Shown here: piece by piece, positions 1 through 64,000 of the stretch
Layout: each line of letters starts with the position of its first letter
How positions within the stretch are numbered: the first letter of the stretch is position 1
DNA from: Nocardioides sp.
Lineage (GTDB): Bacteria > Actinomycetota > Actinomycetes > Propionibacteriales > Nocardioidaceae
Length of the DNA: 64,000 bases
Assembly: GCA_017354415.1 (NCBI GenBank)
Contig: JAFMQY010000001.1
Location: 28 to 64,027 of the forward strand
Direction of reading: 5' to 3'
Program-made: the position numbers and the translations under genes
The notes under the pieces: generated by a model
Seen by the model: the letters and a program-made list of their open reading frames with translations, nothing else
Database searches by the model: none
What the model was told of the DNA's origin: nothing

Positions 1-2
1 AC

Positions 3-2435
3 CTGGCCGCCGGCACCCTCGACGCGGCCCTGGCCGTCGCGCGCGCCGCGGTGCCTGAGGCGGCCGGTGCGCGGCTCGCCGTGATCGCGCTCGGCAAGTG
101 CGGTGGACACGAGCTCAACTACGTCTCCGACGTCGACGTCCTCTACGTCGTCGAGCCGGCGGATGGAGTCGACGAGGGGGACGCAGCCCGCGTGGCGACC
201 AGGCTCGCCTCGAACCTGATGCAGGTCTGTTCGGCCCACACGGCCGAGGGCACGCTCTGGCCGGTCGACGCCAACCTCCGGCCCGAGGGCAAGGCCGGTC
301 CGTTGGTCCGCACCCTGGCCAGTCACCGGGCGTACTACGAGCGCTGGGCGAAGACGTGGGAGTTCCAGGCTCTGCTCAAGGCGCGCCCGGTCGCCGGCGA
401 CCTCGAGCTCGGGCGCGCGTTCCTGGCCCTGGTCGAGCCGATGGTGTGGGAGGTGGCAGGGCGCGAGGGGTTCGTGGGCGACGTACAGGCGATGCGACGC
501 CGCGTGCTCGACACCATCCCTTCCCGGCACGCCGAGCGCCAGCTCAAGCTGGGGGCAGGTGGGCTCCGCGACGTCGAGTTCGCCGTCCAGCTGCTCCAGC
601 TGGTGCACGGCCGCTCGGACGAGCACCTGCGCGACCCCGGCACGCTGCACGCCCTCGACACCCTCACCGCCCGCGGATACGTCGGCCGCGAGGACGGCGA
701 GGCGCTGCACCGGGCTTACACGTTCCTGCGCCTTCTGGAGCACCGGATCCAGCTCCAGCACCTGCGCCGCACCCACGTCGTACCGTCCGACGACGCATCG
801 CTGCGGCGGCTCGGCCGGGCGATGGGGTTCACCAAGGAGCCGGCCGTGGCGCTCGAGGAGGCGTGGTCGCACCACCGGCTGGAGGTGCGCCGGCTCCACG
901 AGAAGTTCTTCTACCGGCCCTTGCTCGAGGCCGTCGCCCGGGTGCCGGCGGAAGGGTCGCGGCTGACGACCGAGGCCGCGGGCGCACGCCTTGCCGCGCT
1001 CGGCTTCGCCGACCCGAAGGCGGCGTTGCGGCACCTCGAGGCGCTGACCAGCGGGGTGACCCGGACCGCGGCGATCCAGCGGGCGCTGCTTCCGGCGATG
1101 CTCGAGTGGTTCGCAGACGCCCCGGACCCGGACGCCGGGTTGTTCGGCTTCCGGCGGATCAGCGAGAGCCTCGGGGCCACCCACTGGTACCTGCAGACAC
1201 TCCGCGACGAGGGCCAGGTGGCCGAGCGGCTGGCGCGGCTGCTCGCGACGTCGCGGTACGCCACGGACCTGCTCGAACGGGAGCCCGAAGGAGTGCGCAT
1301 GCTGGCTGGTGACCTCACGCCGCTGGGCAGCGGAACCTTGGTGGACCTGATGCGCGCGTCGGCCGAGCGGCAGGACGACCCGGCGGAGTCGGTGCGATCG
1401 ATCCGGGCGCTCCGTCGCCGGGAGCTGTTCCGGATCGCGGCCGGAGAGCTCTTCGGCGAGACGGACGTGGCGGACGTGGGAGCGGCCCTCTCGAGGGTGA
1501 CGGACGCGACCCTCGAGACCACCCTCGACGTGGCCGGCCGGTCGGTGCGGGCCGAGCGCGGGCTCGACACGGCACCGACCCGGATCGCGGTCGTCGCCAT
1601 GGGCCGGTACGGCGGGTTCGAGCTGTCCTACGGTAGCGACGCGGACGTGATGTTCGTCCACGACCCGGTGGCGGGCGCCGACGAGCACGAGGCCACGTCG
1701 TACGCCCACGCGGTGGCCAACGAGCTCCGGGCGCTGCTGCTCGCGCCGGCGAGCGACCCTCCGCTGGTGGTCGACGCCGACCTCCGTCCCGAGGGGAAGC
1801 AGGGCCCGCTGGCGCGCACGCTCGCGTCGTACGCCGCCTACTACGCCAAGTGGTCGAAGGTCTGGGAGGCCCAGGCCCTGCTCCGAGCCGATGCGGTGGT
1901 GGGTGACGAGCAGCTCCGGACCGGGTTCACCGCGCTGGTGGACCCTCTGCGCTACCCCGAGGGCGGGATCACCGAGGCCGACGTCCAGGAGATCCGGCGG
2001 ATCAAGGCGCGGGTCGACCAGGAGCGACTGCCGCGCGGCGCCGACCCTCACACGCACCTCAAGCTCGGCCGCGGCGGGCTCGCGGACATCGAGTGGACCG
2101 TCCAGCTCCTGCAGCTCCGGTACGCCGGACAGGTGCCGGAGCTCCGCAGCCCCCGCACCCTCAGCGCGCTCGACGCGGCCCGCGAGGCCGGACTCGTGGC
2201 GCCGGCGGACGCGGACGCGCTGGAACGCGCCTGGCGCACCGTGAGCCGGCTCCGCAACGCGATCACCCTGGTGACCGGGAAGAGCGGTGACCAGCTGCCG
2301 CGCGACGCGCGGGAACGCGCGGCGGTTGCCAGCATCCTCGACTACGGGCCCGGGCGGTCCGACGAGATGGTCAACGACTACCTCCGCACCACCCGCCGCG
2401 CACGGGCCGTGGTGGACCGGGTCTTCTGGGGGTGA
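3..2435 (+). CDS. glnE: Bifunctional glutamine synthetase adenylyltransferase/adenylyl-removing enzyme (5' end outside the window)
   Basis: Two nucleotidyltransferase domains (GKCGGHELNYVSDVD; GRYGGFELSYGSDAD; VDANLRPEGK/VDADLRPEGK; LKLGAGGLRDVEF/LKLGRGGLADIEW). The frame is open back to base 3. Confidence 0.96.
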   Translation: MAAGTLDAALAVARAAVPEAAGARLAVIALGKCGGHELNYVSDVDVLYVVEPADGVDEGDAARVATRLASNLMQVCSAHTAEGTLWPVDANLRPEGKAGPLVRTLASHRAYYERWAKTWEFQALLKARPVAGDLELGRAFLALVEPMVWEVAGREGFVGDVQAMRRRVLDTIPSRHAERQLKLGAGGLRDVEFAVQLLQLVHGRSDEHLRDPGTLHALDTLTARGYVGREDGEALHRAYTFLRLLEHRIQLQHLRRTHVVPSDDASLRRLGRAMGFTKEPAVALEEAWSHHRLEVRRLHEKFFYRPLLEAVARVPAEGSRLTTEAAGARLAALGFADPKAALRHLEALTSGVTRTAAIQRALLPAMLEWFADAPDPDAGLFGFRRISESLGATHWYLQTLRDEGQVAERLARLLATSRYATDLLEREPEGVRMLAGDLTPLGSGTLVDLMRASAERQDDPAESVRSIRALRRRELFRIAAGELFGETDVADVGAALSRVTDATLETTLDVAGRSVRAERGLDTAPTRIAVVAMGRYGGFELSYGSDADVMFVHDPVAGADEHEATSYAHAVANELRALLLAPASDPPLVVDADLRPEGKQGPLARTLASYAAYYAKWSKVWEAQALLRADAVVGDEQLRTGFTALVDPLRYPEGGITEADVQEIRRIKARVDQERLPRGADPHTHLKLGRGGLADIEWTVQLLQLRYAGQVPELRSPRTLSALDAAREAGLVAPADADALERAWRTVSRLRNAITLVTGKSGDQLPRDARERAAVASILDYGPGRSDEMVNDYLRTTRRARAVVDRVFWG

Positions 2436-2479
2436 CGATTACCTCGCCGCCACCGGACCTTTCGCCGCTGAGCTGGTGT

Positions 2480-2532
2480 GGCGATGAGGGAGCCACCGCT
2501 TGAGGGGACAGAACGGTGGCTCCCTCACCGCC
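2480..2532. terminator. GC-rich stem-loop downstream of glnE (terminator or REP-like)
   Basis: TGAGGGAGCCACCG (2485-2498) pairs perfectly with CGGTGGCTCCCTCA (2514-2527), extended by GGCG/CGCC. Confidence 0.6.
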
Positions 2533-2651
2533 GGGTGCCCGCGCGGCCCGGGAGCGGTGAGAGATCCACGGTTCGGTAGGAGGGAACGGTGGCTGGCTCA
2601 CCGACACGTGTCCCCGGCGGGCTGTCACCGGTGGTGGACATACTCGGGCCC

Positions 2652-3431
2652 ATGACCTCCACCGCAGACCGAGCCACGCAGCTGCTGGCGATGCACACCG
2701 ACCCGACCCTGCTCACCCTGGTGAATGTCTGGGACGCCGCGAGCGCGCGGGTCGTCGCCCAGTCCGAGGGCACGCGCGCGATCGCCACCGCGAGCCATGC
2801 GATCGCGGCGATGTACGGGTACGACGACGGTGAGCAGATCCCGCGCGACCTGATGCTCGAGGCGGTCGGCCGCGTCGTCGACGCTGTCGACCTGCCGGTG
2901 ACCGCCGACCTGGAGGCCGGGTACGGCGACGCCGCCGAGACGGTCCGCCGCGCGATCGGGCTCGGCGTCGTCGGCTGCAACATCGAGGACCAGCTCAAGC
3001 CGGTCGGCGAAGCAGCCGCCGTCGTCGAGTCGGTGATGCTGGCTGCGACCGACGAGGGAGTGCCCGACTTCGTGCTCAACGCCCGCACCGACGCGTTCCT
3101 GCTGGCCGCCGACCGAGACCCGCACGCCGTACTCGCGGACGCGATCGAGCGGGGCACGGCGTTCCTCGACGCCGGCGCGCCGGTGGTCTTCGTGCCCGGC
3201 CGGCTGGGCGAGGAGCAGGTGGTGGCGTTGGTCGAGGCGTTCGGGCAGCAGCGGCTCACCATGCTGCCGGCGCCCGGGTCCCCCTCACTGACGAGGCTGG
3301 AGGAGCTCGGCGTCGCTCGGTGCAGCTTCGGGCCGTTCCCGCAGCGGTGGGCCCTGACGGCCCTGCAGCAGATGGTCGAGGGCGTGGCACGCGGAGAGGG
3401 CATCCCCGAAGGCACTCGGATGCTCACCTGA
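2652..3431 (+). CDS. Isocitrate lyase/PEP mutase family protein
   Basis: NVWDAASAR, TASHAIA, PVTADLEAGYG, GCNIEDQ, FVLNARTD motifs. Start placed at ATG 2652. Confidence 0.88.
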   Translation: MTSTADRATQLLAMHTDPTLLTLVNVWDAASARVVAQSEGTRAIATASHAIAAMYGYDDGEQIPRDLMLEAVGRVVDAVDLPVTADLEAGYGDAAETVRRAIGLGVVGCNIEDQLKPVGEAAAVVESVMLAATDEGVPDFVLNARTDAFLLAADRDPHAVLADAIERGTAFLDAGAPVVFVPGRLGEEQVVALVEAFGQQRLTMLPAPGSPSLTRLEELGVARCSFGPFPQRWALTALQQMVEGVARGEGIPEGTRMLT

Positions 3432-3483
3432 CCGCGGCGAAACCCTCTTGGCCCGCCGGGCCGACCACTGGTTGGCTGGTGCC

Positions 3484-4578
3484 GTGGACGACGAGCTGAT
3501 GACCCGACTCCGCGCCGCCGCCGAGGCCTGCGACACCACGGTCTTCTGGCACGCGCGCCGTACGCCGGCCCAGGTTCTGCGAGCAGTGGCCGACGCCGCC
3601 GAGGAGCTCGAGCTCGACGAGTGGGACGTGTACGCCGAGCGTGGCCCGGTCGCCCAGGTCGAGAAAGAGGTCGCCGAGCTGCTGGGCAAGCCGGCCGCGG
3701 CGTTCTTCCCGAGCGGAATCATGGCTCAGCAAGCCGCCCTCCGGGTCTGGTGCGACCGCACCGGGTCCCGGCGGGTCGCGATCCCCGACCTCTCCCACCT
3801 GCTCAAGCACGAGGACGACGGGCCACGACGTGTGCACGGGTTCGAGTTCGAGTACCTCACGACGGGCCGGGTCACGGCGACCGCCGACGACATGCGCAGC
3901 CTGTCCCCGGGCCTGGGCGCTGCGCTGATCGAGCTCCCGCTGCGCGACGCCGGCTGCCTGCTGCCGTCCTGGGACGACCTGACCGCTCTCTCGGAGGCCG
4001 CCCGCGAGCTCGGCTGTCCCTTGCACGCCGACGGTGCCCGCATCTGGGAGTCGCAGGCGTTCTACGACAAGCCGCTGTCCGAGATCGCGGCCCTCGTCGA
4101 CACCATCTACGTGTCGTTCTACAAAGGCCTCGAGGCGCTGGCCGGCGCAGCCCTGGCCGGGCCCGAGGACGTCGTCGACGAGGCGCGGCGGTGGCGCAAG
4201 CGGATGGGCGGCACCTTGTTCCACCTCACGCCGTACGCCGTCTCGGCCCTGGCCGGGCTGCGCGACCGGCTGCCGCGGATGGGCGAGTACGCCGCGTGGG
4301 CGCGGAAGCTGGCCGCCGAGCTGTCGACCGCCGGTCTTCGGGTGACTCCGGATCCCCCGCACACGAACACCTTCCTGGTCTACGCCGAGGGTGACCCGGA
4401 CGCGATCACCGAGCGGGTGATCGGCTTCATGGAGCGGGAGAAGATCCAGCCCTGTGGTGGCTGGTGGGAGGCGCCGGTACCGGGCGTGGCGATGTCGGAG
4501 GTCGCGGTCCACGACGCGGCCCTGGAGCACGACCCCGCCCAGGTGGCGGGCTGGATCACCGAGGTCGCCGGCGTCTGA
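3484..4578 (+). CDS. Low-specificity threonine aldolase / beta-eliminating lyase family (PLP)
   Basis: AAFFPSGIMAQQ, LHADGARIW, YVSFYKGL (PLP lysine). Start uncertain (GTG 3484 or ATG 3499). Confidence 0.85.
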   Translation: MDDELMTRLRAAAEACDTTVFWHARRTPAQVLRAVADAAEELELDEWDVYAERGPVAQVEKEVAELLGKPAAAFFPSGIMAQQAALRVWCDRTGSRRVAIPDLSHLLKHEDDGPRRVHGFEFEYLTTGRVTATADDMRSLSPGLGAALIELPLRDAGCLLPSWDDLTALSEAARELGCPLHADGARIWESQAFYDKPLSEIAALVDTIYVSFYKGLEALAGAALAGPEDVVDEARRWRKRMGGTLFHLTPYAVSALAGLRDRLPRMGEYAAWARKLAAELSTAGLRVTPDPPHTNTFLVYAEGDPDAITERVIGFMEREKIQPCGGWWEAPVPGVAMSEVAVHDAALEHDPAQVAGWITEVAGV

Positions 4579-4597
4579 GGCCGTCAGGGCGGAGGGG

Positions 4598-5125
4598 TCA
4601 GTGAAGGGCGACCTTGAGCAGCGCGACCAGGATCCCCAGTCCCGCTCCGGCGGCCGCGCTCAGCAGGCGACCCCGCGGGTCGAGCCCGCCGCGGGCTCCC
4701 GCCATGTAGCTGTACACGGTCAGCAGCCCGATCGTGGCGATGAGGGCGACCCAGGCGGCGGTGCGCAGGCCGGCTCCGAAGAGCTCTGCGACCAGCAGGA
4801 TCCCGACCGGCAGCACCGAGACACCGGCGATCGGCCAGGTGGCGGCCAGCGCATGGCGCAGGGCGAGGAGCGGGTGGTGGCGGTGGGTGAGCGCACTGCC
4901 CAGCGTCTCGGCGTGCAGGTGGGCGAGCCAGTAGACGGCCACGGTGCCGATGATCGCGAGGCACAGCGTGCCCGTCGTGTCGAGGTGGCCGGCGCCGTAG
5001 GCGATCGCCGCGGCGCACACCACGGTGCCGGTGATCAGCCCCTCCGCACCGCGGTACAGGCCCAGCCGGTCGCCCTCCTCCTCGGGTCGTCCGCGGTCGG
5101 ACTCAGGGGTCGGGCGCTCCCTCAT
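4598..5125 (-). CDS. Hypothetical integral membrane protein (about 5 TM)
   Basis: Alternating hydrophobic segments. Lies directly downstream of the P-type ATPase on the same strand. Confidence 0.7.
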   Translation of the reverse strand: MRERPTPESDRGRPEEEGDRLGLYRGAEGLITGTVVCAAAIAYGAGHLDTTGTLCLAIIGTVAVYWLAHLHAETLGSALTHRHHPLLALRHALAATWPIAGVSVLPVGILLVAELFGAGLRTAAWVALIATIGLLTVYSYMAGARGGLDPRGRLLSAAAGAGLGILVALLKVALH

Positions 5126-5216
5126 GCTGCGAGTCTGCCCGGCCCGCGCCCCGGGCGGAACGGAGCCCGGGCTCGGGTGTGAACGACGGTGATCGGCATG
5201 CGACCGTCGTCCACGC

Positions 5217-8018
5217 CTACGGGAGCGCGGCCGCGAGTGTAGGCGGCGCGAGGGTGGGTCCGGTCTCTCCTCGACGGCGGAGCACCCACTTGATGGCTTC
5301 CTCGACGACCACGAGGGAGGCGGCGATCCCGATGCAGATGCACCACTGCCCGAAGGTCAGCTCGGTGGTGCTGAAGATCCGGTTCAGGAAGTCGATGCCG
5401 GTGACGGCGATGATGGCCAGCGCGGCGACGCCGTACCGGCGCAGCTGCGTGGCGCCGGGGATGGCGTCGCGGTCGAAGATCGTGTGGACCTGGTCGCGCG
5501 AGAGGAACGCCGCGGCGAGGTGGAACACCGACAACGTCGTCAGCAGCATGGTCGCGGCGACGACCGCGGTGTCCATGTGGTCCCCGATCTCGTAGGCCAC
5601 CAACGAGCCGATCGTCATCACCGCGCCCTGGACGCACAGCCGGATCCACTCGGCACGGGAGAGCACGGGCGCGTCCACGGGGCGCGGCGGGCGTGCCATC
5701 AGCCCGACAGTCGGCTTGTCGAAGCCCAACGCGATCGCGACCGGGACGTCGACGACCATGTTCAGCCACAGGATCTGCAGCGGGTTCAGCGGGGAGCCGG
5801 CGGCGACGTTGAAGATTCCGGCCGCGATGAAGATCGCGATGTACGCGACCAGGGTCGACATCTGGAAGCGCAGGTACTTCAGCAGGTTGTCGTACAGGGT
5901 CCGGCCGTAGGAGACCGCGCCGACGATCGTCGCGAAGTTGTCGTCGGTCAGGATCATCACGGCGGCCTCCTTGGAGACCTCGGTCCCGGTGATGCCCATG
6001 GCGACGCCGATGTCGGCGTTCTTCAGCGCCGGCGCGTCGTTCACGCCGTCGCCGGTCATCGCGACGATGTTGCCCTGCCGCTTGAGCAGGCTCACCAGCC
6101 GCACCTTGTCCTCCGGGGCGACGCGGGCCACCACCCCGATGTCGTCGAGCCGGTGGAGGAGCTCGTCGTCGCTCATGGCCGCGAACTCGGTGCCGGTCAC
6201 GGCCTGGCCCTCGATGCCGAGCTCGCCGGCGATGGCCGCGGCCGTGGTGGCGTGGTCACCGGTGATCATGCGCACCCGGATCCCGGCGTCGTGGCACTCC
6301 GCGATGGCGGCCTTCGCCTCGGGACGCGGTGGGTCGACGATGCCCACCATCGCCAGCAGCGTCAGGTCCTGGACCAGGTTGATCAGGTCATCCTCCGGCG
6401 TCGCCTTCACCACGGCCGGGTCGAGGTCGCGCTGCGCCACCACCATGACGCGCTGGCCGGCGTTGGCGATCTGGTCGTTGGCCTCGCTCAGCAGGTGCTT
6501 GTTCTCCTCGGTCACCGCCACGCGTTCGCCCTGCGGCCCTCGGAGGTCGCGGGACCGCGCGAAGAGGACGTCCGGCGCGCCTTTGACGTAGCAGCGCACC
6601 ACGGGCCGGCCGTCGTCCGAGGTCATGTCGTGGAACGTCGCCATGAACTTGTACTCGGAGTCGAAGGGCACCTCGGCCACTCGCGGGTGTTCCTTGCGGG
6701 TCTCGTCGATGTTCAGCCCGCCCTTCGCCCCGAGCACGATCAGTGCGCCCTCGGTCGGGTCGCCGATGAGCTGGTCGCCGTCGAGGACGGCGTCCGCACA
6801 GAGCACCATCGGGAGCAGGTAGGCGTCGAGGTCGAGGTGCTTGCCGCCGACGTGGCTGATCTCGCCGGAGGTGGAGTAGCCCTCACCGGTGATCGTGTAT
6901 CGGTTCTGGCCGGGTATGACCAGCACCCGAGCCGTCATCTTGTTGAGGGTGAGGGTTCCGGTCTTGTCCGAGCAGATCGCCGAGGTGGACCCGAGCGTCT
7001 CCACGGCGGGCAGGCGCTTGACTATCGCATGGCGGCGCGCGATCTCGCGGGTGCCCATCGACAGCAGCGCGGTGACGACGGCCGGCAGTCCTGTGGGGAT
7101 CGCGGCCACAGCGAGTGCGACGCCCGTCACGAAGACGGTGTTGAACGACTGCCCGCGGGCCAGACCCAACACGATGACCAGGAGCAGCGCGACACCCGCG
7201 ATCGAGGCGATGATCTTCGACAACGAGTCGAGCTGCTTCTGCAAGGGCGTCTTGCTCGTCTCGGTGTTGGCCAGCATCTCCGCGATGTGCCCGATCTCGG
7301 TCTTCATGCCGGTCGCGGTCACGATCAGCTCACCCCGGCCGCGGGTCACCGAGGTGTTCATGTAGGCCATGCAGATCCGGTCGCCCAGGGGGACGTCCTC
7401 ACCGGGGACCGGCTCGGTGGTCTTGCCGACGGGCAGGCTCTCGCCGGTGAGCGCCGCCTCCTCGATCTCGAGGGTCGCCGCTACGCAGATGCGACCGTCC
7501 GCCGGCACCCGGTTGCCGGCTTCGACGAGTACGACGTCGCCGGGCACGAGCTCCTCGGCGTCGACCTCCTCCGCACGGCCGTCCCGGCGGACCCGGGCGA
7601 CGGTCTTCATCATCTGCGCCAGCGCCTGGACACTCTCCTCGGCCTTCGACTCCTGACGCAGCCCGATGATGGCGTTGAACACGGTCAGCCCCGCGAGGAG
7701 GACGGTGGTCCCGGTCTCCCGCGTCGCGAGCTGGTTGACCACCGCAGCCGCCAGCAGGATCACCTGCATGAAGTCCTCGTACTGGCGCACGAACGCCTGG
7801 ACCGGCGATTCCTTCCTGCCCTCCGCGAGCCGGTTGGGCCCGTGGGAGGCCAGCCGACTCTGCGCCTCAGCGCTGCTCAGGCCGCGCTCCGGCTCCACGC
7901 CGAGAGACGCGGCCACGGTCGCGACGTCGGCTCCGGCCGGTTCGGGCAGGCTGGTGGTGGACACCGCCCCGGTGGGCTCGCTTCTCGGGCCTCCGGGGAC
8001 GGTGTCGGAAGTGCTCAC
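5217..8018 (-). CDS. Cation-transporting P-type ATPase (type II-like, atypical ion site)
   Basis: LTGES, CSDKTGT phosphorylation motif, KGAPD, TGDH, GDGVNDAPAL. TM4 reads IPTGLP. Confidence 0.95.
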   Translation of the reverse strand: MSTSDTVPGGPRSEPTGAVSTTSLPEPAGADVATVAASLGVEPERGLSSAEAQSRLASHGPNRLAEGRKESPVQAFVRQYEDFMQVILLAAAVVNQLATRETGTTVLLAGLTVFNAIIGLRQESKAEESVQALAQMMKTVARVRRDGRAEEVDAEELVPGDVVLVEAGNRVPADGRICVAATLEIEEAALTGESLPVGKTTEPVPGEDVPLGDRICMAYMNTSVTRGRGELIVTATGMKTEIGHIAEMLANTETSKTPLQKQLDSLSKIIASIAGVALLLVIVLGLARGQSFNTVFVTGVALAVAAIPTGLPAVVTALLSMGTREIARRHAIVKRLPAVETLGSTSAICSDKTGTLTLNKMTARVLVIPGQNRYTITGEGYSTSGEISHVGGKHLDLDAYLLPMVLCADAVLDGDQLIGDPTEGALIVLGAKGGLNIDETRKEHPRVAEVPFDSEYKFMATFHDMTSDDGRPVVRCYVKGAPDVLFARSRDLRGPQGERVAVTEENKHLLSEANDQIANAGQRVMVVAQRDLDPAVVKATPEDDLINLVQDLTLLAMVGIVDPPRPEAKAAIAECHDAGIRVRMITGDHATTAAAIAGELGIEGQAVTGTEFAAMSDDELLHRLDDIGVVARVAPEDKVRLVSLLKRQGNIVAMTGDGVNDAPALKNADIGVAMGITGTEVSKEAAVMILTDDNFATIVGAVSYGRTLYDNLLKYLRFQMSTLVAYIAIFIAAGIFNVAAGSPLNPLQILWLNMVVDVPVAIALGFDKPTVGLMARPPRPVDAPVLSRAEWIRLCVQGAVMTIGSLVAYEIGDHMDTAVVAATMLLTTLSVFHLAAAFLSRDQVHTIFDRDAIPGATQLRRYGVAALAIIAVTGIDFLNRIFSTTELTFGQWCICIGIAASLVVVEEAIKWVLRRRGETGPTLAPPTLAAALP

Positions 8019-8320
8019 CCGCTGATCAGCCGGGACTTGGCGGCCGCGAACTCCTCGTCCGACAGGATCCCCTGCTGGTGCAGGTCACCGAGGCGCTGGA
8101 GCTGCGAGGTCAGGTCGTCGGCCTCGTCGGCCGCCGGGGGAGGTGGCGGCGGGGGAGGCTCGGCGTACTGCTGCTGCTGGTACGACGGCTCGGCGTACCC
8201 CTGCTGCTGCATGTCCTGCGCCGCCCACCGCGACGCCTGCCGGCGCGACACCCGGTTGGACACGGCGGTCGCCGTACCGGCCACGACCGCGGTGCGGGCC
8301 ATGCCCCCGATCAGTCCCAT
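8015..8320 (-). CDS. SHOCT domain-containing protein
   Basis: C-terminal QLQRLGDLHQQGILSDEEFAAAKSRL, typical N-terminus MARTAVVAGTATAVSNRV, Gln/Pro linker. Stop overlaps the ATPase GTG start. Confidence 0.85.
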   Translation of the reverse strand: MGLIGGMARTAVVAGTATAVSNRVSRRQASRWAAQDMQQQGYAEPSYQQQQYAEPPPPPPPPAADEADDLTSQLQRLGDLHQQGILSDEEFAAAKSRLISG

Positions 8321-8321
8321 C

Positions 8322-8786
8322 TCAACCCACCTCCGTCGGGGTCGTGCTTGCTTCTGCCTCACGTGCCAGGTCCCGGTACTCGGCCACCAGGTCGGCCGGC
8401 ACTCGGAACTGGTCCATCACCTCGCCGTCGGCGTCGCGGACGGCGTCGACGAACGGGATCGCCCACAGGTTCTCGACGGCGAGGGCGGCCACCGAGCTGT
8501 TCGGCTCGAGGTCCGGGGCGATCTCCTCGACGTCCTCGTCGTCCAGGTATCCGCCCGGGATCGTCTGGATGATCTCGACGTACTCGTCCAGGTCGGGGCT
8601 GAGCTTCGCCAGCTCGAGGGAGCCGACCGTGCCTTGGTCGTCCTTCCAGACGAACATGAGGTCGAGCACGCGGATGAGCTGACGGTTGATGAGGTCCCCG
8701 ATAGCGGGCAGGATCCGGCCGTTGAACCGGTTCCCGGGGAACTTCAACAAGATCACGTCGACCGGACCGGTGTTGATGGGGTCCAT
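8322..8786 (-). CDS. DUF6325/DUF1269-like family protein
   Basis: GPVDVILLKFPGNRFNG...LIRVLDL...ENLWA pattern. Adjacent to the SHOCT gene. Confidence 0.75.
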   Translation of the reverse strand: MDPINTGPVDVILLKFPGNRFNGRILPAIGDLINRQLIRVLDLMFVWKDDQGTVGSLELAKLSPDLDEYVEIIQTIPGGYLDDEDVEEIAPDLEPNSSVAALAVENLWAIPFVDAVRDADGEVMDQFRVPADLVAEYRDLAREAEASTTPTEVG

Positions 8787-9014
8787 GCGTAGTCCTCTCG
8801 TAGGAGAGCAGGTGGGGTGAGGCACCACGCTCTGACGGGCACGTGGCTGCCGCATCACCCGGTCTGAGTGGTTTCGCGGGACGCTAGCCGCCCTCCGAGC
8901 GGGCGGGATCACCCGATTCACCCCATTCGGGTGGGGACGACGCGCCGAGTCGTCTCCAAGGTGTCGTGTCAGGCGCCCCGTTCAGGTGCCGCTGCCCCTG
9001 TGAGGAGTGTGGGA

Positions 9015-9419
9015 ATGATCCTTCCGCTTGAATTCAGTGTCTGGGACGTCTTCCTTTCGATGTTGTACTTCACGCTGTTCTTCCTGTGGATCTGGCTCTG
9101 GATCATGATCGTCGCGGACATCTTCCGCAGCGACGACATGGGAGGCTGGGGGAAGGCCGGCTGGATCGTCCTGTGCATCTTCCTGCCGTTCCTGGGGGCG
9201 CTGCTGTACCTGATCATCCGCGGCCCCTCGATGACCCAGCGCCGCACCCGGGACTACCAGGAGATGGAGTCGCGGCAGCAGGAGTACATCCGCCAGGTGG
9301 CGGGCTCCGGGGGCGGTGCCTCCGCATCGGATGAGATCGAGAAGCTCGCGAGGCTGCGTGACGCGGGAACCATCACCGCCGCGGAGTTCGAGGCAGGGAA
9401 GGCGAAGGTCCTCAGCTGA
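9015..9419 (+). CDS. PLDc_N + SHOCT small membrane protein
   Basis: DIFRSDDMGGWGKAGWIVLCIFLPFLGALLYLIIRG and C-terminal EIEKLARLRDAGTITAAEFEAGKAKVL. GAGGAG RBS before ATG 9015. Confidence 0.85.
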   Translation: MILPLEFSVWDVFLSMLYFTLFFLWIWLWIMIVADIFRSDDMGGWGKAGWIVLCIFLPFLGALLYLIIRGPSMTQRRTRDYQEMESRQQEYIRQVAGSGGGASASDEIEKLARLRDAGTITAAEFEAGKAKVLS

Positions 9420-9580
9420 CCTGAGTGGTCGCCCAGGGATCAGGGCCCCGGAGGACGGGGGACGGCGGCTTGCCTCCGCCGGCGGACCCGGGGCCCTCGG
9501 TCCCTGTGTTCCTGTGCCGGGCTTGAGCCGGGCAGCCGGCGCGCCTAGCGTGAGATCACCACGTCCGGGAGGAGGTTGAG

Positions 9581-9805
9581 ATGACGCTCACCCGGATCAC
9601 GTCCACTGTCGGCGCCCTGGCCATCGCCGGGTCGCTCGGCGGGATGCTCGTGTCCTCGTCGTACGGCGCCCAGGCGGCCGCTCCGCACCGTGCGGCCCAC
9701 CACGGGATCGCCCGCGACTCCGGCTTCGTCGCGCCCGTCCTGCACAAGTACGGCCCCAACGGGATGCGGATGGGGCTGCACTGCGAGACCACGGACCTGT
9801 CGTGA
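9581..9805 (+). CDS. Small secreted peptide A (74 aa, His/Met/Cys-rich C-terminus)
   Basis: GGAGG RBS. Sec-type signal ending AQA. Ends HKYGPNGMRMGLHCETTDLS. Confidence 0.65.
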   Translation: MTLTRITSTVGALAIAGSLGGMLVSSSYGAQAAAPHRAAHHGIARDSGFVAPVLHKYGPNGMRMGLHCETTDLS

Positions 9806-9990
9806 TGTGCACGAGGTCGATGGCCCACGCGGCCGCCGCCGTCGTGCTCGCTGCCCTGCTGGTCGGCCCCTCCGCCCATGCGGTCACGCCGTCACCGGGA
9901 CCGGCGGCGCGTGCCAAGCCGGCGTACGGCCACACGACCAACGAGTATCTGATGATGGGTCCGCACTGTGGGGCCAGTAGCAGCAGCTGA
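9802..9990 (+). CDS. Small secreted peptide B (62 aa)
   Basis: Start overlaps the peptide A stop. Signal-like segment ending AHA. Ends YGHTTNEYLMMGPHCGASSSS, sharing MGxHC with peptide A. Confidence 0.6.
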   Translation: MMCTRSMAHAAAAVVLAALLVGPSAHAVTPSPGPAARAKPAYGHTTNEYLMMGPHCGASSSS

Positions 9991-10001
9991 CCGAGCCGGC
10001 C

Positions 10002-10913
10002 TCACGCGCGGCCGTCGAGGAACATCCTGAGCCGGTTCCGCGTCGACTCCGGGTCCTCGACGACGGTGCCGTTCGCGGCGCGACACGCCCAGCCGAGCCG
10101 CATCGCCAGGGGGACGGCGTCGGCCAGCTCCGGGCGGTCGGGGTCGTAGCGCCGGAGGTAGCCGGCGACCAGTGGGGCGATGTCGACGGAGCCCTCGACG
10201 TCGTCCAGGCCCCACGAGACGACGCCCTCGAGGGTGACCGACAGCGTGAAGAACGGGTGGGAGATCACCGCGTCGCCCCAGTCCAGGATCAGCTGCCGGT
10301 CGCCCCGGACGAACACCTGCCCGTCGTGCAGGTCGTCGTGTTGCAGGGTCTCGGTCACGTCGTACGAGGCGAGCTCCTCGGCCATGTCCCGGACCCATGG
10401 CACGGCGTCCCGGTAGCGCTGCCCCACGTCGGCGGACTCGACCAGCGCGGCGTACCGGTCGGGGAGTACCGCGAGCCGGAAGTCGGGGACACCCGCTGCC
10501 AGCAGCTGCTCGACATCGGGCTCCATCGCCCGGGCGATGTCGGCTGCGCCGTCCAGGACGTCGACCCACCGCGAGAGGTCGCGCTCCTCGGCGATCACCT
10601 CGCGGAGCCGGGTGCCGGCGTCCTCCATCAGCATCCAGCCGCGCTTCGGGTCGTCGGCGATCAGGGGCGGCACCCGATCCGGAACCCGTCGGGCGAGCAG
10701 CAGGGTGACCAGCGCCTCGTGCTTGAGCTCCTCGGTGTTCGCCTTGAACCACACCGGTCCCGCTCCGGTCGGCACCTTGATCGCCGTCGACCAGGGCCGG
10801 ACGTGCACCTGGTCGACCTCGCCGGTGCGCGGCCGTCCTGCGTCGGCCAGCCGGGCGTCGACCCAGCCCATGGCCTCGGCCAGCCAGACCGGGTCACGCC
10901 ACGTCTCCTCCAC
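10002..10913 (-). CDS. Aminoglycoside phosphotransferase (APH/choline kinase-like) family protein
   Basis: VWFKA, HDDLHDGQV (Brenner motif), LDWGDA. Confidence 0.85.
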   Translation of the reverse strand: MEETWRDPVWLAEAMGWVDARLADAGRPRTGEVDQVHVRPWSTAIKVPTGAGPVWFKANTEELKHEALVTLLLARRVPDRVPPLIADDPKRGWMLMEDAGTRLREVIAEERDLSRWVDVLDGAADIARAMEPDVEQLLAAGVPDFRLAVLPDRYAALVESADVGQRYRDAVPWVRDMAEELASYDVTETLQHDDLHDGQVFVRGDRQLILDWGDAVISHPFFTLSVTLEGVVSWGLDDVEGSVDIAPLVAGYLRRYDPDRPELADAVPLAMRLGWACRAANGTVVEDPESTRNRLRMFLDGRA

Positions 10914-10962
10914 GACGCGTAGTCTCGCGCAGCCCGGGGCCCGCGAGCCTCCGGGTTTCCGG

Positions 10963-11421
10963 TCAGTCGGTGGCTGGACCCGTGGCCGCGGCGATCACGC
11001 GGGTGAGCCGCCGCTGCAGGTCCGTCAGCTCGGACAGCGGCATCCCGAGCCGCTCGACGATGGCAGGTGGCACGGCCAGCGCCTTCCGGCGCAGGGCACG
11101 CCCCTCCGGGGTGAGTACGACGGCCAGCGCGCGCTCGTCGTGCCGGTTGCGCTCGCGACGGACGTAGCCTGCGGTCTCGAGCCGCTTGAGGAGCGGCGAC
11201 AGGGTGCCCGGGTCGAGCTGGAGCAGCCCAGACAGATCGCGTAGCGACAGCTCTTCGGACTCCCAGAGAGCCAGCATCACCAGGTACTGCGGATGGGTGA
11301 GCCCCAGGGGCTCGAGCACGGGTTTGTACAGTGCCACCACGCTCCGTGCCGCCACCGCGAGCGCGAAGCAGACCTGGTCGTCGAGCGCGAGCGGGTTCTC
11401 GGCCGTTGTCGTCTTCGCCAC
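10963..11421 (-). CDS. MarR family transcriptional regulator (OhrR-like)
   Basis: LDDQVCFAL, LGLTHPQYLVMLALW, GTLSPLLKRLE, DER wing motif. Confidence 0.92.
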   Translation of the reverse strand: MAKTTTAENPLALDDQVCFALAVAARSVVALYKPVLEPLGLTHPQYLVMLALWESEELSLRDLSGLLQLDPGTLSPLLKRLETAGYVRRERNRHDERALAVVLTPEGRALRRKALAVPPAIVERLGMPLSELTDLQRRLTRVIAAATGPATD

Positions 11422-11428
11422 AATGCTG

Positions 11429-11451
11429 AGTGTACCAACGATTGGTACACT
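11429..11451. promoter_or_regulatory. Perfect inverted repeat, probable MarR operator
   Basis: AGTGTACCAA-CGA-TTGGTACACT in the 37-bp gap between divergent start codons. Confidence 0.75.
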
Positions 11452-11458
11452 AACGATC

Positions 11459-11833
11459 GTGGACACCACGACCCAGCCCACCGAGCCCACTCAGCCCACT
11501 GAGCCCTCCAGGCGGCGCCGCCACCTCATGGACCCGGCCAACCCGCAACGACCGAGCCTCGAGTCGCGCGAGATCACCCGCGTCCAGCAATGGGTGCTGT
11601 CGGTGCTGGTCGCGACCACGATCCTGCACCTGGCAGCCGGCTTCGCGGTCGCGGGCGTCTTCGCCGACGGCACGCGCGCCGGCGCCGGCGTCGGCCTCAA
11701 CATCCTGGCCATGGTGTGCGGCGTGGGCGCCGTGGTCGCCGCCCGGCTGATCCACCGTCGTACGCCGCTCTCGTGGTGGGTCCTGCTCGGCCTCGTGCCC
11801 GGAGTGGTGGGGCTCTGGTTCGTGCTCCACTGA
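11459..11833 (+). CDS. Small hypothetical membrane protein (3 TM)
   Basis: Three hydrophobic segments. Start is GTG 11459 or ATG 11528. Confidence 0.65.
   Translation: MDTTTQPTEPTQPTEPSRRRRHLMDPANPQRPSLESREITRVQQWVLSVLVATTILHLAAGFAVAGVFADGTRAGAGVGLNILAMVCGVGAVVAARLIHRRTPLSWWVLLGLVPGVVGLWFVLH
11474..11509 (+). repeat. 4 x 9-bp tandem repeat encoding QPTEPTQPTEPS
   Basis: CAGCCCACC GAGCCCACT CAGCCCACT GAGCCCTCC. Confidence 0.7.
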
Positions 11834-11851
11834 CCCGGCTCGGCCCCCGGG

Positions 11852-12724
11852 TCAGTCCGCGAGCTCCTCGAAGAGCGTGATCTGGAGACCCCCCGGGGCC
11901 CCCAGGCGCGCGTTGAGGGACCGCCACGGGGTCTCCGTCGGTGGCGCGATCACCTCGGCGCCCGCCGACTCGGCCCCGGTCGTCGCCGTGTGCGCGTCGT
12001 CGACCCGCAGCGCCACTCGCAGGTGTCCGGCCACGCGCCGTCCGACCTCGACCTCGTCGACGTACGCACCGTGGGGCGGGTCCCCGATCTCGAGCGTCGC
12101 AGCCCCTGCCTCGAGGATGACGACCCGCCCCTGGTCGTCGGACACGTACTCCGCCGAGACCGGCATCCCGAGCTCGTCGCGATAGAAGGCCACGGCCGCG
12201 TCGTAGTCGTCCGTGGTCACCACCAACCGCAGCTCGCGCACTCCCGGCTCGGCGACGGTCGAGGTCGACGCGGGTGCGGCGAGCGCCGACCCGAACGCCT
12301 CCGCCGCGAGCCGCTGCACCTCCTCCGGGGGTACGTCGCGGACCTGCTGGTCGAGCGCCCACCGATGACCGAAGGGGTCGACGAACTGGCCGGTGCGTAC
12401 ACCCCAGAACGCCTCGTGCACGGGCTCGAACGCGGTGGCACCGCCGGTCATGGCGGCCTGCCACACCGCGTCGACATCGTCCACTCGTAGGTGGAGCGCG
12501 CCGTAGGTCCCGCCCAGCGACTCGGGCGAGAGGACCCCCCACTGCGGCAGCTCGCGGCCGATCGCGACCTCGGCATCGCCGATCCGCAGGTCGGCGGTCA
12601 TGACGGTTCCGTCCGCCAGCGTGACCCGGCCCGTCTCGGTCGCGCCGAGCACGGCGGCGTACCACTCGCTCGCGCGTCCGACGTCGCGGACCACGAAGTG
12701 CCAGGCAAGCTCGCTCATCGTCAC
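11852..12724 (-). CDS. VOC (glyoxalase/bleomycin resistance) family, two fused domains
   Basis: PhnB-like N-domain (FWGVRTGQFVDPFGHRWAL) plus a second VOC domain (YDAAVAFYRDELG...TPWRSLNARL). Confidence 0.85.
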   Translation of the reverse strand: MTMSELAWHFVVRDVGRASEWYAAVLGATETGRVTLADGTVMTADLRIGDAEVAIGRELPQWGVLSPESLGGTYGALHLRVDDVDAVWQAAMTGGATAFEPVHEAFWGVRTGQFVDPFGHRWALDQQVRDVPPEEVQRLAAEAFGSALAAPASTSTVAEPGVRELRLVVTTDDYDAAVAFYRDELGMPVSAEYVSDDQGRVVILEAGAATLEIGDPPHGAYVDEVEVGRRVAGHLRVALRVDDAHTATTGAESAGAEVIAPPTETPWRSLNARLGAPGGLQITLFEELAD

Positions 12725-12806
12725 CCCTCCCAGGGTTGTCCGGACCTACGCGGCAAGTCTCCACTCCGCTTCGGCCACCTCGGCGCCGGGGAGTCATCAG
12801 GGCGCT

Positions 12807-12823
12807 TCACCCGTTGCGGGTGA
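12807..12823. promoter_or_regulatory. 7-3-7 palindrome TCACCCG-TTG-CGGGTGA, candidate transcription factor site
   Basis: Perfect inverted repeat upstream of the VOC gene. Degenerate copies at 8855, 8918 and 24588. Confidence 0.45.
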
Positions 12824-12924
12824 GCTCGGGCGGGACGGGCGTGAGGTCCACCGGAGGTACATCAGGCGACCAGCCACACACTGGAGTCTGCGGACTCGGA
12901 GTCGGCGTCGGTGTGGTCGGCTCG

Positions 12925-13189
12925 GGCAGCAGTCAGAAGGAGCGCAGGCCTGACCGATCCGCAGCTGGTCGACTACGCGGTCGCCTCCGGCGCAGACCGA
13001 GCAGCTGTGACTCCGTGCGTCAACGGGTTCCGGTTCGGCTCATGGGTCGCGGCATCGACGGACCAAGCCTCGAAGGCCGGGTTCACCGGAACCCTCACGG
13101 TGCTCGGTAACGGCCACCAGCTCGACCGGTCCCAGGACCCGGTTGGTGCGTTCCAGCGAGCGATCAACGCTGCGGGCCGCGGATCATGA
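12925..13189 (+). pseudogene. C-terminal remnant of a DsbA-like thioredoxin-fold protein
   Basis: GLTDPQLVDYAV...WVAASTDQASKAGFTGTLTVLGNG resembles a DsbA C-terminus. No CxxC N-terminus, and an apparent frameshift near 12945. Confidence 0.55.
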
Positions 13190-13273
13190 ACGTCGCGTCA
13201 CTCAGCCTCCTGAGGTGAGCCATCCCTGAACCGTCTGACTCGTCCCGAAGCGACTTCCGCACGCGGGCGAAGG

Positions 13274-13855
13274 CTAGTGCTCGCCGTCCACGGACTCACT
13301 GTCGCGTCGCGCGAGACCTGTCCGCACCGATCTCACGAAGGCGCGGGCGACCAGGCCGATCAGGATCAGGTCGACGACCATCTGGACGGTGACCATCGCC
13401 CGGGCCCCCTCGGAGACCGGCGTGATGTCGCCGAAGCCCACGGTGGCGAACACGGTCATCGTGAAATAGAGCGAGTCGATGCGGGTCATCGGCTCGCTGA
13501 AGGTGGCCGGGTCGCGATCGCCGGTCACGAAGTACGTCGTGGCGAACAGCAGCACGACCATGGGAAAAGACGTGCACAGGCCCTCGAGCGCTCGCACGAG
13601 CGGGAACGGCGAGTGCGCGATCGCCCGGGCCTGCCACGCGATCACGATGCCCGCGACGACCAAGCCGATGAACAGCGCGAGACCGGTGTTGAAGGGGCTC
13701 TTCTGGTCGAACGGGAGGGTGAAGTAGAGCACGAACACGACGACCGTCACGAAGACCGACCGCACGATCGACACCGCCACGCTCCGACGTCGAGCCTTGC
13801 GGGAGAGCTGCTCGGCCGGGTCGCCACCCCGCGATCGAGCGTGCGACTCGGTCAT
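13274..13855 (-). CDS. Potassium channel family protein (pore domain, no RCK)
   Basis: DSLYFTMTVFATVGFGDITP selectivity-filter motif. Confidence 0.9.
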   Translation of the reverse strand: MTESHARSRGGDPAEQLSRKARRRSVAVSIVRSVFVTVVVFVLYFTLPFDQKSPFNTGLALFIGLVVAGIVIAWQARAIAHSPFPLVRALEGLCTSFPMVVLLFATTYFVTGDRDPATFSEPMTRIDSLYFTMTVFATVGFGDITPVSEGARAMVTVQMVVDLILIGLVARAFVRSVRTGLARRDSESVDGEH

Positions 13856-13998
13856 GGCAGCCCCTCCACCCCCCGAAAATTACCGCGTCGCGGGCCGATC
13901 CGGCTCGGTGTCACCCAACGCGAGGCCGGAAGGTGAACAGCAGTCGACACATCGCCGCGACCGTTGTGCTGTCCGCGCGCGCCGGTCAGCATGGTGGG

Positions 13999-14526
13999 AT
14001 GAGGACGACGCAGCCTCGCGCCTCGCAGCAGGCGCCGCCCGTCCACCGCGGAGTCACCGTGATGTGGCACGACGCCACGACGGATGCCGACGCTGCTCTG
14101 GGGGCCCATGTCGCCGGTGTCGTCGGGGTCCCGGCAGGGGCGGTGGACGTGGGCCGGCTGTGCCCGCGCTGCGGCTCCGCCGACCACGGGCGGCCGTGGG
14201 CCAGCCACGGCGTCCACGTCAGCCTCGCCCGGTCGGGGCCACATCTGGTCACGGCGGTGTCGACGACGGGTCCCGTCGGCGTCGACGTGGAGTGCGTCGC
14301 GGACGTGGCGTCGGCGTGGGACGACCTCTCCGCCCTGCTCGACCCGGGCACCGTCGTACGCGGCACCCGGGCGGCGCTGTGGTGCCGCACCGAGGCGATG
14401 CTCAAACGGGATGGCACCGGGCTGTCCGCCCGCCGCGAGCGCCGGACGCCGGAGGACGACCACCTCGTCGACGATCTCGCCGCTCCGGCGGGGTACTGCG
14501 CGGCCGTCGCGGTCACGGGGCTGTGA
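13999..14526 (+). CDS. 4'-phosphopantetheinyl transferase (short Sfp-like)
   Basis: CPRCGSADHGRP, HVSLARS, VGVDVE, WCRTEAMLK. Adjacent to the NRPS. Confidence 0.75.
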   Translation: MRTTQPRASQQAPPVHRGVTVMWHDATTDADAALGAHVAGVVGVPAGAVDVGRLCPRCGSADHGRPWASHGVHVSLARSGPHLVTAVSTTGPVGVDVECVADVASAWDDLSALLDPGTVVRGTRAALWCRTEAMLKRDGTGLSARRERRTPEDDHLVDDLAAPAGYCAAVAVTGL

Positions 14527-14542
14527 CGGCCGCGCGTATGAC

Positions 14543-15853
14543 TCAGAGCTTCGGCACGGGTGGCAGTCCGGCCCCGTAGAGCCAGGCGTCGAACAGCGCG
14601 GTGAGGTCTCGGCCCGCCGCTGCAGACGTGTGGGCCACGAAGTCCCTCGTCGACACCGTGCCGCCGACGTGCTGCTCGACCCACGTGCGCAGCAGACGGA
14701 AGAACGTCGTGTCGCCGACCTCGCACCGCAACGCGTGCAGGGTCAGGGCACCGCGCTTGTAGACGCGGTCGTCGAACATCAGCCTCGGCCCCGGGTCGCC
14801 GATCACCAGGTCCTCGTCGAGCTCGGACAGCCGCGCGTGGTGGTGGTCGACGCGGGTCTGGGTCGAGGCGGCACCCGACTGCTCCGACCACAGCCACTCG
14901 GCGTAGCAGGCGAAGCCCTCGTGCAGCCAGATGTCCCGCCATGCGCCGAGGGTCACGGCGTTGCCGAACCACTGGTGTGCCATCTCGTGGGCGACGAGCC
15001 GGACGCAGTCCCAGTCGTCGGCCATGAAGTTCCGCCCGAACGTCGACATCCCCTGGGACTCCAGGGGGATCTCGAGGTCGTCGTGGGTGATCACGCAGGT
15101 GTACGACGGGAACGGGTAGGGCCCGAAGGCGTCCTGGAAGTAGGCCATCATCTCCGGCTGCCGTCCGAACGCCGCGTCGTACCCCGCCGAGTCCGGAGGC
15201 TGCGGCGTGAGGCTGCGCATCGGCACCGGTGCCTCGAGCTCGGTCACGTCGTAGCGTCCGATCTGCACGGCCGCGAGGTACGTCGCCATCGGCACCTCCT
15301 GCTCGTACATCCAGGTGGCGCTGCTCGCGCCGCGACGCCGGTCGACCAGCTCCCCGGTGAAGGCGACCTGGTAGTCCGAGGCGGCGGTGAGAGTGAGCGA
15401 GTACGTCGCCTTGTCGTCCGGCCGGTCGTTGCACGGGAACCACGACGGTGCCCCATGGGGCTGCGAGGCGACCAGGACGCCGTCCTCGAGCTCCTCCCAG
15501 CCGGCGGTGCCGAGGATCCGGGAGCGCACCGGCCGGGGGTTGCCGGCGTACCGGACCCGCACCTCGAACTCCACGCCGGCGGGGATCCTCCGGGGCGGCC
15601 GGACCACCAGCCGCCCCCGGCGGTGCTGGTGCCTGACCGGGCGGCCGTCGACGAAGACCTTCGACGGGCGCAGCGTGTGGAGGTCCAGCTCCAGCGCTGT
15701 GACATCGCCGCGCGCCTCGCAGAACAGGGTGGCGTCGCCGTCGAGCCGGTTGCGGTCGACCTTGTATCCGAGATGGAGGTCGTAGTGGCCGACGGAGTAC
15801 GACGCGTCGCCGTGCCCGGGGACGTAGGGGTCGGTCCCCGCCGGAACGGTCAC
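14543..15853 (-). CDS. M1 family zinc metallopeptidase (Pld-like)
   Basis: HEMAHQWFGN...WLHEGFA (HExxH-x18-E), VYKRGA. GTGA overlap with the NRPS stop. Confidence 0.92.
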   Translation of the reverse strand: MTVPAGTDPYVPGHGDASYSVGHYDLHLGYKVDRNRLDGDATLFCEARGDVTALELDLHTLRPSKVFVDGRPVRHQHRRGRLVVRPPRRIPAGVEFEVRVRYAGNPRPVRSRILGTAGWEELEDGVLVASQPHGAPSWFPCNDRPDDKATYSLTLTAASDYQVAFTGELVDRRRGASSATWMYEQEVPMATYLAAVQIGRYDVTELEAPVPMRSLTPQPPDSAGYDAAFGRQPEMMAYFQDAFGPYPFPSYTCVITHDDLEIPLESQGMSTFGRNFMADDWDCVRLVAHEMAHQWFGNAVTLGAWRDIWLHEGFACYAEWLWSEQSGAASTQTRVDHHHARLSELDEDLVIGDPGPRLMFDDRVYKRGALTLHALRCEVGDTTFFRLLRTWVEQHVGGTVSTRDFVAHTSAAAGRDLTALFDAWLYGAGLPPVPKL

Positions 15854-18800
15854 TCGGGCTCCTCCCAGGGGCCGATCGGGTTGCCGCTCCATCGGGTGCG
15901 GCTCGGGACGCTCTCGCCACGCATCACCAGGGACACCGGGCCGATCGTGGCGTGGCGACCGATGGTCGCCGCGGGAAGGATAACGCTGTGCGGTCCCAGG
16001 GTGGCACCGGTGCGGAGCCGGACGCGGTCCATGCTGAGAACCCGGTCGTGGAACAGGTGCGTCTGCACCACGCAGCCGTGGTTGACGGTCGCGCCGTCCT
16101 GGAGCTCGACCAGATCCGGCTCGGGCAGCCAGTAGGTGTCGCACCAGACGCCCCGGCCGATGTGCGCACCCAGCACCCGCATCCACGCGTTCAGGGCCGC
16201 CGTGCCCTGGGTCACCGAGGCGAACCACGGCGCCGCCAGCATCTCGGTGAAGGTGTCGGCGAGCTCGTTGCGCCACACGTACGACGACCACAGCGGGTGC
16301 TCACCCGGCCGGTGCGTCCCGACCAGGAGCCACTTGGCCGCCGCCGTCACCGCTGCTGCCACGAAGCCCGCGAGAAGCATCACCGGCCCACCGAGGAGCA
16401 GCGTCCACGCGCCGACGCCGTCGAGGAAGGAGAGCAGAGTGATGCCCACGCCCGTGTAGAGCGCGCCGGTCAGCACCAGCGGGACCACGCGGCACGCCTC
16501 CACGAGGCCGCGGCGCACGCGAAGGCTGCGCGGGGGATCGTAGGTGCGGCTGTCGTCCCCTTCGCTGCTCGCCCGCCGGAGCTGGGCGGGCGGGCTCCCG
16601 ATCCAAGAGGTGCCCGGTTCGGCCGTGCCGCGGCGGGGTGCCGCCGAGAGCACCGCCACGAGGGACTCCTTCGGCACCTTCCGGCCCGGTGCCAGCATCC
16701 CGGAGTTGCCGACGAACGCCCGCTTGCCCACCTTGACCCGCTCCACGCGCAGCCACCCGCCGCCGAGCTCGTAGGAGCCGATCAAGGTGTCGTCGGCCAG
16801 GAACGCGTGGTCGTTGACGTGCACCAGCTTGGGGATCATCAGCACCGTCGAGGCCTCGACACCCTCGCCGACCCTGGCCCCCAGCAGCCGCAGCCAGGCC
16901 GGTGTCAGCGCGCTCGAGTAGAGCGGGAACAGCCAGGTGCGCGCCTCGTCGAGGATCCGGACGGTCGCCCAGGTGCGCAGCCCGGGACCCGAGCGCACGG
17001 GGTGGTGGCCCGCTTCGACGCCCCGGCCCCACAGCCGGACCAGGGCCGCGACCAGCGCCGCCAGCACGACGTACCCGACGATCACGGCGAACGGGAGCCA
17101 CGGCAGTCCGTCTCGCACGGCCTCGCCCAGGGACGCCGCGTCGCGGACCGAGGGCAGCAGCACGAGAGCGGCGACCACGACCGCCACACCCGGCAGGGCC
17201 GCGATCACCACCGAGGTGAGTGCGTACGCCGCGAGCCAGACCGACTCCGCAGGCGGGGTGCCGGTCGACCACGGCCCCCGGGCGGTCTTCGCCCGCCGCT
17301 CTGCGGGCGAGCCGCCCCAGAACTGCCCCGCGGGGACCTTGCCCGAGACGAAGGACCCGGGCGCGATCTCGGCATCCCGGCCGATCCGCGCACCCGGTCC
17401 GAGCATGCTGCGAGCTCCGACGCGGGCGCGCTTCCCGATGCGGATGCTGCCGATGTGCACGGCGTCGCCGTCGATCCAGTGGCCGCCGAGGTCGACCTCC
17501 GGCTCCACGGACGCGTCGTCACCGATCTCCAACAGCCCGGTGACTGGCGGCAGGGTGTGCATGTCCACGCCCTTGCCCACGCGCGCACCGAGCATCCGGC
17601 CGTACGCGGGGAACCACGGCGCTCCGGCCAGGGCGGTCGCGGCGAGCTCGTCCTGGATCCGCATCGCGAGCCACAGCCTGAGGTGCGCCTTCCCGCCTCG
17701 GGGGTGGCGACCCGGGATGACCGGCCGGAGGACGAGCCGGGCGAGCAGTGCAGCGAGCGCCATCCGTCCCGGCGGGAGGATCAGGAGTACGACGGCGGGT
17801 GCGACCAGCCACCAGGAGAACGACGGCAGCCAGTCCGGACCGCCGAGAGGTCGTGCCACGTCCGCACCCAGCATCAGCCAGGCGAGCCAACGCAGCGACG
17901 CGAGCGCGCGGAGCGGAAGCAGGGCCGCGAGCTGGCCGGTCTGGGTCTTCAGTGGGATCGGTACGACGCTCCGGTCGGTGCGGACCACGGTGCCGCCGAG
18001 CTCCTCGAGCGCAGCGGAGAGGGAGGCGACGGTCGGGTTGGCGTAGAGGTCGCCGACCGCCACCTCGGGGTAGCGCTCGCGCAGCCGGCCGACCACCTGG
18101 GCCGCGGTGAGCGACCCGCCGCCGAAGTCGAAGAAGTCGTCGGAGGGTGCCGTGACCTCCGCGCCCAGCACGTCGTACCAGACCTCGGCGATCCACTCCT
18201 GGCTTCCGGAGAGGGTGCCGGTGACCCGCTCGGTCTTCGGCAGGGGCCAGGGAAGGGCGTCCCGGTCGACCTTCCCCGAGGTGCGGGTGGGGAGCTCCTC
18301 CACGACAGCCAGGCGCGGGACCAGGGCCGCGGGCAGGCGGTGCCGGAGCACCTCCAGGGCAGTCGTGTGGTCGTACATGCCGTCAGTGGTGACGTAGCCG
18401 ACCAGCAGCTTGTTGCCGGACTTCGTCGAGCGCACGGCGGCCGCGGCGGACAGGACGCCCGGGACCCGGAGCAGCTGGTCGTCGACCTCCCCGAGCTCGA
18501 TCCGTCGGCCGCCGAGCTTCACCTGGTCGTCGGAGCGTCCCGCGAACACCAGTCCCTCGGGGTCGTTGCGGACCATGTCGCCGGAGCGGTAGGCCCGCCC
18601 CCAGCCCAGCGACGGCATCGGGGCGAACTTCTCGGCGTCCTTGACCGGGTCGAGGTAGCGGGCGAGCCCGACGCCGCCGATGATCAGCTCGCCCACCTCT
18701 CCCGGACCGACCGGCGTCCCGGTGGCGTCGACGACCGCGAGGTCCCAGCCGTCCAGCGGCAGCCCGATCCGAACGTGTTCGTGCCCGTCCAGCGGGGCGG

Positions 18801-19716
18801 CGCAGGCGACGACCGTGGCCTCGGTCGGGCCGTAGGTGTTCCACACCTCGCGCCCCGGGCGCTGCAACCGGGCGGCGAGCTCGGCCGGGCATGCCTCACC
18901 GCCCATGATCAGGAGGCGTACGGCGTCGAGGGCGTGGTCCGGCCACAGCGCGACGAGGGTCGGCACCGTCGAGACGATGGTGGTCTGGTTCGCGACCAGC
19001 CATGGCCCGACGTCGACGCCGGACCGGACCAGCGAGCGCGGCGCAGGCACCAGGCACGCGCCGTACCGCCAGGCCAGCCACATCTCCTCACAGCTGGCGT
19101 CGAACGCGACCGACAGGCCGGCCATGACCCGGTCGGTGGGCCCGATGGGGTCCCCCTGGAGGAACAGCCGGGCCTCCGCGTCGACGAACGCGGCGGCGTT
19201 CCGGTGCGTCACCGCGACCCCCTTCGGCGTTCCGGTCGACCCCGAGGTGAAGATCACCCAGGCGTCGTCGTACGGCGTCACCTCGGCGGGCGGACGGGGC
19301 GGGCGTCCCGTGGTCCTCGCCTCGAGGGCGAGGTCGTTGCCGACCACCGCCACAACGGACGACTCGTCGAAGACCGCGCGGGCGCGCTCGTCCGGGTCGT
19401 CGGCGTCGACGGGCACGTATGCCGCCCCCGCGACGAGGATGCCCAGGATCGCGACGTAGAGGTCGACCGTGCCCGACGTGATCCGCACTCCGACCCTGTC
19501 ACCCGGCCCGACCCCGCCCTCCGCCAGACGAGAGGCGAGGTCACCGGCGGCTTCGTCCAGTTCGGCGTAGCTGAGCGTCTCGGTGCCGGTGTCCACCGCG
19601 AGCGCATCGGGGTGCTCGGCCACGGTCGCCCAGAAGATGTCCACGAGTGTCCGGGGCTCGGGCGCCCGGTCACCGGCCGTCAACGACGGCAGCACGCCCG
19701 CCCGGCCGCTGGTCAT
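15850..19716 (-). CDS. Pls/PosA family single-module NRPS-like poly-amino-acid synthetase (A-T-membrane C-terminal repeats)
   Basis: A domain (FTSGSTGTPKG, FDASCEEM, NTYGPTE, YRSGD, SGKVDR), T domain (FFDFGGGSL), then three TM-flanked repeats (LGARVGKGV, LGARVGEGV, LGAHIGRGV). No C or TE domain. Confidence 0.93.
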   Translation of the reverse strand: MTSGRAGVLPSLTAGDRAPEPRTLVDIFWATVAEHPDALAVDTGTETLSYAELDEAAGDLASRLAEGGVGPGDRVGVRITSGTVDLYVAILGILVAGAAYVPVDADDPDERARAVFDESSVVAVVGNDLALEARTTGRPPRPPAEVTPYDDAWVIFTSGSTGTPKGVAVTHRNAAAFVDAEARLFLQGDPIGPTDRVMAGLSVAFDASCEEMWLAWRYGACLVPAPRSLVRSGVDVGPWLVANQTTIVSTVPTLVALWPDHALDAVRLLIMGGEACPAELAARLQRPGREVWNTYGPTEATVVACAAPLDGHEHVRIGLPLDGWDLAVVDATGTPVGPGEVGELIIGGVGLARYLDPVKDAEKFAPMPSLGWGRAYRSGDMVRNDPEGLVFAGRSDDQVKLGGRRIELGEVDDQLLRVPGVLSAAAAVRSTKSGNKLLVGYVTTDGMYDHTTALEVLRHRLPAALVPRLAVVEELPTRTSGKVDRDALPWPLPKTERVTGTLSGSQEWIAEVWYDVLGAEVTAPSDDFFDFGGGSLTAAQVVGRLRERYPEVAVGDLYANPTVASLSAALEELGGTVVRTDRSVVPIPLKTQTGQLAALLPLRALASLRWLAWLMLGADVARPLGGPDWLPSFSWWLVAPAVVLLILPPGRMALAALLARLVLRPVIPGRHPRGGKAHLRLWLAMRIQDELAATALAGAPWFPAYGRMLGARVGKGVDMHTLPPVTGLLEIGDDASVEPEVDLGGHWIDGDAVHIGSIRIGKRARVGARSMLGPGARIGRDAEIAPGSFVSGKVPAGQFWGGSPAERRAKTARGPWSTGTPPAESVWLAAYALTSVVIAALPGVAVVVAALVLLPSVRDAASLGEAVRDGLPWLPFAVIVGYVVLAALVAALVRLWGRGVEAGHHPVRSGPGLRTWATVRILDEARTWLFPLYSSALTPAWLRLLGARVGEGVEASTVLMIPKLVHVNDHAFLADDTLIGSYELGGGWLRVERVKVGKRAFVGNSGMLAPGRKVPKESLVAVLSAAPRRGTAEPGTSWIGSPPAQLRRASSEGDDSRTYDPPRSLRVRRGLVEACRVVPLVLTGALYTGVGITLLSFLDGVGAWTLLLGGPVMLLAGFVAAAVTAAAKWLLVGTHRPGEHPLWSSYVWRNELADTFTEMLAAPWFASVTQGTAALNAWMRVLGAHIGRGVWCDTYWLPEPDLVELQDGATVNHGCVVQTHLFHDRVLSMDRVRLRTGATLGPHSVILPAATIGRHATIGPVSLVMRGESVPSRTRWSGNPIGPWEEPE

Positions 19717-19785
19717 GTGGCTATCGTGCCCACTCCCGGTGAACGAGCGGTGTCGGATCTCGTCCCATCCGGCTCGTGTCGTGAC

Positions 19786-20031
19786 CTAGAGGATCAGCGT
19801 CCCCTCCGAGATCGCGGCGGCGATCTTCTGCAGGTTCCGGTCGTCCAGCTGGGCGGCGGGCAGACGCCCTTTGAACCTGGTGACGAGGACCTCGTGGACC
19901 TGTCTCGCGTCCTGGCCGCGCATCTCGTCGTTCACCCCCCGGATCATCTCGCGCTCCATCTGGGCCAACGCCGTGTCGTAGCTGGCCTTGGTCGAGGGCG
20001 GGGAGTCAAGCTGCCAGGGGTCGAGAGGCAT
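19786..20031 (-). CDS. Hypothetical 81-aa protein, paralogue of 25649..25894
   Basis: AGGAGG RBS. Manual ungapped alignment with the 25649 protein gives 37/81 identities. Confidence 0.75.
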   Translation of the reverse strand: MPLDPWQLDSPPSTKASYDTALAQMEREMIRGVNDEMRGQDARQVHEVLVTRFKGRLPAAQLDDRNLQKIAAAISEGTLIL

Positions 20032-20304
20032 CGGGGAAGTCCTCCTGGACACGCGGGGACTCCCAGGGTAGAGCGCTCTCACGCGGACGGAAAGCCCCCG
20101 TCTCGCGAGCCCGGTGGCCCGACCAGAGCCCCCACCAGGGCATCGACTCGAGAGTGCCTGAGACGGAGCGATGCCCCAGCGCTCGGGACACCGGGGCATC
20201 GCAGGAGCAGTCTCCCCACCTGCCCGTTGCCGGCACAAGACCCGGCACGGCCACGAGATCCGGCGATCCCGGTCGGGAAGTGCCGGAGACCGGATGTTCA
20301 CCTC

Positions 20305-20652
20305 ATGGCAGTGCTGACGTCACCCTCCGGTGACACTGTCGTCACCGTGTCGAGCGCCTGGACGGTCGCCTCGGACCGTGTGGCCCGACTGGTGATGCCC
20401 ACCGCCTATCGACTCGGGCGCGCACACCAGGTCGGTCGACCGCGTGTGGTCCCCGAGAAGTACGGTCACGCGGTCGTGCCCGGGGGGAACGAGACTCTGT
20501 GCGGGCGGGCCGTCGGCCAGCTGCACCGCTTCGACACGATGCTGTTCGAGGCGCTCGGTCACCACCTGCGCTGCCCCGACTGCGATGCCCTCGCCGGTCG
20601 TCCACATGCCGCTCCCGTCGTCGGACGCCGCGCAGCCCCTCCAGGAGCTTGA
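20305..20652 (+). CDS. Hypothetical 115-aa protein with putative Zn-binding motif
   Basis: HAVVPG...TLCG...RCPDC (H, C, CxxC). This is the C-terminal part of the long shadow ORF 15952..20652. Confidence 0.55.
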   Translation: MAVLTSPSGDTVVTVSSAWTVASDRVARLVMPTAYRLGRAHQVGRPRVVPEKYGHAVVPGGNETLCGRAVGQLHRFDTMLFEALGHHLRCPDCDALAGRPHAAPVVGRRAAPPGA

Positions 20653-20775
20653 CGGACGTCTGCCGGAGGCCCGTGATCATCTCGCGCGCGGGTCCAGGGG
20701 ACGGAACAGGGTGGCTCATGAGTGCCACGCGACGGCAGAGTCGGGATCCCACCCCCATCACACCAGGAGAGAACC

Positions 20776-20911
20776 ATGCCCACGCCTCACTTCCACCGGA
20801 CGACGACCTCAACTCCCGAGCAGTTCGCCCGGGACCACCGACTTCGGGCCCGGGTGCTCGAAGCCGTTCAGCAGCCACGGTCGGCGACCGGGACCGCCTA
20901 GGAGCGCGTAG
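20776..20911 (+). pseudogene. Frameshifted, truncated remnant of a small SRPBCC-like gene
   Basis: AGGAGAG RBS then MPTPHFHRTTTSTPEQF, continuing in another frame as TDFGPGCSKPF. Resembles an actinobacterial N-terminus recalled as HxHxTTTxTPEQF...TDFGPGRS. Confidence 0.45.
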
Positions 20912-22297
<1,386 letters not shown>

Positions 22298-22303
22298 CCT
22301 GGA

Positions 22304-22975
22304 TCACACCGGGAAGTCCGTCGGCCAGCCGTGCTCGGTGAGGTAGCGACGTACCCGCTCGATGTCCTCCTCCGACGGTAGCTCCGCGGTCACCTCGGTG
22401 ATCGCGGTGCCGACGTCGACCCGGTCGACGGGCCAGGTGCCCTGCTCGACCAGGCCACGCCCTACTCCGGCCACCTCGGCGTCGGTGAGTCGCCGACGCA
22501 GCAGTGCGATGAGCGGGATGAAGTCCTGCCTGGGCAGTCCGGTCGGGTAGCCCGTGCGCAGCCACTCGACGACCCGGGCCACGACGCCGGCGCGCACCTG
22601 TGACGACTCGGCGGCCAGGGAGTCTTCCATGGAGTGGCCGTGCTCCGGTGACCACAGCGGCCAGCCGGCGGCGGCCAGCCGGGACGACACCCGTACGACG
22701 TCCTCGGGCAGGGCTGGGCCCTTGAGGACGTCCTCGATGCGCTCCTCGACCATGGCCCTGGTGATGATGGTGTGCTCGGAGTCGACCTCGTCCGACAGTG
22801 CCCGGACGACCCGGTCGAGCTCGGTGGGAGTCAGCGCCCGACGCAGGATGCCGAGCAGCGCGACGTAGTCCTGTTGCGGGACACCGTCCGGATAGCCCGC
22901 TCGCAGCCAGCTGACGATGCGGGTGATGAGGCCGTCCCGCTGCGGCGATCCGGCCGAGTCTGGTGCGGGATCCAT
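22304..22975 (-). CDS. Tandem two-domain DUF3349 protein
   Basis: Two copies of RIV/VVxWLRxGYPxGxPxxDxxxLxxxLRRxLT...RLxxxGWP. Confidence 0.85.
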   Translation of the reverse strand: MDPAPDSAGSPQRDGLITRIVSWLRAGYPDGVPQQDYVALLGILRRALTPTELDRVVRALSDEVDSEHTIITRAMVEERIEDVLKGPALPEDVVRVSSRLAAAGWPLWSPEHGHSMEDSLAAESSQVRAGVVARVVEWLRTGYPTGLPRQDFIPLIALLRRRLTDAEVAGVGRGLVEQGTWPVDRVDVGTAITEVTAELPSEEDIERVRRYLTEHGWPTDFPV

Positions 22976-22986
22976 ACGGAGCCCCG

Positions 22987-23292
22987 TCAGCTCTTGGGGA
23001 CCAGCGTCGGGTAGACGTGCTCGAAGCTGACCTGCTTGCCGAGCCCGGCCGCGACGATGATGGTGATCCCGATGGCGACGGCCGCCACGACCAGGGCGAA
23101 ACAGACGACGGCGATGACGCGGTTGACGACCGGTGGGACAGGCGAGCGGACGCCCACCTCGGCCGCGCCCTGGGGGTTGTTCGCGATGATCATCGAGCGG
23201 ACCCCGACCGCGAACAGCGCGGGCAGGCCGGCACCCAGGACCAGGCCCCAGATGGAGACCTTCAGGGCTGCGTCGTAGAACAGATGCCACAT
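22987..23292 (-). CDS. Small membrane protein associated with the PiT transporter
   Basis: Two TM segments (LVLGAGLPALFAVGVR; VCFALVVAAVAIGI), located between pit and DUF3349. Confidence 0.75.
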   Translation of the reverse strand: MWHLFYDAALKVSIWGLVLGAGLPALFAVGVRSMIIANNPQGAAEVGVRSPVPPVVNRVIAVVCFALVVAAVAIGITIIVAAGLGKQVSFEHVYPTLVPKS

Positions 23293-23301
23293 GGCGTTCT
23301 C

Positions 23302-24513
23302 CTAGACCGGCGCCGCCGTGCGAGCCGACGGCATGCCTTCCCACTCGTCGTTGACATTCTCGTGGGTGATGGGTGCCAGCCGCGAGCGCATCCACATGAA
23401 GCCGCTGAGCGCGAGCAGGATCGCGACGATCAGCAACGCACCGGCAGCGCCGCCGACCACGTCGGAGATCCACCACATCGCCGCACCGGCGACCCCGGCG
23501 CACGGCATCGTGATCAACCAGGCAACGGCCATCCGGCCGGCCACGGCCCAGCGGACCTCTGCACCGGGACGCCCCAGGCCACTGCCCAGGACCGACCCGG
23601 TCGCGACCTGGGTCGTGGACAGCGCGAAACCGAGATGACTCGAGGCGAGTATGACCGCGGCCGACGAGCTCTCCGCTGACATGCCCTGGGGGGAGCTGAT
23701 CTCGACCAGGCCCTTGCCCACGGTGCGGATGATGCGCCACCCGCCGAGGTAGGTCCCGAGTGCGATCGCCAACGCGCAGCAGACCTTCACCCAGAAGGGG
23801 ATGGCACCCAGGTCGGTCCAGTGCCCGCTCGCGATCAGCGCCAACGTGATCACGCCCATCGTCTTCTGTGCGTCGTTCGTGCCGTGCGCGAGTGAGACGA
23901 GCGAGGCCGAGCCGACCTGTCCCCAGCGGAACCCCCGGTCGGTGAGGGTGCCCGCGAGACTGCCGATGATCCGGAAGACGACCCAGGTGCCGACGGTGGC
24001 CACGAGGGCCGCCAGGATCGGCGAGAGCACTCCGGGCAGCACCACCTTGCCCACGACACCGTCGAGCGTCGAGCCGTCGCCGGTCCAGTTGACACCCGAC
24101 CAGCCCAGGCCTGCGACCGTGGCTCCGATCAGCCCTCCGAACAATGCATGCGAGGAGCTCGACGGGATGCCGAGGAGCCAGGTCAGGACGTTCCAGACGA
24201 TGGCGCCGATCAGCCCGGCGAGCACGATCATCAGCAGGTCGAACCCGCCGTTCGCCGTCAGCGACGAGTCCGGTGCCCCGCTGGACGTCTGGATCTTGAC
24301 CACCGCGTTGGAGACCGTGAGGGCGACCTCGACGCTGAGGAACGCGCCGACGAGGTTCAGGCACGCGGACAGCAGCACGGCCACCTTCGGCTTGAGCGCC
24401 CCGGTGGCGACGGAGGTCGCCATGGCGTTGGCGGTGTCATGGAACCCGTTCGTGAAGTCGAACCCGAGTGCGGTGACGATGACCAGCACGAGGACCAGCG
24501 TCGCGGTGTCCAC
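23302..24513 (-). CDS. pit: Inorganic phosphate transporter, PiT family
   Basis: FTNGFHDTANAMAT and HGTNDAQKTMG signatures, IPSSSSHAL, ALSTTQV. Confidence 0.93.
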   Translation of the reverse strand: MDTATLVLVLVIVTALGFDFTNGFHDTANAMATSVATGALKPKVAVLLSACLNLVGAFLSVEVALTVSNAVVKIQTSSGAPDSSLTANGGFDLLMIVLAGLIGAIVWNVLTWLLGIPSSSSHALFGGLIGATVAGLGWSGVNWTGDGSTLDGVVGKVVLPGVLSPILAALVATVGTWVVFRIIGSLAGTLTDRGFRWGQVGSASLVSLAHGTNDAQKTMGVITLALIASGHWTDLGAIPFWVKVCCALAIALGTYLGGWRIIRTVGKGLVEISSPQGMSAESSSAAVILASSHLGFALSTTQVATGSVLGSGLGRPGAEVRWAVAGRMAVAWLITMPCAGVAGAAMWWISDVVGGAAGALLIVAILLALSGFMWMRSRLAPITHENVNDEWEGMPSARTAAPV

Positions 24514-24610
24514 GTCTTCGAGTCTCCGGCCGGCGGCACGCGGCAGCAATCGACGGGACCGGCTCCTGCCGCAGATTCATCCGATGTTCACCCGCTGGTG
24601 GTGTGCCGGG

Positions 24611-25501
24611 TCAGTCTCCGACGGAGTCGCGGGCGCGCTGCACGATCGAGCGGTCGAGCTGTCCGATCGCGTCCTCGTCCTTGTCGTCGTAGTCGAAGCG
24701 CGACAGGAAGTAGCGCATCGCGTTGAGCCGTGCCCGCTTCTTGTCGTTGCTCTTCACCGTGGTCCACGGCGCCCATTCGGTGTCGGTACGCCGGATCATC
24801 GCCTCCTTGGCCGCGGTGTACTCGTCCCACTTGTCCAAGGACTCGAGGTCGATCGGCGACAGCTTCCACCGCCGGACGGGGTCGACCTGTCGGATGATGA
24901 ACCGCGTCCGCTGCTCGGACTGGGTCACCGAGAACCAGAACTTCGTCAGGGAGATACCGGCGTCGACGAGCATCCGCTCGAACAGGGGGACCTGCGCCAT
25001 GAACTGCTCGTACTCGGCGTCGTTGGCGAAGCCCATCACGCGCTCGACGCCCGCGCGGTTGTACCAGGAGCGGTCGAACAGCACCATCTCCCCAGCCGTG
25101 GGCAGATAGGGCACGTACCGCTGGAAGTACCACTGGGCCTGCTCCCGGTCGCTCGGCTTCGTCAACGCGACCACCCGCGCATAGCGGGGGTTCAGGTGCT
25201 CCATGAAGCGCTTGATGGTTCCGCCCTTGCCGGCGGCGTCGCGGCCCTCGAAGAGGAGCACGTGCTTGGTCTGCGTTGCGGAGGCCCAGTTCTGGAACTT
25301 CAACAGTTCGACCTGTAGCAGGTACTTGGCGACGTCGTACTCCTCGCGCGCCATCCGCTCGTGGTACGGGTAGTTCTCCCGCCAGGTGTCGACCGCACGG
25401 CCATGGGGGTCGATCAGCAGCGGGTCGTCGTCATGGTCCTCGCCGATCGTGTATCCCTCGATCTGCAGTCGGTCGATGTACTCCCTGACGTCGTCCAGCA
25501 C
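24611..25501 (-). CDS. ppk2: Polyphosphate kinase 2
   Basis: FEGRDAAGKGG (Walker A), FDRSWYNRAGVERVMGF, WKLSPID. Confidence 0.95.
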   Translation of the reverse strand: MLDDVREYIDRLQIEGYTIGEDHDDDPLLIDPHGRAVDTWRENYPYHERMAREEYDVAKYLLQVELLKFQNWASATQTKHVLLFEGRDAAGKGGTIKRFMEHLNPRYARVVALTKPSDREQAQWYFQRYVPYLPTAGEMVLFDRSWYNRAGVERVMGFANDAEYEQFMAQVPLFERMLVDAGISLTKFWFSVTQSEQRTRFIIRQVDPVRRWKLSPIDLESLDKWDEYTAAKEAMIRRTDTEWAPWTTVKSNDKKRARLNAMRYFLSRFDYDDKDEDAIGQLDRSIVQRARDSVGD

Positions 25502-25648
25502 GTGGGCAGCGTACGGCGGGAGGCTGAGCGCGGGTCAACCATGCGCTGGACCGTCACGGATGGGGTTGCCGGAATCGGCCGGGACCTTCCGAGCGCTCGG
25601 CTGCGGTGCCATGATTGAACGCTCAAGCAGCCTTCCCCAGGAGCAGCC

Positions 25649-25894
25649 ATGAGCCTGAACCCCTCGCCGGCGGATCCGATCCGCCGCCCTCGCGGCACCT
25701 ACGACTCTGCCATGGCGAAGCTCGAGCAGGACACGATCCGCAGCGTCAACTACGACATGAGTGGTCAGAACGTCGAGCGGGTCCACGCTGTCCTGATGGC
25801 CAGGTTCAACGCGAGGCTGCCGGGCGTCGCGCTGGACCATGCCAACCTCCTGAAGGTCGCGGCAGCGATCTCGGCCGGCACCTACCCGGCGTAG
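25649..25894 (+). CDS. Hypothetical 81-aa protein, paralogue of 19786..20031
   Basis: AGGAG RBS. Shares YDxAxAxxE, IRxVN, RLP and NLxKxAAAISxGT with the paralogue. Confidence 0.75.
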   Translation: MSLNPSPADPIRRPRGTYDSAMAKLEQDTIRSVNYDMSGQNVERVHAVLMARFNARLPGVALDHANLLKVAAAISAGTYPA

Positions 25895-26095
25895 GAACGG
25901 CGAAGGGTCGTCGGCACGCTTCTCGGCTGCCACCACGAGGCGGGGTGGACGACGAGGGTCTTCCGCTTCGCGGCGGCGCGCCCACCCCCACGACCGGTGG
26001 TAACTTGAGGGCTTCCCAAGGGGCGGTGCCCGGCGCTGCAGATGCTCCTCGCGACCGGGGTCTCGGTCTGCTCGTCGGCGCGGGGGTGTCTTTCG

Positions 26096-26806
26096 ATGAG
26101 GCGGACGATCACGGCGGTGCCGCAGCCCGAGCAGGGTGTCAGGCACTTTGCACGGTGGGTCGCCGCTGAGTGTCCCGAGGGCGCCCGGGTCCTCAACGTC
26201 GGAGCGGGCTGCAACCTGTCAGGAGAGCTCCCGGCTGTGAGGAGACGGGCGGCCGTCCTCGTCGGCGTCGATCCGGACGACTCCATCGCCGACAACCCCA
26301 CCCTCGACCAGAGTCACCGCTCGACAGTGCAGGACTTCGCAGCAGCGCACGAGGCCGAGTTCGACCTCGCCTTCTCGGTCTTCGTGCTCGAGCACGTCAG
26401 CGACCCGGCGGGTTTCACCGAAGCGTGCGCGCGGGTGCTCAAGCCCGGGCATGCCTTCATGGCCATGACGGTGAACCTGTGGCACTACTTCGGGCTGACC
26501 TCATGGCTGGCGAACCGCCTCGGGGTCGCCGACGCACTGCTTGCGCGGGTGCGGGCGGCCGAGCAGGTCGAGGAGTACCACTTCCCGATCGAGTACCGCC
26601 TGAACTCCATCACCGCGATCACCCGCCATCTCGAGTCCGCCGGGTTCGCCGCGGTGGAGTTCCGCTGCTGGGACCTGCCGAGCATGTACCAGTCCTACCT
26701 GCCCGCGCGCGCCGGCGCGTTCGCGCGGCACTACAACCGGTGCGTGTACGCCGTCGGATCGCCACATCTGATGGGTCACATCACCTTCAAGGCGACCCGT
26801 GCGTGA
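26096..26806 (+). CDS. Class I SAM-dependent methyltransferase
   Basis: VLNVGAG motif I, LVGVDP, FDLAFSVFVLEHV, RVLKPG. Confidence 0.85.
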   Translation: MRRTITAVPQPEQGVRHFARWVAAECPEGARVLNVGAGCNLSGELPAVRRRAAVLVGVDPDDSIADNPTLDQSHRSTVQDFAAAHEAEFDLAFSVFVLEHVSDPAGFTEACARVLKPGHAFMAMTVNLWHYFGLTSWLANRLGVADALLARVRAAEQVEEYHFPIEYRLNSITAITRHLESAGFAAVEFRCWDLPSMYQSYLPARAGAFARHYNRCVYAVGSPHLMGHITFKATRA

Positions 26807-26823
26807 CGCCCGCGTCGTAGGTC

Positions 26824-27036
26824 CTAGGAGAAGGCGCACCCGACACGGACGCCGAACCGCTTGAGGATCAGCGCCGCGGGGCAGAGGCCGGTGATGCTGG
26901 CCTGGAGCATGTTGAGCCCGACGAACGTCGTGAGCAGGAGCCACCAGGGGGAGACGAAGGCGGCGAGCACGACGCTGGTCAGGATGACGAAGGCGGCGAT
27001 CAGCAGGACGCCGCGGTCGAGGTTGAAGCCGTTCAT
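26824..27036 (-). CDS. DUF2892 (YgaP-like) small membrane protein
   Basis: NLDRGV, WWLLLTTFVGLNMLQASITGLCP. Confidence 0.88.
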   Translation of the reverse strand: MNGFNLDRGVLLIAAFVILTSVVLAAFVSPWWLLLTTFVGLNMLQASITGLCPAALILKRFGVRVGCAFS

Positions 27037-27054
27037 GGCGATTTCCTTTCCGGC

Positions 27055-29211
27055 TCAGTGGGAGAAGCGGATCGAGGGCAGGATCCGGCCCAGCCAGGCC
27101 GGGCTGGCCCAGGCGGCGCGTCCGGTGAGGCGAAGCAGCACGGGCAGCAGCACGAGGCGGACCAGGAAGGCGTCGAGGAGCACGGCGATTCCGAGGATGA
27201 CGCCCATCTCCTTGGGAGGCAGCGGGCCCGACAGGGAGAAGGTGAAGAAGACCGCGACCATGACCGCGCCGGCGGCGAAGATGACGCGCCCGGAGTGGGC
27301 AACGGCACCGACCATGGCCTCACGCGGGTCGCCGGACTTCTCCCAGTGCTCCTTGGCGGAGGCCAGCAGGAACACGGTGTAGTCCATCGCGATCGCGAAG
27401 ATCATCGCGAAGAAGAACACCGGCGCCCAGGCGTCGAGGAAGCCCTGCGGCTCGAACCCGAACAGGCCGCTGAAGTGGCCGTCCTGGAAGACCAGGCGGG
27501 CCACGCCGAAGGCGGCGGCCGTGGACAGCAGGCTCGCCAGCGTGCCGAGCAAGGCGATCAGCGGCGCCTGGAGCGCGACCAGGAGCAGCAGGAAACCGAG
27601 CCCGAGCACGATGCCGATCACCCACGGTGTGGAGTGGTCGAGCTGGGTCTTGAGGTCGATGTTCTCCACCGCTGCCCCGCCGACGACGGCGCCGGTGGGC
27701 AGGTCGGCCCGCAGCCGGTCGACGGCGTCGGCCAGAGCCGGATCCGACGGGTCGACCTTGGGGACGGCTTGGATCAGGGCGTACGGCGCGCGGTCCGCGG
27801 ACGGGACCGCCGGCATGGCGGCGGCGATGCCCGGGTCAGAGGCGACGACCCGCTCGGCAGCATCCGCCGAAGCGGCCGGGGCCACGATCTGAAGCGTCCC
27901 GGGCGCGCCGGTGCCGAAGGCCGCCTGCACCCGGTCGTAACCGACTCGCGCGGGCGCATCGGACGGCAGCACCTTGATCGAGGGCATCGACGTGTGCAGG
28001 CCCAGGATCGGCGCAGCGAGAGCAACCAGGACGACGAGCGCAGCGCCGCCGTACGCGACGGGACGACGCCAGAGGCGCTCACCCCATGCCTGGAAGCGAG
28101 GGGAGCGGTGCTCACCGACCCGCGACCAGGGCAGCGCGAACGTGTTGATGCGGGTGTCGAGCTTGCCCAGCACCAGCGGGAGCAGGGTGAGCGTGGCGCC
28201 GAGGACGAAGATGACTGCGAGCATGATGCCGCCGGCCATCGAGCGGAACGACGGTGAGGGCACGATCTCCACCGCGGAGAGCGAGACCAGCACGGTCAGC
28301 CCGGAGAGAAGCACGGCCTTGCCGGCGGTGTCCATGGTCTCGGCGATCGCCCGTTCTCGGGTGGTGCCCGGGATCGCGCGGGCGGCTCGGAAGCGGACGA
28401 CGAGGAACAGCGCGTAGTCGATCCCGAGAGCGAGGGCGAACATCATGGCGAAGTTCATGGCCCAGATCGAGACCGGCACGAACTGGTTGATCAGCACCAG
28501 GGAGCCTGCGGAGGCGACAAGGCCCGCAAGAGTCAAGATGAGCGGGAGGCCGGCCGCCACGAGGGCGCCGAACGCGAGCACGAGGATCGCGAGCGTCACC
28601 GGCCAGGAGAACATCTCCGACTTCATCATCGACGAGAGGTTGGCGGCGTTGAAGTCCGCCCACAGCTGGGAGGCGCCGGTCGGCGTCACCTCGATCCCGT
28701 TCCCGGAGAGCGCGGTCAGTGGCTCCTTCAGGTCAACGGCCGCCCGGACCATCTCGTTGGTGTCCGCCCCGGCGCCGCCGAGCACGACCGCCGTACGCCC
28801 GTCCCTGCTGAGCGTGGTGCCCGGCTCGGGCGCCACCACCGACGCGATCCGCGGGTCCTGCTTGAGGGTCGCCTCCACCCGAGAGATGAGGTGCTGTCCT
28901 TCGGCCGAGGTGAGTGGCGCGCCGTCGCTGTGGACGACGACCTCGAGGGCGGAGCTGGCGTTGCCGCCGAAGTGCGCCTGTGCGAGCTCGCGGGCCTGGA
29001 CCGACTCAGAGCCGGTGGCCTGCCAGCCGGCGCCGGACAGCGACGCCTCGACCCGCGGCGCGAACGCCCCGAGTCCGATGACGACCAGCAGCCAGATCAC
29101 CGTCGTAGCCCGGCCGTGCCGCAGGACGGCCAGGCCGATGCGGCCGAGTACGCCGGGTGCGTGCGTTGATTCGCTGCTCGCTGTCAGGGTGGTCAAAGTC
29201 GCTCCTTCCAT
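27055..29211 (-). CDS. MMPL family (RND) transporter
   Basis: Two TM halves with ALGIDYALF and AIAMDYTVF motifs and periplasmic loops. Start placed at ATG 29211. Confidence 0.93.
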   Translation of the reverse strand: MEGATLTTLTASSESTHAPGVLGRIGLAVLRHGRATTVIWLLVVIGLGAFAPRVEASLSGAGWQATGSESVQARELAQAHFGGNASSALEVVVHSDGAPLTSAEGQHLISRVEATLKQDPRIASVVAPEPGTTLSRDGRTAVVLGGAGADTNEMVRAAVDLKEPLTALSGNGIEVTPTGASQLWADFNAANLSSMMKSEMFSWPVTLAILVLAFGALVAAGLPLILTLAGLVASAGSLVLINQFVPVSIWAMNFAMMFALALGIDYALFLVVRFRAARAIPGTTRERAIAETMDTAGKAVLLSGLTVLVSLSAVEIVPSPSFRSMAGGIMLAVIFVLGATLTLLPLVLGKLDTRINTFALPWSRVGEHRSPRFQAWGERLWRRPVAYGGAALVVLVALAAPILGLHTSMPSIKVLPSDAPARVGYDRVQAAFGTGAPGTLQIVAPAASADAAERVVASDPGIAAAMPAVPSADRAPYALIQAVPKVDPSDPALADAVDRLRADLPTGAVVGGAAVENIDLKTQLDHSTPWVIGIVLGLGFLLLLVALQAPLIALLGTLASLLSTAAAFGVARLVFQDGHFSGLFGFEPQGFLDAWAPVFFFAMIFAIAMDYTVFLLASAKEHWEKSGDPREAMVGAVAHSGRVIFAAGAVMVAVFFTFSLSGPLPPKEMGVILGIAVLLDAFLVRLVLLPVLLRLTGRAAWASPAWLGRILPSIRFSH

Positions 29212-29264
29212 AACCCCCCAGGGGGATGCGTCCGGGAACCGTAACACAACCCCCTAGGGGGATA
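29211..29264. promoter_or_regulatory. Two C-tract/G-tract palindromes, CsoR/RcnR-family-like operators
   Basis: TAACCCCCCAGGGGGATG (29211-29228) and AACCCCCTAGGGGGATA (29248-29264) directly upstream of the mmpL start. Confidence 0.6.
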
Positions 29265-29390
29265 CGAAATCGCAGGGTGACGACCACAGGGAACAAGGGG
29301 GCCGGGTTCTCCGGTTCTGCCTGGGAAGCAGTCGTGCCAACCGACTAGCGTTGGTTCGAAGTCGACGATGGATGTTCGGAAGGGGTCCAC

Positions 29391-29939
29391 ATGGGCAACT
29401 GGCAGCTTGACCCGTACCACACTCAGGTCGAGTTCTCGGCGAAGCATCTGGGGATGATGACGGTTCGAGGGCATTTCACCGACGTGACGTCTACGGCCGA
29501 GATCGACCCGGACCATCTCGAGAACATGCGGGTCGAGGTCACCATCCAGGCGGCCAGCATCAAGACACACCACGAGGTCCGCGACAAGGACCTGCGCTCG
29601 GAGAACTTCCTGGAGACGGATACGTACCCGGTCATCACGTTCACCAGCACCGGGGTGGAGTCGACCGGGCAGGACCAGTACACCGTCACCGGCGATCTCA
29701 CCGTCAAGGGCAACACCAAGCCCGTGGTGTTGGAGATGACCCGGCTGGGCGAGTTCAACGACCCGATGATGGGCCACCGGATCGGCTACAGCGGACGCGC
29801 GAAGATCAACCGGAAGGAGTTCGGCCTGAGCTTCAACGCCATGCTGGACGGCCGGCTGGTGGTCAGCGACGAGATCCAGATCATGCTCGAGGGCGAGCTG
29901 GTCGAACAGGTACAGGAGGCAGAAGAGGCGGCAACCTGA
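29391..29939 (+). CDS. YceI family (polyisoprenoid-binding) protein
   Basis: WQLDPYHTQVEFSAKHL, RDKDLRSENFL, GDLTVKG, INRKEFGL. Confidence 0.92.
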   Translation: MGNWQLDPYHTQVEFSAKHLGMMTVRGHFTDVTSTAEIDPDHLENMRVEVTIQAASIKTHHEVRDKDLRSENFLETDTYPVITFTSTGVESTGQDQYTVTGDLTVKGNTKPVVLEMTRLGEFNDPMMGHRIGYSGRAKINRKEFGLSFNAMLDGRLVVSDEIQIMLEGELVEQVQEAEEAAT

Positions 29940-30036
29940 CCCGGAGCGCCTTCGTGACGTAGCGACCGCGCGCTGAGGTCCTTGTCCTCTGCCCCTGGGC
30001 CCACGGCGGCGACACACTGAGAACCGGAGGTGCGTC

Positions 30037-30924
30037 ATGCTTCGGTTCGAAGGGGCGGTGAAGCACTTCGGAGCGCTGACCGCCCTGGACGGCTGCACCT
30101 TCGTGGCGCGACCGGGTCGGCTGACCGGGTTTCTCGGTCCCAACGGCGCGGGCAAGACGACCGCCATGCGCGCGGTCTTCGGGCTGGTGACACTGGACGC
30201 CGGGACCGTCACGTGGCGCGGGGACCCCATCCGCGCGGCGGGGCGCTCGCGGTTCGGGTACATGCCGGAGGAACGAGGCCTGTACCCGCGGATGCACGTG
30301 CGGGAGCAGTTGCTGTACCTCGGCGAGCTCTGCGGGCGTCCGGCCGCCGACGTCGGTCGCGTCGCGGATCGGTGGCTCGAGCAGCTCGGGCTCTCGTCCC
30401 GTGCTGACGCCAGGGTCGACGAGCTGTCCCACGGCAACCAGCAGCGCGTGCAGCTGATCGCGGCACTGGTCAACCAGCCCGATGTACTCGTCCTCGACGA
30501 GCCGTTCGCCGGCCTCGACCCCCTGGCCATGGATGCCATGGGGGGTCTGCTGGAGGAGCTGGCGACTACCGGGGTCACGGTGCTGTTCTCAAGCCATCAG
30601 CTCGACCTCGTCGAGGACCTGTGCCACGACGTGGTCATCCTCGATCACGGTCGGGTCGTCCTCGCCGGCGAGCTCGAGGAGCTCCGAGCCGCGTCGACGC
30701 AACGCGTCGTCGACATCAGGTTCCGGGGCCGGGAGCCACGGTGGGGTGAGCTGCGGCACGTGCAGGTCCGAGAGAGCAGTGACGGACACGTCAGGCTCAG
30801 CGTGGACCGAGCCCAGCACCTGCAGGCCCTTCTCGCGCAGCTGCACGGCTCCGACGAGGTCGTGTCCTTCAGCTACCAGCCGCCCACCCTTTCCGACCTG
30901 TTCACGCGGGCGGTGGCGTCATGA
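30037..30924 (+). CDS. ABC-2 type exporter ATP-binding subunit
   Basis: GPNGAGKTT, LSHGNQQR, VLDEPF, SSH. Confidence 0.93.
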   Translation: MLRFEGAVKHFGALTALDGCTFVARPGRLTGFLGPNGAGKTTAMRAVFGLVTLDAGTVTWRGDPIRAAGRSRFGYMPEERGLYPRMHVREQLLYLGELCGRPAADVGRVADRWLEQLGLSSRADARVDELSHGNQQRVQLIAALVNQPDVLVLDEPFAGLDPLAMDAMGGLLEELATTGVTVLFSSHQLDLVEDLCHDVVILDHGRVVLAGELEELRAASTQRVVDIRFRGREPRWGELRHVQVRESSDGHVRLSVDRAQHLQALLAQLHGSDEVVSFSYQPPTLSDLFTRAVAS

Positions 30925-32324
30925 CCGGGTGGGGCCAGGGATGGCTCGTGGCGCGCCGCGAGATCCGCGAGCGCAGTCGCACACGTGGGTTCCGGGTGAG
31001 CCTGGTGTTGATGGTGGTCGTCGTCGTCGCCCTCGTCGCACTCCCAGGCCTCTTCCGGAGCGGCGACACGACCAAGACCGTGGGAGTGGTCGGGACCACC
31101 CCTCTGACGTTCACCCAGCTGCTGGTCGCACAGGGCGATGCCGCCGACACGGGCATCGAGGTGTACGGCTTCGACGCTCTGCCGACCGGTCAGGAGGCCC
31201 TCCGAGACCACCAGGTCGACGTACTGGTCGTGAACACACGGACTCTCCAGTGGCGAGACAAGACGGACCCGTCCCTGCAAACGTTGATCACCACCGCGAT
31301 CCATGTCTCGGTCGTTCAACAGCGTGCAGCCGCAGCGGGAATCGACTCCGCGACGACCGCCGAGCTGCTCGCGCCCGTACCCGTCTCGAACACCGCCATC
31401 GGCGCGGTAGCCGGACGAAGCGCGGGTGATGCCACCGCCGCGGCACTGATGACCATGGCCTTGATGGCTGCGATCGTCATCTACGGCAACCTGGTGCTCA
31501 CGGGAGTGGTGGAGGAGAAGTCGACCCGTGTCGTTGAGGTGCTGCTGGCCCGGGTTCCGGCCAGGGCCCTCCTGGCAGGCAAGGTGGTCGGCATCGGGCT
31601 TCTCGGGTTCTTCCAGCTCGCGGTCACCGCACTCGCGGCCTTCGTGGCGTCCATCCCCGGCGACTCCGTGGACCTGCCGGCAGTTTCCGGGGGCGTCCTG
31701 GCCTGGGTGGTCGCCTGGTTCCTCCTCGGCTACGCCCTCTACGCCATGATGTACGGCGCCCTGGGGTCGTTGGCCTCACGCACGGAAGATGCGCAGAACG
31801 TGGCGGGTCCCGTCAGCTACGTGATGATCGCCGGCTACTGGGCGTCGTTGTTCGCGATCAGCCAAGACCCTGAGGGGCTGTGGTCCCGACTTCTCTCGCT
31901 GTTCCCCGCGACGGCGCCCCTGGCCATGCCCGGCCGGATCGCCCTCGGGGCCACCACCTGGTGGGAGCCACTCGTGGCGGTGGCCCTGATCCTCGCCGCG
32001 ATCGCCGGCCTCGTCATGGTGGCGGGACGGGTCTATGGCAATGCCATCCTGCATTCCGGTGCCACGCTGAAGCTGCGGGACGCCTGGCGTGCCTCCCAGG
32101 GCAGCGCCCGTGGCGCAACGTCGACGCAGGTCGAGAAGGTGACGCAGATGCTGTCAACACCGCAGGCTTCCAGGATCCTGGCGGTCGCCGCGATCGTCCT
32201 GGGCGTGCTCACGTCGGTCGTGATCTTCGCCTTGACGAGGGACGTCGTCTGGAGCCTGGTCCCGCTCTTGCTCACCATCGGGGCTGTCCGTGGTCTGCGT
32301 CATCGCGCAGGGCGGCACGGGTGA
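30921..32324 (+). CDS. ABC-2 type exporter permease (NatB/YhaP-like)
   Basis: WLVARREIRER, extracellular loop, VVEEKSTRVVEVLL, multiple TMs. ATGA coupling to the ATPase gene. Confidence 0.9.
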   Translation: MTGWGQGWLVARREIRERSRTRGFRVSLVLMVVVVVALVALPGLFRSGDTTKTVGVVGTTPLTFTQLLVAQGDAADTGIEVYGFDALPTGQEALRDHQVDVLVVNTRTLQWRDKTDPSLQTLITTAIHVSVVQQRAAAAGIDSATTAELLAPVPVSNTAIGAVAGRSAGDATAAALMTMALMAAIVIYGNLVLTGVVEEKSTRVVEVLLARVPARALLAGKVVGIGLLGFFQLAVTALAAFVASIPGDSVDLPAVSGGVLAWVVAWFLLGYALYAMMYGALGSLASRTEDAQNVAGPVSYVMIAGYWASLFAISQDPEGLWSRLLSLFPATAPLAMPGRIALGATTWWEPLVAVALILAAIAGLVMVAGRVYGNAILHSGATLKLRDAWRASQGSARGATSTQVEKVTQMLSTPQASRILAVAAIVLGVLTSVVIFALTRDVVWSLVPLLLTIGAVRGLRHRAGRHG

Positions 32325-32334
32325 TCGTCGCCGC

Positions 32335-33261
32335 TCACGACACGAACGGCACGACCGCGACGGTCAGGAACAGCAGCGTCAGGTACAGGTTGGACAGGTG
32401 GAAAAGGCGCAAGGGCCGAAGTGTTGCGAGCTCGTCGGACGTCGACGCCCGGCGCAACAGCTGCCAGGACTCGCTCACGAGCACCGCACCGAGGACGAGC
32501 GCGACGCCCGGGTAGAGGACTCCGGTGCCAGCTACCGGCCACAGGAGCAGTGACGTCAGGAGCGTGACGATCGAGTATCCGAGGATCTGGCGGGCAACCG
32601 TACGGGTCGGTGCGACCGAGGGGAGCATGGGCACACCCGCGCTTGCGTAGTCCTCCCGGTAGCGGATCGCCAAGGCCCAGAAATGAGGGGGCGTCCAGAA
32701 GAAGACGACGAGGAAGAGCACGAACGGCGCCCACCCCAGGCTGCCGCGTACGGCGGTCCACCCGATGAGCGCGGGGAAGCATCCTGCGACACCGCCCCAG
32801 ACGATGTTCTGTGCGGTTCGCGGCTTGAGCAGGACCGTGTAGCCGACCACGTAGAACGCGTTGGCTGCCAGCGCCAGCGCCGCGGAGAGCCAGTTGACGA
32901 GGAGGCCGAGGACGAGGGTCGAGACGACCGCGAGCATCAGGCCGAAGACGAGCGCGTCGCGTCGGGATACCTGGTCGCGGGCCAGTGGACGTCTGCGTGT
33001 CCGGCGCATGCGAGCATCGATGTCGGCATCGACGACGCAGTTGAGCGCATTCGCACTGCCCGCCGACAGGCTGCCGCCGACCAGCGTGGCGACCACGAGT
33101 CCGAGCGGCGGTACGCCGTCTTGCGCCAGGAACATCACCGGCAGTGTCGTCAGCAGCAGCAGCTCGATGATGCGGGGCTTCATCAGGGCGACGTACGCCG
33201 CGACGAGTCCCCGCATGCTCACGACGCGCACGCCACCCTCGATCTTCAGCTCCGCTGTCAT
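32335..33261 (-). CDS. ctaB: Heme O synthase (protoheme IX farnesyltransferase)
   Basis: LMKPRII, DADIDARMRRTRRRP, FFWTPPHFWAL, DYASAGVPMLP. Confidence 0.95.
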   Translation of the reverse strand: MTAELKIEGGVRVVSMRGLVAAYVALMKPRIIELLLLTTLPVMFLAQDGVPPLGLVVATLVGGSLSAGSANALNCVVDADIDARMRRTRRRPLARDQVSRRDALVFGLMLAVVSTLVLGLLVNWLSAALALAANAFYVVGYTVLLKPRTAQNIVWGGVAGCFPALIGWTAVRGSLGWAPFVLFLVVFFWTPPHFWALAIRYREDYASAGVPMLPSVAPTRTVARQILGYSIVTLLTSLLLWPVAGTGVLYPGVALVLGAVLVSESWQLLRRASTSDELATLRPLRLFHLSNLYLTLLFLTVAVVPFVS

Positions 33262-33800
33262 GACGCCGCCTTCCTGAGAGCCTGGTGCAACATGTCGGGG
33301 CTCAGTGGCCCCACGACGCGAGCCACCACGATGCCGTCGGCGGTCACGATCAGCGCGCTGGGAATGCCGTTCTGCGGGAGCATCCGAAGCCCGCCGAGCA
33401 GGCGTCCGTCAGGGTCGTGGAGGCTCGGGTAGGTGACGCCGTGATCGTCGGCGAAGGCGAGGGCACGGCTGGCGCTGTCTCGCTCATCGATCCCGAGCAC
33501 CCGGACCCCCTGTCGGGCGGCCCGGGCGAGGAGAGGAAGCTCCTGACGGCACGGGTAGCACCAGGACGCCCAGACGTCGACGACGAGCGGCGACCCCGCG
33601 GCGTAGGACGACGCGGTCAAGCTCCGGCCCGACAGTGTGGTGCCCGCCAGTGCGGGCAGCCTGACACGGTCGCGGGGGGAGAAGACCGTGAGCCCCACCG
33701 TCGAGCCCGAGTGGCTCTGCCGACCAGCGCTCGAGCTGCACGAGGGTGCGAGGACGGCCAGGAGCCCCAGCATGAGGAGCACGGCAAGCGGCCTGATCAC
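33258..33800 (-). CDS. TlpA/ResA-like thiol-disulfide oxidoreductase, probable lipoprotein
   Basis: DVWASWCYPCRQELP. Signal peptide with Cys (LAPSC). Start GTG 33800 overlaps the SCO stop. Confidence 0.88.
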   Translation of the reverse strand: MIRPLAVLLMLGLLAVLAPSCSSSAGRQSHSGSTVGLTVFSPRDRVRLPALAGTTLSGRSLTASSYAAGSPLVVDVWASWCYPCRQELPLLARAARQGVRVLGIDERDSASRALAFADDHGVTYPSLHDPDGRLLGGLRMLPQNGIPSALIVTADGIVVARVVGPLSPDMLHQALRKAAS

Positions 33801-34549
33801 TGCGAACCGCCCCCCAGCATCCAGTCGAGCGCCTTGGTCACCTGGGCCGGCGTCCAGGCCCCGGAGTCCGGGGCCTGCGCGTTGCGGTGCCCGAGCCCGT
33901 CCATGAAGTGGAAGATGCGCTGGGGGATCCGCTGGGGCTTGACGCTCCCCGGACCCTCCATCTCGTACCGGTAATGCTGTGCGCCGTTGATGAAGACGAG
34001 CTCGTCGGTGTGCGCGATGTCCGTGGTCAGCGGACGGCCGGTCAGCCAGTCGGTCGGGTACGGCGGGTGCAGCCGGATCTGGTGACGCCAGACGCCCAGC
34101 CGCGACCACAGGCTGTTGACGACGGTGGGAGACCCGCGCAGCGCGGTCCAGTTGGCGAGCGCCCCGAACTGGTGTCGATAGGCACGCAGGTGGCGCAGGT
34201 CATCGCGTTGCGGGTCGATCGTCAGACTCACGAACTCCACGTCCTTGCCCACGCGCGTGCGGTCGACCTGCCGGGCTGCGGCCAGCATGCTCGCGGTCAC
34301 CAGGGGGCAGGTCTCCTGGCACAGGGTCATCACATCCGACAGGACGATGATCTTGCCGCGCCACTGGCCCAGCGTGACGTGATGACCGTTCTGGTCGACC
34401 AGGGGCGCGTCGAGGATCGTCTGCGGAACGGGCGCGTCGAGAACCGTGCCGAAGCCTGGCGCAGCCGGCGTGGCGGCCGCGTCCTCGTGGCCGGACGCTG
34501 CGCCGCATCCGGCCGTCGCAGCGGCCACTGCGGTGAGAAGCAGAGCCAA
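33797..34549 (-). CDS. SCO1/SenC family copper chaperone, lipoprotein
   Basis: TLCQETCPL (CxxxC), LTIDPQRD, DIAHTD His, lipobox TAGC. Start approximate. Confidence 0.88.
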   Translation of the reverse strand: MALLLTAVAAATAGCGAASGHEDAAATPAAPGFGTVLDAPVPQTILDAPLVDQNGHHVTLGQWRGKIIVLSDVMTLCQETCPLVTASMLAAARQVDRTRVGKDVEFVSLTIDPQRDDLRHLRAYRHQFGALANWTALRGSPTVVNSLWSRLGVWRHQIRLHPPYPTDWLTGRPLTTDIAHTDELVFINGAQHYRYEMEGPGSVKPQRIPQRIFHFMDGLGHRNAQAPDSGAWTPAQVTKALDWMLGGGSQ

Positions 34550-34591
34550 GACGATTCCGCGCAGTCGGCCAACGCTGTACGGTGATCCACC

Positions 34592-35452
34592 GTGCAGGAG
34601 GTCGGGTCGCTGCTGAGCGCGTGGGAACCCGCCCCGCTTCCGTGGCTCGGATGTCTCGTCTTCGCCCTGGTGTACGTCGCGGCCGCGCGCAGTGTGACCG
34701 CTCGGACGCCGACCCAGCCGTGGCCGGCGTCCCAGACCGTGTGCTGGCTGGCCGGGACGTTCATCGTGTGGGTCTCCCTGGTGGGTCCGCCCGGCGCCTG
34801 GGACGATGTCTACTTCTACGCGCACATGACCCAGCACATCCTGCTGACCAGTCTCGCCGCGCCGCTCCTGGTGCTCGGGGATCCGATCCTCCTGCTGGCG
34901 AGGTTCGGCAGACCCGACTGGCGTCGCCGTCGTCTGGTGCCGGTGCTGCGCAGTGACACCCTCCGGTTCCTGACCCACCCGGTGACGGGGTGGGTGGTGT
35001 TCGTCGGGGTGATGGGCCTGAGCCACATCCCGGCCGTGTACGACTTCGCCCTCGACCACCCGGCGGTGCACGACTACGTCGAGCACCCCCTCTACCTGGC
35101 GGCGGGGATGCTGTACTTCTACCCGCTGCTGGTGGCGACAGCGGGCCGGCAGGTGCGGCACTGGGTGCGCATCGTGTCGCTGTTCACCTCGATGGTGTTC
35201 ATGGCCTTCCTCGGGTTCTTCATCTTCGCCCTGCCGAGCGTCGCCTACCCGTTCTACGCCCACACCGACCGTCCGTTCTCACCCGGGCCGCTGGCCGACC
35301 AGCATGCGGCCGGCATCCTGATGTGGTCGGGGTCGATGGTCGTCAGTGTGGTGTGGCTGGTGGTGGCCGGCCACAACTGGCTGATGGCCGAGGAGCGGCG
35401 TACTGCGCGGGAAGCCGTGCGTGCGGCTGCCGGAACGGAGCCTGCCGTATGA
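34592..35452 (+). CDS. Cytochrome c oxidase assembly protein, CtaG (Caa3_CtaG) type
   Basis: FYAHMTQHILL...APLLVLG, HDYVEH, DQHAAGILMW. Confidence 0.88.
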   Translation: MQEVGSLLSAWEPAPLPWLGCLVFALVYVAAARSVTARTPTQPWPASQTVCWLAGTFIVWVSLVGPPGAWDDVYFYAHMTQHILLTSLAAPLLVLGDPILLLARFGRPDWRRRRLVPVLRSDTLRFLTHPVTGWVVFVGVMGLSHIPAVYDFALDHPAVHDYVEHPLYLAAGMLYFYPLLVATAGRQVRHWVRIVSLFTSMVFMAFLGFFIFALPSVAYPFYAHTDRPFSPGPLADQHAAGILMWSGSMVVSVVWLVVAGHNWLMAEERRTAREAVRAAAGTEPAV

Positions 35453-35793
35453 GCAGCTCGTCGCCCGGACCCACGTGGCGCTATCACGTCTTCTTCTCGT
35501 GCGCCGTCATCGTGTGCCTGGCGGCCGGCTGGTTCGAGCTGGGCCGCGCTCGAAGCGGTCGTGAGATCGCGTGGGTGTACACCTTCGAATGGCCGGCGTT
35601 CGCCGCGGTGTTCGTGTTCATGTGGTGGCGTGTGGTCGCGGACCGACCGACCCGCCGACCGGCGCCGCCGGGTGGCGGCACCGGCCGCGACGTGATCCCC
35701 GACGACGACCCGGGGCTGCGGGCCTGGCGGAACTACCTCGCAGAGCTGGAGCATGACGACGACGGCACAGACCGCGCACCGGGATCCGGCTGA
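35449..35793 (+). CDS. Conserved small membrane protein of unknown function
   Basis: GWFELGRARSG...WVYTFEWPAFA. ATGA coupling with ctaG. 3' end overlaps the coxC-like gene by 61 bp. Confidence 0.6.
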   Translation: MSSSSPGPTWRYHVFFSCAVIVCLAAGWFELGRARSGREIAWVYTFEWPAFAAVFVFMWWRVVADRPTRRPAPPGGGTGRDVIPDDDPGLRAWRNYLAELEHDDDGTDRAPGSG

Positions 35794-36404
35794 TCCTTGG
35801 CCAACGGGCAGCCGACCGTGCCGTTGGCGACCGAGATCGTCAGCGTGCCCACGAACGCCGCCACGCACACCCACGTGTACCAGATCCCCACGATCCGGAC
35901 GTGCCAGTCACGTGCGCCCCGATTGGCCCCGCGCTGCCGCCGGATCGCGATCCCGAGTCCCAGGAAGACTGTCAGGGCGAGGTGGAAGACATTGGCTGCT
36001 GTGATGATCCAGACCGCAGCGGAGTAGGCGTTGTCGCTGACCGTGAACGGGAACTGGTACATCTGGACGATGGTCAGCACCAGTGCCACGGCCATCCCCG
36101 CCACCGACACCGCCACGCCGTTTGCGAAGCTGCCGCGCAGCTGCGTCCAGTAGGCCAGCGCCGACAGCACCATCACCGCCGAGACGGTCCAGGGCCACCA
36201 GAGGGTGGCGACGCCGGTACCGCCGGGGTGGAACGAACCCTGGGTGTCGAGCGCACGCAGGTACAGGAAGCTGAACGAGAGCGCCGCGACGAACGCCGCA
36301 TCGGCCAGGATCAGCAGCAGTGCCCCGACCCGCCATCTCTCACCGAAGTCGTGAGGCTCCTCGGGTGCGAAGGCTTCCTTGTTGACCAGCGACTCGGTGC
36401 TCAT
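35733..36404 (-). CDS. Heme-copper oxidase subunit III-like (short, divergent)
   Basis: About 5 TM, YSAAVW...NVFHLAL...G, C-terminal WYTWV. ATGA coupling to subunit I. Confidence 0.75.
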   Translation of the reverse strand: MSTESLVNKEAFAPEEPHDFGERWRVGALLLILADAAFVAALSFSFLYLRALDTQGSFHPGGTGVATLWWPWTVSAVMVLSALAYWTQLRGSFANGVAVSVAGMAVALVLTIVQMYQFPFTVSDNAYSAAVWIITAANVFHLALTVFLGLGIAIRRQRGANRGARDWHVRIVGIWYTWVCVAAFVGTLTISVANGTVGCPLAKDQPDPGARSVPSSSCSSSAR

Positions 36405-38329
36405 GCCGGGGCTCCTGGAACGTCGGCTTCAGCCCCGGCCGACGCCGGCACTGGTTCGGGCTCTGACTCGGGGACCGGTTCCTCGCCGTACCCGTAGGCG
36501 TCCTCCGTGACAACCGGCAGGACTGCGAAGTTCTCCAGCGGGATCGGGTTCGGAACGGTCCACTCGAGCGTCTTGGCACCCCACGGGTTCATCGGCGCCA
36601 GGTCTCCGTGGCGCCAGGAGCTGATCACGTCGTACAGCAGGACCAGCATGCCGATGCCGATGCAGTAGGCGCCCAGCGTGGAGATCGTGTTGCCCGTGTG
36701 GAAGCTGGCGTCGTAGTGCACGACTCGGCGGGGCTGTCCTTGGAGGCCGACCATGAACATCCCGAGGAAGGTCACGTTGAAACCGATCTGCACGAGCCAG
36801 AAGGAGACGAACGCCGGAGTGTTGCCGAGCATCCGTCCTGTCATCTTGGGGAACCAGTAGCCCAGTGCCCCCATCGCTCCGGTCAGACCGGCTCCCATCA
36901 GGGTGTAGTGGAAGTGGGCGGTCACGAACATCGACCCGTGGAGCTGGTAGTCCAGCGGCACGTCCGACAGGTAGATGCCGGTGATGCCACCGATGATGAA
37001 GTTCCACAGCATGGCGTAGGTGCACATCATCGGGAAGGCGGTCCAGATGCGACCACGCCAGATCGTGCCCAGGATGACGAGGAACAGGCCGCCTGTGGGG
37101 ATGGAGATCATCTCCGTGGTGAGCATGAAGGGACCGTTCAGGTCCGGGGCCCAGCCGGAGGCGAACATGTGGTGGGCCCACACCGTCGCGCTGAGTCCGA
37201 CGATCGCGATGATCGAGAGCACGGCGATCCGGAAGCTGAACAGCGGCTTGCGCGCGAACACCGCTGTCAGCTCCATCAATGCGGTGACCGCGGGGATCAG
37301 GATGACGTAGACCTCCGGGTGGCCCATCAGCCAGAAGAGGTTCTGGTACAGCCAGGGCTGGCCACCTCGGTTGGGCACGTAGAAGCCGCCGCCCATGACC
37401 CGGTCGACGAAGAGCAGGAGCTCTGCGGCCATGAAGAACGGGAAGGCCGGCAGCGCGAGCACCACGCTGGCGAGCACGCCGTACACGAAGATGGGCGTGC
37501 GGGTCCACGTCATGCCGCGGGCTCGCATGGTCACGATCGTGGTCGTGATGTTCATGCCGGCCACGGCAGTGGAGACCGCGAACACCAGGATCGCCATCAT
37601 GTAGGCGTCGACTCCGGGAGGGCCCTGGTCGGCGATCGGTGTGTACCCGACCCAGCCCATCGGGATGCCGCCCAGGAAGGCCGCCGAGTACAGGATCGGG
37701 AGCATGGCCACGAGGAGCCAGAAGCTGAGTGCGTTGAGCCGCGGGAACGCCATGTCCCGGGCACCGATCATCAGCGGCACCACGAAGTTCCCGAACGGGC
37801 CGGTGACCATGATGATCGTCGCCAGGATCATGGTCAGGCCGTGCAGGCCGACCAGAGAGTTGTAGGTCTGGGGGCCCAGGAAGCCGCTGTTCGGCGAGAT
37901 GAGGTCCGTCCGGATCAGCATGGCCATGGATCCACCGGCTCCGAGCATCACCATCACCAACACGAGGTACTGGATGCCGACGACCTTGTGGTCGGTGGTG
38001 AAGCGGAAGTACCGACCGACTCCCTGGTCCTTGCCGGCGAGGAAGAGCTCGTCGGCGTGCGTGAGATCGCGTCCGACCAGCCACCGAAACGGGCCCGTGA
38101 AGGCACCCATGCCGAGCAGGAAGCCGACCGCCCAGCCGAACATGGTGAACACGGCACGCACGTCGGGCTCGTGGGTGTGTCCGTCCGCGAGCTTCTTCGC
38201 GAGGACGTTGGCGACGACCGCGAGGACGATGCCGGCGATGATTCCGGTGCCCACGTTGAGGCGCCGCATGATCCCGCCGTGCGGTGCGACCGGCGAGGGA
38301 TCGGTCTTGTAGATGTCCGCGGTTGTCAC
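36401..38329 (-). CDS. Heme-copper oxidase subunit I, A-type with atypical K-channel
   Basis: TTDHKVVG, LHG, DMAFPRLN, GHPEVY, WAHHMF, AHFHY, PRR. AGGAGA RBS before GTG 38329. Confidence 0.95.
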   Translation of the reverse strand: MTTADIYKTDPSPVAPHGGIMRRLNVGTGIIAGIVLAVVANVLAKKLADGHTHEPDVRAVFTMFGWAVGFLLGMGAFTGPFRWLVGRDLTHADELFLAGKDQGVGRYFRFTTDHKVVGIQYLVLVMVMLGAGGSMAMLIRTDLISPNSGFLGPQTYNSLVGLHGLTMILATIIMVTGPFGNFVVPLMIGARDMAFPRLNALSFWLLVAMLPILYSAAFLGGIPMGWVGYTPIADQGPPGVDAYMMAILVFAVSTAVAGMNITTTIVTMRARGMTWTRTPIFVYGVLASVVLALPAFPFFMAAELLLFVDRVMGGGFYVPNRGGQPWLYQNLFWLMGHPEVYVILIPAVTALMELTAVFARKPLFSFRIAVLSIIAIVGLSATVWAHHMFASGWAPDLNGPFMLTTEMISIPTGGLFLVILGTIWRGRIWTAFPMMCTYAMLWNFIIGGITGIYLSDVPLDYQLHGSMFVTAHFHYTLMGAGLTGAMGALGYWFPKMTGRMLGNTPAFVSFWLVQIGFNVTFLGMFMVGLQGQPRRVVHYDASFHTGNTISTLGAYCIGIGMLVLLYDVISSWRHGDLAPMNPWGAKTLEWTVPNPIPLENFAVLPVVTEDAYGYGEEPVPESEPEPVPASAGAEADVPGAPA

Positions 38330-38351
38330 GGCCTTGTCTCCTGTCGCTCGC

Positions 38352-39125
38352 TCATGCGTGACCTCCCTGCCCCGCGATCCATGTGTCGAAGTCGTCGGAT
38401 GTGACGACCCTCGCGTTGGTCTCCATGTCGGCATGGAGAAGCCCGCACAGCTCGGCGCACCGGACGTGGTACAGGCCGAGCCGGTCCGGGACGGTCGACG
38501 TCGAGGTGGTCACGCCGGGGTTGGCGTCGACCTTGATTCCCATCTCCGGCAGCCAGAACGAGTGGATGACGTCGTCACTGGTCACCTTGAAGACGACCGG
38601 CCGGTTGACCGGCAGGACCAGCTGGTCGGACTCGACTCCCTGCGAGGGGTAGCTGAACGTCCACACCCACTGCTGCCCGGTGACATCGATCTCGAGGGGG
38701 GTCGCCCCCGAGGCCGCGGCCGAGTCCACCTTGCTCAGAGCGGCGAGTCCCCAGATGAGAAGGAACAAGCAGAGCGCGGACGACAGGAAGATCCAGATGC
38801 CCGAGGTCATGCCGTGACCTCGCAGAGGGGGCCCGTCCGGGTCGCCCTCCTTCCAGGCGCCTCTCCGTCGCCAACGCATGAGGCTGTAGACAGCCAGCGC
38901 CCAGACGACCGCGGCAACGGGCGCCGACGCCACGGAGAACATGGTGAACGTGCGCTCGACCTCGGTCATCGTGTTGCTCGCCGAAGGTCCCATCAGGTGA
39001 TGCGGAACGATCAACGCGAAGATCACCCCGAGAACCGTGAAGATCGCCCACAGGATTGTGAGTGTCTTCAGCTCCTCGCTGCGTGACCGGCCTTGGCGAT
39101 CCGCCGGTGTCGTTTCGACCGACAC
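38352..39125 (-). CDS. Heme-copper oxidase subunit II with CuA site
   Basis: GQQWVWTFSY, DVIHSFW, CAELCGLLHADM. Three N-terminal hydrophobic segments. Confidence 0.93.
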   Translation of the reverse strand: MSVETTPADRQGRSRSEELKTLTILWAIFTVLGVIFALIVPHHLMGPSASNTMTEVERTFTMFSVASAPVAAVVWALAVYSLMRWRRRGAWKEGDPDGPPLRGHGMTSGIWIFLSSALCLFLLIWGLAALSKVDSAAASGATPLEIDVTGQQWVWTFSYPSQGVESDQLVLPVNRPVVFKVTSDDVIHSFWLPEMGIKVDANPGVTTSTSTVPDRLGLYHVRCAELCGLLHADMETNARVVTSDDFDTWIAGQGGHA

Positions 39126-39147
39126 AGTGCCCTCCCAGTTTCGGCCG

Positions 39148-39828
39148 TCAGGAGACGGTGAAGGTGCCCGACATGTAGCCGCGGGTCGACATGGGTCCGC
39201 CGAACTTGGCGTAGTAGCCGTCGCCGCACGGGAACTCGCAGTTCCAGATGTACTTGCCCGGGCCCTTGGTGTGGAACGAGAACGTGACCTCGATCGGCTT
39301 CGGGTAGTCGCTACCAGCAGCGATCGGCGCGTCGTCCGGTACGGCGGGCAGCGGCGCGCTCACGAACAGCGGATCCTGCGCGGTCGGTGCCGCGTGCAGC
39401 GTCCAGGTGTGTCCGACCGCCTCCGGGTCGATCTGCGTGACCGGCTTGCCGTCCACGGTCTCGGTGCCACCGACGGTGCCGTGCACCTTCGCGAACCACG
39501 GGTTCGTGATCGCCTCGCCGCCGTCGTACTGGCTGATCGTGATGGTCACCAGTGAATGCGCCGGCACGTTGATGTTGGTGCCCGGCCCGTAGCTGACCCA
39601 GTCCGGTTCAGCACCGCCGTCTTTGCCGTGCTCTCCGGCCATGCTGTCCGGGTACGTATCCAGATGGACGTAGACGTGGTGCTGCTCCGTGGCCGACGGC
39701 GGTGTCGCCGCCGTGACACGTGCCGCCACTGCTGGACTCAAGCTTTGATGCAACAGCAGGCCCAAGACCGTGACGAATGCCCCCCCAAGCAAGACAGTCA
39801 CGATCGGGCCGATGAGCTTCTTACCCAT
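39148..39828 (-). CDS. Membrane-anchored cupredoxin-fold protein, first gene of the oxidase operon
   Basis: N-terminal TM, VPAHSLVTITI beta strand, GHTW, and GKYIWNCEFPCG...GGPMSTRGYMSGTFTV cupredoxin-like C-terminal loop. Confidence 0.75.
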   Translation of the reverse strand: MGKKLIGPIVTVLLGGAFVTVLGLLLHQSLSPAVAARVTAATPPSATEQHHVYVHLDTYPDSMAGEHGKDGGAEPDWVSYGPGTNINVPAHSLVTITISQYDGGEAITNPWFAKVHGTVGGTETVDGKPVTQIDPEAVGHTWTLHAAPTAQDPLFVSAPLPAVPDDAPIAAGSDYPKPIEVTFSFHTKGPGKYIWNCEFPCGDGYYAKFGGPMSTRGYMSGTFTVS

Positions 39829-40100
39829 CGAAACCTCACTGCTCCGTCGATCCCAGGAGAGGTCTAGACCGGTGGTTGCGGCGTGTCAACGAACTGGCTG
39901 TGGAAGCGCCCGAAGATGACAAATTGTTCATGTCGCGCAGCCTGTGGGGGTCGGCGGGACCCTCAGCGCCAACCCTGCCCGGTGCTCGCTGTCGGGCCCC
40001 GGGGTCGTGTGAACCCCTCGGCCGGCACGCACGTATTGACGGGTGGGAGACGGATGCACGCATGTGCGTGACGGGTGACAGTCCCCCGACGAGGCAGTCG

Positions 40101-40484
40101 ATGAAGCTCCACCGTCGCAACCGACGTACCGATCCGCGTTGGCAGGTCGCGGCGTCCATCCGGGTCGTCAGCGCAGACCGGCAGACTGTCAACAGGCTGG
40201 TGCGCGAGGTCGACACCGACGTGGGTGAGCGCGAGCTCGACGGCGTTGTGATCGGGCGTCGACATCCGACCGGCTGGTTCATCCACGCCGTCCGGCGAGA
40301 CGATCTGGCGGGGGAGGATCTCGACTCCTTCAGGGACCTCGTCACCGTGCGCTCGTACCTGCTGCTCCGGCAGGGGCCCGTCCCGCCCCTCTGGAAGCCG
40401 GCGCCCGGGGCTCATGAATGGCGGTCGGCTGCGGATTCGTCAGCCGCCGATATCGCCGGCATCGTCCGTGACCTGGGACGCTGA
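40101..40484 (+). CDS. Hypothetical protein (127 aa)
   Basis: Ordinary amino-acid composition and GC3-rich codons between the oxidase promoter region and the response regulator. No recognised motif. Confidence 0.45.
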   Translation: MKLHRRNRRTDPRWQVAASIRVVSADRQTVNRLVREVDTDVGERELDGVVIGRRHPTGWFIHAVRRDDLAGEDLDSFRDLVTVRSYLLLRQGPVPPLWKPAPGAHEWRSAADSSAADIAGIVRDLGR

Positions 40485-40583
40485 CGCGGCCGATCTCGAA
40501 TCGATCCGCCACTTGACCGGTCCCACCCCAAGGGTGGTTACACTGACGCGACTTTTGTGTCACGGGGGAAGTTTGGGGTGGCC

Positions 40584-41243
40584 ATGTCCCGCGATCGCGT
40601 CCTGGTGATCGACGACGAGCCTCGCGTCCTCCACTTCGTCTCGCGGGCGCTCCGTGCTGAGGGCGTTGACGTCGACAGCGCGGAGGGCGGTGAGGAGGGC
40701 TGTCGGCTGGCGCTCTCGCAGCCGTATCGACTGGTCATCCTCGATCTCGTCATGCCGGGGGTCGACGGGATGACCGTGCTGAAGCGGCTGCTGCACCACA
40801 AGCCGGATCAGGCCGTGCTGATCCTCTCGTGTCTGAGCGACACCAGCACCAAGGTGCGAGCGCTCGATCTGGGCGCGGCCGACTACCTGGGCAAGCCGTT
40901 CGCGCTCAACGAGCTGATGGCCCGGGTCCGCGTGAGGATGCGGGTACGCCACGACGGCTTCGTCCTGAGCGCCCATGACTTCGTCCTGGATCCCGTCCGC
41001 CACGAGGTCAAGACGCCCACCAAGACCGTGCTGCTGACCCGGACCGAGTCGGCTCTGCTGGGAGAGCTGATCCAGCACGCGGGCGAGAGCGTCTCGAAGG
41101 AGCGGCTCCTCTCGGAGGTGTGGGGCTACCAGTTCGACCCCGAGACCAACGTCGTGGACGTCTACGTCCGGCGGATTCGCAAGAAGCTCGGTGCGACAGC
41201 GATCTCAACGGTGCGAGGAGTTGGCTATGGCGTCGATCTCTGA
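40584..41243 (+). CDS. OmpR/PhoB family response regulator
   Basis: VIDDE, ILDLVMP, GAADYLGKPF, VWG...TNVVDVYVRRIRKKL, TVRGVGY. Confidence 0.94.
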   Translation: MSRDRVLVIDDEPRVLHFVSRALRAEGVDVDSAEGGEEGCRLALSQPYRLVILDLVMPGVDGMTVLKRLLHHKPDQAVLILSCLSDTSTKVRALDLGAADYLGKPFALNELMARVRVRMRVRHDGFVLSAHDFVLDPVRHEVKTPTKTVLLTRTESALLGELIQHAGESVSKERLLSEVWGYQFDPETNVVDVYVRRIRKKLGATAISTVRGVGYGVDL

Positions 41244-42282
41244 GGTGTCCATCAGCGCCCCGCGACGTACCGCTCTCGTCTGGCACCAGTACCGGGTCGA
41301 CATCCTGTGGTGGTGCTTCGTCGCGATCAACGCCTGGGCAATGCTCGTGCTCAGCGTGTGGGCCACGGTGCCGTTCCACTTCATCTGGATCGGTGTCTCG
41401 CTGATGTACGGCTGGCGCGTGTGGACCATGAGGGTCACCTTCGTCTCGCTGTCCGTGATCGTCGTGGTCACGGGGGCGATGCTGCTGGACGACGTCTTCC
41501 GGGGTACCCAGGCGCCCGACGAGCTCACGGAGATCCCGCTGATGGCGGCGGTCTTCCTCGTGATGGTGCACTACGTGCGGCGCAGCGCCGCCGCGCAGCA
41601 GGAGACCGCGCGGGTTGCGGCGCACAACCTCGCCCTGGTCGAGCAGAGCCGGACCCTTGTACAGAACGCCTCCCACGTGCTCCGCACGCCGCTCACCATC
41701 GCGCTGGGTCATGCCGAGCTCTTGGAGCGCACCGCCACCGGTCCCGAGACGGTCGATGACGCCCGCGTCGTCGTCGACGAGCTGAACCGGCTCACGAAGG
41801 TCACCGACCGTTTCCTGGGACTGGCCAAGAGCGAACAGCCCGACTTCCTCTCCCCGGTCGAGACTGCGGTCGGAGACCTGGTGATGCGTACGGCCACTCG
41901 ATGGATGGCCACGCATCCGCCCGTCAGCCTCGGTGTCGTGGTGAACGAGGTCATGTCGGTCGATCCCGACCGCCTGGCCGAGGCCATCGACGAGATGATC
42001 GGGAACGCCGTCGTCCACTGCCCTCCAGGCACGCCGGTCGAGGTCTCCGCAGGCCGGCGCGCCGGCCGGTATGTGATCTCGGTGGCGGACCGCGGCGCGG
42101 GGATCCCGGCCTCGATGACGGCGTCCGTCTTCGAGCGTTTCAGCCACGGGACCGGCACCAGCCGTCGCGGAGCTGGCCTGGGGCTCGCCATCGTCAAGGC
42201 GATCACCGAGGGGCACGGTGGCACGGTCAGGGTCCGCAGTCGTGAAGGGGGAGGCACGGTCCTGGAGATGGCGCTGCCCTGA
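41227..42282 (+). CDS. Membrane sensor histidine kinase (HisKA-HATPase)
   Basis: About 5 TM, H-box SHVLRTP, N-box GNAV, DRGAGI, GAGLGL. Confidence 0.92.
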   Translation: MASISEVSISAPRRTALVWHQYRVDILWWCFVAINAWAMLVLSVWATVPFHFIWIGVSLMYGWRVWTMRVTFVSLSVIVVVTGAMLLDDVFRGTQAPDELTEIPLMAAVFLVMVHYVRRSAAAQQETARVAAHNLALVEQSRTLVQNASHVLRTPLTIALGHAELLERTATGPETVDDARVVVDELNRLTKVTDRFLGLAKSEQPDFLSPVETAVGDLVMRTATRWMATHPPVSLGVVVNEVMSVDPDRLAEAIDEMIGNAVVHCPPGTPVEVSAGRRAGRYVISVADRGAGIPASMTASVFERFSHGTGTSRRGAGLGLAIVKAITEGHGGTVRVRSREGGGTVLEMALP

Positions 42283-42605
42283 GCATCGGCTGCTGTCAGC
42301 ATGGCCGGCTGCGCCGGCGACCCACGCCACCGAGGTCCAGGGCGCCGGCGAAGGTGGCTGATGCCCACCCCTTCTCGCCGCCACCTGCACCGGTTGTTCG
42401 CTGACTCGGGTGACTGGGGTCGCGGGACTCATCCGCCGCCGGAGGCTCGATCACTGCCGTCGCGACCTGCCCGACCCGATCCTCATCGGCAGTCCGGTCC
42501 CGATCGTGGGCATGAACGAGCGCCGGGTCATACGCGCATGGCTGGCGCGCGCAGAGGTACGGGAGGTGGCAGAGCCGACCGGCTCCCTGGTCGAAGGGAC
42601 GAGAG

Positions 42606-45062
42606 ATGCAGCGCGTGGACCGGATCGCAGCCCCATGGGGGACGCGGACGCCGTACGGCAGAGGGGAGACGTGGCCGGAGCGCCGCGACCTCTACCTGGC
42701 CGACGGACTCGCGGAGGCCGAGGTCGACAGATGGGTTCAAACCGCCTCCGTTCTGCACTCGAACGGAGACGCCATGGACATCGCCGTCAAGGACGAGCGG
42801 ATCGTGGGTGTCCGCGGACGCGCTGAGGATCGGGTCAACCGCGGTCGGCTGGGCCCGAAGGATCTCTTCGGGTGGCAGGCGAACCACTCGCCCGACCGGT
42901 TGACGACACCGCAGGTCCGTCGTGGGGGTGAGCTGGTCGAGACCGACTGGGACACCGCTCTGGAGGAAGTTGCGGGACGTACTCGCGACCTGCTGGCCGA
43001 GCGCGGGCCGGGCTCGATCGGGTTCTACACGACGGGACAACTCTTCCTCGAGGAGTACTACACGCTGGCGCTGATCGCGCGGGGCGGCATCGGGACCAAC
43101 CACGTCGATGGCAACACACGCCTGTGCACCGCGACCGCGGGCGAGGCCCTCAAGGAGTCCTTCGGATCGGATGGTCAGCCCGGCTCCTACTCCGACATCG
43201 ACCATGCCGACGTCATCTGCCTGTATGGCCACAACGCCGCGGAGACGCAAACGGTTCTGTGGTGCCGGATCCTCGATCGGCTCGCCGGATCGAATCCGCC
43301 CGAGGTCGTCTGCGTCGACCCGCGACGTACGCCGGTCGCCGAGCACGCCACGCTGCACCTGGCGCCACGGCCCGGCACCCATGTGGTGTTGATGAACTCA
43401 CTGCTCCACGAGCTCGTCGAGCAGGACTGGGTTGACCACGAGTACGTCGCGCAGCACACCGTCGGCTTCGACGAGCTGGCGACGTCGGTGGCGGCGTACT
43501 CGCCGGAGCGAGCCGCGGAGGCCTGCGACGTGCCGGTGGCGCAGATCCGCGAGGCGGCGAGCCTGATCGGGAACGCCGATCGCCTGGTCTCCACGGTGCT
43601 GCAGGGCTTCTACCAGTCGCACCAGGCGACCGCGGCCGCCGTCCAGGTCAACAACGTCCACCTCGTCCGCGGGATGATCGGCAGACCCGGATGCGGCGTC
43701 CTGCAGATGAACGGCCAGCCCACGGCTCAGAACACCCGCGAGTGTGGTGCCGATGGCGACCTGCCCGGGTTCCGCAACTGGGCCAACGACCAGCATGTGC
43801 GCGACCTCGCCCGGGTCTGGAACGTGGAGCCGTCGCACATCCCGCACTACGCGCCGTCCACGCACCTCATGCAGATGCTGCGATACGTCGAACAGGGCTC
43901 GATCCGTTTCCTGTACGTGTCGGGCACCAACCCGGCCGTCTCGCTGCCGGAGCTGAGCCGGATCCGGTCGGTTCTAGCACAGGACCGGCTGTTCCTCGTG
44001 GTCCAGGACATCTTCCCCACGGAGACCACCCAGCTGGCCGACGTCGTGCTGCCGGCGGCCACATGGGGCGAGAAGACAGGGACCTTCACCAACGCCGACC
44101 GCACTGTCCACCTCTCGGAGAAAGCGGTCGAGCCGCCGGGAGAGGCACGCTCGGACCTCGAGATCTTCCTCGACTACGCCCGTCGCCTCGATCTGACCGA
44201 CCGCGAGGGTGCACCTCTCGTTCCGTGGAAAGACGCCGAGGGCGCGTTCGAGGGCTGGAAGGCGTGCAGCCGAGGTCGTCCGTGCGACTACTCGGGCTTG
44301 ACCTACGACATGTTGCGTGGGAACAGCGGCATCCAGTGGCCGTGTGATGACCAGAACCCCGCGGGGACCGAACGGCTGTACGCGGGCGGCCGGTTCCGCA
44401 GCAGCCCGGACGACTGCGAGAGCTATGGCAAGGACCTGGTCACGGGGGCGTCGGTCGAGCCGACGGAGTACCAGGCGATGAACCCGGCCGGAAAGGCGAT
44501 CATCAAGGCGGCCGAGTTCCTCACGCCGCACGAGGTACCGTCCGACGCGTACCCGTTCCACCTGATCACCGGACGGACGATCTACCACTTCCACACGCGC
44601 ACCAAGACGGCTCGGGCCGCGCAGCTGCAGGCAGCCGCTCCCGACGTGTGGGTCGAGGCGTCGCACGAGGATGCCGCGGCCCACGGCTGGTCCGAAGGCG
44701 ACCTCCTCGAGGTGACCACGCTCCGCAGCGCCGTCCGGGCACGGCTGCGGGTCAGCGGAGTACGACGCGGTGTGCTGTTCGTCCCGTTCCACTACGGCTA
44801 CTGGGACGCCGGTGAGCCCAGGCCCGACGGACCGGGTCGAGCCGCGAACGAGTTGACGTCGACCGCCTGGGATCCGGTGTCCAAGCAGCCACTGTTCAAG
44901 ACGGCCGCCGCCAAGGCCGAGGTGGTCCAGAAGTCCGACGGCGTTCCGTCACCGGCTCCGCGGATCGCCGCGTCGAGACCGGTCACCGGCGAACAGGACA
45001 CGCGGGGCGGTGACCCGGCGATGGTGACCGAGGACTTCGAGAGCACGGGAGGTGTCCGATGA
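42606..45062 (+). CDS. Molybdopterin (bis-MGD) oxidoreductase, NasA/NarB-like but lacking Fe-S cysteines
   Basis: DRLTTP, NTRLCTATA, LPAATWGEKTGTFTNADRT, TGRTIYHFHTRTKT, FVPFHY, PVSKQPLFK. Confidence 0.9.
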   Translation: MQRVDRIAAPWGTRTPYGRGETWPERRDLYLADGLAEAEVDRWVQTASVLHSNGDAMDIAVKDERIVGVRGRAEDRVNRGRLGPKDLFGWQANHSPDRLTTPQVRRGGELVETDWDTALEEVAGRTRDLLAERGPGSIGFYTTGQLFLEEYYTLALIARGGIGTNHVDGNTRLCTATAGEALKESFGSDGQPGSYSDIDHADVICLYGHNAAETQTVLWCRILDRLAGSNPPEVVCVDPRRTPVAEHATLHLAPRPGTHVVLMNSLLHELVEQDWVDHEYVAQHTVGFDELATSVAAYSPERAAEACDVPVAQIREAASLIGNADRLVSTVLQGFYQSHQATAAAVQVNNVHLVRGMIGRPGCGVLQMNGQPTAQNTRECGADGDLPGFRNWANDQHVRDLARVWNVEPSHIPHYAPSTHLMQMLRYVEQGSIRFLYVSGTNPAVSLPELSRIRSVLAQDRLFLVVQDIFPTETTQLADVVLPAATWGEKTGTFTNADRTVHLSEKAVEPPGEARSDLEIFLDYARRLDLTDREGAPLVPWKDAEGAFEGWKACSRGRPCDYSGLTYDMLRGNSGIQWPCDDQNPAGTERLYAGGRFRSSPDDCESYGKDLVTGASVEPTEYQAMNPAGKAIIKAAEFLTPHEVPSDAYPFHLITGRTIYHFHTRTKTARAAQLQAAAPDVWVEASHEDAAAHGWSEGDLLEVTTLRSAVRARLRVSGVRRGVLFVPFHYGYWDAGEPRPDGPGRAANELTSTAWDPVSKQPLFKTAAAKAEVVQKSDGVPSPAPRIAASRPVTGEQDTRGGDPAMVTEDFESTGGVR

Positions 45063-45583
45063 GCACGACACGCCTGGCGCGAGCCGCAACCACCCACGAC
45101 GGCATGGCCGGGGCCATCGACATGCTCCATCGCGCCGAGGGCCAGCTGGCACACGCTCTGATCGACCTCTCGGACCGGCACGCCAGTGACCACGAGATCC
45201 ACCACGTGGCCCGTGACCTGGCCGGTTGGTCCCGAGAGCACGTGCGACGGCTGGCCGATCTGGGGCACTCCCACGGTCTCGATCTCGATCCGGAGCCCGC
45301 CCACGAGGTCGCATGGGCCGGGGCGCTGAAGCAGGCGGGTGCCGAGCTGCTCGGACGGCGACACGCCCCCATCGGGATGCTGCTGGCCGACCTGCGCAAC
45401 CTCCACCAGAAGGCCGCTGGAGTCTCACTCGACTGGGAGATCCTGGCCCAGGGAGCACAGGCGACCGAGGATGCGGAGCTGCTTGCCCTGGCTTCTGAGT
45501 GCCACCCCCAGACCCTGCGCCAGCTCAGGTGGACCAACACGCATGTGAAGGAGCTGGCGGCCCAGGCCCTCACATCCACCTGA
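45059..45583 (+). CDS. All-helical hypothetical protein coupled to the Mo enzyme
   Basis: ATGA overlap. His/Glu-bearing amphipathic helices; a ferritin-like bundle is possible. Confidence 0.65.
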   Translation: MSTTRLARAATTHDGMAGAIDMLHRAEGQLAHALIDLSDRHASDHEIHHVARDLAGWSREHVRRLADLGHSHGLDLDPEPAHEVAWAGALKQAGAELLGRRHAPIGMLLADLRNLHQKAAGVSLDWEILAQGAQATEDAELLALASECHPQTLRQLRWTNTHVKELAAQALTST

Positions 45584-45630
45584 CGTCGCGCGGACCGAGT
45601 GACGGGTCAGTGAGCGGGTACAGACGGTCC

Positions 45631-47106
45631 ATGACCACCCCCTCGCCCTGGCGAGACCGCGCCGCTCCGATCGAGACCGACACCGAACTCGGCCGGGAGT
45701 ACGACGACGTCGTCGTCGGCGCGGGCCTCACCGGCCTGGTGACCGGATTGCTCCTGGCACGTGCAGGTCGCTCGGTGGCTGTCATCGAGGCCCGCGATGT
45801 GGGAGCCGTCACCACGGGAAACACCACGGGCAAGGTGTCCCTTCTCCAGGGCACGAGGCTCTCGCGCATCCTTGCGCGACAGAGCCGGCGCGTGGCACGC
45901 GCCTATGTCGAGTCCAGTCGCGAAGGACAGGCATGGCTGCTGCGCTTCTGCGACGACCACGCCGTCCCGTACCAGGTCCGCGACGCCGCGACTTACGCAC
46001 AGAACCAGGACGCGCTACCCGCTGCTCGAGCGGAGCACGAGGCGGCTCGCAAGCTCGGCCTCGACGTGACATGGCGAGATGACCTGGACGTCCCGTTCCC
46101 GCACCTGGGGGGCACCGTGCTGGCGGGGCAGGCACAGCTGGACGCGATGGATCTGCTTGGCACCCTGGTGAGCGAGCTGCGCCACGAGGGCGGGACGGTG
46201 GTCACCGGGAAACGCGTCGTCGGGGCGGCCCTGTCCGGCGATGCGGTCAGCCTCTCGGACGGCGGCTCCGTCACGGCCTCGAACGTCGTCCTGGCCACCG
46301 GCGTACCGATTCTCGATCGTGGTCTGTACTTCGCCAAGCTCGAGCCGCAGCGCTCGTACGGGTTGGCGTTCCGTCACCCTTCCCCTCCCGAGCTCATGAT
46401 GCTTTCCTCGGGCTCCCCCACGGTCTCGGTGCGGGATGCTCCGTCGGACGACGGATCATTGCTGTTGGTCGGCGGTCACGGGCACGTCGTGGGTCGTACC
46501 CGATCACACGCCGCGCACCTCGATGCGCTTCGCGCATGGACGCAGGAGTGGTTCCCAGAGGCGCAGGAGACGCACGCCTGGTCTGCCCAGGACTACTCCT
46601 CGCACGACGGCCTGCCGTTTGTCGGGCGGCTTCCCCGCGGCCGTGGTCGCCTCTACATCGCCACCGGTTTCGCCAAGTGGGGATTGACCGGCGGCCCCGC
46701 TGCCGCCTTGTCGATCAGCAAGGAGATCCAAGGTCACAGGGCGAGCTGGCAGCGGCCGATATCGCACAGGGTCACCCGACCGCGTCCGGCCATGGAACTC
46801 GTTCGACTCAACACTTCCGCGGGCCTCCACCTGGTCGGTGACCTGCTTCGCGCGGGGCTTCGCCGGGTGAACGATCCCGAGGAAGGCTCAGGGGAAGTAG
46901 GCCGCTCGGGGCTGCTCCCGGTCGGGAGGTCACGGACCGACGGGCGCACGTGCTCGATCGTGGCGCTGTGCACGCACCTGGGAGGGACCCTCACCTGGAA
47001 CGACGCCGAACACTCCTGGGACTGCCCACTGCACGGCTCACGGTTCACCGCCACCGGCGAGGTGCTCGAGGGGCCGGCCACCAGGCCGCTGCATCGCGCC
47101 ACCTGA
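45631..47106 (+). CDS. FAD-dependent oxidoreductase with C-terminal Rieske [2Fe-2S] domain
   Basis: VVGAGLTG, TTGNTTGK, CTHLG...WDCPLHGSRF. Confidence 0.92.
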   Translation: MTTPSPWRDRAAPIETDTELGREYDDVVVGAGLTGLVTGLLLARAGRSVAVIEARDVGAVTTGNTTGKVSLLQGTRLSRILARQSRRVARAYVESSREGQAWLLRFCDDHAVPYQVRDAATYAQNQDALPAARAEHEAARKLGLDVTWRDDLDVPFPHLGGTVLAGQAQLDAMDLLGTLVSELRHEGGTVVTGKRVVGAALSGDAVSLSDGGSVTASNVVLATGVPILDRGLYFAKLEPQRSYGLAFRHPSPPELMMLSSGSPTVSVRDAPSDDGSLLLVGGHGHVVGRTRSHAAHLDALRAWTQEWFPEAQETHAWSAQDYSSHDGLPFVGRLPRGRGRLYIATGFAKWGLTGGPAAALSISKEIQGHRASWQRPISHRVTRPRPAMELVRLNTSAGLHLVGDLLRAGLRRVNDPEEGSGEVGRSGLLPVGRSRTDGRTCSIVALCTHLGGTLTWNDAEHSWDCPLHGSRFTATGEVLEGPATRPLHRAT

Positions 47107-47122
47107 TGCCGAGGCGGCATCA
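47104..47122. terminator. Short hairpin overlapping two convergent stop codons
   Basis: TGATGCC-GAGGC-GGCATCA. Confidence 0.4.
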
Positions 47123-47749
47123 GCCGCCGAATGCGCGGGAGAGCATGGCGACGACGCCTCCCCGGTACGATCGCACCTCGAGACAGCGCAGCGAACCCGA
47201 ACCCGAGGCCATCAGCGCGGCGACCTGAGCCGATGATCCGAGCTGGATCAATGCGAGTCCGGCTTCGTGCACGTGTCGCTCGATGGCACGCAGAGCGTCG
47301 TGCGCGATCGACAAGCCGTCTCTTCCGCCGTCGATCGCCAGGAGTGGGTCTTCGGGATATCGGTGGGTCTCGGCCGTGGCCACCCACGGTGGGTCAGCGA
47401 TGATCAGTGGAAACCGTTCGTCGTCCATGAGGACGTCCTCGACGCGGCCCAGCCGTGCCTCCACCCGCGCGTCGAGCCCCGCGAGGCAGGCGTTGATCGC
47501 GGTGTAGTGAACAGCAATCGGGTCGACGTCGATGCACACCAGCCTGCGCTGGGACCGAGTCGCGGCAGCCAGGCCGATCTGGCCGGCGCCGCTGCAGAGC
47601 TCCAGCACCGGCCCTGGGGGAAGGTCGGTCAGGAGACTGGCCGCCCACTGCGCCTGAGCGACGGTCCACGGTCGTGGACGGAGGACTCGAGAGTCGAAGG
47701 CGATGTCCAGTCCGTCGAACGTCACGTGCTCCGGGAGGGCGAGACTCAC
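47120..47749 (-). CDS. HemK-like class I SAM methyltransferase
   Basis: VLRPRPWT, LELCSGAGQIG, ADPPW, AIDGGRDGL. GTGA coupling. Confidence 0.85.
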   Translation of the reverse strand: MSLALPEHVTFDGLDIAFDSRVLRPRPWTVAQAQWAASLLTDLPPGPVLELCSGAGQIGLAAATRSQRRLVCIDVDPIAVHYTAINACLAGLDARVEARLGRVEDVLMDDERFPLIIADPPWVATAETHRYPEDPLLAIDGGRDGLSIAHDALRAIERHVHEAGLALIQLGSSAQVAALMASGSGSLRCLEVRSYRGGVVAMLSRAFGG

Positions 47750-47940
47750 GGCAGGTCCCTTCGAATGGACTTGTGCGTCCCGTCGCACCAAGGTTTCCGG
47801 CCGGACCCTTCGCAGACACAGAGCGCGACGACGGGCCTCTCCACGGCATGTTCGTCGCCGGACTCGTCGACCACGATGTCGGCGCCGCGCACCAGGAGCG
47901 GTCCGTGCGGGCAGGCGAAGACCTGGATCTCTCGGTTCAT
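47746..47940 (-). CDS. CDGSH-type [2Fe-2S] protein
   Basis: GPLLVRG...ALCVCEGSGRKPWCDGTH. Confidence 0.88.
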   Translation of the reverse strand: MNREIQVFACPHGPLLVRGADIVVDESGDEHAVERPVVALCVCEGSGRKPWCDGTHKSIRRDLP

Positions 47941-48923
47941 GACGCCGCCTCGGATTCGTCGCCCGCGACACCCCACCGTGTCAGGAGATCATCGGCAGAC
48001 AGCCGATCGAGGTGCACGGTGCACAGGGCACCGAACACCACCTCGCTGAGCAGGTCCGGCGTCTGCTCAACGACGGCGCCACACACGTCCCGTGCCGCGA
48101 TCTGTTCGTGGACCGCGTCCGCCTCGACGTGCTCCTCGAAGTACCTCGCCGCCGCACCCAGCCCCAACCTCTCGAGTCCTGCCGCGATCCGCCGCGAGGG
48201 CACGCTGCTCGATGCCTCGAACGCCGCGAAGTGGCCGACGCCGACCGGCACCAGCCGCCGATTCAGGGCGAGCAGGGACATCACGTTGGCCGCCGCGAGG
48301 GTCACCGCCGTGGCCTCGTCGATGTAGGCGCCGTAGCGGGGGTCGAGGCCGGCGCTGACGAGAGTCTCGGCGTACATGTCCTGGTGCAGGTGTGAGGCTC
48401 GCCCTCCGCCGAACTCGTCGTACTGGAGCTCTGCCAGCGCGGCCTTGGCACGTCCCGTGAGGCGGGGGATCAGGAATGCCTGAGGGTCGGACTCCTTGAG
48501 CTGTTGGACGCTGCGCTGGCTGAGGAAGTCACGCATCTGCTCGACGGTCGCGTCTCGGCGGAGGAAGGACGACAACGATGGCCCTTCGTCCTCCTCCACC
48601 AGATCGAGGATCAGGTCGCCGACCGCCTCCTCGCGTGCGAGCAGCTGGTTGAGGCGCCCCCGAGTCGCCGATCTCAGCTCTCGCTCGACCCGACGTTCGA
48701 TGACCCCTCTGAGAGTGATCAGCTCCGGATCCCACTCGCGCCCGGCGTCCACGCCCTCGAAGCCCCGGTAGAAGAGCTCGTACAGGACCCACAGGGCCAT
48801 CTGGACATCGCGGTCGACCAGGACCGGCTCGTTGCCGATCGCCACCGGACGCAGCTCTCGGCCCCCTTGCAGGCTTTCGACCACCCGCCCGCTCACGGGG
48901 CCGCAGGGACCAGGCAACCTCAC
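47937..48923 (-). CDS. Heme-oxygenase-like diiron oxidase (iron-containing redox enzyme family)
   Basis: HQ/QQLKESDP, ELQYDEFGGG...HLH, FEASS, EHVEADAVHE diiron ligand pattern. ATGA coupling to CDGSH. Confidence 0.88.
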   Translation of the reverse strand: MRLPGPCGPVSGRVVESLQGGRELRPVAIGNEPVLVDRDVQMALWVLYELFYRGFEGVDAGREWDPELITLRGVIERRVERELRSATRGRLNQLLAREEAVGDLILDLVEEDEGPSLSSFLRRDATVEQMRDFLSQRSVQQLKESDPQAFLIPRLTGRAKAALAELQYDEFGGGRASHLHQDMYAETLVSAGLDPRYGAYIDEATAVTLAAANVMSLLALNRRLVPVGVGHFAAFEASSSVPSRRIAAGLERLGLGAAARYFEEHVEADAVHEQIAARDVCGAVVEQTPDLLSEVVFGALCTVHLDRLSADDLLTRWGVAGDESEAAS

Positions 48924-49010
48924 GATGTCCCCCTTCTGCCTGGGCAGCCGATTGCATGCGCTCATCTCGTCGACCGGCTTCACGAACCCGTCGAACATGT
49001 GGGAAGTGAT

Positions 49011-49038
49011 GTACCCGATCCGGAGCTTTCGATGAACG
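49011..49038 (-). promoter_or_regulatory. SigF/SigB-like promoter for the HDO operon
   Basis: Minus strand CGTTC-N17-GGGTAC. Confidence 0.45.
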
Positions 49039-49074
49039 ACGGAGACAGGGCGCCTCGCGATGGCTCGAAGGCCA

Positions 49075-49100
49075 GGTTTCACATGCTCGGCGGCGGGAAC
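49075..49100 (+). promoter_or_regulatory. SigF/SigB-like promoter for the decarboxylase
   Basis: GGTTT-N15-GGGAAC, 8 nt before ATG 49109. Confidence 0.6.
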
Positions 49101-49108
49101 GAACGGAC

Positions 49109-50614
49109 ATGGATCACACGCGAGCACCCGTGTTGGAGGCGTTGGTCGAGTTTCGTCGGCGTGGTGACGTCGTCTTCGGCCCCCCGGGCCACCGGCAGGG
49201 GCGCGGCGTCGACCCACGGGTGCTGGAGGTGCTCGGTGCCGGTGTGTTCGCCTCTGACGTCCTGATGCTGAATGGTCTGGACGACCGTCGCGAGTCCGCA
49301 GGGGTCCTGGAGGAGGCCCAGGAGCTGATGGCGGACGCGGTGGGCGCGGACCAGGCCTTCTTCTCCACATGCGGCAGCTCGCTGTCGGTGAAGTCGGCCA
49401 TGCTCGCCGCGGCTGGTCCGGGCGAGACGTTGCTGATCTCCCGCAACGCCCACAAGTCGGTGATCTCCGGGGTCATCGTCAACGGCACGGTTCCCGTGTG
49501 GGTGCATCCGAAGTTCGACCCGGAACGGAACCTCGCTCATCCGCCGGAGCCGGATGACGTACGCCGCGAGCTGTCCGCCCACCCGGACGCGAAGGGCATG
49601 CTCCTGATCACTCCCACGGACTGGGGCACCTGTGCCGACATCGCTGGAGTGGCCGAGGTGTGTCACGAGTTCGACGTCCCCCTGATCGTCGACGAGGCGT
49701 GGGGGGCGCACCTGCCGTTCCACGACGACCTCCCGGCCTGGGGGATGCACGCGGGTGCCGACCTGGTGGTGACCAGCGTGCACAAGATGGGAGGCGCCGT
49801 GGAGCAGAGCTCGGTCTTCCATCTCCAGGGCGACCGGGTCGATCCCGCCGTGCTGAAGCAACGTGAGGATCTGTTGGGCACCACCAGTGCGTCCACCCTG
49901 GTCTACGCGTCACTGGACGGCTGGCGACGCCAGATGGTCGAGCAGGGCGAACAGCTCATGTCCGCGACCATGGTCCTGGCCGATCACGCCCGCAAGCGAC
50001 TCCAGGGGCTTGACGGCGTGCGTCTCATGGGCGCGAAGGTCGTGGACGAGGGCTACGCGTTCGAGGTCGATCCTCTCGTGCTGACCATCGACGTCCGCGC
50101 GCTGGGGATCACCGGCTACCAGGCGGCGGAGCTTGCCCGAGACCGCTATCAGGTCGATTTCGGCTCTGCGGACACGTTCCGCATCAGTGCCTGTCTGACC
50201 CACGCCGATGACCACGCGAGTGTCGACCGGCTTCTCACGGTGCTCGAGCAGTTGTGCGGTGATGCTCCGGAGATCGCCTCATCGGGGCCGGTCGACCTAC
50301 CGCCTTCCGAGGGGCTCGAACCCGAGATCGCGATGCGCCCGAGAGACGCGTTCTTCGCGGACATCGAGCAGGTTCCGGCAGCACAGACGGCCGGGCGGGT
50401 GGTGGCCGAGATGGTCACGCCGTATCCGCCGGGGGTTCCGGTGCTCGCACCCGGGGAGGTCATCACCGAGGAAGCCATCGACTACCTGCGTAGCGGCCTC
50501 GCCGCCGGCATGCTGATCCCGGACGCCGCGGATCCGACCCTCGAGACGCTCCGAGTCGTGCGCAGGGACCCGGTCTCGAAGAATCCACGAGGAGCGACTG
50601 CGGCGGCTCGGTAG
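49109..50614 (+). CDS. Orn/Lys/Arg decarboxylase, PLP fold type I
   Basis: PPGHRQG, SRNAHKSV, VDEAWGAH, TSVHKM, EMVTPYPPGVPVLAPGE. Confidence 0.9.
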   Translation: MDHTRAPVLEALVEFRRRGDVVFGPPGHRQGRGVDPRVLEVLGAGVFASDVLMLNGLDDRRESAGVLEEAQELMADAVGADQAFFSTCGSSLSVKSAMLAAAGPGETLLISRNAHKSVISGVIVNGTVPVWVHPKFDPERNLAHPPEPDDVRRELSAHPDAKGMLLITPTDWGTCADIAGVAEVCHEFDVPLIVDEAWGAHLPFHDDLPAWGMHAGADLVVTSVHKMGGAVEQSSVFHLQGDRVDPAVLKQREDLLGTTSASTLVYASLDGWRRQMVEQGEQLMSATMVLADHARKRLQGLDGVRLMGAKVVDEGYAFEVDPLVLTIDVRALGITGYQAAELARDRYQVDFGSADTFRISACLTHADDHASVDRLLTVLEQLCGDAPEIASSGPVDLPPSEGLEPEIAMRPRDAFFADIEQVPAAQTAGRVVAEMVTPYPPGVPVLAPGEVITEEAIDYLRSGLAAGMLIPDAADPTLETLRVVRRDPVSKNPRGATAAAR

Positions 50615-50733
50615 CCCGATGTGGACCTGCCTGTCGGGGTACGGCGTGACGCATCCCGACGCCATGCAGGTTCCCCTCCCTGCCAGTCATGACATCGGGA
50701 GGTGACCGTGGGGCAGGAGAACCTTTCTCGTGG

Positions 50734-51163
50734 TCAGTTGTTCGCGGAGCCGCTGGAGAGTGCTTCGACCAGCTCGCCGACCTTCTCAGCCGGCAGGTGC
50801 CTGGCCACATCGGCCTGGGAGACCATTCCGACCAGTTCGTGTCCATCGATCACCGCGAGGCGGCGGACGCCGTGGCTGGTCATCGTGTGCAAGGCCTCCT
50901 CCACAGAGTCGTCCGCGCCGATCGTGACCGGCTTGCCCTGGGCGAATGTCTCAACCCGGGTCGTCGCCGGGTCGCCGCCGGCCGCGATGCACCGCACCAT
51001 GATGTCGCGGTCGGTGATCATGCCGGCCAGCCGGTTGTCTTCGCCACAGATGGGCAGGGCCCCCGACGTCGAGGTCGCGCATCTTGCGAGCCGCTTCGGC
51101 GAGGCTTTCGCTCGCGCCGGCACAAGCGCAGTCGGTGGTCATGATCTCGCGAGCAATAGTCAT
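50734..51163 (-). pseudogene. Two-CBS-domain protein (Hrp1-like) with +1 frameshift
   Basis: MTIAREIMT...RKMRDLDVG then ALPICGEDNRLAGMITDRDI in the next frame. The break is at a 5-nt G run (C run 51060-51064 on +). Confidence 0.8.
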
Positions 51164-51325
51164 CACTGGCTTCTTCCGGACGTAGGGGATTGATCCGCTG
51201 CCCGTACTCGGCAACCGAGCGTTCATTCGACGCTCGAGTTACCCGGGGCACATGTAGCAGCCCGTCGTGGGGTACGGCTCGGCGTGGACCATCGCGCACG
51301 GCGAGACCCCGGCCAACCGAACCTG

Positions 51326-51739
51326 ATGGTCGCCGACAGCTTGGCCGGCGTTCTGGCGATCCTGCGGGTGCACCGCATGGTGTACCTGCGGTACTCCGAG
51401 GGTCCTGACGCGGATCTGAGTCGAGGTTCCAGCCGCGACTACGAGGCGGATGTCGAACTTCCCGGCCTCTCGGTCACCGTCGTCTCACCCGAGCCGTGGT
51501 GGTCGCGCCCTGTGGAGGACTGGGTCGCGCGACGCCTGTGCAAGTACGCAGAGCTCGGGGCAGCCGAAGGCAGGTTTCCCTGGCTGCTGACGGGCCGGGT
51601 CGTCGGCAACGGGCCGGACCACGAACCTCTCGTCCAGGGGGTTCTCCCGATCGCCCGCATCTCCGAACGAGCAGTGCGGGAGGCCCTGGACCTCTATCGG
51701 TCACGCTTCGACGTTGGTGAGACCTCCCGGGACCGATGA
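51326..51739 (+). CDS. DUF6098-like family protein
   Basis: YLRYSEGP...SRDYE...ELPGLSV...EPWW...WVARRLCKY...GPDHEPLV. Confidence 0.7.
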   Translation: MVADSLAGVLAILRVHRMVYLRYSEGPDADLSRGSSRDYEADVELPGLSVTVVSPEPWWSRPVEDWVARRLCKYAELGAAEGRFPWLLTGRVVGNGPDHEPLVQGVLPIARISERAVREALDLYRSRFDVGETSRDR

Positions 51740-51796
51740 CCCGACGTCTCGCCCTCGCGCCGTCTCGCCTCCCATGTCAAGCCCACGCGTCGACAC

Positions 51797-51846
51797 GAAA
51801 CGGCCCCTGACGCTGAGAAGACTTCTCGCGGGTCAGGGGCCGTTTC
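51797..51846. terminator. Long hairpin between convergent genes (glnA terminator)
   Basis: GAAACGGCCCCTGAC / GTCAGGGGCCGTTTC 15-bp stem with an inner GAGAAG/CTTCTC stem. Confidence 0.75.
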
Positions 51847-51882
51847 CGGGGGGCGTCGGTGTAGGTCAGGAAACCGACGACA

Positions 51883-53301
51883 TCAGATGTCGTAGTAGAG
51901 CTCGAACTCGTGGGGGTGGGGGCGGAGGGCGACCGGCTCGATCTCATTGCTGCGCTTGTAGTCGATCCAGGTCTCGATCAGGTCGGAGGTGAACACACCG
52001 CCCTCGAGGAGGAACTCGTGGTCGTCCTCGAGGGAATCCATTACGGCACCGAGGGTGGCGGGCACGGTCGGGATGCCCGCGTGCTCGTCCGGGGGGAGCT
52101 CGTAGAGGTCCTTGTCGACCGGCTCGTGCGGCTCGATCTTGTTCTTGATGCCGTCGAGGCCGGCCAGGAGCATCGCGGAGAAGGCGAGGTAGGGGTTGGC
52201 CGACGGGTCGGGGCAACGGAACTCGAGGCGCTTGGCCTTCGGATTCGAGCCGGTGATCGGGATCCGGACGCAGGCGGAGCGGTTGCGCTGGCTGTAGACC
52301 AGGTTCACCGGGGCCTCGAAGCCCGGCACCAGCCGGTGGTAGGAGTTCACGGTCGGGTTGGTGAACGCCAGCAGCGACGGGGCGTGCTCGAGGATGCCGC
52401 CGATGTAGTAGCGAGCGGTGTCGGAGAGGCCGGCATACCCCGTCTCGTCGTAGAACAGCGGCTCGTCGCCGTCCCAGAGCGACTGGTGGCAGTGCATGCC
52501 GGAGCCGTTGTCTCCGAAGATCGGCTTCGGCATGAACGTCGCGGTCTTGTTGTTGCGCCAGGCCACGTTCTTGACGATGTACTTGAACTTCATCACGTCG
52601 TCGGCGGCCTTGAGCAGCTCCGCGAAGTTGTAGTTGATCTCCGCCTGGCCCGCGGTCCCGACCTCGTGGTGGGCGCGCTCGACGGTCAGTCCCGAGCGCT
52701 CGAGCTCGGTCACCATCTCGTCGCGCAGCTCGCCGAAGTGGTCGTACGGCGCGACCGGGAAGTACCCGCCCTTGTAGCGCACCTTGTACCCGCGGTTGTT
52801 CTCCTCGGAGCCGGAGTTCCAGGCGCCAGCTTCGGAGTCGATGTGGTAGTAGCCGGCGTTCACCTTGGTCTCGAAGCGGACCGAGTCGAAGACGTAGAAC
52901 TCCGCCTCGGGCGCGAAGTACGCCGTGGTGCCGATCCCGGTCGAGGTGAGGTAGGTCTGCGCCTTGCGCGCGATGTTGCGCGGGTCGCGGGAGTACGCCT
53001 CGCCGGTCAGCGGGTCGTGGATGAAGAAGTTCACGACCAGGGTCTTCGCGGTCCGGAAGGGGTCGACGTACGCCGTGGTCGGGTCCGGGAACAGCGACAT
53101 GTCGGACTCGTGGATCGCCTGGAAGCCACGGATCGAGGAACCGTCGAAGTTCACGCCGTTGTCGAAGACCGACTGGCCGAACGACGAGACCGGCACCGTG
53201 AAGTGCTGCATGATGCCGGGCAGGTCGCAGAACCGGACGTCGACCATTTCGACGTTCTCGTCCTTGATGAACTTCAGAAGCTCGTCGCTGTTGGCGAACA
53301 T
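51883..53301 (-). CDS. glnA: Glutamine synthetase type I (GSI-beta)
   Basis: [54 protein letters not shown] adenylylation loop. Confidence 0.98.
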
Positions 53302-53409
53302 TCGTCCTCCTCGGCCGGTGGTCGCGGCCCGGTGAGTCCGGCGGAGCCGGTGTATACAGGTGTGTGGTCGGCCGCGGTGCGGTCGACGACGTCACCGTAG
53401 GAGCGGCCA

Positions 53410-53447
53410 GTTTCTCGACCGTATCCGCTTTGTTTCGCCGATGTAAC
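53410..53447 (-). promoter_or_regulatory. Tandem GlnR boxes upstream of glnA
   Basis: Minus strand GTTAC-N6-GAAAC-N6-GATAC-N6-GAAAC, matching gTnAc-n6-GaAAc twice. Confidence 0.85.
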
Positions 53448-53509
53448 GCTGCAGGTGCGCGCTCAGGAGGCCCCGAGCCGGGCTCCCGGACCGTGACTAG
53501 CCTGTCCGA

Positions 53510-53935
53510 GTGTCAGAGTCCCGAACAGATCCCCGCGCCCTCCCGTTCGAGACGGCGAGCTGGCTGCGCCGGATCCTCGCCCTCGTCGTCGACTGGACGG
53601 CGTCGACCCTCGTCGTCGTCGCGATCCTCGGGCCGACCGGCTGGAGTGACAGCCGCTGGTCGGGGTTCGACACGCTTGCCATCTTCGTCTTCCAGTCGAC
53701 CCTGCTGATGGCCCTGGTCGGGGGGTCGTTCGGGCAGCTCGCGACGCGGTTGCGCGTGGTCCGCACCGACGGGTCGGGACGACCGCTGAGCGTTCCCGGT
53801 GCTCTGTTGCGTCAGGTGCTCGTCGTGCTCGTGATCCCGCCGCTGATCTTCCGTCCCGACGGACGTGGGCTCCACGACATGGCCGTGGGGTCCGCCACGG
53901 TGACGCTCGAGACAGCGTTGCGAGGGGTCTCCTGA
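53510..53935 (+). CDS. RDD family membrane protein
   Basis: RRILALVVDW, SFGQLATRLRV, DGRGLHD. Conserved position divergent from glnA. Confidence 0.9.
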   Translation: MSESRTDPRALPFETASWLRRILALVVDWTASTLVVVAILGPTGWSDSRWSGFDTLAIFVFQSTLLMALVGGSFGQLATRLRVVRTDGSGRPLSVPGALLRQVLVVLVIPPLIFRPDGRGLHDMAVGSATVTLETALRGVS

Positions 53936-54086
53936 GCCACCGCCTCCGTCACTCGATCGTGACCTGTCGGCCGTGGGTCCTGGGGGTGCCGCGGCTACTC
54001 TGGCGAAGTCGTCCGGTACGCCGGGCAGCCGGGCGCCGTTCATGGGGAGCGGGGCCAGACACACGTGGAGCCCTCAGGAGGACCCC

Positions 54087-54890
54087 ATGCGCAGCCTGAC
54101 CCTTCGCAAGGCGGCGATCGCCGCGGCACTGCCGCTGGCGCTCGGATCGTTGGTCGCGTGCGGCGGCAACAACAGCTCGTCGACGGCCGACGACCCGGCG
54201 GCGACGTCCGGTGCCGCGACGCCGAAAGGCAGCGTCGGCCCGACCAAGTTCCTGGACACCATGAAGGCCGCAGCCAAGCAGATCACCACTGCCCGGTTCA
54301 CCTTGTCGATGGACCTGTCCGGCCAGAGCGTCGACGCCAACGGCGCCCTCGACATGACCGGTGACAAGCCGGCGATGGAGATCTCGATGGACACGGCCGG
54401 CACGGGCCACACCGAGATGCGGCTGGTCGACGGGAACATGTACATCCAGGACCCGATGGTCGGCAGCAGCACGTTCGTCAAGATGGACCTGAGCGACCCG
54501 AACAGCCCGCTGGCCGGCGCGGGCGGCGCCCTGACCAACTTCGACCCGCAGTCGATGATCGACCAGATGCCCGCGAAGGCGTTCCGCAAGGTGACCGACC
54601 TCGGCCGGCAGACCGTCGACGGCCAGACGCTGGAGCACTACCGCGTGGACCTGGACACGTCGGCGGCCGGGAAGCTCCTCGGCGACCTACCGAGCTCGGC
54701 CTCGCTGCCCTCGAACATCGGCTACGACGTGTGGCTCGACGACCAGAACCGGATGGTCAAGTTCGAGATGACCATGAAGAAGGTCGCGCAGGTGACCGCG
54801 ACGTACAGCGACTACGGCGCTGACGTGAACATCACCGCGCCGGACCCCTCCGACGTGAAGGCGTTGCCGAGCAACGCGCCGATGGGCTGA
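54087..54890 (+). CDS. LppX/LprAFG-like lipoprotein
   Basis: Lipobox LVAC, Ser/Thr linker, beta-rich body ending YSDYGADVNITAP. Confidence 0.75.
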   Translation: MRSLTLRKAAIAAALPLALGSLVACGGNNSSSTADDPAATSGAATPKGSVGPTKFLDTMKAAAKQITTARFTLSMDLSGQSVDANGALDMTGDKPAMEISMDTAGTGHTEMRLVDGNMYIQDPMVGSSTFVKMDLSDPNSPLAGAGGALTNFDPQSMIDQMPAKAFRKVTDLGRQTVDGQTLEHYRVDLDTSAAGKLLGDLPSSASLPSNIGYDVWLDDQNRMVKFEMTMKKVAQVTATYSDYGADVNITAPDPSDVKALPSNAPMG

Positions 54891-54912
54891 GCCCGGACTC
54901 CTCCGGTCTCAG
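54887..54912. terminator. Hairpin between convergent genes
   Basis: CTGAG-C-CCGGA-ctcc-TCCGG-T-CTCAG spanning both stop codons. Confidence 0.4.
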
Positions 54913-55634
54913 CGACCTCGGATGTTCCCCCGGAGACCTTTCATCGAGGTGGGGACCGGGCCCTTGGGCATCGGGACGGCCGGGCGCGAGGCGTCGATGG
55001 CCTTGAGCCTGGCCAGGATGTCGGTGATCTCGGCCGGCTGCACCTGGCGCTTCATCTTCTGGACGTGACGGGAGAGCTTGGCCAGCGGGACCTGGCCCTC
55101 GCCGTTGCCGACGACGATCTCGTGCACCGGCGTGTCGATCGCGACCCGCTCGTGGCGCCTGCGCTCGGCGGTCATCAGGCCCTTGAGCCGGCCCGGGTTG
55201 CCCTCTCCGACCAGGACGATGCCGGGCGGGCCGACCACCCGGTGCACGATGTCCTGCTGCTTGGTGAAGGCAACTGCGTTGTCGACGTGCCAGCCGCGCT
55301 TGAGCAGGTTCAGCGCACCGGCGGCGGCGCCGGACTGGCCCTCCATCTGTCCGTAGACGGCCTTCTGTGCGCGCCGCGAGAACACGATGAGGCCGAGGAG
55401 GATGCCCAGCATCAGGGCACCGATCACGGACAGGATCAGGCCGAGCGTGCTGCTGCGTCCGACGATCAGCCAGAACACCGCGAACCCGACCACGAACCCG
55501 AGCAGCGCGGCGCCGGCGATCCAGCGGGTGATGGCCGGGTCGGTGCGCTTGGCCATCGTGTAGGTCTGCGCGAACTGCTGGCGGCGGCTCAGGCTCTCCG
55601 GCTCGGCCGGCTTCGGCGTGGGGGTCTTGGCCAT
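54909..55634 (-). CDS. DUF4191 family membrane protein
   Basis: QMEGQSGAA, HRVVGPPGIVLVGEG, VPMPKGPVP. Conserved lipA neighbour. Confidence 0.9.
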   Translation of the reverse strand: MAKTPTPKPAEPESLSRRQQFAQTYTMAKRTDPAITRWIAGAALLGFVVGFAVFWLIVGRSSTLGLILSVIGALMLGILLGLIVFSRRAQKAVYGQMEGQSGAAAGALNLLKRGWHVDNAVAFTKQQDIVHRVVGPPGIVLVGEGNPGRLKGLMTAERRRHERVAIDTPVHEIVVGNGEGQVPLAKLSRHVQKMKRQVQPAEITDILARLKAIDASRPAVPMPKGPVPTSMKGLRGNIRGR

Positions 55635-55674
55635 GCGGGGGCTACTCCGTGCTGTCGGGTGACGGTGTGAGAGG

Positions 55675-56622
55675 TCAGGACGGCGTACGTGCCGACACAG
55701 CCTGACGGTACAACCGTCCGGCCCGGTACGACGAACGGACGAGCGGCCCCGACATCACCCCTGCGAAGCCGATCTCCTCGGCCTCGGCGGCGAGCTCGAC
55801 GAACTCCTCCGGCTTGACCCACCTCTCCACCGGGTGGTGCCGCACCGACGGGCGGAGGTACTGGGTGATCGTCACCAGCTCGCACCCGGCGTCGTACAGG
55901 TCGCGGAGCGCCTGGCTGACCTCCTCGTGGGTCTCGCCCATGCCGAGGATCAGGTTGGACTTGGTGACCAGGCCGAAGTCGCGGGCCGCCGTGAGCACGT
56001 CGAGCGAGCGGTCGTAGCGGAATGCCGGGCGGATGCGCTTGAAGATCCGCGGGACCGTCTCGACGTTGTGAGCGAGCACTTCGGGTCGGCTCTCGAAGAC
56101 CTCGGCGAGCAGGTCGGGCTTGCCGTTGAAGTCGGGGATCAGGTTCTCCACGCCGGTGTCGGGGTTGAGCGCGTGGATCGCGCGCACCGTCTCGGCGTAC
56201 AGCCAGGCGCCTCCGTCGGGCAGGTCGTCGCGCGCGACCCCGGTGATGGTGGCGTACTTCAGTCCCATCTTCTGCACGCTCTCGGCAACCCGCCGCGGCT
56301 CGTCGCGGTCGAGGGGTGCCGGCTTGCCGGTGTCGATCTGGCAGAAGTCGCAGCGCCGGGTGCACTGGTCGCCGCCGATCAGGAACGTCGCCTCACGGTC
56401 CTCCCAGCACTCGAAGATGTTGGGACAGCCGGCCTCTTGGCAGACGGTGTGCAGGCCCTCGGCCTTCACCAGCCCGTGGAGCTCCTGGTACGCCGGACCC
56501 ATCTTCGCCCGTGTCTTGATCCACTCGGGCTTGCGCTCGATAGGGGTCTCCGCGTTGCGGACCTCGAGCCGAAGCAGCTTGCGGCCGTCGGCGGAGACGT
56601 TGCGGGAGCGGGCCTGGGTCAC
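55675..56622 (-). CDS. lipA: Lipoyl synthase
   Basis: [24 protein letters not shown]. Confidence 0.97.
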
Positions 56623-56698
56623 CCGCCCATGTTACGCGGCGGCCCTCACCGACCCCGCCTGCGCCCGTCCCCTCGGAAGGGGGTTGCCATCGGCATTG

Positions 56699-56721
56699 GT
56701 AAGTCATAACTTACGGTAAGT
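56699..56721. promoter_or_regulatory. Inverted/direct repeat operator at the ArsR start
   Basis: GTAAGT-CATA-ACTTAC-G-GTAAGT, AT-rich, immediately before ATG 56723. Confidence 0.65.
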
Positions 56722-56722
56722 G

Positions 56723-57061
56723 ATGACTGACCAAGAGGCTCTCGCCCAGGCGTTCACCGCCCTGGCGGACCCGACGCGCCGCGAGATCTTCGAGCGCGTG
56801 GCCGCCCGTCCGCGGGCAGTGGGCGAGCTGGCCGACGGGCTGCCGGTCAGCCGGCCGGCGGTCTCGCAGCACCTCAAGGTGCTCCGCGACGCCGGCCTGG
56901 TCTCGGCGCGGGCCGACGGCACTCGCCGCATCTACGAGCTGGACCCCCAGGGTCTGGCCGGACTGCGCGACTACCTCGACGGCTTCTGGAACCGCTCGCT
57001 GCGGGCCTTCGCCCGAGCCGCCGAGCAGCACTCCCACACCCGACAGGAGAACGACCGATGA
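56723..57061 (+). CDS. ArsR/SmtB family transcriptional regulator
   Basis: FTALADPTRREI, VSRPAVSQHLKVLRDAGLV, GTRRIY. No Cys metal site. Confidence 0.92.
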   Translation: MTDQEALAQAFTALADPTRREIFERVAARPRAVGELADGLPVSRPAVSQHLKVLRDAGLVSARADGTRRIYELDPQGLAGLRDYLDGFWNRSLRAFARAAEQHSHTRQENDR

Positions 57062-57540
57062 ACACCGACACCACGTCGCAGACCGTCACCGCCACCACCA
57101 CCGTGGAGGTCCCGATCGACGAGGCTTTCCGCTTCTTCACCGAGGAGATCGGCTCCTGGTGGAACCCCGACCATCACATCATCGAGGCGCCCCTGAGCCA
57201 CATGGTGTTCGACCCGTTCGTCGGCGGGAACGTCTACGACGTGGGCACCGACGGCAGCGAGTGCCGGTGGTCGCGGGTGCTGGTCTACGACCGTCCCCAC
57301 CGGGTGGTCTTCACCTGGGACATCAACGCCCATTGGACCCTCGAGCCGGACCCCGACAAGTGCAGCGAGGTCGAGGTCGCGTTCACCGCCGACGGGCCCA
57401 CCGCCACCCGCGTCGTGCTGGAGCACCGCCATCTCGAGCGGCACGGCGACGAGATGCTGCCTCAGCTCGACGGCATCCGCAGCGGGTGGCAGGCGGGTGG
57501 GCTCGACCTGTACGCCGCGGCCCTCCAGCAGCGCGGGTAG
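57058..57540 (+). CDS. SRPBCC (AHSA1/START-like) family protein
   Basis: AFRFFTEEIGSWW, RVVFTW, SEVEVAF, TRVVLEHR. ATGA coupling. Confidence 0.88.
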   Translation: MNTDTTSQTVTATTTVEVPIDEAFRFFTEEIGSWWNPDHHIIEAPLSHMVFDPFVGGNVYDVGTDGSECRWSRVLVYDRPHRVVFTWDINAHWTLEPDPDKCSEVEVAFTADGPTATRVVLEHRHLERHGDEMLPQLDGIRSGWQAGGLDLYAAALQQRG

Positions 57541-57546
57541 GCGGGG

Positions 57547-58278
57547 TCAGCCCGGCAGCCCGAGGACCGGCACCCGAGCCGCGCGTCCGGGCTCGGGTCG
57601 CGGGTCGTAGTCGGGGGTCGGCCGGTACGGCGCCCACGCGAACAGGTCGGTGAGGTGCCGGCGCACGCTCGGCAGCACGTCGTACACGGTGACGTCGCGG
57701 CCGAGCTCGGCGGACAGCGAGGTCACCCCGGCGTCGGCGATGCCGCACGGGACGAACCGGTCGTACCACGAGAGGTCGACGTCGCAGTTCAGGGCGAAGC
57801 CGTGCATGGTCACGCCCTGGCTGACCCGGATCCCGATGGCCGCGATCTTGCGCTCGGGCCGCTGGTCGTCCGCCCGCAGCCAGACGCCGCTGCGGCCGGG
57901 CACGCGTGCCGTCTCCAGCCCCTGGTCGGCGCAGACGGCGATCAGCGCCTCCTCGATCCGGCGGACGTAGTCGACGACCTTGACGTGGTCGGGGAGCCGG
58001 ACGATCGGGTAGCCCACAAGCTGGCCGGGTCCGTGGAACGTGATCATGCCGCCGCGGTCGACGTCGATCACGGGGGCCCCGCCGGGGTCGGGGGGCCGGT
58101 CGCTGGGAGCAGTGCGCTTGCCGGCCGTGAAGACCGGCGGGTGCTCGAGCAGCCAGACGGTGTCGGGTGCCTCGCCCGCTGTGACGGCGGCATGGATCTC
58201 GCGCTGGGTCTCCCAGGCCGCCAGGTAGTCGACAGCGTGGTCGCCGAGGCCGCCCTCCCGGAACACCAGCTCGCTCAC
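57547..58278 (-). CDS. lipB: Lipoyl(octanoyl) transferase
   Basis: [47 protein letters not shown]. Confidence 0.96.
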
Positions 58279-59201
58279 GTACCCGACTCTAGGGCACGAC
58301 TCCCAGTCCGGAGCGCTTGCTGCGCGGGCCCCAATCCCCGCCCCACGAACGCCAGCTGGGCCGGCGCCATCCGGGTCCAGTATGCCGAGTCGTGCCCGCC
58401 GGGCTCGAACGTCGAGTTGATCGGCCGGGTGAAGCCGGCCACGTAAGCGCGGTCGGCCGGGCAGAACGGGTCGTCGGTTCCGCAGTCGACCCTGATCGGG
58501 ATGCCGTCGAGGTCCGCCTGATGGCCGAAGACCGTGTACTGCTGGTACTCCGCGGCGTCGACGAACCCGGACGGGGAGGCGTCCGCCGGGTTCACCCAGA
58601 TCGCGGCGCTCGACACCGCGACCGCGCGGACCCGGGTCGCGCCGGCGAGCGGCGCGAGCCGCAGTGAGCCGTAGCCGCCCATGGAGTAGCCGTGGAACGC
58701 GATCCGGTCCGTGACCAGACCGAGCTGGGCGAGCAGGGGGAGGAACTCGTCGAGGACCATCGCGCCGGCGTCCTCGCCGTTCGGGCGCGGGTGCCAGTAC
58801 GTCGTACCGCCGTCGACGCTGGCGACGGCGAAACGCGGAACCCCGGCCGCCACCGCCGCCGGGAGGAAGCGGTCGAGGCCGAGGGTGGTGATCGCACTGG
58901 TGTGGTCGCCGCCGAGGCCGTGCAGCTCCACCATCACGGGGATCTGCTCCGCCTCCGGTCCGGGGTAGATCACCGACCATCCGGTCGGGGCCCCGAGCCG
59001 ATGCGGCGAGTTGAACGACCCGCTGACGACCTTTCCCGGTGCGACGTCCGGGATGTGGCCGCTGGGTCCGGTCAGGCCGAGCTGTCGGCGGAGTCGGTGG
59101 CGCCCGGGTAGCCAGCCCTCGTCCACCGCCAACAGCGCGGTGGTCGCGCCGACGAGCGCGCCACCCGCGCCGCCCAGGAGTGAGCGACGCGAGATCGGCA
59201 T
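58275..59201 (-). CDS. Tat-exported alpha/beta hydrolase (esterase PF00756-like)
   Basis: [11 protein letters not shown] twin-arginine signal, GYSMGG nucleophile, DDPF, GGH. GTGA coupling to lipB. Confidence 0.82.
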
Positions 59202-59267
59202 GGCCCCACGGTAGGGGCCTGTGGACAGCCGCTGCGGGCGGCGGGCAGGAGCGGTCACAGTAGTGGG

Positions 59268-59798
59268 ATGCGGACTCGGTCGCCGGCGTTGCGGGCCGCG
59301 GTCGTCTGCATCCTGGTCACCGCGAGCACCGTAGGGGTGGCCCTGGTGGCGACCGGGCGGGACGCCGTACTCCCGGACCGGCCGCTGTCCATGGCGACGT
59401 ACCCGAGGAGTCCGGCGGTGCAGGCGCTCGAGGTCCTGCATGCCTGGGACCGTCGGCGCGCGTCCGCCTGGGCCACCGGCGACGTCCGATCGCTGACGAG
59501 GCTCTATGTCGTCGGGTCGCGCACCGGTGCTCGTGACGTTCGTGAGCTCCGGCGGTGGCGAGAGCGGCATCTGCGGGTCGTCGGCCTCAGCACGCAGGTG
59601 TCGGCGCTGCGCCTGCGACACCGCGCGGTGGCCCGGCTCACGCTAGTCGTCACCGATCGCACGGTCGGCGGCGTGGCGGTCCGCGGGCGACACCGGGTCG
59701 GGCTGCCGCGCAGCGCCTGGGCAACGCACCGGATCACGCTGCACCGCGTGGGAGGCACGTGGCGGGTCTCCGAGGTCCGGGGTCAGCCTGCGAGGTGA
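59268..59798 (+). CDS. Hypothetical membrane-anchored or secreted protein
   Basis: N-terminal hydrophobic helix. [13 protein letters not shown]...LY...WRV pattern suggests an NTF2-like fold (inference). Confidence 0.55.
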
Positions 59799-62700
59799 CC
59801 CCAGCCCTCGGCCAGGTCACGCCACGGTCCGGAGGCGGCCACCCGGCCCTCGGCCAGCACCACGACGCGGTCCGCCTGGGCGAGTGCGGCGGCCTTCGAG
59901 GTCGCGCCGATCACGGTCGCCCCACGCTCGCGCAGTGCGGTCCAGAGCTCGACCTCGGTCGCCGCGTCGAGGGCCGACGACACGTCGTCGGCCAGCAGCA
60001 GCTCTGCGTCGCAGGCCAGCGCTCTGGCCAGCGCCAGGCGCTGCACCTGACCACCGGAGAGGCGTACGCCGCGGTGACCCACCACGGCGTCCGGGCCCCC
60101 GGCGTCGCTGACGTCGCGCTCCATCCGCGCCGTCTCCAGGGCCGGGAGCACCCGGCGCTCACGGTGGTCGAGCGCGACGTTCCCGGCGAAGGTCCCGGAC
60201 AGCACGCGCGGCACCTGAGCCACGTGGGCCACCCGACCCGGTCGCAGGTCGGCCTCGTGGTCGTGCAGCAGTCGGCCGTTCCACCGGATCTCTCCGGTGC
60301 TCGAGACCAGGCCGGCCAGGGCGCCGAGCAGGCTGGACTTGCCGGACCCGACCTGACCGAGCAGCAGCACGAGCTCGCCCGGCGCCACGCGGAGGTCGAT
60401 GTCGCTGACGCCGATGGTGCCGTCGTCGTGCACGGCGGTGAGGTCGGAGACGGTCAGCTCCTCGAGCGGGTCGACCACGGCCGGAGCGGGATCCGGGGCG
60501 GTGCCGGACACGAGGTGCACTCCCTCGGGAAGGTCCATCAGGTCTCCGCCGCCGGCCAGCTTGCTGGTGGCCCGCATCCAGGACCGGGTGCCGGGCGCCT
60601 CGGTGATCACCGACCCGGCAACCCGGCCGAACCAGTCGAATCCGGTGACGGCGCCGGCCACCATCAGGGCGGTGGCCAGGCCCCAGCCGCCTGCGACGTG
60701 GATCGCCCAGGCAGCGACCACGCCGACCTGCACCATCACGATCGGGACCCCGTCGAGCAGGGCCTGCACGCGGTGCTCACGGACGGCCGCGGCGACCCGG
60801 CCGCCGTCGACCGCTCGCAGGTGGGCGTGAACGTCGGGGGTGGCCGCGGCGAGCTTGACGGTGCGCACCGAGTCGAGGGCCGAGACCAGGGAGCGCCCGA
60901 ACCGGGCGCGTGCGGCGGACGAGGCGGCGGCCGACCGGCCGGCGACGCGACGCCCGAACGACGACGCGACCGCCGACGTCGTCATCACCGCAAGCAGCAC
61001 GGCTCCCGCCAGGACGGTGCCGGCGACGATCGCCGTGATCACCGCGATCGCGAGACCGTTCAGGAAGTCGACCCAGCGGTCGGCGTACCGCGCCATCCGG
61101 TCGGCGTCCATCGACCGGGCGACGACCTCGCCGGGCGGGGTGCGCTCGAGGCGGTGGGTGGAGGTCTGGCCCTGGAGCACACAGGTGCGCACCCGCAGCA
61201 TCACCGCGACCCACCACTGCGGGTAGATCAGGATGCCGATCGCGAGCAGCAGCGGCGCCACCATCAGCGAGACCACCATGACCCCGAGCAGGGTCACGGG
61301 CCGTTCTCCGGCCTGGAGGTCGGCGACCAGGTGACCCCAGACCCAGCCGGTGAGCGCGCCGAAGGCGCCGGTGAGGGCGGCGACCAGGAACAGGCCCATG
61401 CCCGCCAGTCCCCAGCGCGGCTCGATCAGCAGCGCATTCCGGGTGGCCCGGGCGAGACCCGGGATCGGCCGGAGCCGGGGCGGTGGCGGGGGAGTGCCCG
61501 TACGCCGACGGGTGCCGACGCTTCCGACCGCGAGCTCCGGAGACGCATCGCGGAGCGACGACTCTCGGGCGGAGGCGATGAGCAGGTCACGGAACGCACC
61601 GTCCTCATGCGCGAGCCGGTCGCGCGGCCCGTGCTGCACGACCCTGCCACCGTCGAGGACGGCGACCTGCTCGGCCCTCTCGGTCGTCGACAGCCGGTGA
61701 GCGACCAGCAGACCGGTGCGGCCCGCCAGCAGGCGGTCGGCGGCCGCGACGACGCGCGCCTCCGTGAGCGGGTCCATCCGGGCGGTCGCCTCGTCGAGGA
61801 CCACGACCCGGACGTCGCGCACGAGCAAGCGCGCGAACGCGACCAGCTGCTCCTCGCCCGCCGACAGGCTGGTGCCACCCGGGCCGAGCTGCGTGTCGAG
61901 CCCCTGGGGAAGGCCGTCCACCCAGGAGGTCAGCCCCAGCTCCTCCACCGCGGCGCTCACGGTCTCGCGCGGGATCTCGCCGAAGAGCGCGATGTTCTGC
62001 GCGAGGGTGCCGGCCATGATCTCGGTGCGCTGCGTGACGACCCCCACGGCGGCGCGCAGGAGCTGGAGGTCGAGATCGCGGACGTCGACGCCGCCCAGCA
62101 GGAGCGATCCGAGCTCGGGCTCCACGGCTCGCGAGAGCAATGAGGCGAGCGTGGACTTCCCCGAGCCGGTGCGTCCGACGAGCGCGCACGTCGTACCGGC
62201 GCGGACCGTGAGGTCCACCCCGCTGAGGGCGAAGGTGCCGTGCTCGTAGGCGAAGTGGAGGTCGGCGAACCGCACGGTCAGCGGACCGTCCGGCAACGCC
62301 CGGCCGCCCGTGGGCTCGGGGTCGGACGCCATCAGCCCGCGCAGCCGGATCACCGCCCCGAAGCCCTCCTGCAGGTCGGGCAGGTGCCGCGCCAGCTGGT
62401 CGATCTGGCCCACGAACATCGTGGTGACCAGGAACAGCGTCACCAGCGAGGACGTGGCGAGCCGGTCGTCGAGGACCAGTGCGACCCCCACCAGTGCCGT
62501 GCCGGCCAGCACACCGTGGAGCAGCATGCCGGTACGGCGGGTGATCTTCGCCTCCAGCGAGATCACGTCTGCGAACCGGTCGTGCACCAGACCGGCCAGC
62601 TCGGTGGTGCGGCGGATGACGTAGGGCTGCCCGAGGCTGGTGCGCAGGTCGTCTCGTGCCGCGACGCCCTCCTCCATGGCGGCCGCGTGGTCGGTCCACG

Positions 62701-63304
62701 CCATCTCCTCGAGCACCTTGCGCTGCGAGAGGGTCGGCAGGATCGTCCGCACCACGAGCAGCGCAGCGGCGCCCGAGGCCGGGAACAGCAGGAACGCCGG
62801 CCACCAGGTCAGCCCGGCCACCAGCCACAGCGGGCCCACGGCCAGGAACGTCCGCGTCGCCTGCCAGACGCTGAACCGCAGCAGGACTCCGACCTCGTGG
62901 GTGTCGTCGTCGACCCGGTCGAGCACCTCTCCGACCGCCTGCTCACTCAGCGCCGCGAGGGGCTGGGCCATCGCGGCGTCGAGCAGGTCCGCCCGCAGTC
63001 GGCCCTCGGCACGGTCGACGATCCCGGCCCAGAGGGTGCGGCCGACGGTGTCGAGCACGGCGGCGCCGACGACGCACATCGCCAGCAGGCTCACCAGCTC
63101 GGACGTCGGGTGCTCGGCCAGGTGGCCGGCGATGACCGACCCGGTCGACGTGCCGATGGCACCGATGAGCGAGCAGGTGAGCGCGAACCCGGCCAGCGGC
63201 GTACGCATCCGCCGCCAGTCCACCGGAACCCGATGGGGTGGCGTCGACTGCCGCGGGGGTGCTTCCGAGCGTGCGGCAGCAGAGGTGAGATCGGTCGTGG
63301 TCAC
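59783..63304 (-). CDS. Single-chain full-length ABC exporter (TMD-NBD-TMD-NBD)
   Basis: NBD1 GRTGSGKST/LSAGE/LDEAT/AHR. NBD2 GQVGSGKSS/LSGGQ/LADDV. AGAGGA RBS before GTG 63304. Confidence 0.9.
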   Translation of the reverse strand: MTTTDLTSAAARSEAPPRQSTPPHRVPVDWRRMRTPLAGFALTCSLIGAIGTSTGSVIAGHLAEHPTSELVSLLAMCVVGAAVLDTVGRTLWAGIVDRAEGRLRADLLDAAMAQPLAALSEQAVGEVLDRVDDDTHEVGVLLRFSVWQATRTFLAVGPLWLVAGLTWWPAFLLFPASGAAALLVVRTILPTLSQRKVLEEMAWTDHAAAMEEGVAARDDLRTSLGQPYVIRRTTELAGLVHDRFADVISLEAKITRRTGMLLHGVLAGTALVGVALVLDDRLATSSLVTLFLVTTMFVGQIDQLARHLPDLQEGFGAVIRLRGLMASDPEPTGGRALPDGPLTVRFADLHFAYEHGTFALSGVDLTVRAGTTCALVGRTGSGKSTLASLLSRAVEPELGSLLLGGVDVRDLDLQLLRAAVGVVTQRTEIMAGTLAQNIALFGEIPRETVSAAVEELGLTSWVDGLPQGLDTQLGPGGTSLSAGEEQLVAFARLLVRDVRVVVLDEATARMDPLTEARVVAAADRLLAGRTGLLVAHRLSTTERAEQVAVLDGGRVVQHGPRDRLAHEDGAFRDLLIASARESSLRDASPELAVGSVGTRRRTGTPPPPPRLRPIPGLARATRNALLIEPRWGLAGMGLFLVAALTGAFGALTGWVWGHLVADLQAGERPVTLLGVMVVSLMVAPLLLAIGILIYPQWWVAVMLRVRTCVLQGQTSTHRLERTPPGEVVARSMDADRMARYADRWVDFLNGLAIAVITAIVAGTVLAGAVLLAVMTTSAVASSFGRRVAGRSAAASSAARARFGRSLVSALDSVRTVKLAAATPDVHAHLRAVDGGRVAAAVREHRVQALLDGVPIVMVQVGVVAAWAIHVAGGWGLATALMVAGAVTGFDWFGRVAGSVITEAPGTRSWMRATSKLAGGGDLMDLPEGVHLVSGTAPDPAPAVVDPLEELTVSDLTAVHDDGTIGVSDIDLRVAPGELVLLLGQVGSGKSSLLGALAGLVSSTGEIRWNGRLLHDHEADLRPGRVAHVAQVPRVLSGTFAGNVALDHRERRVLPALETARMERDVSDAGGPDAVVGHRGVRLSGGQVQRLALARALACDAELLLADDVSSALDAATEVELWTALRERGATVIGATSKAAALAQADRVVVLAEGRVAASGPWRDLAEGWGHLAG

Positions 63305-63483
63305 GGTCCTCTGAAGGTACGGCGGACCACCGACCGACTTCCTCCGAATTTCCGAGGGCTCGGCCGAGCCTGCGAGGGCCGGAAGAGCGAGGATGGTGAG
63401 GAGCCTCCGACTCGGGAGCACGAAGAGAGGGGCCGAGTGGCGCGTCTCGAACCCAGGTGCGTGCTGAGGAAACGCCGGCTGGC

Positions 63484-63999
63484 TCAGCGGCGTTCGGCCA
63501 ACCCCGAGGCGATCACGCCGGTGACGTCGGGGTCGCGGAACTCGTATCCCGCGTCGAGCAGCGCCAGGGGCACCAGGTTCACCGACCCGAGCAGCTCCGG
63601 GGCGAGTGGCCCTGCGCCGACCCGGAGCAACGGCGAAGGCACCGGGACGAACGCCGGCCGACCGAGGGCCCGAGCCAGCGCCTGGGTGAACTCGGCATTG
63701 GTCGGCGTCTCGACACAGCACAGGTTGACCGGCCCGCTCGCATCCGGCTGCTCGGCCAGGTGTACGACGGCACCGACCCAGTCGCGGAGGGAGATGATCG
63801 GGAAGTACTGGCTTCCGCTTCCGATCTTGCCGCCGAGTCCCAGCCGGAAGACCCGGTGCAGGCTCCGCAGCGGCTCGGACGCCCTGTCCAGCACGGGCGC
63901 TGTCCGCAGCATGCAGACGCGGGCACCCGCTTCACGCGCCGGGATGGCAGCGGCCTCCCAATCCCTGGTCACCTCGGTCATCAAGGAGTGGCCGCGGCT
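63484..63999 (-). CDS. TIGR01777 family NAD-dependent epimerase (5' end outside the window)
   Basis: WEAAA, LRTAPVL, GLGGKIGSGSQYFPIISLRDW, GPVNL, TNAEFTQALARAL. Confidence 0.9.
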   Translation of the reverse strand, partial: SRGHSLMTEVTRDWEAAAIPAREAGARVCMLRTAPVLDRASEPLRSLHRVFRLGLGGKIGSGSQYFPIISLRDWVGAVVHLAEQPDASGPVNLCCVETPTNAEFTQALARALGRPAFVPVPSPLLRVGAGPLAPELLGSVNLVPLALLDAGYEFRDPDVTGVIASGLAERR

Positions 64000-64000
64000 G

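Follow-up and report, generated by a model that had tools for sequence, protein, structure and literature searches.

An accessory A-family oxygen reductase with a cupredoxin-like gene at the head of its operon in Nocardioides sp.

A 64,000-nucleotide stretch of DNA from Nocardioides sp. (GCA_017354415.1, JAFMQY010000001.1:28-64027), analysed in full and termed here the window, raises the question of what purpose is served by a set of heme-copper oxidase genes that is headed by a gene for a cupredoxin-like protein (Cup). An earlier examination of the same DNA, the sequence-only reading, had proposed a second, horizontally moved terminal oxidase that is fed by a copper protein and perhaps draws on a metal ion. 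Positions 32335-39828 encode cup, coxII, coxI, coxIII, sco, tlpA and ctaB on one strand, with ctaG and a 113-aa membrane ORF on the other (Table 1). All genes named in that reading were recovered by using Pfam and NCBIfam models, or by profile and fold comparisons for coxIII and cup. Its flanking genes for CtaG, SCO, TlpA and CtaB are likewise present, but ctaG has the opposite orientation and the adjoining 113-aa ORF had been overlooked.

Table 1 Features of the oxidase locus, in window coordinates
Feature	Position	Strand	Product and basis
cup	39148..39828	(-)	226 aa, membrane-anchored, cupredoxin-like; first gene of the operon; AF2, Foldseek, profile
coxII	38352..39125	(-)	COX2, intact CuA site; PF00116 and TIGR02866
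coxI	36401..38329	(-)	642 aa, A-family subunit I, HPEVY motif; PF00115, 397 bits
coxIII	35733..36404	(-)	223 aa, divergent 5-helix subunit III; profile vs PDB, PF00510 in relatives
ctaG	34592..35452	(+)	Caa3_CtaG type, copper-insertion/assembly factor; PF09678, E 1.9e-54
113-aa membrane ORF	35452..35793	(+)	Motif WFE..RA..G...AWVY.FEWP; conserved, family unassigned
sco	33797..34549	(-)	SCO1/SenC copper chaperone, probable lipoprotein; PF02630
tlpA-like	33258..33800	(-)	Thiol:disulfide oxidoreductase, AhpC-TSA/Redoxin; DsbE/TlpA models below cut-offs
ctaB	32335..33261	(-)	Heme O synthase; NF003349, 424.9 bits vs cut-off 246
ORF127-RR-HK unit	40101..42282	(+), divergent	127-aa ORF without known family, OmpR-type response regulator, histidine kinase; Pfam

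The spacing of the genes shows a cup-coxII-coxI-coxIII operon accompanied by two coupled assembly units, ctaG with the small membrane ORF and sco-tlpA-ctaB. The distance from cup to coxII is only 22 nt, a gap of the same length containing AGGAG separates coxII from coxI, and the start of coxIII overlaps the coxI stop by 4 nt. The ATG of the 113-aa ORF overlaps the ctaG stop by 1 nt (translational coupling), and the starts of tlpA and ctaB overlap the stops of sco (GTGA) and tlpA (ATGA), respectively. For subunit I, the first ATG of the ORF was replaced as the start by the GTG at 38329, which is the most likely choice on the basis of start codon and ribosome-binding site. Searches of Pfam and the PDB yielded no relative of the 113-aa protein. 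Nucleotide similarity to the closest relatives stops at 42279-42282, and the conserved block extends to 42282 because the unit comprising the 127-aa ORF, response regulator and histidine kinase belongs to the portion kept with those relatives. The best NCBIfam match of the response regulator is the heavy-metal CopR/CusR subfamily (TIGR01387, 177.7 bits, under the cut-off of 279.2), and a regulator/kinase pair also adjoins three of four distant cassettes.

The locus has no genes for cytochrome c, qcr, ctaF or ctaA, as had been noted from the sequence; they reside on contigs C19 and C4. The genome, that of a soil actinobacterium, carries a canonical ctaC-ctaD-ctaF set and ctaE-qcrCAB on C19, all of which exceed the actinobacterial NCBIfam cut-offs, as well as cytochrome bd on C60, and therefore the locus encodes an extra oxidase. 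Its coxI product was rejected as an actinobacterial aa3 CtaD because it scores 417.1 bits with NF050116, for which 880 are required and the canonical CtaD reaches 1009.6. The two systems are 38% (subunit I) and 30% (subunit II) identical, and the locus COX1 and canonical CtaD fall in clades separated with 100/100 support, in agreement with the proposal of a second terminal oxidase. Moreover, both COX1 types are present in 12 of 12 other cassette-bearing genomes examined, including a 1.5-Mb acI genome. Second copies of CtaG (C19) and ctaB (C170) exist, and the sco of the locus is the only SCO gene detected in the genome by tblastn. The enzyme is thus an accessory A-family oxygen reductase, probably of aa3 type, that stands beside a canonical bcc-aa3 supercomplex and cytochrome bd.

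Key residues of subunit I were read from an alignment to the M. smegmatis and T. thermophilus enzymes and compared with 69 relatives that span two classes; ligand and D-channel numbers are counted from the Met at 38269. Residues H143, H317, H366, H367, H452, H454 and Y321 are present and invariant (69/69), and the cross-linked Tyr of helix VI (Y288 equivalent) is likewise kept in all 69. The D-channel residues N161, D172, N179 and E319 are also found, with equivalents of N121, N139 and E286 in 69/69 relatives and of D132 in 68/69, and the channel ends at the Glu of HPEVY, the A1 signature. Subunit II (TIGR02866, 162.6 bits, above the cut-off of 147.7) has three hydrophobic segments by hydropathy, no cytochrome c domain, and a CuA site formed by H188 and C223-A-E-L-C227-G-L-L-H231-A-D-M234, E225 included, whose ligands are kept in 76/76 relatives. 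The catalytic core is therefore intact: the His ligands of both hemes, CuB, the D-channel with its E286 equivalent, the cross-linked Tyr and CuA are all in place.

Three features set the enzyme apart from its housekeeping counterpart: subunit I has two additional helices at its N terminus, the canonical K-channel is lost from subunits I and II alike, and subunit III is divergent. Hydrophobic segments 24-49 and 59-78 of subunit I lie ahead of canonical TM1 (hydropathy), and in distant relatives this extension can be aligned from residue 1 onward. Helix VIII reads IPTGGLF with Leu in place of the K-channel Lys, which occurs in 0/69 relatives, and the S299 position holds Met, Leu or Phe in this protein and its relatives; the positions Y280/S291/K354/T351/S357 read Y-M-L-T-V. 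The K-channel entrance Glu of subunit II is Ser at the locus and is missing in 75 of 77 relatives. Subunit I scores 528 bits with TIGR02891, below the cut-off of 670.75. The coxIII ORF has no Pfam match of its own, but its profile (A3) matches PDB COX3 chains with E 4.5e-14, and PF00510 is matched by 10 of 16 relatives. The best PDB match for subunits I and II is the T. thermophilus caa3 oxidase (2YEV; 391.9 and 106.1 bits).

Cup is predicted to consist of an N-terminal helix (residues 6-26) followed by an outward-facing beta-sandwich (AF2 pLDDT 87.6, pTM 0.77; confidence is low, at about 56 pLDDT, in the site loop, residues 201-210). Its Foldseek matches in the PDB include auracyanin (1qhq, E 1.5e-5), ba3 subunit II, rusticyanin and AcoP (7z3i, E 6.5e-4), and its profile finds auracyanin B (E 2e-4). 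Residues H140, C197, P200, C201, G202, M213 and M219 are invariant (76-78 of 78 relatives) and yield a site composed of His, CxxPCG, Met and Met. The type-1 ligand set His...Cys-xn-His-xn-Met is incomplete: H140, C197 and M213 are present, the C-terminal His is missing in all 78 relatives, and C201-G202 occupies its place. The modelled fold is thus that of a cupredoxin with an invariant yet non-canonical site, and Cup would represent an undescribed copper-protein variant.

No Pfam or NCBIfam family matches Cup. Assignment as a CuA domain (PF00116) was rejected because there is no profile match and the second His is missing, though the C-x3-C-G spacing is kept; hhalign of Cup against the cognate COX2 family gives a probability of 1.6%. 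A distant tandem-domain relative (P0246) does match PF00116, at 35.5 bits. All 842 Cup homologues are annotated as hypothetical, and more distant relatives exist without cox genes. Cup lacks the second His that type-1 and CuA sites share, so that its role as a carrier is putative.

The position of cup is well kept among the 80 loci (one per genome) that were compared. It lies directly upstream of coxII in 77 of them, in fixed order from Acidimicrobiia to freshwater acI, and is strictly co-conserved with coxII-I-III, a check that the sequence-only reading had called for; the same order is found in distant cassettes whose COX1 proteins are only 40-46% identical. The gene coxIII directly follows coxI in 69 loci, ctaG is near the cassette in 73, and the 113-aa ORF is found in 70, always adjoining ctaG. 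Assembly genes therefore travel with the oxidase genes, although sco, tlpA and ctaB, unlike the cup-coxII order, shift position or drop out, with sco within 9 kb in only 32/80 loci. Median identity is 56% for Cup, versus 49% for COX2, 40% for SCO and 36% for COX3.

We lean toward the explanation that this accessory A-family oxidase employs Cup as its dedicated electron-entry or relay protein into CuA, which perhaps also sustains CuA, and we regard this as moderately probable. Cup would bind copper at its membrane-anchored, outward-facing His/Cys/Cys/Met/Met site beside the CuA domain and would serve the locus oxidase specifically, most likely passing electrons into CuA in place of the cytochrome c domain of caa3 enzymes; it may also keep CuA functional, as has been proposed for AcoP. 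That a copper protein feeds the oxidase rather than QcrC, as the sequence-only reading has it, is an inference. The electron source would most likely be menaquinol via the bcc complex, since QcrC carries the only cytochrome c domains found in the genome and is the only c-type cytochrome found there. The adjacent CopR/CusR-like two-component system may link expression to the state of copper or of the envelope. Several points count against this explanation: an A-type enzyme here lacks the K-channel Lys, Cup lacks the C-terminal His ligand, sites rich in Cys and Met occur as typically in Cu(I) chaperones as in electron carriers, no PCuAC was found to fill the chaperone niche, the site loop is modelled with low confidence, and more distant Cup relatives exist without cox genes. 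A more far-reaching version is tentative and rather doubtful: the copper center of Cup would be of a type new to cupredoxins, either mononuclear His-Cys2-Met or CuA-like and binuclear with Met for the second His, and electrons would have to pass through it to enter a widespread, proton-pumping A-type oxidase without a K-channel. If true, the actinobacterial respiratory chain would have a distinct copper-only branch, kept even in streamlined freshwater acI genomes.

The main rival, which we consider rather unlikely, is that Cup acts outside the working electron path, either as a chaperone for copper or in the maturation of CuA. It would then be comparable in function to PCuAC or CtaK and would, along with SCO and TlpA, supply subunit II with Cu(I). 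Sco proteins have a CxxxC...H site and PCuAC a His/Met site. The His, CxxxC and two Met of Cup resemble Sco and Met-rich Cu(I) sites, SCO and TlpA are carried in the cassette, and the neighboring regulator is CopR/CusR-like, though under the model cut-off. No PCuAC gene (PF04314) was found in the roughly 90%-complete genome, and therefore a chaperone niche is open. A role in CoxB maturation has also been raised for AcoP in its own paper (PMC10804444). However, Cup keeps its fixed order with coxII-I-III and not with sco, and it is better conserved than the assembly factors. Membership in the PCuAC family was rejected, given that Cup has no PF04314 match and its sequence lacks the H(M)X10MX21HXM motif. 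The folds closest to that of Cup belong to true electron-transfer cupredoxins and to CuA domains, with no PCuAC structure among the 50 best Foldseek matches listed.

Far less probable is the view originally taken from the sequence, namely a horizontally acquired lithotrophic oxidase that receives electrons from an unusual donor such as Fe(II) or Mn(II) via the cupredoxin, in the manner of the Acidithiobacillus rus pathway. The architecture is indeed that of the rus-operon oxidase (cup, coxBAC, 2TM COX1, caa3_CtaG), and PMC8239418 places this COX1 type in iron-oxidizing Acidimicrobiia as well. For the horizontal element of the proposal the signs are mixed: the cassette is patchy (6 of 401 genomes of the phylum) and occupies non-orthologous sites with different flanks in close relatives. 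Against it, no plasmid copies were found, the paralogue is old, and the COX1 tree roughly follows taxonomy and mirrors the canonical CtaD tree for shared genomes; copies from Acidimicrobiia MAGs branch at the base of the clade of the locus COX1. Nothing was found in support of a metal-ion donor. Across the 80 genomes, the only genes conserved close to the cassette are assembly genes, with no dehydrogenase, outer-surface oxidase, outer conduit or cytochrome among them, and the cassette persists both in lineages from neutral soil and in streamlined freshwater acI genomes. In addition, Gram-positive cells lack a periplasmic rusticyanin pool.

A decaying or silent duplicate with no present function is the least credible alternative, for although the missing Lys is essential in model A-type oxidases and subunit I is fragmented in one relative, K-channel loss is uniform across the clade rather than sporadic, the metal-ligand and D-channel conservation described above spans two classes, every reading frame is open with coupled starts, and even a genome of 1.5 Mb still holds the cassette.

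The class of oxidase is already catalogued by sequence but is not known to have been characterized experimentally. Degli Esposti, Moya-Beltran, Quatrini & Hederstedt (2021) defined a '2TM Chloroflexi & Actinobacteria' COX1 subclade that includes Acidimicrobium ferrooxidans and Acidithrix ferrooxidans, with Ca. Dormibacter as a further named member (PMC8239418, Suppl. Tables). The locus COX1 matches this subclade by its predicted traits: it shares the two extra N-terminal TM segments, HPEVY, the absence of a canonical K-channel, linkage to caa3_CtaG and an occurrence in Actinobacteria that includes Acidimicrobiia, and its Y-M-L-T-V is the pattern tabulated for Acidimicrobium ferrooxidans. That work is a sequence classification, and its available portion does not describe Cup or its ligands, the small membrane protein coupled to ctaG, or coexistence with a canonical ctaD.

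The comparison with AcoP drawn from the sequence is fair in position and architecture. In the Acidithiobacillus ferrooxidans rus operon, a cupredoxin gene whose product has a single TM anchor also lies directly upstream of coxB-coxA-coxC, and AcoP associates with that oxidase and sustains its activity (PMC10804444). The rus-operon oxidase similarly has a 2TM extension and a modified K-channel (PMC8239418). However, AcoP has a classical His-Cys-His-Met green type-1 site whereas that of Cup is His-Cys-Cys-Met-Met, and profile searches of the PDB detected no sequence-level relation between them; the locus also lacks cyc1, cyc2 and rusticyanin, and its hosts are not acidophiles. An AcoP-type partnership would thus rest on resemblance of position, architecture and fold.

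The best sequence-profile and fold match of Cup is to the auracyanins of Chloroflexus and Roseiflexus, membrane-tethered blue copper carriers that share its arrangement of tether, linker and cupredoxin domain. Auracyanins act as electron shuttles that link a quinol oxidoreductase with terminal acceptors. Their type-1 site is canonical, whereas Cup aligns Cys/Gly with their His ligand, and their genes, unlike cup, are not at the head of an oxidase operon.

The oxidase of the bcc-aa3 supercomplex (CtaC/D/E/F; M. smegmatis, C. glutamicum) has the phylum, the A family and a 5-helix subunit III in common with the locus enzyme, which differs by its extra helices and by the absence of ctaF and of a K-channel. 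Thermus caa3 (2YEV) is of A2 type (YSHPTVY), keeps the K-channel Lys and has subunits I and III fused, whereas the locus enzyme has HPEVY, no such Lys and a separate coxIII. Nevertheless, both systems would possess a built-in electron-entry module besides CuA, which in caa3 is a fused cytochrome c and at this locus would be the product of a separate cupredoxin gene.

The genes of the oxidase locus were mapped by using six-frame ORFs together with Pfam and NCBIfam scans, and their starts were refined from the DNA. The resulting map agrees with the gene list of an earlier sequence-only reading. The ctaG gene is not co-oriented with the oxidase genes: it lies on the plus strand and they lie on the minus strand. 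A small ORF coupled to ctaG was absent from that list.

Positions of the genes in and beside the oxidase locus
Feature	Position	Strand
ABC ATPase and ABC-2 permease pair	30037-32324	plus
ctaB	32335-33261	minus
tlpA	33258-33800	minus
sco	33797-34549	minus
ctaG	34592-35452	plus
113-aa membrane ORF	35452-35793	plus
coxIII	35733-36404	minus
coxI	36401-38329	minus
coxII	38352-39125	minus
cup	39148-39828	minus
ORF127-response regulator-histidine kinase unit	40101-42282	plus, divergent from cup

The most likely start of coxI is the GTG at 38329, with AGGAG 9 nt upstream, from which a 642-aa protein would be made; relatives are called at 644–650 aa. Neighboring genes overlap, and translational coupling is therefore indicated: coxI and coxIII share 4 nt, sco and tlpA overlap at GTGA, tlpA and ctaB overlap at ATGA, and the ctaG stop overlaps the ATG of the 113-aa ORF by 1 nt. 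The overlaps and the map suggest three transcription units plus the divergent ORF127-response regulator-histidine kinase unit. A promoter and terminator scan of the locus gave no signal above shuffled sequences, such a scan being uninformative at the ~68% GC of this region. The 113-aa membrane protein, which carries the invariant motif E29..R32..G36..W41.Y43..E46-W47-P48 and has no family relative in Pfam or PDB, may be an unrecognized assembly factor or small subunit. Family searches with ORF127, a 127-aa product, gave no match. The adjoining response regulator is OmpR-type, with a best match (below cut-off) to the heavy-metal CopR/CusR subfamily, and the kinase has a membrane-embedded N-terminus.

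Subunit I was aligned from 69 relatives with canonical CtaD proteins, Mycobacterium smegmatis CtaD, and Thermus thermophilus caa3. The six His ligands, Y288, N121, N139, E286 (in HPEVY), and the Arg pair are invariant among the 69 relatives, and D132 is retained in 68. The K-channel Lys, which is indispensable in model A-type oxidases, is found in none of the 69 (L in 54, I in 10, F in 4, and V in 1), and Met, Leu, or Phe stands in place of S299. Two hydrophobic segments stand ahead of canonical helix I; distant relatives share the extension, with alignment from residue 1. The CuA ligands and entry Trp of subunit II are invariant among its relatives, and the Glu at the K-channel entrance is missing in 75 of 77. 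Subunit II has three hydrophobic segments (18–47, 59–83, and 105–136) rather than the usual two, the first of which may be an uncleaved signal anchor. The 223-aa coxIII product has no Pfam match by itself; a profile built from 16 relatives matches PDB COX3 chains (E 4.5e-14), PF00510 is matched by 10 of the 16, and the protein is a divergent five-helix subunit III. Assignment as a NOR or a quinol oxidase is ruled out by the intact Tyr, E286, D-channel, and CuA. At the level of predicted proteins, the window is shown to encode an O2 reductase of the A family that is complete and conserved, contains CuA, and comes with assembly genes of its own.

The usual picture of actinobacterial respiration is a bcc-aa3 supercomplex plus cytochrome bd. 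The window genome, a metagenome-assembled genome of 4.05 Mb in 346 contigs that is 90.6% complete, holds two COX1 and two COX2 genes. Its contig C19 carries ctaC-ctaD-ctaF and ctaE-qcrCAB, with scores above the curated actinobacterial NCBIfam cut-offs for CtaD (1009.6 bits; cut-off 880), QcrB (770; 500), QcrA (381; 275), QcrC (337; 200), and CtaE (319; 190). The window subunit I is 38% identical to this housekeeping copy and reaches 417 bits against the same CtaD model, so that the proposal of a second terminal oxidase is borne out. Cytochrome bd is encoded on contig C60 and a single ctaA on contig C4. The only cytochrome c domains detected in the genome are the two in QcrC, and PCuAC was not found in this 90.6%-complete assembly. 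The cassette sco is the only SCO gene of the genome, and ctaB and ctaG are both present twice.

A mis-binned contig was rejected as the source of the second oxidase because both oxidases are also encoded on the complete 4.07-Mb chromosome of a close relative (L011), where each of the two subunit I genes is 92–93% identical to the window genome's copy of that type. Canonical and cup-type COX1 genes also occur together in each of a further 12 genomes examined, among them the complete 1.5-Mb acI genome IMCC19121. Canonical subunit I copies are duplicated in three carriers (G008, G009, and G012; G012:C8, L117/L120), and a distant third type of heme-copper oxidase subunit I gene (170 bits) was seen in another carrier (G011:C29, L118).

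When an alignment of Cup, the 226-aa membrane-anchored cupredoxin-like protein encoded at the head of the operon, was scanned against one genome per species, at least 575 genomes matched, most of them from uncultured soil and freshwater lineages. The best 80 of these belong to Nocardioidaceae, Propionibacteriales, Dermatophilaceae, Frankiales, Pseudonocardiales, Blastococcus, Jatrophihabitans, Nanopelagicales (acI), and Acidimicrobiales. Gene content was counted in the same best 80: coxII lies directly downstream of cup in 77 loci, and nearby are coxI (76), ctaG (73), the small membrane ORF (70), and coxIII (69), with tlpA (41), ctaB (39), and sco (32) in variable positions. Unbiased clustering of all ORFs from 81 loci yielded only assembly genes and antisense shadow ORFs; dehydrogenase, cytochrome, and conduit genes were not among the conserved neighbors. 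In 19 of the 80 genomes, the cassette neighborhood encodes a protein of ~580 aa with a large polytopic membrane domain fused to a C-terminal SCO/thioredoxin-like domain (CSxxCP; L026, L027, L029, L032, L035, L040, and 13 more loci). The cup-type subunit I gene of one locus (L055, G005:C1:512757-514036) is in at least five frame fragments, reflecting either pseudogenization or an error of assembly.

Distant actinobacterial cassettes, whose COX1 proteins are 40–46% identical, retain the cup-coxII-coxI order, and a response regulator-kinase pair stands beside three of the four; the pairs at L127, L128, and L129 are 38–50% identical to that of the window. At still greater distance, relatives of Cup are encoded on their own, with no cox genes beside them. 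Such family members away from oxidase genes were seen at L125/L126, G529:C1, and G447:C11, and one distant gene adjoins genes for DrsE, TusA, and a pyridine-nucleotide disulfide oxidoreductase. Stand-alone copies occur in two Nocardioidaceae genomes, and in one of these (G529) this is a second Cup gene.

In a maximum-likelihood COX1 tree, the accessory and canonical clades are split with 100/100 support, and M. smegmatis CtaD is nested inside the canonical clade. Acidimicrobiia branch first in both clades, and the two relatives that group with the window genome are the same in both. This parallel branching points to the accessory COX1 being an old paralogue. The cassette is nevertheless rare: it occurs in 6 genomes of an even, phylum-wide sample of 401, in 13 of 201 genomes of the family, and in none of 13 further members of the genus. 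Nucleotide similarity of ~79% to the four closest relatives runs exactly from 32335 (the ctaB stop) to 42279–42282 (the kinase stop), and the flanks of the relatives' cassettes match other contigs of the window genome. Therefore, a block of ~10 kb occupies different sites in close relatives. Loss, relocation, or transfer may each account for this pattern. A tblastn search of Cup against 72,556 plasmids gave no match. At the left end, the ABC-2 permease gene converges on ctaB and leaves no room for a mobile-element scar because the two stop codons are 10 bp apart. The ABC ATPase and permease pair is not kept beside the cassette in other loci.

Cup itself has no Pfam or NCBIfam match. An AlphaFold model based on an alignment of 41 sequences is confident (pLDDT 87.6, pTM 0.77) and predicts a single N-terminal helix followed by a β-sandwich. 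Foldseek matches of this model in the PDB include auracyanin (E 1.5e-5), ba3 subunit II, rusticyanin, and AcoP, as well as nitrite reductase and N2O reductase domains, and the Cup sequence profile matches auracyanin B at E 2e-4. Residues H140, C197, P200, C201, G202, M213, and M219 show no or almost no variation in 78 oxidase-linked relatives; when aligned with auracyanin, C197 corresponds to the type-1 Cys and C201-G202 fall where the C-terminal His ligand sits. From the fold matches and conserved residues, we therefore regard Cup as a cupredoxin with a strictly conserved, non-canonical site, His...CxxPCG...GPM-x5-M. Its origin as a recent copy of the neighboring subunit II was rejected, since hhalign gave a probability of 1.6% and an alignment out of register. 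Two metagenome proteins (P0246 and P0232) have two tandem Cup-type domains, each with HTF...CExxCG...AMSTxGWM. P0246, a distant relative, reaches the Pfam COX2 model at 35.5 bits, hinting that the Cup family may be linked to CuA domains.

Cup is a co-conserved, outward-facing protein of cupredoxin fold with an invariant Cys/His/Met cluster. Because CuA would need a protein electron donor, subunit II has no cytochrome c domain, and cup is positioned like the AcoP gene, we favor for Cup a probable role as the electron entry to this oxidase or as a partner that supports its CuA. The main rival is that Cup serves as a copper chaperone, which is favored by a site rich in thiolates and thioethers and by the lack of a detected PCuAC gene; however, Cup linkage is fixed to the structural genes and not to sco, which speaks against this role, and we consider it the less likely of the two. 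With Cup as electron entry or CuA partner, electrons would come ultimately from the bcc complex, because no c-type cytochrome other than QcrC was detected in the genome. The observation made in the sequence-only reading was confirmed, and its interpretation stands in part: the second oxidase was recovered, but a metal-ion donor finds no support, as donor-enzyme, cytochrome, and conduit genes are not conserved in the 81 loci.

The locus would add a third oxidase to the bcc-aa3 and bd description of actinobacterial respiration, and no purification is known in the literature found. It raises the questions of A-type turnover with an intact D-channel but without the K-channel lysine, and of the copper center of a cupredoxin in which the C-terminal His is replaced by Cys, which might carry electrons or deliver copper. 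Both questions matter for the mechanism of oxidases, for the chemistry of copper sites, and for how Actinomycetota that are abundant in the environment obtain their energy.

A COX1 subclade named '2TM Chloroflexi & Actinobacteria' is listed by Degli Esposti et al. 2021 (PMC8239418, supplementary tables) as having two additional TM helices, HPEVY, and caa3_CtaG linkage and as lacking a canonical K-channel. The window subunit I matches these tabulated features, and its residues at the K-channel positions are those of the Acidimicrobium ferrooxidans entry; thus, as far as these tables go, the oxidase type has already been catalogued by sequence. No experimental or biochemical study of this oxidase or of Cup was found in the full-text literature searched; 'Cup' genes may be described in Degli Esposti 2020 (BBA). 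In that literature we found no earlier description of Cup, of the small membrane protein coupled to ctaG, or of the regular occurrence of this oxidase alongside the canonical supercomplex. The closest structural relative of subunit II is caa3, whose cytochrome c domain is missing from the window protein. The cup gene occupies the position of the AcoP gene in the Acidithiobacillus rus operon, and AcoP (PMC10804444) is a TM-anchored cupredoxin that binds the oxidase and keeps it active, with a possible part in electron transfer.

Follow-up and report, generated by a model that had tools for sequence, protein, structure and literature searches.

An A-family haem-copper oxidase with a complete D-channel and without the K-channel lysine in a Nocardioides genome

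The window analysed here, a stretch of 64,000 nucleotides from Nocardioides sp. (contig JAFMQY010000001.1), carries a self-contained oxidase operon consisting of a cupredoxin-like gene, coxB, coxA and a coxC-like gene, with genes for CtaG, SCO1, TlpA and CtaB adjoining. The same operon is found in two distant genomes (L003 and L004). Its first gene (39148-39828, minus strand) encodes a membrane-anchored cupredoxin-like protein of 226 aa, described from an alignment and an AF2 model, and occupies the same position in both distant genomes. H140, C197-x3-C201, M213 and M219 are invariant in an alignment of 35 sequences. Pfam and NCBIfam profiles give no match to the protein. A structure search with the AF2 model (pLDDT 74) returns no match at E <=1e-3, the weak cupredoxin-fold matches being the CuA domain of NosZ, laccases and amicyanin. 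The protein may serve as an electron donor or partner of the oxidase. The last gene (35733-36404, minus strand) encodes a subunit III-like membrane protein of 223 aa, recognised from the list of open reading frames and from its position equivalents in the two distant genomes, and is translationally coupled to coxA via a 4-nt overlap. The Nocardioides copy has no Pfam match; the genes in the same position in L003 and L004 match Pfam COX3 weakly.

The adjoining genes encode assembly functions. A caa3-type CtaG, the CuB assembly factor (34592-35452, plus strand; Pfam Caa3_CtaG, 185 bits), is followed by a gene for a conserved small membrane protein of about 115 aa (35449-35793), and this pair is also present in both distant genomes. 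An SCO1/SenC copper chaperone with a CQETC motif (33797-34570, minus strand; Pfam SCO1-SenC, 54.9 bits) lies next to a TlpA/DsbE-like thiol:disulfide oxidoreductase (33258-34109, minus strand; Pfam AhpC-TSA and Redoxin, NCBIfam DsbE and TlpA), which is predicted to act in reduction of the CuA site and whose true start is probably internal to the open reading frame. The haem O synthase gene ctaB (32335-33261, minus strand) scores 424.9 bits against NF003349 (cut-off 246).

The coxA gene (36401-38329, minus strand) encodes an A-family haem-copper oxidase subunit I of 642 aa, assigned from Pfam and NCBIfam profiles and from alignments. It starts with the GTG at 38329, with an AGGAGA ribosome-binding site at 38337-38342, and not with the ATG at 38434 implied by earlier coordinates: of 120 homologues, 102 have an N-terminus that aligns to the GTG. 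CoxA scores 397 bits against Pfam COX1 (cut-off 34.8) and 528 bits against TIGR02891 (NCBIfam CtaD_CoxA), under the equivalog cut-off of 670.75; the 417 bits against NCBIfam cyt_aa3_Actin are likewise under the equivalog cut-off, here 880. Hydropathy analysis places two extra N-terminal transmembrane segments ahead of the normal TM1 (38099-38254, minus strand), at residues 26-44 and 59-77 (Kyte-Doolittle scores of 2.31 and 1.75 in 19-residue windows). About 110 residues precede the TTDHK motif, versus about 28 in canonical CtaD, and this extension is kept across all full-length homologues. CoxB (38352-39125, minus strand) is a subunit II of 257 aa with two TM helices and a CuA cupredoxin domain; it lacks a cytochrome c domain. 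It scores 162.6 bits against TIGR02866 (cut-off 147.7) and also matches Pfam COX2. The CuA ligands are intact, comprising the H of DVIHSFW and CAELCGLLHADM in the pattern H...C-x-E-x-C-x3-H-x2-M.

Residues are given below in bovine COX1 numbering, from a reference identical to PDB 1occ_A at 514/514 positions and aligned to CoxA with MAFFT. CoxA retains H61, N80, D91, N98, S101, H240, E242, Y244, H290, H291, H376, H378, R438 and R439. The six histidine ligands are thus all present, H61 and H378 for haem a, H376 for haem a3 and H240, H290 and H291 for CuB. An earlier note, made from the DNA letters and a manual alignment, had already read the six ligands, E242, Y244, R438/R439 and the D-channel residues N80, D91 and N98 as present, and the bovine-numbered alignment agrees. 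The D-channel set of D91, N80, N98, S101 and Y19 is complete, and each of these residues is kept in 119-120 of 120 homologues; the entry residues N80 (N181 of CoxA), D91 (D192) and N98 (N199), encoded at 37733-37789 (minus strand), are each found in 120/120. In TM6 (HPEVY...ALME; 37271-37321, minus strand), the alignment shows H240, E242 and Y244 kept. The cross-linking tyrosine motif is GHPEVY (H240-x3-Y244, A1-type), with E242 and Y244 in 120/120.

The K-channel is altered in both subunits. S255, at the end of the same TM6 stretch, is Met352. The TM8 segment T-E406-M-I-S409-I-P-T412-G-G-L415 (37085-37114, minus strand; bovine-numbered alignment and codons) carries M310 to Glu406, A313 to Ser409 and K319 to Leu415, with T316 kept, so that CoxA reads IPTGGLFL where the bovine protein reads IPTGVKVF. 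The Mg/Mn-site dipeptide (36935-36940, minus strand; LHG versus LHD) retains H368 but has Gly465 in place of D369. The Lys-to-Leu and Asp-to-Gly registers come out identically when CoxA is aligned by HMMER to Thermus caa3 (2yev_A) and to M. smegmatis CtaD. In CoxB, Ser108 (38802-38804) occupies the K-channel entry Glu site, because GMTSGIW aligns to LPLEIFY of the canonical CtaC of the same genome. Only T316 therefore remains of the canonical set of K319, T316, S255 and Glu62 of subunit II. The replacements at 319, 310 and 255, the change of HD to HG at the Mg site and the missing subunit II glutamate (MTSGIW) had all been proposed in the earlier note and are borne out; proper alignment brings back neither Lys319 nor the subunit II Glu. 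A glutamate adjoining Met255 (Glu353 of CoxA, bovine position 256) is no compensating gain, because it is an ordinary residue of bacterial oxidases: it is shared with Thermus, Mycobacterium and the canonical CtaD of the Nocardioides genome itself, and most bacterial A-type oxidases in Table S3 of PMC8239418 have Glu at the equivalent site, position 292 of Paracoccus.

These changes are fixed in evolution. Among 120 CoxA homologues of 65-93% identity, position 319 is Leu in 110, Ile in seven, Val in two and Ala in one, and Lys in none, so close homologues do not retain it; E310, S313, T316 and G369 are each found in 120/120. E242, Y244, the D-channel residues and all His ligands are kept in 119-120, H61 being absent from one truncated sequence. 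In 120 CoxB homologues the CuA motif is kept and the entry position is never acidic (Thr 83, Ser 18, Val 11, Ala 5, Asn 2, Ile 1). The losses are thus concerted across the two subunits, as had been suggested from the single sequence. The P-side Mg-site region is remodelled too, with D369G, N360D, Y371M, H233N and H429F each in at least 117/120; Asp369 is found in 63 of 73 K-bearing representatives versus Gly in 120/120 CoxA homologues. In a tree built after removal of the trait columns, with the named Degli Esposti sequences outside it, the CoxA clade comprises 12 representatives (SH-aLRT 100), with E310 in 11 and Lys319 in none. A second K-less clade of 12 members has S313 in 11 (one Thr), E310 in seven and Phe in place of T316 in eight. 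E310, S313 and G369 mark these two clades, never occur together with Lys319 and go back to only one or two origins. E310 is present in 18 of 45 K-less and 0 of 63 K-bearing representatives; an independent-pairs test of the E310/K319 association has only three supported pairs and no power. E310 is no general requirement for life without the lysine, because it is missing from other K-less lineages and has been lost in five of the 12 second-clade members.

By its sequence features the Nocardioides oxidase is a member of a lineage of COX1 proteins published on the basis of sequence comparison, the K-less 2TM lineage of Degli Esposti (bioRxiv 10.1101/2020.03.01.968255; Front Microbiol 2021, PMC8239418). 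In these papers its members are A-family oxidases that carry HPEVY and two additional helices at the N-terminus, have a hydrophobic residue in place of the lysine, have lost the COX2 Glu but retain the D-channel, and have linked genes for a cupredoxin, caa3_CtaG and TlpA. Its K-channel was judged probably non-functional with the D-channel retained (10.1101/2020.03.01.968255; PMC8239418 Tables S1 and S3), and the enzymes are still classed in family A (PMC8239418). The "2TM Chloroflexi & Actinobacteria" subclade (PMC8239418) shares with CoxA the two extra helices and HPEVY; K354 (Paracoccus) replaced by Leu, Ile or Val, S291 by Met and COX2 E78 by a non-acidic residue, with the D-channel kept; and the linked caa3_CtaG, TlpA and membrane cupredoxin genes, the cupredoxin fold being weakly supported in Nocardioides. 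A Pseudonocardiales entry (Y M L T I E ... COX2 T) has a residue pattern identical to that of CoxA, and nothing essential sets the subclade apart from the Nocardioides oxidase. Rewired proton delivery, as put forward in the earlier note, is a reasonable reading because the losses are concerted and fixed while the D-channel and active site are intact, and it is also how the lineage has been read in print (bioRxiv 10.1101/2020.03.01.968255; PMC8239418). The novelty implied in the note falls away, since both the clade and its lack of a K-channel had been published; nor is K319 "normally invariant", since the A family has published exceptions. Glu310/Ser313, Gly369 and the other P-side changes go unmentioned in the available tables and text.

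Another K-less enzyme of the A family is the aa3 oxidase encoded in the rus operon of Acidithiobacillus ferrooxidans. Its cytochrome c oxidase activity has been measured, and the same cluster encodes its cupredoxin partner, AcoP (PMC4059628). The two systems share the hydrophobic replacement of the K-channel lysine, the loss of the COX2 entry Glu and a membrane cupredoxin gene immediately before coxB (PMC4059628; PMC8239418), a likeness of described features rather than of directly compared oxidase sequences. A. ferrooxidans is an acidophilic iron-oxidising proteobacterium whereas Nocardioides is a neutrophilic-type actinobacterium; cyc1, cyc2 and rusticyanin genes are absent from the Nocardioides operon, and its cupredoxin site is C-x3-C...M...M in place of the H/C/H/M of AcoP. 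The canonical actinobacterial CtaD/CtaC (M. smegmatis, PDB 6adq/7rh5, and the copy on contig C19 of the Nocardioides genome) are about 40% identical, with the same ligands, D-channel, Glu256 and CuA subunit II without a cytochrome c domain. Unlike the oxidase described here, they have PTG(V/I)K, Ser255, the CtaC entry Glu and Asp369, and no N-terminal extension; their genes are dispersed, and the solved mycobacterial structures show a bcc-aa3 supercomplex. B-family (ba3) oxidases and the related NOR families deliver protons to the tyrosine and binuclear centre without a lysine, but they have no D-channel and a K-type channel as sole input (PMC11214002), the opposite of the Nocardioides oxidase with its intact D-channel and lost K residues. 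PDB ba3 chains match CoxA only at E ~1e-4. The NOR families cNOR, qNOR, eNOR, sNOR and gNOR, marked by absence of the cross-linked tyrosine and/or by changed CuB/FeB ligands (PMC11214002), are rejected as a home for CoxA by the invariant tyrosine and three His ligands.

It is considered moderately probable that the locus encodes an intact accessory aa3-type O2 reductase of the published K-less 2TM lineage, fed by the D-channel and with a local relay at E310/S313. In every family member non-protonatable residues stand in for Lys319, Ser255 and Glu62(II), the first two positions being hydrophobic. In the mechanism that we infer, electrons would enter at CuA, possibly from or helped by the membrane-anchored cupredoxin-like protein, and O2 would be reduced at haem a3-CuB-Tyr. 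Substrate and pumped protons would all enter via the D-channel through Glu242. The family-specific, buried Glu310-Ser313 pair of TM8, roughly level with the binuclear centre, would take over the local proton-donor and charge-compensating role that Lys319 has when the centre is reduced in canonical enzymes. The altered Mg-site region (D369G, N360D, Y371M, H233N, H429F) may reflect a changed exit for protons or water. Where Glu310 lies with respect to Tyr244, CuB and Glu242 is a prediction from helix register. Retention of S313 and frequent loss of T316 in the second K-less clade speak for a local role of the pair rather than for a path from below, as does the confinement of E310 to K-less representatives. 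Against it, an ideal helix puts residue 310 about 180 degrees from residue 319, and the association of E310 with loss of K319 rests on one or two evolutionary events. A stricter version is doubtful: that Glu310-Ser313 is a lysine substitute exclusive to K-less enzymes and accompanied by loss of Asp369, with every proton, those of the reductive half-cycle included, passing through the D-channel. Such delivery would go against the textbook view that the two channels divide the labour between them, and the proposal was not met for this residue pair in the literature examined.

Protons for the reductive phase could instead come from below haem a3 along a working, lysine-free analogue of the K-path, as in the B family, which is judged rather unlikely. 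The relay would run through Y342 and N347 (TM9) and T316, S313 and E310 (TM8), with a new entrance in place of Glu62(II). Its residues are polar and family-invariant (Y342 in 119/120, the others in 120/120), B-family oxidases and related NORs have working K-type channels that contain no Lys, and in sNOR a conserved Glu lies in this part of the protein (PMC11214002). D91 is also missing in relatives from Solirubrobacterales, Gaiellaceae and Acidimicrobiaceae. Part of the lineage must hence take up protons by a route other than the D-channel, and a model with the D-channel as sole input is weakened for the lineage taken together. However, positions 319 (L/I/V/A), 322 (Val) and 255 (Met/Leu) are uniformly hydrophobic and thus leave the middle of the path without an obvious carrier, and the CoxB entry is never acidic. 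N347 is not unusual, since canonical actinobacterial CtaD carries Thr there, and the second clade keeps E310/S313 yet mostly has Phe at 316.

A different chemistry or stoichiometry (NO reductase, a peroxidase-like enzyme, or a non-pumping oxidase with substrate protons from the P side) is improbable. The remodelled P-side Mg-site region would fit it, and a buried Glu close to the binuclear centre is reminiscent of the glutamates of NORs. The HPEVY tyrosine, the three CuB histidines, E242, the complete D-channel and CuA are nevertheless invariant, genes for haem A/O and copper assembly accompany the oxidase, the published NOR families are without the tyrosine (PMC11214002), and the K-less A. 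ferrooxidans relative oxidises cytochrome c with O2 (PMC4059628). The different substrate suggested in the earlier note accordingly finds no support. Less probable still is a cbb3-like (K^C) channel along TM6/TM7. PZS18933 (Pseudonocardiales; Y M L T I E G A S S, COX2 T) is labelled "KC-channel" in Table S3 of PMC8239418, and CoxA has Ser at both helix VII positions behind the label, bovine 276 and 284. Position 276 is variable, though, in the family (Ser 48, Ala 42, Gly 30), Ser284 is shared with the canonical CtaD of the same genome and the defining cbb3 His and Tyr are absent; the papers' label "KC, hybrid or modified" is unsupported by conservation within the CoxA family. Strain-specific decay of a redundant paralogue, the sense in which the K-channel had been called eroded, would agree with the canonical aa3 in the same genome and the missing gene in three congeneric genomes, but is effectively refuted by the family-wide conservation of ligands and variant residues in the 120 homologues, the intact open reading frames with ribosome-binding sites and the complete operon with its own assembly genes, kept in distant genomes and even in a streamlined one.

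Reduction of the active site in model A-type oxidases is taken to require the K-channel lysine. A natural K-less lineage, in which the Acidithiobacillus enzyme at least turns over, offers a ready test of this rule. The lineage and its loss of the lysine were already known; what is added here are the E310/S313/G369 markers, the P-side remodelling, the accessory distribution, and E406, S409, N443, Y438, D456 and G465 of CoxA as candidate compensating residues. Because the Nocardioides genome encodes both a canonical CtaC/CtaD pair (PTGVK, LPLEIF) and the K-less enzyme, comparative biochemistry is possible in one host background. The K-less oxidase occurs in seven of 151 genomes of the class and is accessory to canonical aa3: a K-bearing aa3 was also found in all six other carrier genomes tested. 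It always stands beside the canonical enzyme, even in a streamlined genome of 1.4 Mb, which points to a specialised physiological role.

CoxA, the 642-residue subunit I encoded at 36401-38329 on the minus strand (Pfam COX1, 397 bits), was aligned to a bovine reference that matches 1occ_A at each of its 514 residues, and the bovine numbering is used here unless CoxA residues are specified. The protein keeps H61, N80, D91, N98, S101, H240, E242, Y244, H290, H291, H376, H378, R438 and R439 and differs at five sites, with S255 changed to Met, M310 to Glu, A313 to Ser, K319 to Leu and D369 to Gly. HMMER alignments to solved structures place its IPTGGL opposite IPTGVK of the Thermus caa3 oxidase and IPTGIK of M. 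smegmatis CtaD, and its LHG opposite FHD and VTD. In the partner subunit CoxB (38352-39125, minus strand, above the TIGR02866 cut-off for CoxB) the stretch GMTSGIW aligns with LPLEIFY of the canonical CtaC of the same genome, and the Glu at the K-channel entry is therefore replaced by Ser108; the CuA ligands are intact. CoxA has no protonatable residue at positions 255, 319 and 322, and neither does the entry in subunit II. Judged by their residues, CoxA and CoxB are shown to have everything needed for O2 reduction and for proton uptake through the D-channel. These three comparisons bear out every residue assignment of an earlier note made by eye. Glu256, beside Met255, was considered as a compensating gain and rejected, being present in Thermus, Mycobacterium and the canonical CtaD of the same genome and listed as the usual residue of bacterial A-type oxidases in Table S3 of PMC8239418.

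Screening about 5.8 billion proteins yielded 120 homologues with identities of 65-93%; their sources are MAGs of Actinomycetota, with labels such as Nocardioidaceae, Pseudonocardiales, Frankiales and Acidimicrobiales. Position 319 is Leu in 110, Ile in seven, Val in two and Ala in one; the earlier note had raised the question whether homologues conserve PTGxL together with Glu310 or retain K319, and Lys319 occurs in 0/120 and Glu310 in 120/120. S313, T316, V322 and G369 are likewise each present in 120/120, and there is essentially no variation in the D-channel or in any of the ligands. The K-entry position of CoxB is T, S, V, A, N or I and is acidic in none of the 120 homologues. The same note had called the K-channel eroded in both subunits. 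With the variant residues fixed throughout the family and the operon kept in two distant genomes, conservation indicates that the loss is a fixed design and not strain-specific erosion. The note's proposal of a rewired proton supply is a reasonable reading, and the novelty it implied does not hold, since the lineage has been published.

Degli Esposti and co-workers described a deep-branching A-family COX1 group with two extra N-terminal transmembrane helices and an HPEVY motif, in which Paracoccus K354 is exchanged for hydrophobic residues and E78 of COX2 is replaced as well (bioRxiv 10.1101/2020.03.01.968255; Front Microbiol 2021, PMC8239418). These oxidases are accompanied by caa3_CtaG, TlpA and a membrane cupredoxin gene directly before COX2 (10.1101/2020.03.01.968255; PMC8239418). 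Table S1 of PMC8239418 names a subclade '2TM Chloroflexi & Actinobacteria', and in its Table S3 a protein from Pseudonocardiales is entered as Y-M-L-T-I-E with T in COX2, the same residue pattern as in the oxidase studied here. All features of the '2TM' lineage that were examined are present in CoxA and its surroundings, namely two hydropathy peaks before TM1, the substitutions and the gene cluster, and the tree places CoxA in a well-supported clade of K-less oxidases (those without Lys319). The oxidase is a member of a known, sequence-defined and biochemically unexplored lineage; what remains of value is the set of candidate compensating residues and the mechanistic question. The rus-operon oxidase of A. 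ferrooxidans appears as a K-less entry in the same table (PMC8239418), and for this enzyme cytochrome c oxidase activity has been measured and a cupredoxin partner, AcoP, is encoded in the same cluster (PMC4059628). Kinship of CoxA to the rus enzyme rests on this literature, because the genome-collection matches listed include no Acidithiobacillus or Sulfobacillus sequence.

ORF analysis with Pfam and NCBIfam searches outlines a compact oxidase operon on the minus strand. It begins with a gene for a 226-residue membrane-anchored protein (39148-39828) with no Pfam or NCBIfam match, followed by coxB, coxA and a gene for a 223-residue subunit III-like protein (35733-36404). The coxA start is the GTG at 38329, with an AGGAGA ribosome-binding site 7 bases 5′; an ATG at 38434, implied by earlier coordinates, was rejected, as the N-termini of 102 of the 120 homologues align to the GTG. 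Flanking assembly genes encode caa3_CtaG (34592-35452, plus strand), SCO1/SenC (33797-34570), a TlpA/DsbE-like thioredoxin and haem O synthase (32335-33261), and haem A synthase is also encoded in this genome. The order cupredoxin-like, COX2, COX1, COX3-like is kept in two distant genomes (loci L003 and L004), where CtaG with a 120-residue protein, SCO1, TlpA and CtaB lie near the oxidase genes. In each of the three genomes examined, translational coupling links caa3_CtaG to a short membrane protein, about 115-120 residues long and without a family match (35449-35793, plus strand, next to CtaG; 4034-4396 in L003; 3325-3684 in L004).

The first gene occupies the position of the 'cup'/AcoP gene in the rus operon. 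Its product has a transmembrane anchor and invariant H51, H67, H140, H145, C197-E-F-P-C201-G-D-G and M213/M219, and the Cys pair resembles that of CuA sites without the following His. AF2 modelling gave a pLDDT of 41 from the single sequence and 74 with a 35-sequence alignment; Foldseek searches with the latter model returned weak matches to cupredoxin and NosZ-CuA folds, none at E ≤ 1e-3. Upstream, about 0.7 kb from the operon start and divergent from it, an OmpR-type response regulator and a HisKA/HATPase histidine kinase (40557-42282, plus strand) may regulate the operon; a regulator and kinase likewise lie within a few kb of the operon in L004. This pair adjoins a molybdopterin oxidoreductase (Pfam Molybdopterin and Molydop_binding; 42606-45062, plus strand).

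The oxidase occurs in 7/151 genomes sampled from the class, including neither the three congeners nor any genome of the sister genus in that sample. A canonical K-bearing COX1 is also present in all six other carriers and in the genome under study. One carrier, G139, is a 1.4-Mb single-contig genome. It and L005 (Ca. Nanopelagicaceae), both streamlined freshwater genomes, combine a canonical aa3 with the K-less accessory oxidase (61-64% identical), and this retention of both enzymes argues for a distinct, selected role. The genome-collection matches listed are mostly canonical COX1 loci, with at least about 16 K-less relatives among them; among the named carriers are Ca. Nanopelagicaceae, Solirubrobacterales, Gaiellaceae and Acidimicrobiales.

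A search of 1.84 billion representative proteins provided a site table in which Glu310 occurs in 18/45 K-less representatives versus 0/63 with Lys319, a contrast that is not independent evidence because an independent-pairs test for co-evolution of E310, S313 and G369 with Lys loss had only three supported pairs and the two E310-bearing clades share one unresolved node. Ser313 and Gly369 go together with Glu310. The trait marks two supported clades, that of CoxA and a second one with the motif E-x-x-S and an RG, NG or HG dipeptide at the Mg site. The association with Lys loss appears real and, given that node and the powerless pairs test, may trace back to a single event.

Most likely, the D-channel and Glu242 would supply the protons in both half-cycles. 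The Glu310-Ser313 pair, one to two turns above Thr316 and roughly at the depth of the binuclear centre, would act as local proton donor and charge compensator, the part played by Lys319 in canonical enzymes. Such a local role is best supported by the second K-less clade, which keeps Ser313 in 11/12 and Glu310 in 7/12 members although T316 is replaced, by Phe in 8/12. The main rival is a lysine-free analogue of the K-path built from Y342 and N347 on TM9 and T316, S313 and E310 on TM8, which has a precedent in B-family enzymes (PMC11214002) and is favoured by relatives that have also lost D91. An oxidase acting on a different substrate is unlikely, given that no variation is seen at the Tyr, CuB and CuA sites. 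A cbb3-like channel through helix VII serines, the literature's 'KC' label, is a weak alternative and not supported within this family, where S, A and G all occur at position 276 and the canonical CtaD has Ser284 too.

The relatives without D91 form a sub-branch of the K-less lineage with Arg at this position (L008, L009, L010, L011, L012, L014, L018, L058 and L091, which are, among the matches listed, COX1 genes of Solirubrobacterales, Gaiellaceae and Acidimicrobiaceae MAGs; representatives P0288, P0318 and P0381). They keep E242, Y244, E310, S313, T316 and HG, and would lack both canonical channel entrances.

A systematic scan for residues invariant in the family and rare in K-bearing oxidases yielded, beyond E310, S313 and G369, the substitutions H233N, N360D, Y371M, V380T, H429F, L342Y and L347N, each in at least 117/120 family members. 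This amounts to a remodelling of the P-side region round the Mg site and to a gain of two polar residues on TM9. Besides D369G, the changes near the Mg/Mn site correspond to CoxA residues N330, D456, M467, T476 and F525, of which the newly acquired Asp456 might bind the metal as an alternative ligand or contribute to a proton exit. Another natural K-channel variant is seen in a separate A-type clade of COX1-COX3 fusions of about 840 residues (P0253, P0276, P0281, P0284 and others), which have Gln for Lys319, keep Asp369 and mostly carry Met at position 310.

Follow-up and report, generated by a model that had tools for sequence, protein, structure and literature searches.

A conserved, membrane-anchored cupredoxin-fold protein with a putative variant CuA-type copper site, encoded next to a second, K-channel-less oxidase of Actinomycetota

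By their ligands, the copper sites used in biological electron transfer form very few classes, namely type 1 and CuA. Type-1 sites use an H...C-xn-H-xn-M arrangement, while CuA sites use H...CxxxCxxxHxxM. In AcoP, the ligands are the standard His-Cys-His-Met set, and the site is mononuclear and green. The protein is a trans-membrane-anchored cupredoxin that binds its oxidase tightly, and its gene is part of the oxidase gene cluster (PMC4059628). In the rus operon, the cup gene, which codes for AcoP, is located just before that of COX2, and the COX1 of this operon is also without a K channel (bioRxiv 10.1101/2020.03.01.968255). A clade of K-channel-less COX has been described for iron oxidisers and environmental Actinobacteria (bioRxiv 10.1101/2020.03.01.968255). 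Another unusual cupredoxin is PmoD, in which a CuA-type centre is formed by an unexpected set of Cys, Met and His ligands (PMC6189053). Here we analyse a protein (the target) encoded in a 64,000-nucleotide stretch of Nocardioides sp. DNA (the window); our literature searches found no description of its family.

The features of the target gene and of the oxidase genes compared with it are collected in Table 1. A GAGG sequence is located 5 nt 5' of the ATG. A sequence-only reading of the window had pointed out an N-terminal trans-membrane anchor, a GHTW motif and a C-x3-C-x11-M-x5-M loop. All three are present: residues 3-26 form one predicted helix preceded by KK, GHTW corresponds to residues 139-142, and residues 195-221 read WNCEFPCGDGYYAKFGGPMSTRGYMSG, giving C197-x3-C201-x11-M213-x5-M219. 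The KK and the helix predict an N-in orientation, which would place the domain outside the cytoplasm. Distant relatives contain lipoprotein boxes (LAAC, ASAC, AAGC) instead of the trans-membrane helix, also an extracytoplasmic tether. Haem binding was discarded given the lack of a CxxCH motif, and iron-sulphur binding given the presence of two Cys only.

Table 1. Position of the target gene, its candidate ligand residues, neighbouring genes in the window and comparable genes of three sister operons (numbered within their own loci).
Feature	Position	Strand	Remarks
Target gene	39148..39828	-	226-aa ORF, ATG start; predicted membrane-anchored cupredoxin-fold protein, unnamed family
N-terminal trans-membrane anchor, residues 3-26	39751..39822	-	Single helix in first AF2 model, KK before helix
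Cupredoxin domain (predicted), residues 46-226	39151..39693	-	Large insertions; AF2 and Foldseek
H140 codon (GHTW)	39409..39411	-	Counterpart of the first ligand His in CuA and type-1 sites; strand 138-146
Putative metal loop C197-E-F-P-C201-G-x10-M213-x5-M219-x-G221	39166..39240	-	Between the final two strands
C197 codon	39238-39240	-	Codon checked on sequence
C201 codon	39226-39228	-	Codon checked on sequence
M213 codon	39190-39192	-	Codon checked on sequence
M219 codon	39172-39174	-	Codon checked on sequence
ctaC, subunit II	38352..39125	-	PF00116 E 2e-20, TIGR02866 162.6 bits; 22 nt downstream of target
ctaD, subunit I, second divergent A-type oxidase	36401..38434	-	PF00115 E 1e-118
Subunit-III-like membrane protein (ctaE position)	35733..36404	-	No Pfam match; closes four-gene operon; after ctaD in 73/80 loci
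caa3-type CtaG (CuB insertion factor)	34592..35452	+	PF09678 E 2e-54; dedicated assembly set
SCO1/SenC, TlpA-like thioredoxin, haem O synthase (CtaB)	32335..34600	-	PF02630, PF00578, PF01040; the 34600 boundary is an estimate
Listed 488-aa SCO1/SenC ORF	33797-35263	-	Over-extended; overlaps ctaG on the opposite strand
OmpR-type response regulator and histidine kinase	40557-42282	+	Divergent, upstream of the operon
L091, canonical type-1 lipoprotein cupredoxin, sulfocyanin/plastocyanin type	3390-3896	+	Ends 4 nt before ctaC
L092, CtaC with Met/Asp/Gly-rich C-terminal tail	3271-4566	+	K-channel-less oxidase
L093, CtaC with C-terminal canonical Cupredoxin_1 domain	1943-3289	-	37.2 bits

A first AF2 model, calculated from 32 close sequences, has a pLDDT of 72; its top Foldseek matches are all cupredoxins nonetheless. 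The second model, of residues 46-226 and calculated from 119 diverse sequences, has a pLDDT of 95.4 and a pTM of 0.90, and its best ~40 Foldseek matches in the PDB are all cupredoxin domains. Auracyanin B is matched with an E-value of 4.1e-6 (TMt 0.54), auracyanin A with a TMt of 0.59, AcoP with 0.51 and the Bacillus anthracis Cupredoxin_1 protein 4hcf with 0.64; further matches are the Nitrosopumilus purple cupredoxin, CuA domains of NosZ and domains of laccases and nitrite reductases. A search of the PDB sequences with the target as single sequence gave no relevant match. The family profile does match the auracyanin B sequence (E 1.2e-4); in this alignment, C197 coincides with the ligand Cys of the CTFPGH motif. 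The sequence-only reading, which had called the protein a cupredoxin and had let its proposal stand or fall with this, is borne out by the predicted fold, a Greek-key beta-sandwich of the cupredoxin type. In the model, H140 is part of strand 138-146, strand 191-196 leads into C197, and M219 is located just before strand 220-225. The three residues are thereby modelled at the classical cupredoxin ligand positions, i.e. where strand 4 ends and in the loop that joins the final two strands. By homology, H140, C197, C201, M213 and M219 should be close together in space.

Of known domains, the CuA domain of oxidase subunit II is closest to the target in profile comparisons. Alignment of the target family with the family of the adjacent CtaC by hhalign (probability 69%, E 4.6e-5) pairs H140 with the first His of CuA; C197 and C201 fall on its two Cys, G202 on the Gly after them and M219 on the Met. 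It also superimposes HTFTIPxLGxNVP of the target onto HSFWxxxMGIKVD of CtaC. An eight-column insertion in the target family contains M213, and the column of the second CuA His is occupied by R216, a position that is variable across the family and almost never His. The earlier suggestion of a retained CuA-like Cys pair, a longer loop and a lost second His is thus in agreement with the alignment. That this His had been replaced by Met does not hold as a positional substitution: M213 is a new residue, provided by the insertion.

The CuA domain of COX2 (PF00116) resembles the target in being an extracytoplasmic, membrane-anchored cupredoxin domain, and the two share H-[ST]-F-x-[IL]-P-x-[LM]-G-[IV]-x-V and C-x3-C-G. 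In contrast to COX2, the target has one trans-membrane helix rather than a two-helix hairpin, misses the second His (H-x2-M), and contains an inserted loop of 4-20 residues with a new invariant Met as well as large extra insertions. The target was not assigned to the COX2/CuA group, as it does not contain H...C-x3-C-x3-H-x2-M, does not match PF00116 and has a single trans-membrane helix. Of 68 deep members of its family, 16 match PF13473 weakly and 7 match PF00116 weakly, below the cut-off.

The target matches no Pfam or NCBIfam family at E<=1. A word-indexed protein search found at least 842 homologues, nearly all of them 'hypothetical protein' or nameless, in metagenome-assembled genomes and a few isolates of Actinomycetota. 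An exhaustive profile search at E<=1e-3 led to 527 representative clusters (50% identity clusters). We take the family to be real and conserved; it is unnamed. In 32 close relatives, the many invariant residues include H67, H140, H145, C197, E198, C201, D203, M213 and M219; in a deep alignment of sequences 29-54% identical to the target, the invariant set shrinks to H140, C197, P200, C201, M213, M219 and G221. As the invariance of H67 and H145 is limited to the close clade and does not extend to the deep family, both were discarded as core ligands.

The members of this deep alignment had been picked with a motif filter. Conservation was recounted with the filter dropped, aligning all retrieved sequences to the family HMM and keeping those in which the region is covered. 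In 88 cluster representatives (50% identity), H140, C197 and C201 are each present in 87, and M213, M219 and G221 in all 88. The second branch, which takes in Chloroflexota, Dormibacterota and one Thermoplasmatota archaeon, contains the His in 116 of its 117 sequences and both Cys and both Met in all 117. The full five-residue set is retained in 203 of the 205 family members, some only ~30% identical to the target, so the pattern of one His, two Cys and two Met is conserved far beyond chance. The loop between C201 and M213 varies from 4 to ~20 residues across the family, while the M-x5-M spacing is constant.

Such a degree of conservation bears on the possibility that the target is a non-redox structural or stabilising subunit, i.e. 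a degenerate paralogue of subunit II, its Cys pair forming a disulphide, that shields or positions the CuA domain. The canonical second His is lost, and two Cys could pair as a disulphide outside the cell; in crystals of PmoD, its invariant Cys pair is a disulphide (PMC6189053). A protective role was the first to be reported for AcoP, which maintains oxidase activity (PMC4059628). The target is as conserved as a core subunit, and its surface loops that are invariant in the close clade look like interfaces. Nevertheless, a structural role leaves unexplained why two Met and one His are kept at ligand positions in stand-alone relatives of ~30% identity from other phyla, and a disulphide between residues i and i+4 would not require Met and His. 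We consider a structural role improbable.

Three long loops of the target, residues 59-82, 100-113 and 203-212 (YPDSMAGEHG..PDWVSYGP, QYDGGE.ITNP and GDGYYAKFGG), are invariant in the oxidase-linked clade only, alongside H67, H145 and several Asp and Glu residues. These loops may constitute an interface with CtaC or CtaD, or a second metal site.

The distant members represented by L088, L089 and L090 (~35% identity, often lipoproteins) keep the full five-residue signature. They are stand-alone genes without an oxidase nearby and are found in other Actinomycetota, Chloroflexota, Dormibacterota and the archaeon. Most distant members are on short contigs; on long contigs they are lone genes beside unrelated neighbours. 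One of them is located downstream of an NrfD-like gene, but a connection with Alternative Complex III was dropped, as the ORF in between contains no haem motif and the family gene is preceded by a gap of 267 nt.

In the window, the target gene heads an operon with ctaC, ctaD and the gene in the ctaE position. When one genome per GTDB species was scanned, at least 435 loci were seen to encode relatives, with carriers in Nocardioidaceae, Frankiales, Pseudonocardiales, Streptosporangiales, Dermatophilaceae and Nanopelagicales (acI), and including the isolate Intrasporangium chromatireducens Q5-1. Synteny was counted for 80 of these loci. The order target, ctaC, ctaD on one strand is observed in 78 of the 80, with ctaE next in 73, and in the remaining two the contig ends at the target gene. 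Measured from the target stop codon, the earliest potential start of ctaC is at a median distance of 14 nt. Of 300 genomes sampled evenly across the phylum, only five contain the family; all five have the same gene order, although their CtaD sequences are only 41-45% identical to that of the window. The link to the adjacent oxidase drawn in the sequence-only reading, which had proposed a neighbourhood analysis, is thus upheld, the synteny being obligate. CtaG is present in 73 of the 80 loci, where its gene is often the immediate upstream neighbour of the target gene, in divergent orientation; SCO1/SenC, the TlpA-like protein and CtaB are present in 39, 38 and 32, respectively. The start of the window's SCO gene is probably near 34600.

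The two-component genes upstream of the operon were not considered part of the unit, being present in 11 of the 80 loci only; in the closest relatives, they take the place of CtaG as upstream neighbour.

Mean identities to the window proteins in 73 complete operons are 64.5% for the target, 56.5% for CtaC, 71.9% for CtaD, 44.2% for CtaE, 46.4% for CtaG and 44.3% for SCO; in 70 of the 73, the conservation of the target exceeds that of CtaC. Because its identity is above that of CtaC, CtaE, CtaG and SCO, the target appears constrained like a core component and not like an assembly factor.

This is of importance for a second alternative, in which the target is a dedicated copper chaperone, a cupredoxin-fold carrier of Cu(I) and functional analogue of PCuAC or Sco, loading CuA (or CuB) on the outer face of the membrane. 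Sets of Cys, Met and His have an affinity for Cu(I), and Sco has CxxxC plus His as its ligand motif. The Cys2-His-Met2 set of the target would be typical of Cu(I) trafficking sites too. The fold of PCuAC is cupredoxin-like, and PCuAC (PF04314) is absent from six of nine carrier genomes (G000 and G002-G006), two complete chromosomes included. The target gene is located between ctaG and ctaC in most loci, and the window cluster also contains SCO and TlpA genes. PCuAC and Sco resemble the target in having extracytoplasmic Cu(I)-type ligands (Met and His, or CxxxC plus His) and in being encoded near oxidase genes. Sco, however, has a thioredoxin fold, and a separate SCO gene is already part of the cluster. 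Membership of either family was rejected: neither PF04314 nor PF02630 matches the target, and the PCuAC motif H(M)x10Mx21HxM is absent from it. The putative ligands are exactly at the positions of cupredoxin redox sites, and the target gene is predicted to be co-transcribed with structural genes and evolves more slowly than those of CtaC, CtaE, CtaG and SCO. Furthermore, the same genomes mature the CuA of a canonical aa3 oxidase without a linked target. A chaperone function is therefore unlikely in our judgement.

The window's CtaC contains an intact canonical CuA site (H...CAELCGLLHADM), the residues of which are invariant or nearly so in 19 orthologues. In CtaD, the COX1 domain starts at residue 152, preceded by an N-terminal extension of ~145 residues, which includes two hydrophobic segments. 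The Lys of the K channel is replaced, the sequence at this position being PTGGLF, and by sequence the protein fits the described K-channel-less COX clade. Two COX1 genes are present in the window genome: the canonical one scores 547 bits, that of the operon 399 bits. Eight further carriers, among them a 1.3-Mb acI genome and two complete chromosomes, all proved to contain the same pair, and all nine carrier genomes also encode a canonical CuA-containing aa3 oxidase. As the canonical aa3 oxidase is present in every genome checked, the K-channel-less oxidase of the window is a second, accessory one. Streamlined freshwater acI/Nanopelagicales, as represented by locus L072 of a 1.3-Mb acI single-cell genome (G002), keep both oxidases and the target gene.

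K-channel-less oxidases are otherwise known from iron oxidisers (bioRxiv 10.1101/2020.03.01.968255), and the purple cupredoxin of Nitrosopumilus is among the fold matches. Both observations fit a catalytic or substrate-facing copper protein, which would pass electrons from an external substrate (e.g. Fe(II), NO or a small reductant) directly to the oxidase. However, no gene for Cyc2, rusticyanin or another substrate-oxidising protein is conserved near the target gene in the 80 loci, the hosts are neutrophilic actinobacteria of soil and freshwater, and the sequence gives no sign of a substrate pocket. We regard such a function as very improbable.

Sister operons provide the strongest argument for a function as electron donor. 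In ten related ctaC-ctaD clusters of the phylum sample, hmmsearch at E<=10 found no member of the target family. Three of the ten (L091, L092 and L093) are K-channel-less like the window oxidase, the Lys of CtaD also being missing (PTGLVF, PTGVIF). In L091, the position of the target gene is occupied by a type-1 lipoprotein cupredoxin, LICNVSGHYAAGM, matched by PF06525 with 27.5 bits and by PF00127 with 25.6 bits. In L093, a Cupredoxin_1 domain (FFRCDVHPIPAM; FFRCDVHPIPAMSGTFIVK) is fused to CtaC, which by analogy makes it a 'cupredoxin-aa3' counterpart of caa3 oxidases. Five relatives that do contain the K-channel Lys have CtaC-cytochrome c fusions with CxxCH motifs. The tail of the L092 CtaC, GGPMDGMDMGGDGGMDMGGDG, is reminiscent of Cu(I)-binding Met motifs. 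Orthology of the target with the type-1 domains of L091 and L093 was rejected, with hhalign probabilities of 3% and 1%; judged from these profiles, the cupredoxins are analogous replacements of the target, not orthologues. Since recognised electron carriers, not chaperones, fill the position of the target in sister operons, an electron-donor role is favoured. The sequence-only reading had left open whether the protein donates electrons to the adjacent oxidase or supplies copper to it; these operons favour the former.

The best explanation, to which we give about even credence, is that the target is an electron-entry partner like AcoP or sulfocyanin, with a variant CuA-type copper site. Tethered extracytoplasmically by its single N-terminal helix, the protein would bind copper, as suggested by the homology of the ligand positions and their invariance, most likely via H140, C197, C201 and M219, which take the positions of the first His, the two Cys and the Met of CuA, with M213, on the inserted loop, as a further ligand instead of the lost second His. 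The resulting site would be derived from CuA, be rich in thiolates and contain one or two copper ions. CtaC keeps its full CuA site and the Trp of QWVW and thus still needs a donor; in the oxidase cluster of the window, no cytochrome c gene was found. The target probably serves the accessory K-channel-less aa3-type oxidase (ctaC-ctaD-ctaE) as its dedicated partner for electron entry, and electrons would pass from the target to the canonical CuA of CtaC, as they do elsewhere from AcoP, sulfocyanin or a fused cytochrome c. The target itself may receive them from the bcc complex. The stand-alone distant members without an oxidase nearby count against the target being an electron-entry partner.

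AcoP, the cytochrome c oxidase partner cupredoxin of Acidithiobacillus ferrooxidans (PDB entries 7z3b and 7z3f), is one of the known systems close to the target. Like the target, it has a single N-terminal trans-membrane anchor and a cupredoxin domain with non-standard regions, its gene is located directly upstream of coxB, the CoxA encoded with it lacks the K channel, and its structure is among the top fold matches. The target corresponds to AcoP in being a trans-membrane-anchored cupredoxin encoded directly upstream of coxB/ctaC, but lacks sequence homology to it as well as the His-Cys-His-Met set; the likeness is at fold level only (10-14% identity), the putative set of the target being Cys2-His-Met2.

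The auracyanins are the best fold and sequence matches of the target and, like members of its family, are tethered by a trans-membrane helix or a lipid, while a gene of the sulfocyanin/plastocyanin type takes its operon position in L091. Auracyanins and sulfocyanin differ from the target in their canonical C-x4-H-x4-M loop. Assignment of the target to the type-1 blue copper proteins (PF00127, PF06525) was rejected, as the segment from C197 to M219 lacks a His and neither HMM matches. PmoD/AmoD resembles the target in having an unusual CuA-like ligand set, putative in the target, beside a copper membrane enzyme. The PmoD site, however, is located between two monomers, involves an N-terminal Cx7MxH and belongs to a protein with a C-terminal anchor, while the candidate ligands of the target come from one chain, in the classical C-terminal loop.

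A more specific proposal, which we make tentatively and hold to be possible but doubtful, is that of a variant purple CuA centre, Cu2(S-Cys)2, in which H140 would be the terminal His, M213 of the inserted loop the terminal Met and M219 the axial Met. As this centre would reside on a second subunit-II-like subunit, two thiolate-bridged copper centres would be arranged in series at the point of electron entry in this clade of aa3 oxidases. If true, this would be a previously unseen class of copper site, new in its spectroscopic and redox properties, and its carriers would include abundant actinobacteria of soil and of freshwater (acI). With a natural Cys2-His-Met2 site in the classical position of cupredoxins, the few known ligand classes would gain one more.

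Actinobacteria are not known to have a soluble cytochrome c; the target is the obvious candidate for the missing electron-input link of the second oxidase. It gives several hundred clusters, now almost all labelled 'hypothetical protein', a name, and it marks a second, K-channel-less aa3-type oxidase that at least 435 species keep beside their canonical bcc-aa3 system.

What the first reader, a model, noticed from the sequence alone, without database searches (positions are those of the whole stretch)
42606..45583. Nitrate-reductase-like molybdoenzyme with all four [4Fe-4S] cysteines replaced, plus a coupled helical partner
Seen: the canonical CxxCxxxC...LCxKG region reads TASVLHSNGD...RLGPKD, while the Mo-ligand Cys (NTRLCTATA) and bis-MGD motifs remain. 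A His/Glu-rich helical ORF is translationally coupled and an FAD-Rieske enzyme follows. Established: NasA/NarB/NapA need this cluster for electron entry. Inference: the enzyme receives electrons by another route (partner or Rieske protein) or catalyses a non-redox or different reaction.
Basis: partly seen in the sequence, partly recalled or inferred. Interest (0 to 1): 0.65.

Follow-up and report, generated by a model that had tools for sequence, protein, structure and literature searches.

The report
Cluster-less 'NarB' molybdoenzyme with ferritin-like partner
This is an intact, widely conserved actinobacterial two-gene unit: a nitrate-reductase-like molybdenum enzyme that has swapped its iron-sulfur-binding cysteines for His/Asp/Asp, always paired with a small ferritin-like protein. 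It is the same family as the mycobacterial 'NarB', which published knock-outs show is not needed for nitrate use, so the 'nitrate reductase' name is probably wrong.

Summary
The 818-aa enzyme (42606-45062) aligns end to end with Desulfovibrio NapA. It keeps the Mo-ligand Cys174 and both bis-MGD domains, but the four FS0 ligand positions read S48, H51, D55 and G83.

It is not a decayed copy. In 96 cysteine-less sequences H51, D55 and D86 are invariant. These are the only three of 818 positions that separate this clade from its nearest relatives, which keep CxxCxxxC but already lack the fourth Cys.

The 174-aa helical ORF (45059-45583, ATGA overlap) follows the enzyme in 80 of 80 loci and also accompanies the 3-Cys relatives; one relative carries it as a fusion. 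It models as a ferritin-like four-helix bundle with no Pfam family. The FAD-Rieske gene is not part of the unit (1 of 80 loci).

M. smegmatis NarB/MSMEG_2837 plus MSMEG_2838 is the same pair (70% identity). Published work puts that pair in the SigF stress regulon and finds it dispensable for nitrate assimilation. I found SigF-type promoters upstream in 17 of 79 loci, against 2 of 4018 background windows.

Substrate and electron route remain unknown. Small-anion channel genes lie next to the pair in about 20 of 94 loci.

The parts
42606..45062 (+). Catalytic subunit: cytoplasmic Mo-bisMGD enzyme of the Nap/Nas/Fdh branch, 818 aa, orthologue of M. smegmatis NarB (MSMEG_2837).
   Evidence: AF2 model pTM 0.90. 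Best structural match is D. desulfuricans NapA, TM 0.81/0.91. 70% identical to P0396 = ABK73830.1.
42747..42863 (+). Former FS0 site, residues 48-86: S48, H51, D55, G83, K85, D86. H51, D55 and D86 are the clade-defining switch.
   Evidence: Model pLDDT is only 63-73 here, against 85-98 in the core.
43113..43139 (+). Mo-ligand motif N170-TRLCTATA-178. C174 is invariant, and T175 replaces the Met of Nap/Nas and the His of Fdh.
44265..44417 (+). Four near-invariant cysteines C554, C560, C580 and C604 (C-x5-C-x19-C-x23-C). C554 and C604 are specific to this family. Role unknown.
45047..45062 (+). Coupling signal: Shine-Dalgarno GGGAGG (45047-45052) and the ATGA stop/start overlap (45059-45062).
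   Evidence: The same 4-nt overlap is present in about 75 of 80 other loci.
45059..45583 (+). Partner subunit, 174 aa (160 aa in most species; the window copy has about 13 extra N-terminal residues). Ferritin-like four-helix bundle, orthologue of MSMEG_2838.
   Evidence: AF2 pLDDT 90. Foldseek top hits are ferritins, and 3hiu reaches TM 0.72/0.81. No Pfam or NCBIfam family. At least 2489 clusters, all named 'hypothetical'.
45631..47106 (+). Neighbour only, not part of the conserved unit: FAD (DAO) oxidoreductase with a C-terminal Rieske domain.
   Evidence: A homologue lies near the pair in 1 of 80 loci.

Best explanation
The two genes encode a two-subunit cytoplasmic molybdenum enzyme that belongs to the actinobacterial general-stress repertoire. 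It is not an assimilatory nitrate reductase.

Shown:
- The large subunit has a NapA-like Mo-bisMGD fold with a Cys-ligated Mo and the Nap-type substrate Arg.
- Its iron-sulfur site has been replaced by an invariant His51/Asp55/Asp86 set. In the tree this replacement happened once, in an ancestor that already had only three cluster cysteines.
- A ferritin-like 160-aa protein is always co-encoded, usually with an ATGA overlap. It predates the cysteine loss and occurs fused to the enzyme in one relative.
- In many species the pair sits behind a SigF/SigB-type promoter.
- The M. smegmatis orthologues are SigF-dependent and dispensable for nitrate assimilation (literature).

Inferred:
- The small protein is a permanent subunit, docked on or near the former FS0 face.
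- Either its conserved His/Glu/Cys layer holds a metal that passes electrons straight to the pterin, or it shapes a His/Asp/Asp site that does so. DorC and TorC feed the cluster-less DorA and TorA in a comparable way.
- The substrate is a small anion that crosses the membrane through the AceTr/YaaH-, HPP-, TauE- or TehA-type channels often encoded next to the pair.
For: - Alignment to NapA and domain scores. NapA is the best structural match, TM 0.81/0.91.
- The partner lies directly downstream in 80 of 80 genome loci from many Actinomycetota genera, with a 4-nt overlap in about 75 of 80.
- H51, S52, G54, D55 and D58 are invariant in 81 sequences.
- H51, D55 and D86 are the only 3 of 818 positions that are invariant in the 96 cysteine-less proteins and never that residue in the 3-Cys relatives.
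- Tree: 4-Cys outgroups, then a 3-Cys grade, then one cysteine-less clade. The joint node has support 0.98.
- The 3-Cys relatives also carry the partner, and P0125 is a 962-aa fusion.
- The partner models as a four-helix bundle with a long crossover (pLDDT 90). Ferritins and 3hiu are the top structural hits.
- Partner residues E27, H41, D111, W126, Q131, W158, K164 and Q169 are conserved in all types. There is a correlated swap of (S123, E127, H149) for (D123, T127, E149).
- M. smegmatis NarB is 70% identical, has no FS0 cysteines, and is followed by a 160-aa gene.
- MSMEG_2837 and MSMEG_2838 are down about 8- to 20-fold in a sigF mutant and share a GTTT-N16-GGGTA promoter (PMC4694148).
- A narB deletion does not affect nitrate assimilation or nitrate reductase activity (PMC7816997).
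- G[TG]TT-N14-17-GGGTA lies within 250 nt upstream in 17 of 79 loci against 2 of 4018 background windows. GGGTA alone is present in 45 of 79, against 8.7% of background windows.
- A YaaH-like channel gene is adjacent in 16 of 94 loci. HPP is directly adjacent in 2 (two more lie within about 4 kb), and TauE and SLAC1/TehA in 1 each.
Against: - No metal or cofactor in the partner has been shown. It lacks the canonical two ExxH di-iron motifs, and only one Glu, one His and one Asp are universal.
- Docking on the FS0 face is not tested. I had no complex model and no coordinates.
- The fusion is a single metagenome-assembled case and could be an assembly frameshift.
- The window itself has no recognisable SigF-type promoter and no adjacent channel gene.
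- The narB knock-out result is weak evidence against nitrate reduction, because the authors detected no narB transcript under their conditions (PMC7816997).
- Support for monophyly of the cysteine-less clade is modest (0.60).
- Retention of the Nap-type Arg and of a Nas-like 'DGQPGSY' loop keeps nitrate-like substrates possible.
Confidence: 0.5

Rival explanations
1. Chaperone plus ping-pong enzyme. The helical protein is only a private maturation or stabilising factor, functionally like TorD/NarJ. The mature enzyme is a monomer that needs no internal relay because donor and acceptor react in turn at the Mo centre, as in NADPH-dependent biotin sulfoxide reductase BisC. In that case it would probably repair or detoxify an oxidised small molecule during stress.
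For: - Only a few partner residues are universal, and there is no canonical metal motif.
- The partner evolves faster than the enzyme: about 50% against 72% identity, and about 28% in the second subclade.
- Cluster-less bis-MGD enzymes exist (DorA, TorA and BisC appear among the hits).
- The orthologue belongs to a stress regulon (PMC4694148).
Against: - There is no match to the TorD/NarJ family PF02613, and no TorD/DmsD/NarJ structure appears among the 50 listed (best) Foldseek hits.
- A natural fusion and near-universal ATGA coupling fit a stoichiometric subunit better.
- The conserved buried His/Glu/Cys layer with a compensatory swap is unusual for a chaperone.
Confidence: 0.22
2. It is still a nitrate reductase of the NarB/NasA kind, as annotated. 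It would simply be fed without FS0 by a soluble donor, and would be used under stress or stationary-phase conditions that have not been assayed.
For: - The closest structures and models are NapA and Nas.
- The Nap substrate Arg is conserved.
- HPP, a nitrite-transporter family, lies directly beside the pair in L118 and L120 and beside a 3-Cys relative in scan note e1-5199888.
- narB was not expressed in the conditions of the published knock-out test (PMC7816997).
Against: - Scores are far below the NasC/NasA/NapA cut-offs: 397 against 1100, 376 against 1000, and 329 against 904.
- The Met that follows the Mo-Cys in Nap/Nas is an invariant Thr here.
- No conserved link to a nitrite reductase or nitrate transporter was found in about 90 loci.
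- A narB deletion has no nitrate phenotype, and NasN is the sole assimilatory enzyme (PMC7816997).
- The M. smegmatis pair is under SigF control (PMC4694148) rather than grouped with the GlnR-regulated nasN and MSMEG_6816 (PMC7816997).
Confidence: 0.13
3. The adjacent FAD-Rieske protein replaces FS0 as the electron entry point (one of the first reader's options).
For: In the window it lies 47 nt downstream on the same strand, with no predicted terminator in between. Its Rieske ligand motifs (CTH...CPLH) are intact.
Against: A homologue lies within 6 kb in only 1 of 80 other loci, and there on the opposite strand upstream. It is absent from the M. smegmatis locus.
Confidence: 0.03
4. A non-catalytic relic: a pseudo-enzyme kept for Moco storage, sensing or scaffolding.
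For: A redox centre has been lost. A degenerate paralogue (P0138) that also lost the Mo-ligand Cys exists in the wider clade.
Against: C174, the whole active-site motif, the substrate Arg and the bis-MGD contacts are invariant across 96 sequences. 263 of 818 positions are invariant.
Confidence: 0.05

Closest known systems
Mycolicibacterium smegmatis NarB (MSMEG_2837) with MSMEG_2838
   Same: Same family and same two-gene layout: 70% identity over 775 residues, N-terminus 'AAVLHSNGD...GRLDPKD' without cysteines, and a 160-aa gene with no Pfam family 11 nt downstream.
   Different: The published work treats it as a standard nitrate reductase architecture. In the papers I could read, the missing FS0 ligands and the partner are not described (PMC7816997, PMC4694148, PMC3706326). 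The M. smegmatis copy has A48/D83 where the window has S48/G83.
Monomeric periplasmic nitrate reductase NapA of Desulfovibrio desulfuricans (2NAP/2JIM) and assimilatory NasA/NarB/NasC
   Same: Overall fold (TM 0.81/0.91, 31% identity), Cys Mo ligand, substrate Arg, pterin-bridging Lys, and both MGD-binding domains.
   Different: No [4Fe-4S] FS0 ligands. Thr instead of Met after the Mo-Cys. A 40-residue conserved N-terminal extension. No Tat signal. An obligate ferritin-like partner. Scores far below the family cut-offs.
Arsenite oxidase AioA (three-Cys [3Fe-4S] in place of FS0)
   Same: The nearest relatives of this clade (P0124, P0125, L097, L108, P0130) have CxxCxxxC with Gly at the fourth ligand position. 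From my own knowledge, this pattern gives a [3Fe-4S] cluster in AioA.
   Different: Only distantly related (161 bits). No Rieske small subunit. The window protein has lost the remaining three cysteines too.
Cluster-less type III enzymes DorA/TorA/BisC
   Same: Bis-MGD enzymes that work without any Fe-S cluster. They are fed directly at the pterin by a partner cytochrome, or by NADPH in the case of BisC (own knowledge).
   Different: A different branch (TIGR00509 113 bits against a cut-off of 1018) with a Ser rather than a Cys Mo ligand. This would be an independent loss of the cluster.
Ferritin-like four-helix bundles of the DUF892 (YciE/YciF) and DUF2383 type, e.g. XCC3681 (3hiu)
   Same: Four long helices with a long crossover between helices 2 and 3 (TM 0.72/0.81). 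Two of 30 members give weak PF05974 hits. A few UniRef entries carry these labels.
   Different: Below every Pfam threshold. No paired ExxH di-iron motif. Always encoded with a molybdoenzyme.

Membership tests
Mo/W-bisPGD (MopB/DMSO reductase) superfamily, Nap/Nas/Fdh branch | Molybdopterin oxidoreductase domain plus MGD-binding beta-barrel | tested here: met
   PF00384 197.8 bits and PF01568 85.4 bits, both full length. NapA is the best fold match.
Mo/W-bisPGD (MopB/DMSO reductase) superfamily, Nap/Nas/Fdh branch | Cys or Sec ligand to Mo at the NapA Cys140 position | tested here: met
   C174 aligns to the 'nprlCmasa' Cys of 2jim. It is invariant in 96 sequences.
Mo/W-bisPGD (MopB/DMSO reductase) superfamily, Nap/Nas/Fdh branch | N-terminal FS0 [4Fe-4S] motif CxxCxxxC...C | tested here: not met
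   S48/H51/D55/G83. PF04879 scores 16.5 bits against a cut-off of 22.7. The motif is absent in all 96 clade members.
Assimilatory nitrate reductase NasA/NarB/NasC | Score above the curated equivalog cut-off | tested here: not met
   NasC 397 against 1100; NasA 376 against 1000.
Assimilatory nitrate reductase NasA/NarB/NasC | Genomic link to nitrite reductase or nitrate transport genes | tested here: not met
   None in the window around the pair. No such family recurs among the neighbours in about 90 loci.
Assimilatory nitrate reductase NasA/NarB/NasC | Needed for growth on nitrate, or shows nitrate reductase activity | not testable with these tools
   Literature on the orthologue: M. smegmatis delta-narB grows on nitrate and reduces nitrate like wild type (PMC7816997). 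narB was not expressed in that test.
Formate dehydrogenase alpha (FdhF/FdsA) | Curated score, and a His directly after the Cys/Sec ligand | tested here: not met
   TIGR01591 453 against 666. Thr175 follows the Cys and is invariant.
Type III cluster-less S-/N-oxide reductases (DorA/TorA/BisC) | Membership of the bisC/torA sequence family. These enzymes have a Ser Mo ligand (own knowledge), which I did not check by alignment here | tested here: not met
   TIGR00509 113.6 against 1017; TorA 55.7 against 1465. The residue at the NapA ligand position is Cys174.
Ferritin-like superfamily (partner protein) | Four-helix bundle with a long crossover loop | tested here: met
   AF2 helices 3-40, 45-71, 104-135 and 139-172. 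Ferritins, Dps and 3hiu are the top Foldseek hits.
Ferritin-like superfamily (partner protein) | Di-iron ligand set E, ExxH, E, ExxH | tested here: inconclusive
   In the main clade only E27, E/D46-xx-H/Y49, H61, E127 and H149 fit the pattern. The universal polar residues are E27, H41 and D111. I had no coordinates to check the geometry.
TorD/NarJ/DmsD molybdoenzyme chaperones (partner protein) | PF02613 match or TorD-like fold | tested here: not met
   No Pfam hit even at E <= 10. No TorD, DmsD or NarJ structure among the 50 listed (best) Foldseek matches.

The most novel reading that the evidence does not exclude
The Fe-S entry cluster of a Nap/Nas-type molybdoenzyme has been replaced by a different electron-entry device. 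This would be a His/Asp/Asp site in the old cluster pocket, completed or fed by a metal-binding ferritin-like subunit. If so, it is a new subunit architecture for bis-MGD enzymes, used by Actinomycetota in the SigF/SigB stress response on a small toxic anion such as nitrite, sulfite or a related species.
Probability: 0.2. Interest if true: 0.8.

Novelty: new variant of a known kind. Interest (0 to 1): 0.6.

Why it matters
- Hundreds of actinobacterial genomes, including the model organism M. smegmatis, carry this gene under the name 'nitrate reductase' or 'NarB', although it lacks the cluster that such enzymes need. That would explain the published lack of a nitrate phenotype.
- To my knowledge, every characterised member of the Nap/Nas/Fdh branch has FS0. 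A selected clade without it, tied to a ferritin-like subunit, raises the question of how electrons reach the pterin.
- The stepwise 4-Cys, 3-Cys, 0-Cys series offers a natural experiment on how cofactors are lost.
- Everything is directly testable in a laboratory strain.

Tried and rejected
- **FAD-Rieske, the upstream two-component system, cytochrome oxidase, methyltransferase and decarboxylase as conserved partners.** tblastn against 80 loci gave 1, 3-4, 1, 0 and 2 hits. Rejected.
- **A conserved third gene.** Clustering of flank ORFs and a Pfam tally of 71 immediate same-strand neighbours showed no dominant family. My GC3 filter missed many YaaH-like genes, which a direct tblastn then found.
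- **Partner against Pfam, NCBIfam and PDB sequence profiles.** No significant hit.
- **Partner His residues gained when the cysteines were lost.** I first thought H24, H45, E127 and H149 were such gains. The second cysteine-less subclade has the 3-Cys-type partner, so this was rejected.
- **Model of the natural fusion with an unpaired alignment.** MAFFT placed the partner rows inside the enzyme (A3), so I dropped it and modelled the enzyme alone.
- **SigF motif upstream of the window's own gene.** None found.
- **Tools and papers not available.** The JBC 2020 NasN paper is not held.
- **P0275, upstream of the distant 3-Cys protein P0130.** No visible similarity to the partner by eye and no Pfam family; I did not run a profile comparison.
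Full report
**Observation.**
The + strand ORF 42606-45062 encodes 818 aa. It carries full-length PF00384 and PF01568 domains, while the Fe4S4 domain PF04879 scores only 16.5 bits against a cut-off of 22.7. It scores well below every curated equivalog: Fdh-alpha 453 against 666, NasC 397 against 1100, NasA 376 against 1000, NapA 329 against 904.

The best solved relative is the monomeric NapA of D. desulfuricans (E 8e-108, aligned over query 40-771). In that alignment the four FS0 cysteines fall on S48, H51, D55 and G83. The Mo-ligand Cys falls on C174 (NTRLCTATA), the Lys between FS0 and the pterin on K85, and the Nap substrate Arg354 on R378. The N-terminus shows no twin-arginine signal.

The next ORF, 45059-45583 (174 aa), begins in the enzyme's stop codon (ATGA) behind a GGGAGG Shine-Dalgarno. 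An FAD/DAO protein with an intact C-terminal Rieske motif follows. Its sensible start is the ATG at 45631, 47 nt after the partner.

**Not a decayed copy.**
A word-indexed search found thousands of relatives. All of the best 120 lack a PF04879 annotation.

The best 80 loci come from Nocardia, Kribbella, Blastococcus, Geodermatophilus, Streptomyces, Arthrobacter, Mycobacterium, Georgenia, Cellulomonas and other genera.

In an even sample of the phylum, 20 of 401 genomes (12 of 248 genera) carry the enzyme. The same-genus and same-family relatives of the window's genome do not, so the distribution is patchy.

In 81 aligned sequences the old cluster loop reads W-V-Q-[ST]-A-[STA]-[IVL]-L-H-S-[ND]-G-D-[AG]-x-D. 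H51, S52, G54, D55 and D58 are invariant. Over 96 cysteine-less sequences, 263 of 818 positions are invariant.

**How the cluster was lost.**
An exhaustive profile-free search showed that the nearest 50%-identity representatives, P0124 and P0125 (58-59% identity), read CxxCxxxC...GRLGPKG. They have three cysteines and a Gly at the fourth ligand position. P0130 (42%) has the same pattern. P0132 (46%) and more distant relatives have all four.

More 3-Cys forms turned up in the phylum sample: L097, L108 and L112.

The ML tree places the groups in this order: 4-Cys proteins outside, then P0130, then a 3-Cys grade, then a single cysteine-less clade. That clade has two subclades, one containing the window, Streptomyces and Mycobacterium, the other belonging to a different class. 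The joint node has support 0.98 and the base of the cysteine-less clade 0.60.

Only three of 818 positions are invariant in the cysteine-less clade and never the same residue in the 3-Cys relatives: H51 (Cys), D55 (Cys) and D86 (Gly). Position 48 is S, T or A, and position 83 is G or D.

In NapA the residues at 51 and 55 bind one cubane, so H51 and D55 must point into the same small pocket. This is an inference from homology. The AF2 model (pTM 0.90) is least confident exactly there, with pLDDT 63-73 against 85-98 in the core. Its best structural match is NapA, TM 0.81/0.91.

**The partner.**
tblastn finds it directly downstream in 80 of 80 loci. By my ORF assignment the overlap is 4 nt in about 75 of 80.

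All 3-Cys relatives that I could inspect have it too. P0125 is a 962-aa protein whose C-terminal 160 residues look like the partner. So the association is older than the cysteine loss.

Most copies are 160 aa. The window copy has about 13 extra N-terminal residues because its coupled start lies further upstream.

It has no Pfam, NCBIfam or PDB sequence match. Two of 30 members touch DUF892 weakly. At least 2489 clusters exist, nearly all named 'hypothetical', with occasional DUF892 or DUF2383 labels.

AF2 gives a confident bundle (pLDDT 90) with helices 3-40, 45-71, 104-135 and 139-172 and a long crossover. Foldseek returns ferritins, Dps and the DUF892-like 3hiu (TM 0.72/0.81), but no TorD, DmsD or NarJ among the 50 listed hits.

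Residues conserved in every type are E27, H41, D111, W126, Q131, W158, K164 and Q169, with H61 and C148 nearly so. The main clade adds H24, H45, E46, H49, E127 and H149. The second subclade and the 3-Cys type show a correlated swap of (S123, E127, H149) for (D123, T127, E149).

This pattern looks like a maintained polar or metal site, but it is not the canonical di-iron set, and I could not check the geometry.

**Surroundings.**
Nothing else is conserved. The FAD-Rieske gene recurs in 1 of 80 loci, and the upstream response regulator and kinase in 3-4 of 80, at 28-38% identity. Clustering and a Pfam tally of neighbours gave no dominant family.

A direct search did show one recurring link. A GPR1/FUN34/YaaH-type membrane protein lies next to the pair in 16 of 94 loci, usually immediately downstream on the same strand. 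Two of these are 3-Cys loci.

HPP proteins follow the partner in L118 and L120, with two more within about 4 kb. A TauE/SafE protein precedes the pair in L121, and a SLAC1/TehA-type protein follows it in L117.

From my own knowledge, these are all channel or carrier families for small anions: acetate, nitrite, sulfite and tellurite respectively. That is a weak pointer to the class of substrate or product. The window has none of them.

**Link to published work.**
A search with the M. senegalense member returned 'nitrate reductase [M. smegmatis]'. The cluster look-up shows ABK73830.1/AFP39227.1, 'Nitrate reductase narB', from strain mc2155. It is 70% identical to the window protein, reads 'WVQSAAVLHSNGDGLDIA...GRLDPKD', and is followed after 11 nt by a 160-aa gene with no Pfam family.

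- In PMC4694148, MSMEG_2837 (NarB) and MSMEG_2838 (conserved hypothetical) fall by log2 4.4/3.2 and 3.9/3.1 in a sigF mutant, and share a GTTT-N16-GGGTA promoter 42 nt upstream.
- In PMC7816997, deleting narB, alone or in combination with narGHJI, MSMEG_2237 or MSMEG_6816, changes neither growth on nitrate nor nitrate reduction in air or anaerobically. [quoted passage not shown] The authors saw no narB expression in their media, so catalytic ability is not excluded.
- PMC4881515 reports MSMEG_2837 transcripts in minimal media.

None of these papers mentions the missing cysteines or treats MSMEG_2838 as a partner.

I tested the regulatory link across genera. G[TG]TT-N14-17-GGGTA lies within 250 nt upstream of the enzyme gene in 17 of 79 loci, mostly about 35 nt before the start and including all five Mycobacterium loci. 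The background is 2 of 4018 windows. A relaxed form is present in 27 of 79 against 1.2%, and GGGTA alone in 45 of 79 against 8.7%. The window's own upstream region has no such site.

**Reading.**
- Secure: this is a conserved two-gene unit encoding a cluster-less NapA-like Mo enzyme and a ferritin-like protein. In many species it belongs to the SigF/SigB-type stress regulon. It is the 'NarB' of mycobacteria.
- Likely: the small protein is a stoichiometric subunit, given the coupling, the fusion and its age.
- Open: whether it or the His/Asp/Asp pocket holds a metal, how electrons reach the pterin, and what the substrate is.

I favour a subunit that replaces FS0 functionally. I hold the chaperone plus ping-pong reading as the main rival, and a still-unassayed nitrate reductase as the next.

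**Earlier scan notes.**
Notes e1-2651780 and e1-4103391 describe the same pair in other genomes. Note e1-5199888 describes a 3-Cys form with a ferritin-like protein and an HPP transporter. I reproduced both patterns independently.

**Limits.**
- I had no coordinates from the models, so no geometry could be checked.
- No complex prediction was possible.
- The JBC NasN paper was not available.

Noticed in passing
window 44265-44417 (residues 554-604): Four near-invariant cysteines (C554, C560, C580, C604; C-x5-C-x19-C-x23-C) are present in 92-96 of 96 family members. C554 and C604 are absent from the 4-Cys outgroups but present in most 3-Cys relatives. They might form a second metal site or a redox disulfide.
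   Followed up: partly
L007, L010, L018, L022, L035, L045, L048, L050, L053, L119, L121, L081 (downstream); L038, L039, L115 (upstream); L067 (downstream, opposite strand): A GPR1/FUN34/YaaH-type membrane protein gene lies next to the pair in 16 of 94 loci, often overlapping the partner's stop. HPP (L118, L120), TauE (L121) and SLAC1/TehA (L117) occupy the same position elsewhere.
   Followed up: partly
P0138 (769 aa, from the representative search): A degenerate paralogue inside the same wider clade has lost both the FS0 motif and the Mo-ligand Cys ('LDCGLRGGAAARA'). It may be a true pseudo-enzyme.
   Followed up: no
L085 5001-7889 (P0125, GCA_017884145.1): A 962-aa protein in which a 3-Cys enzyme is fused to a partner-like C-terminal domain. 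It is a single case from a metagenome-assembled genome, so an assembly frameshift is not excluded.
   Followed up: partly
window 45059-45100: The window's partner has about 13 N-terminal residues that the usual 160-aa homologues lack. An internal ATG at 45104 would give a protein starting near the consensus start.
   Followed up: no
window 41008-42432 (-): A 474-aa minus-strand ORF opposite the histidine kinase gene translates to a low-complexity Arg/Pro/Gly-rich product. It is an antisense shadow frame typical of high-GC DNA, not a gene.
   Followed up: partly
G000 contig C84:995-2392 (-), outside the window: Another PF00384 enzyme in the same genome has one in-frame TGA within a 957-aa frame. 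It may be a selenocysteine formate dehydrogenase.
   Followed up: no
G339 (same genus) and G328 (same family): The closest sampled relatives of the window's genome lack the pair, although it is present in distant classes. The distribution is patchy and suggests gain or loss as an accessory unit.
   Followed up: no
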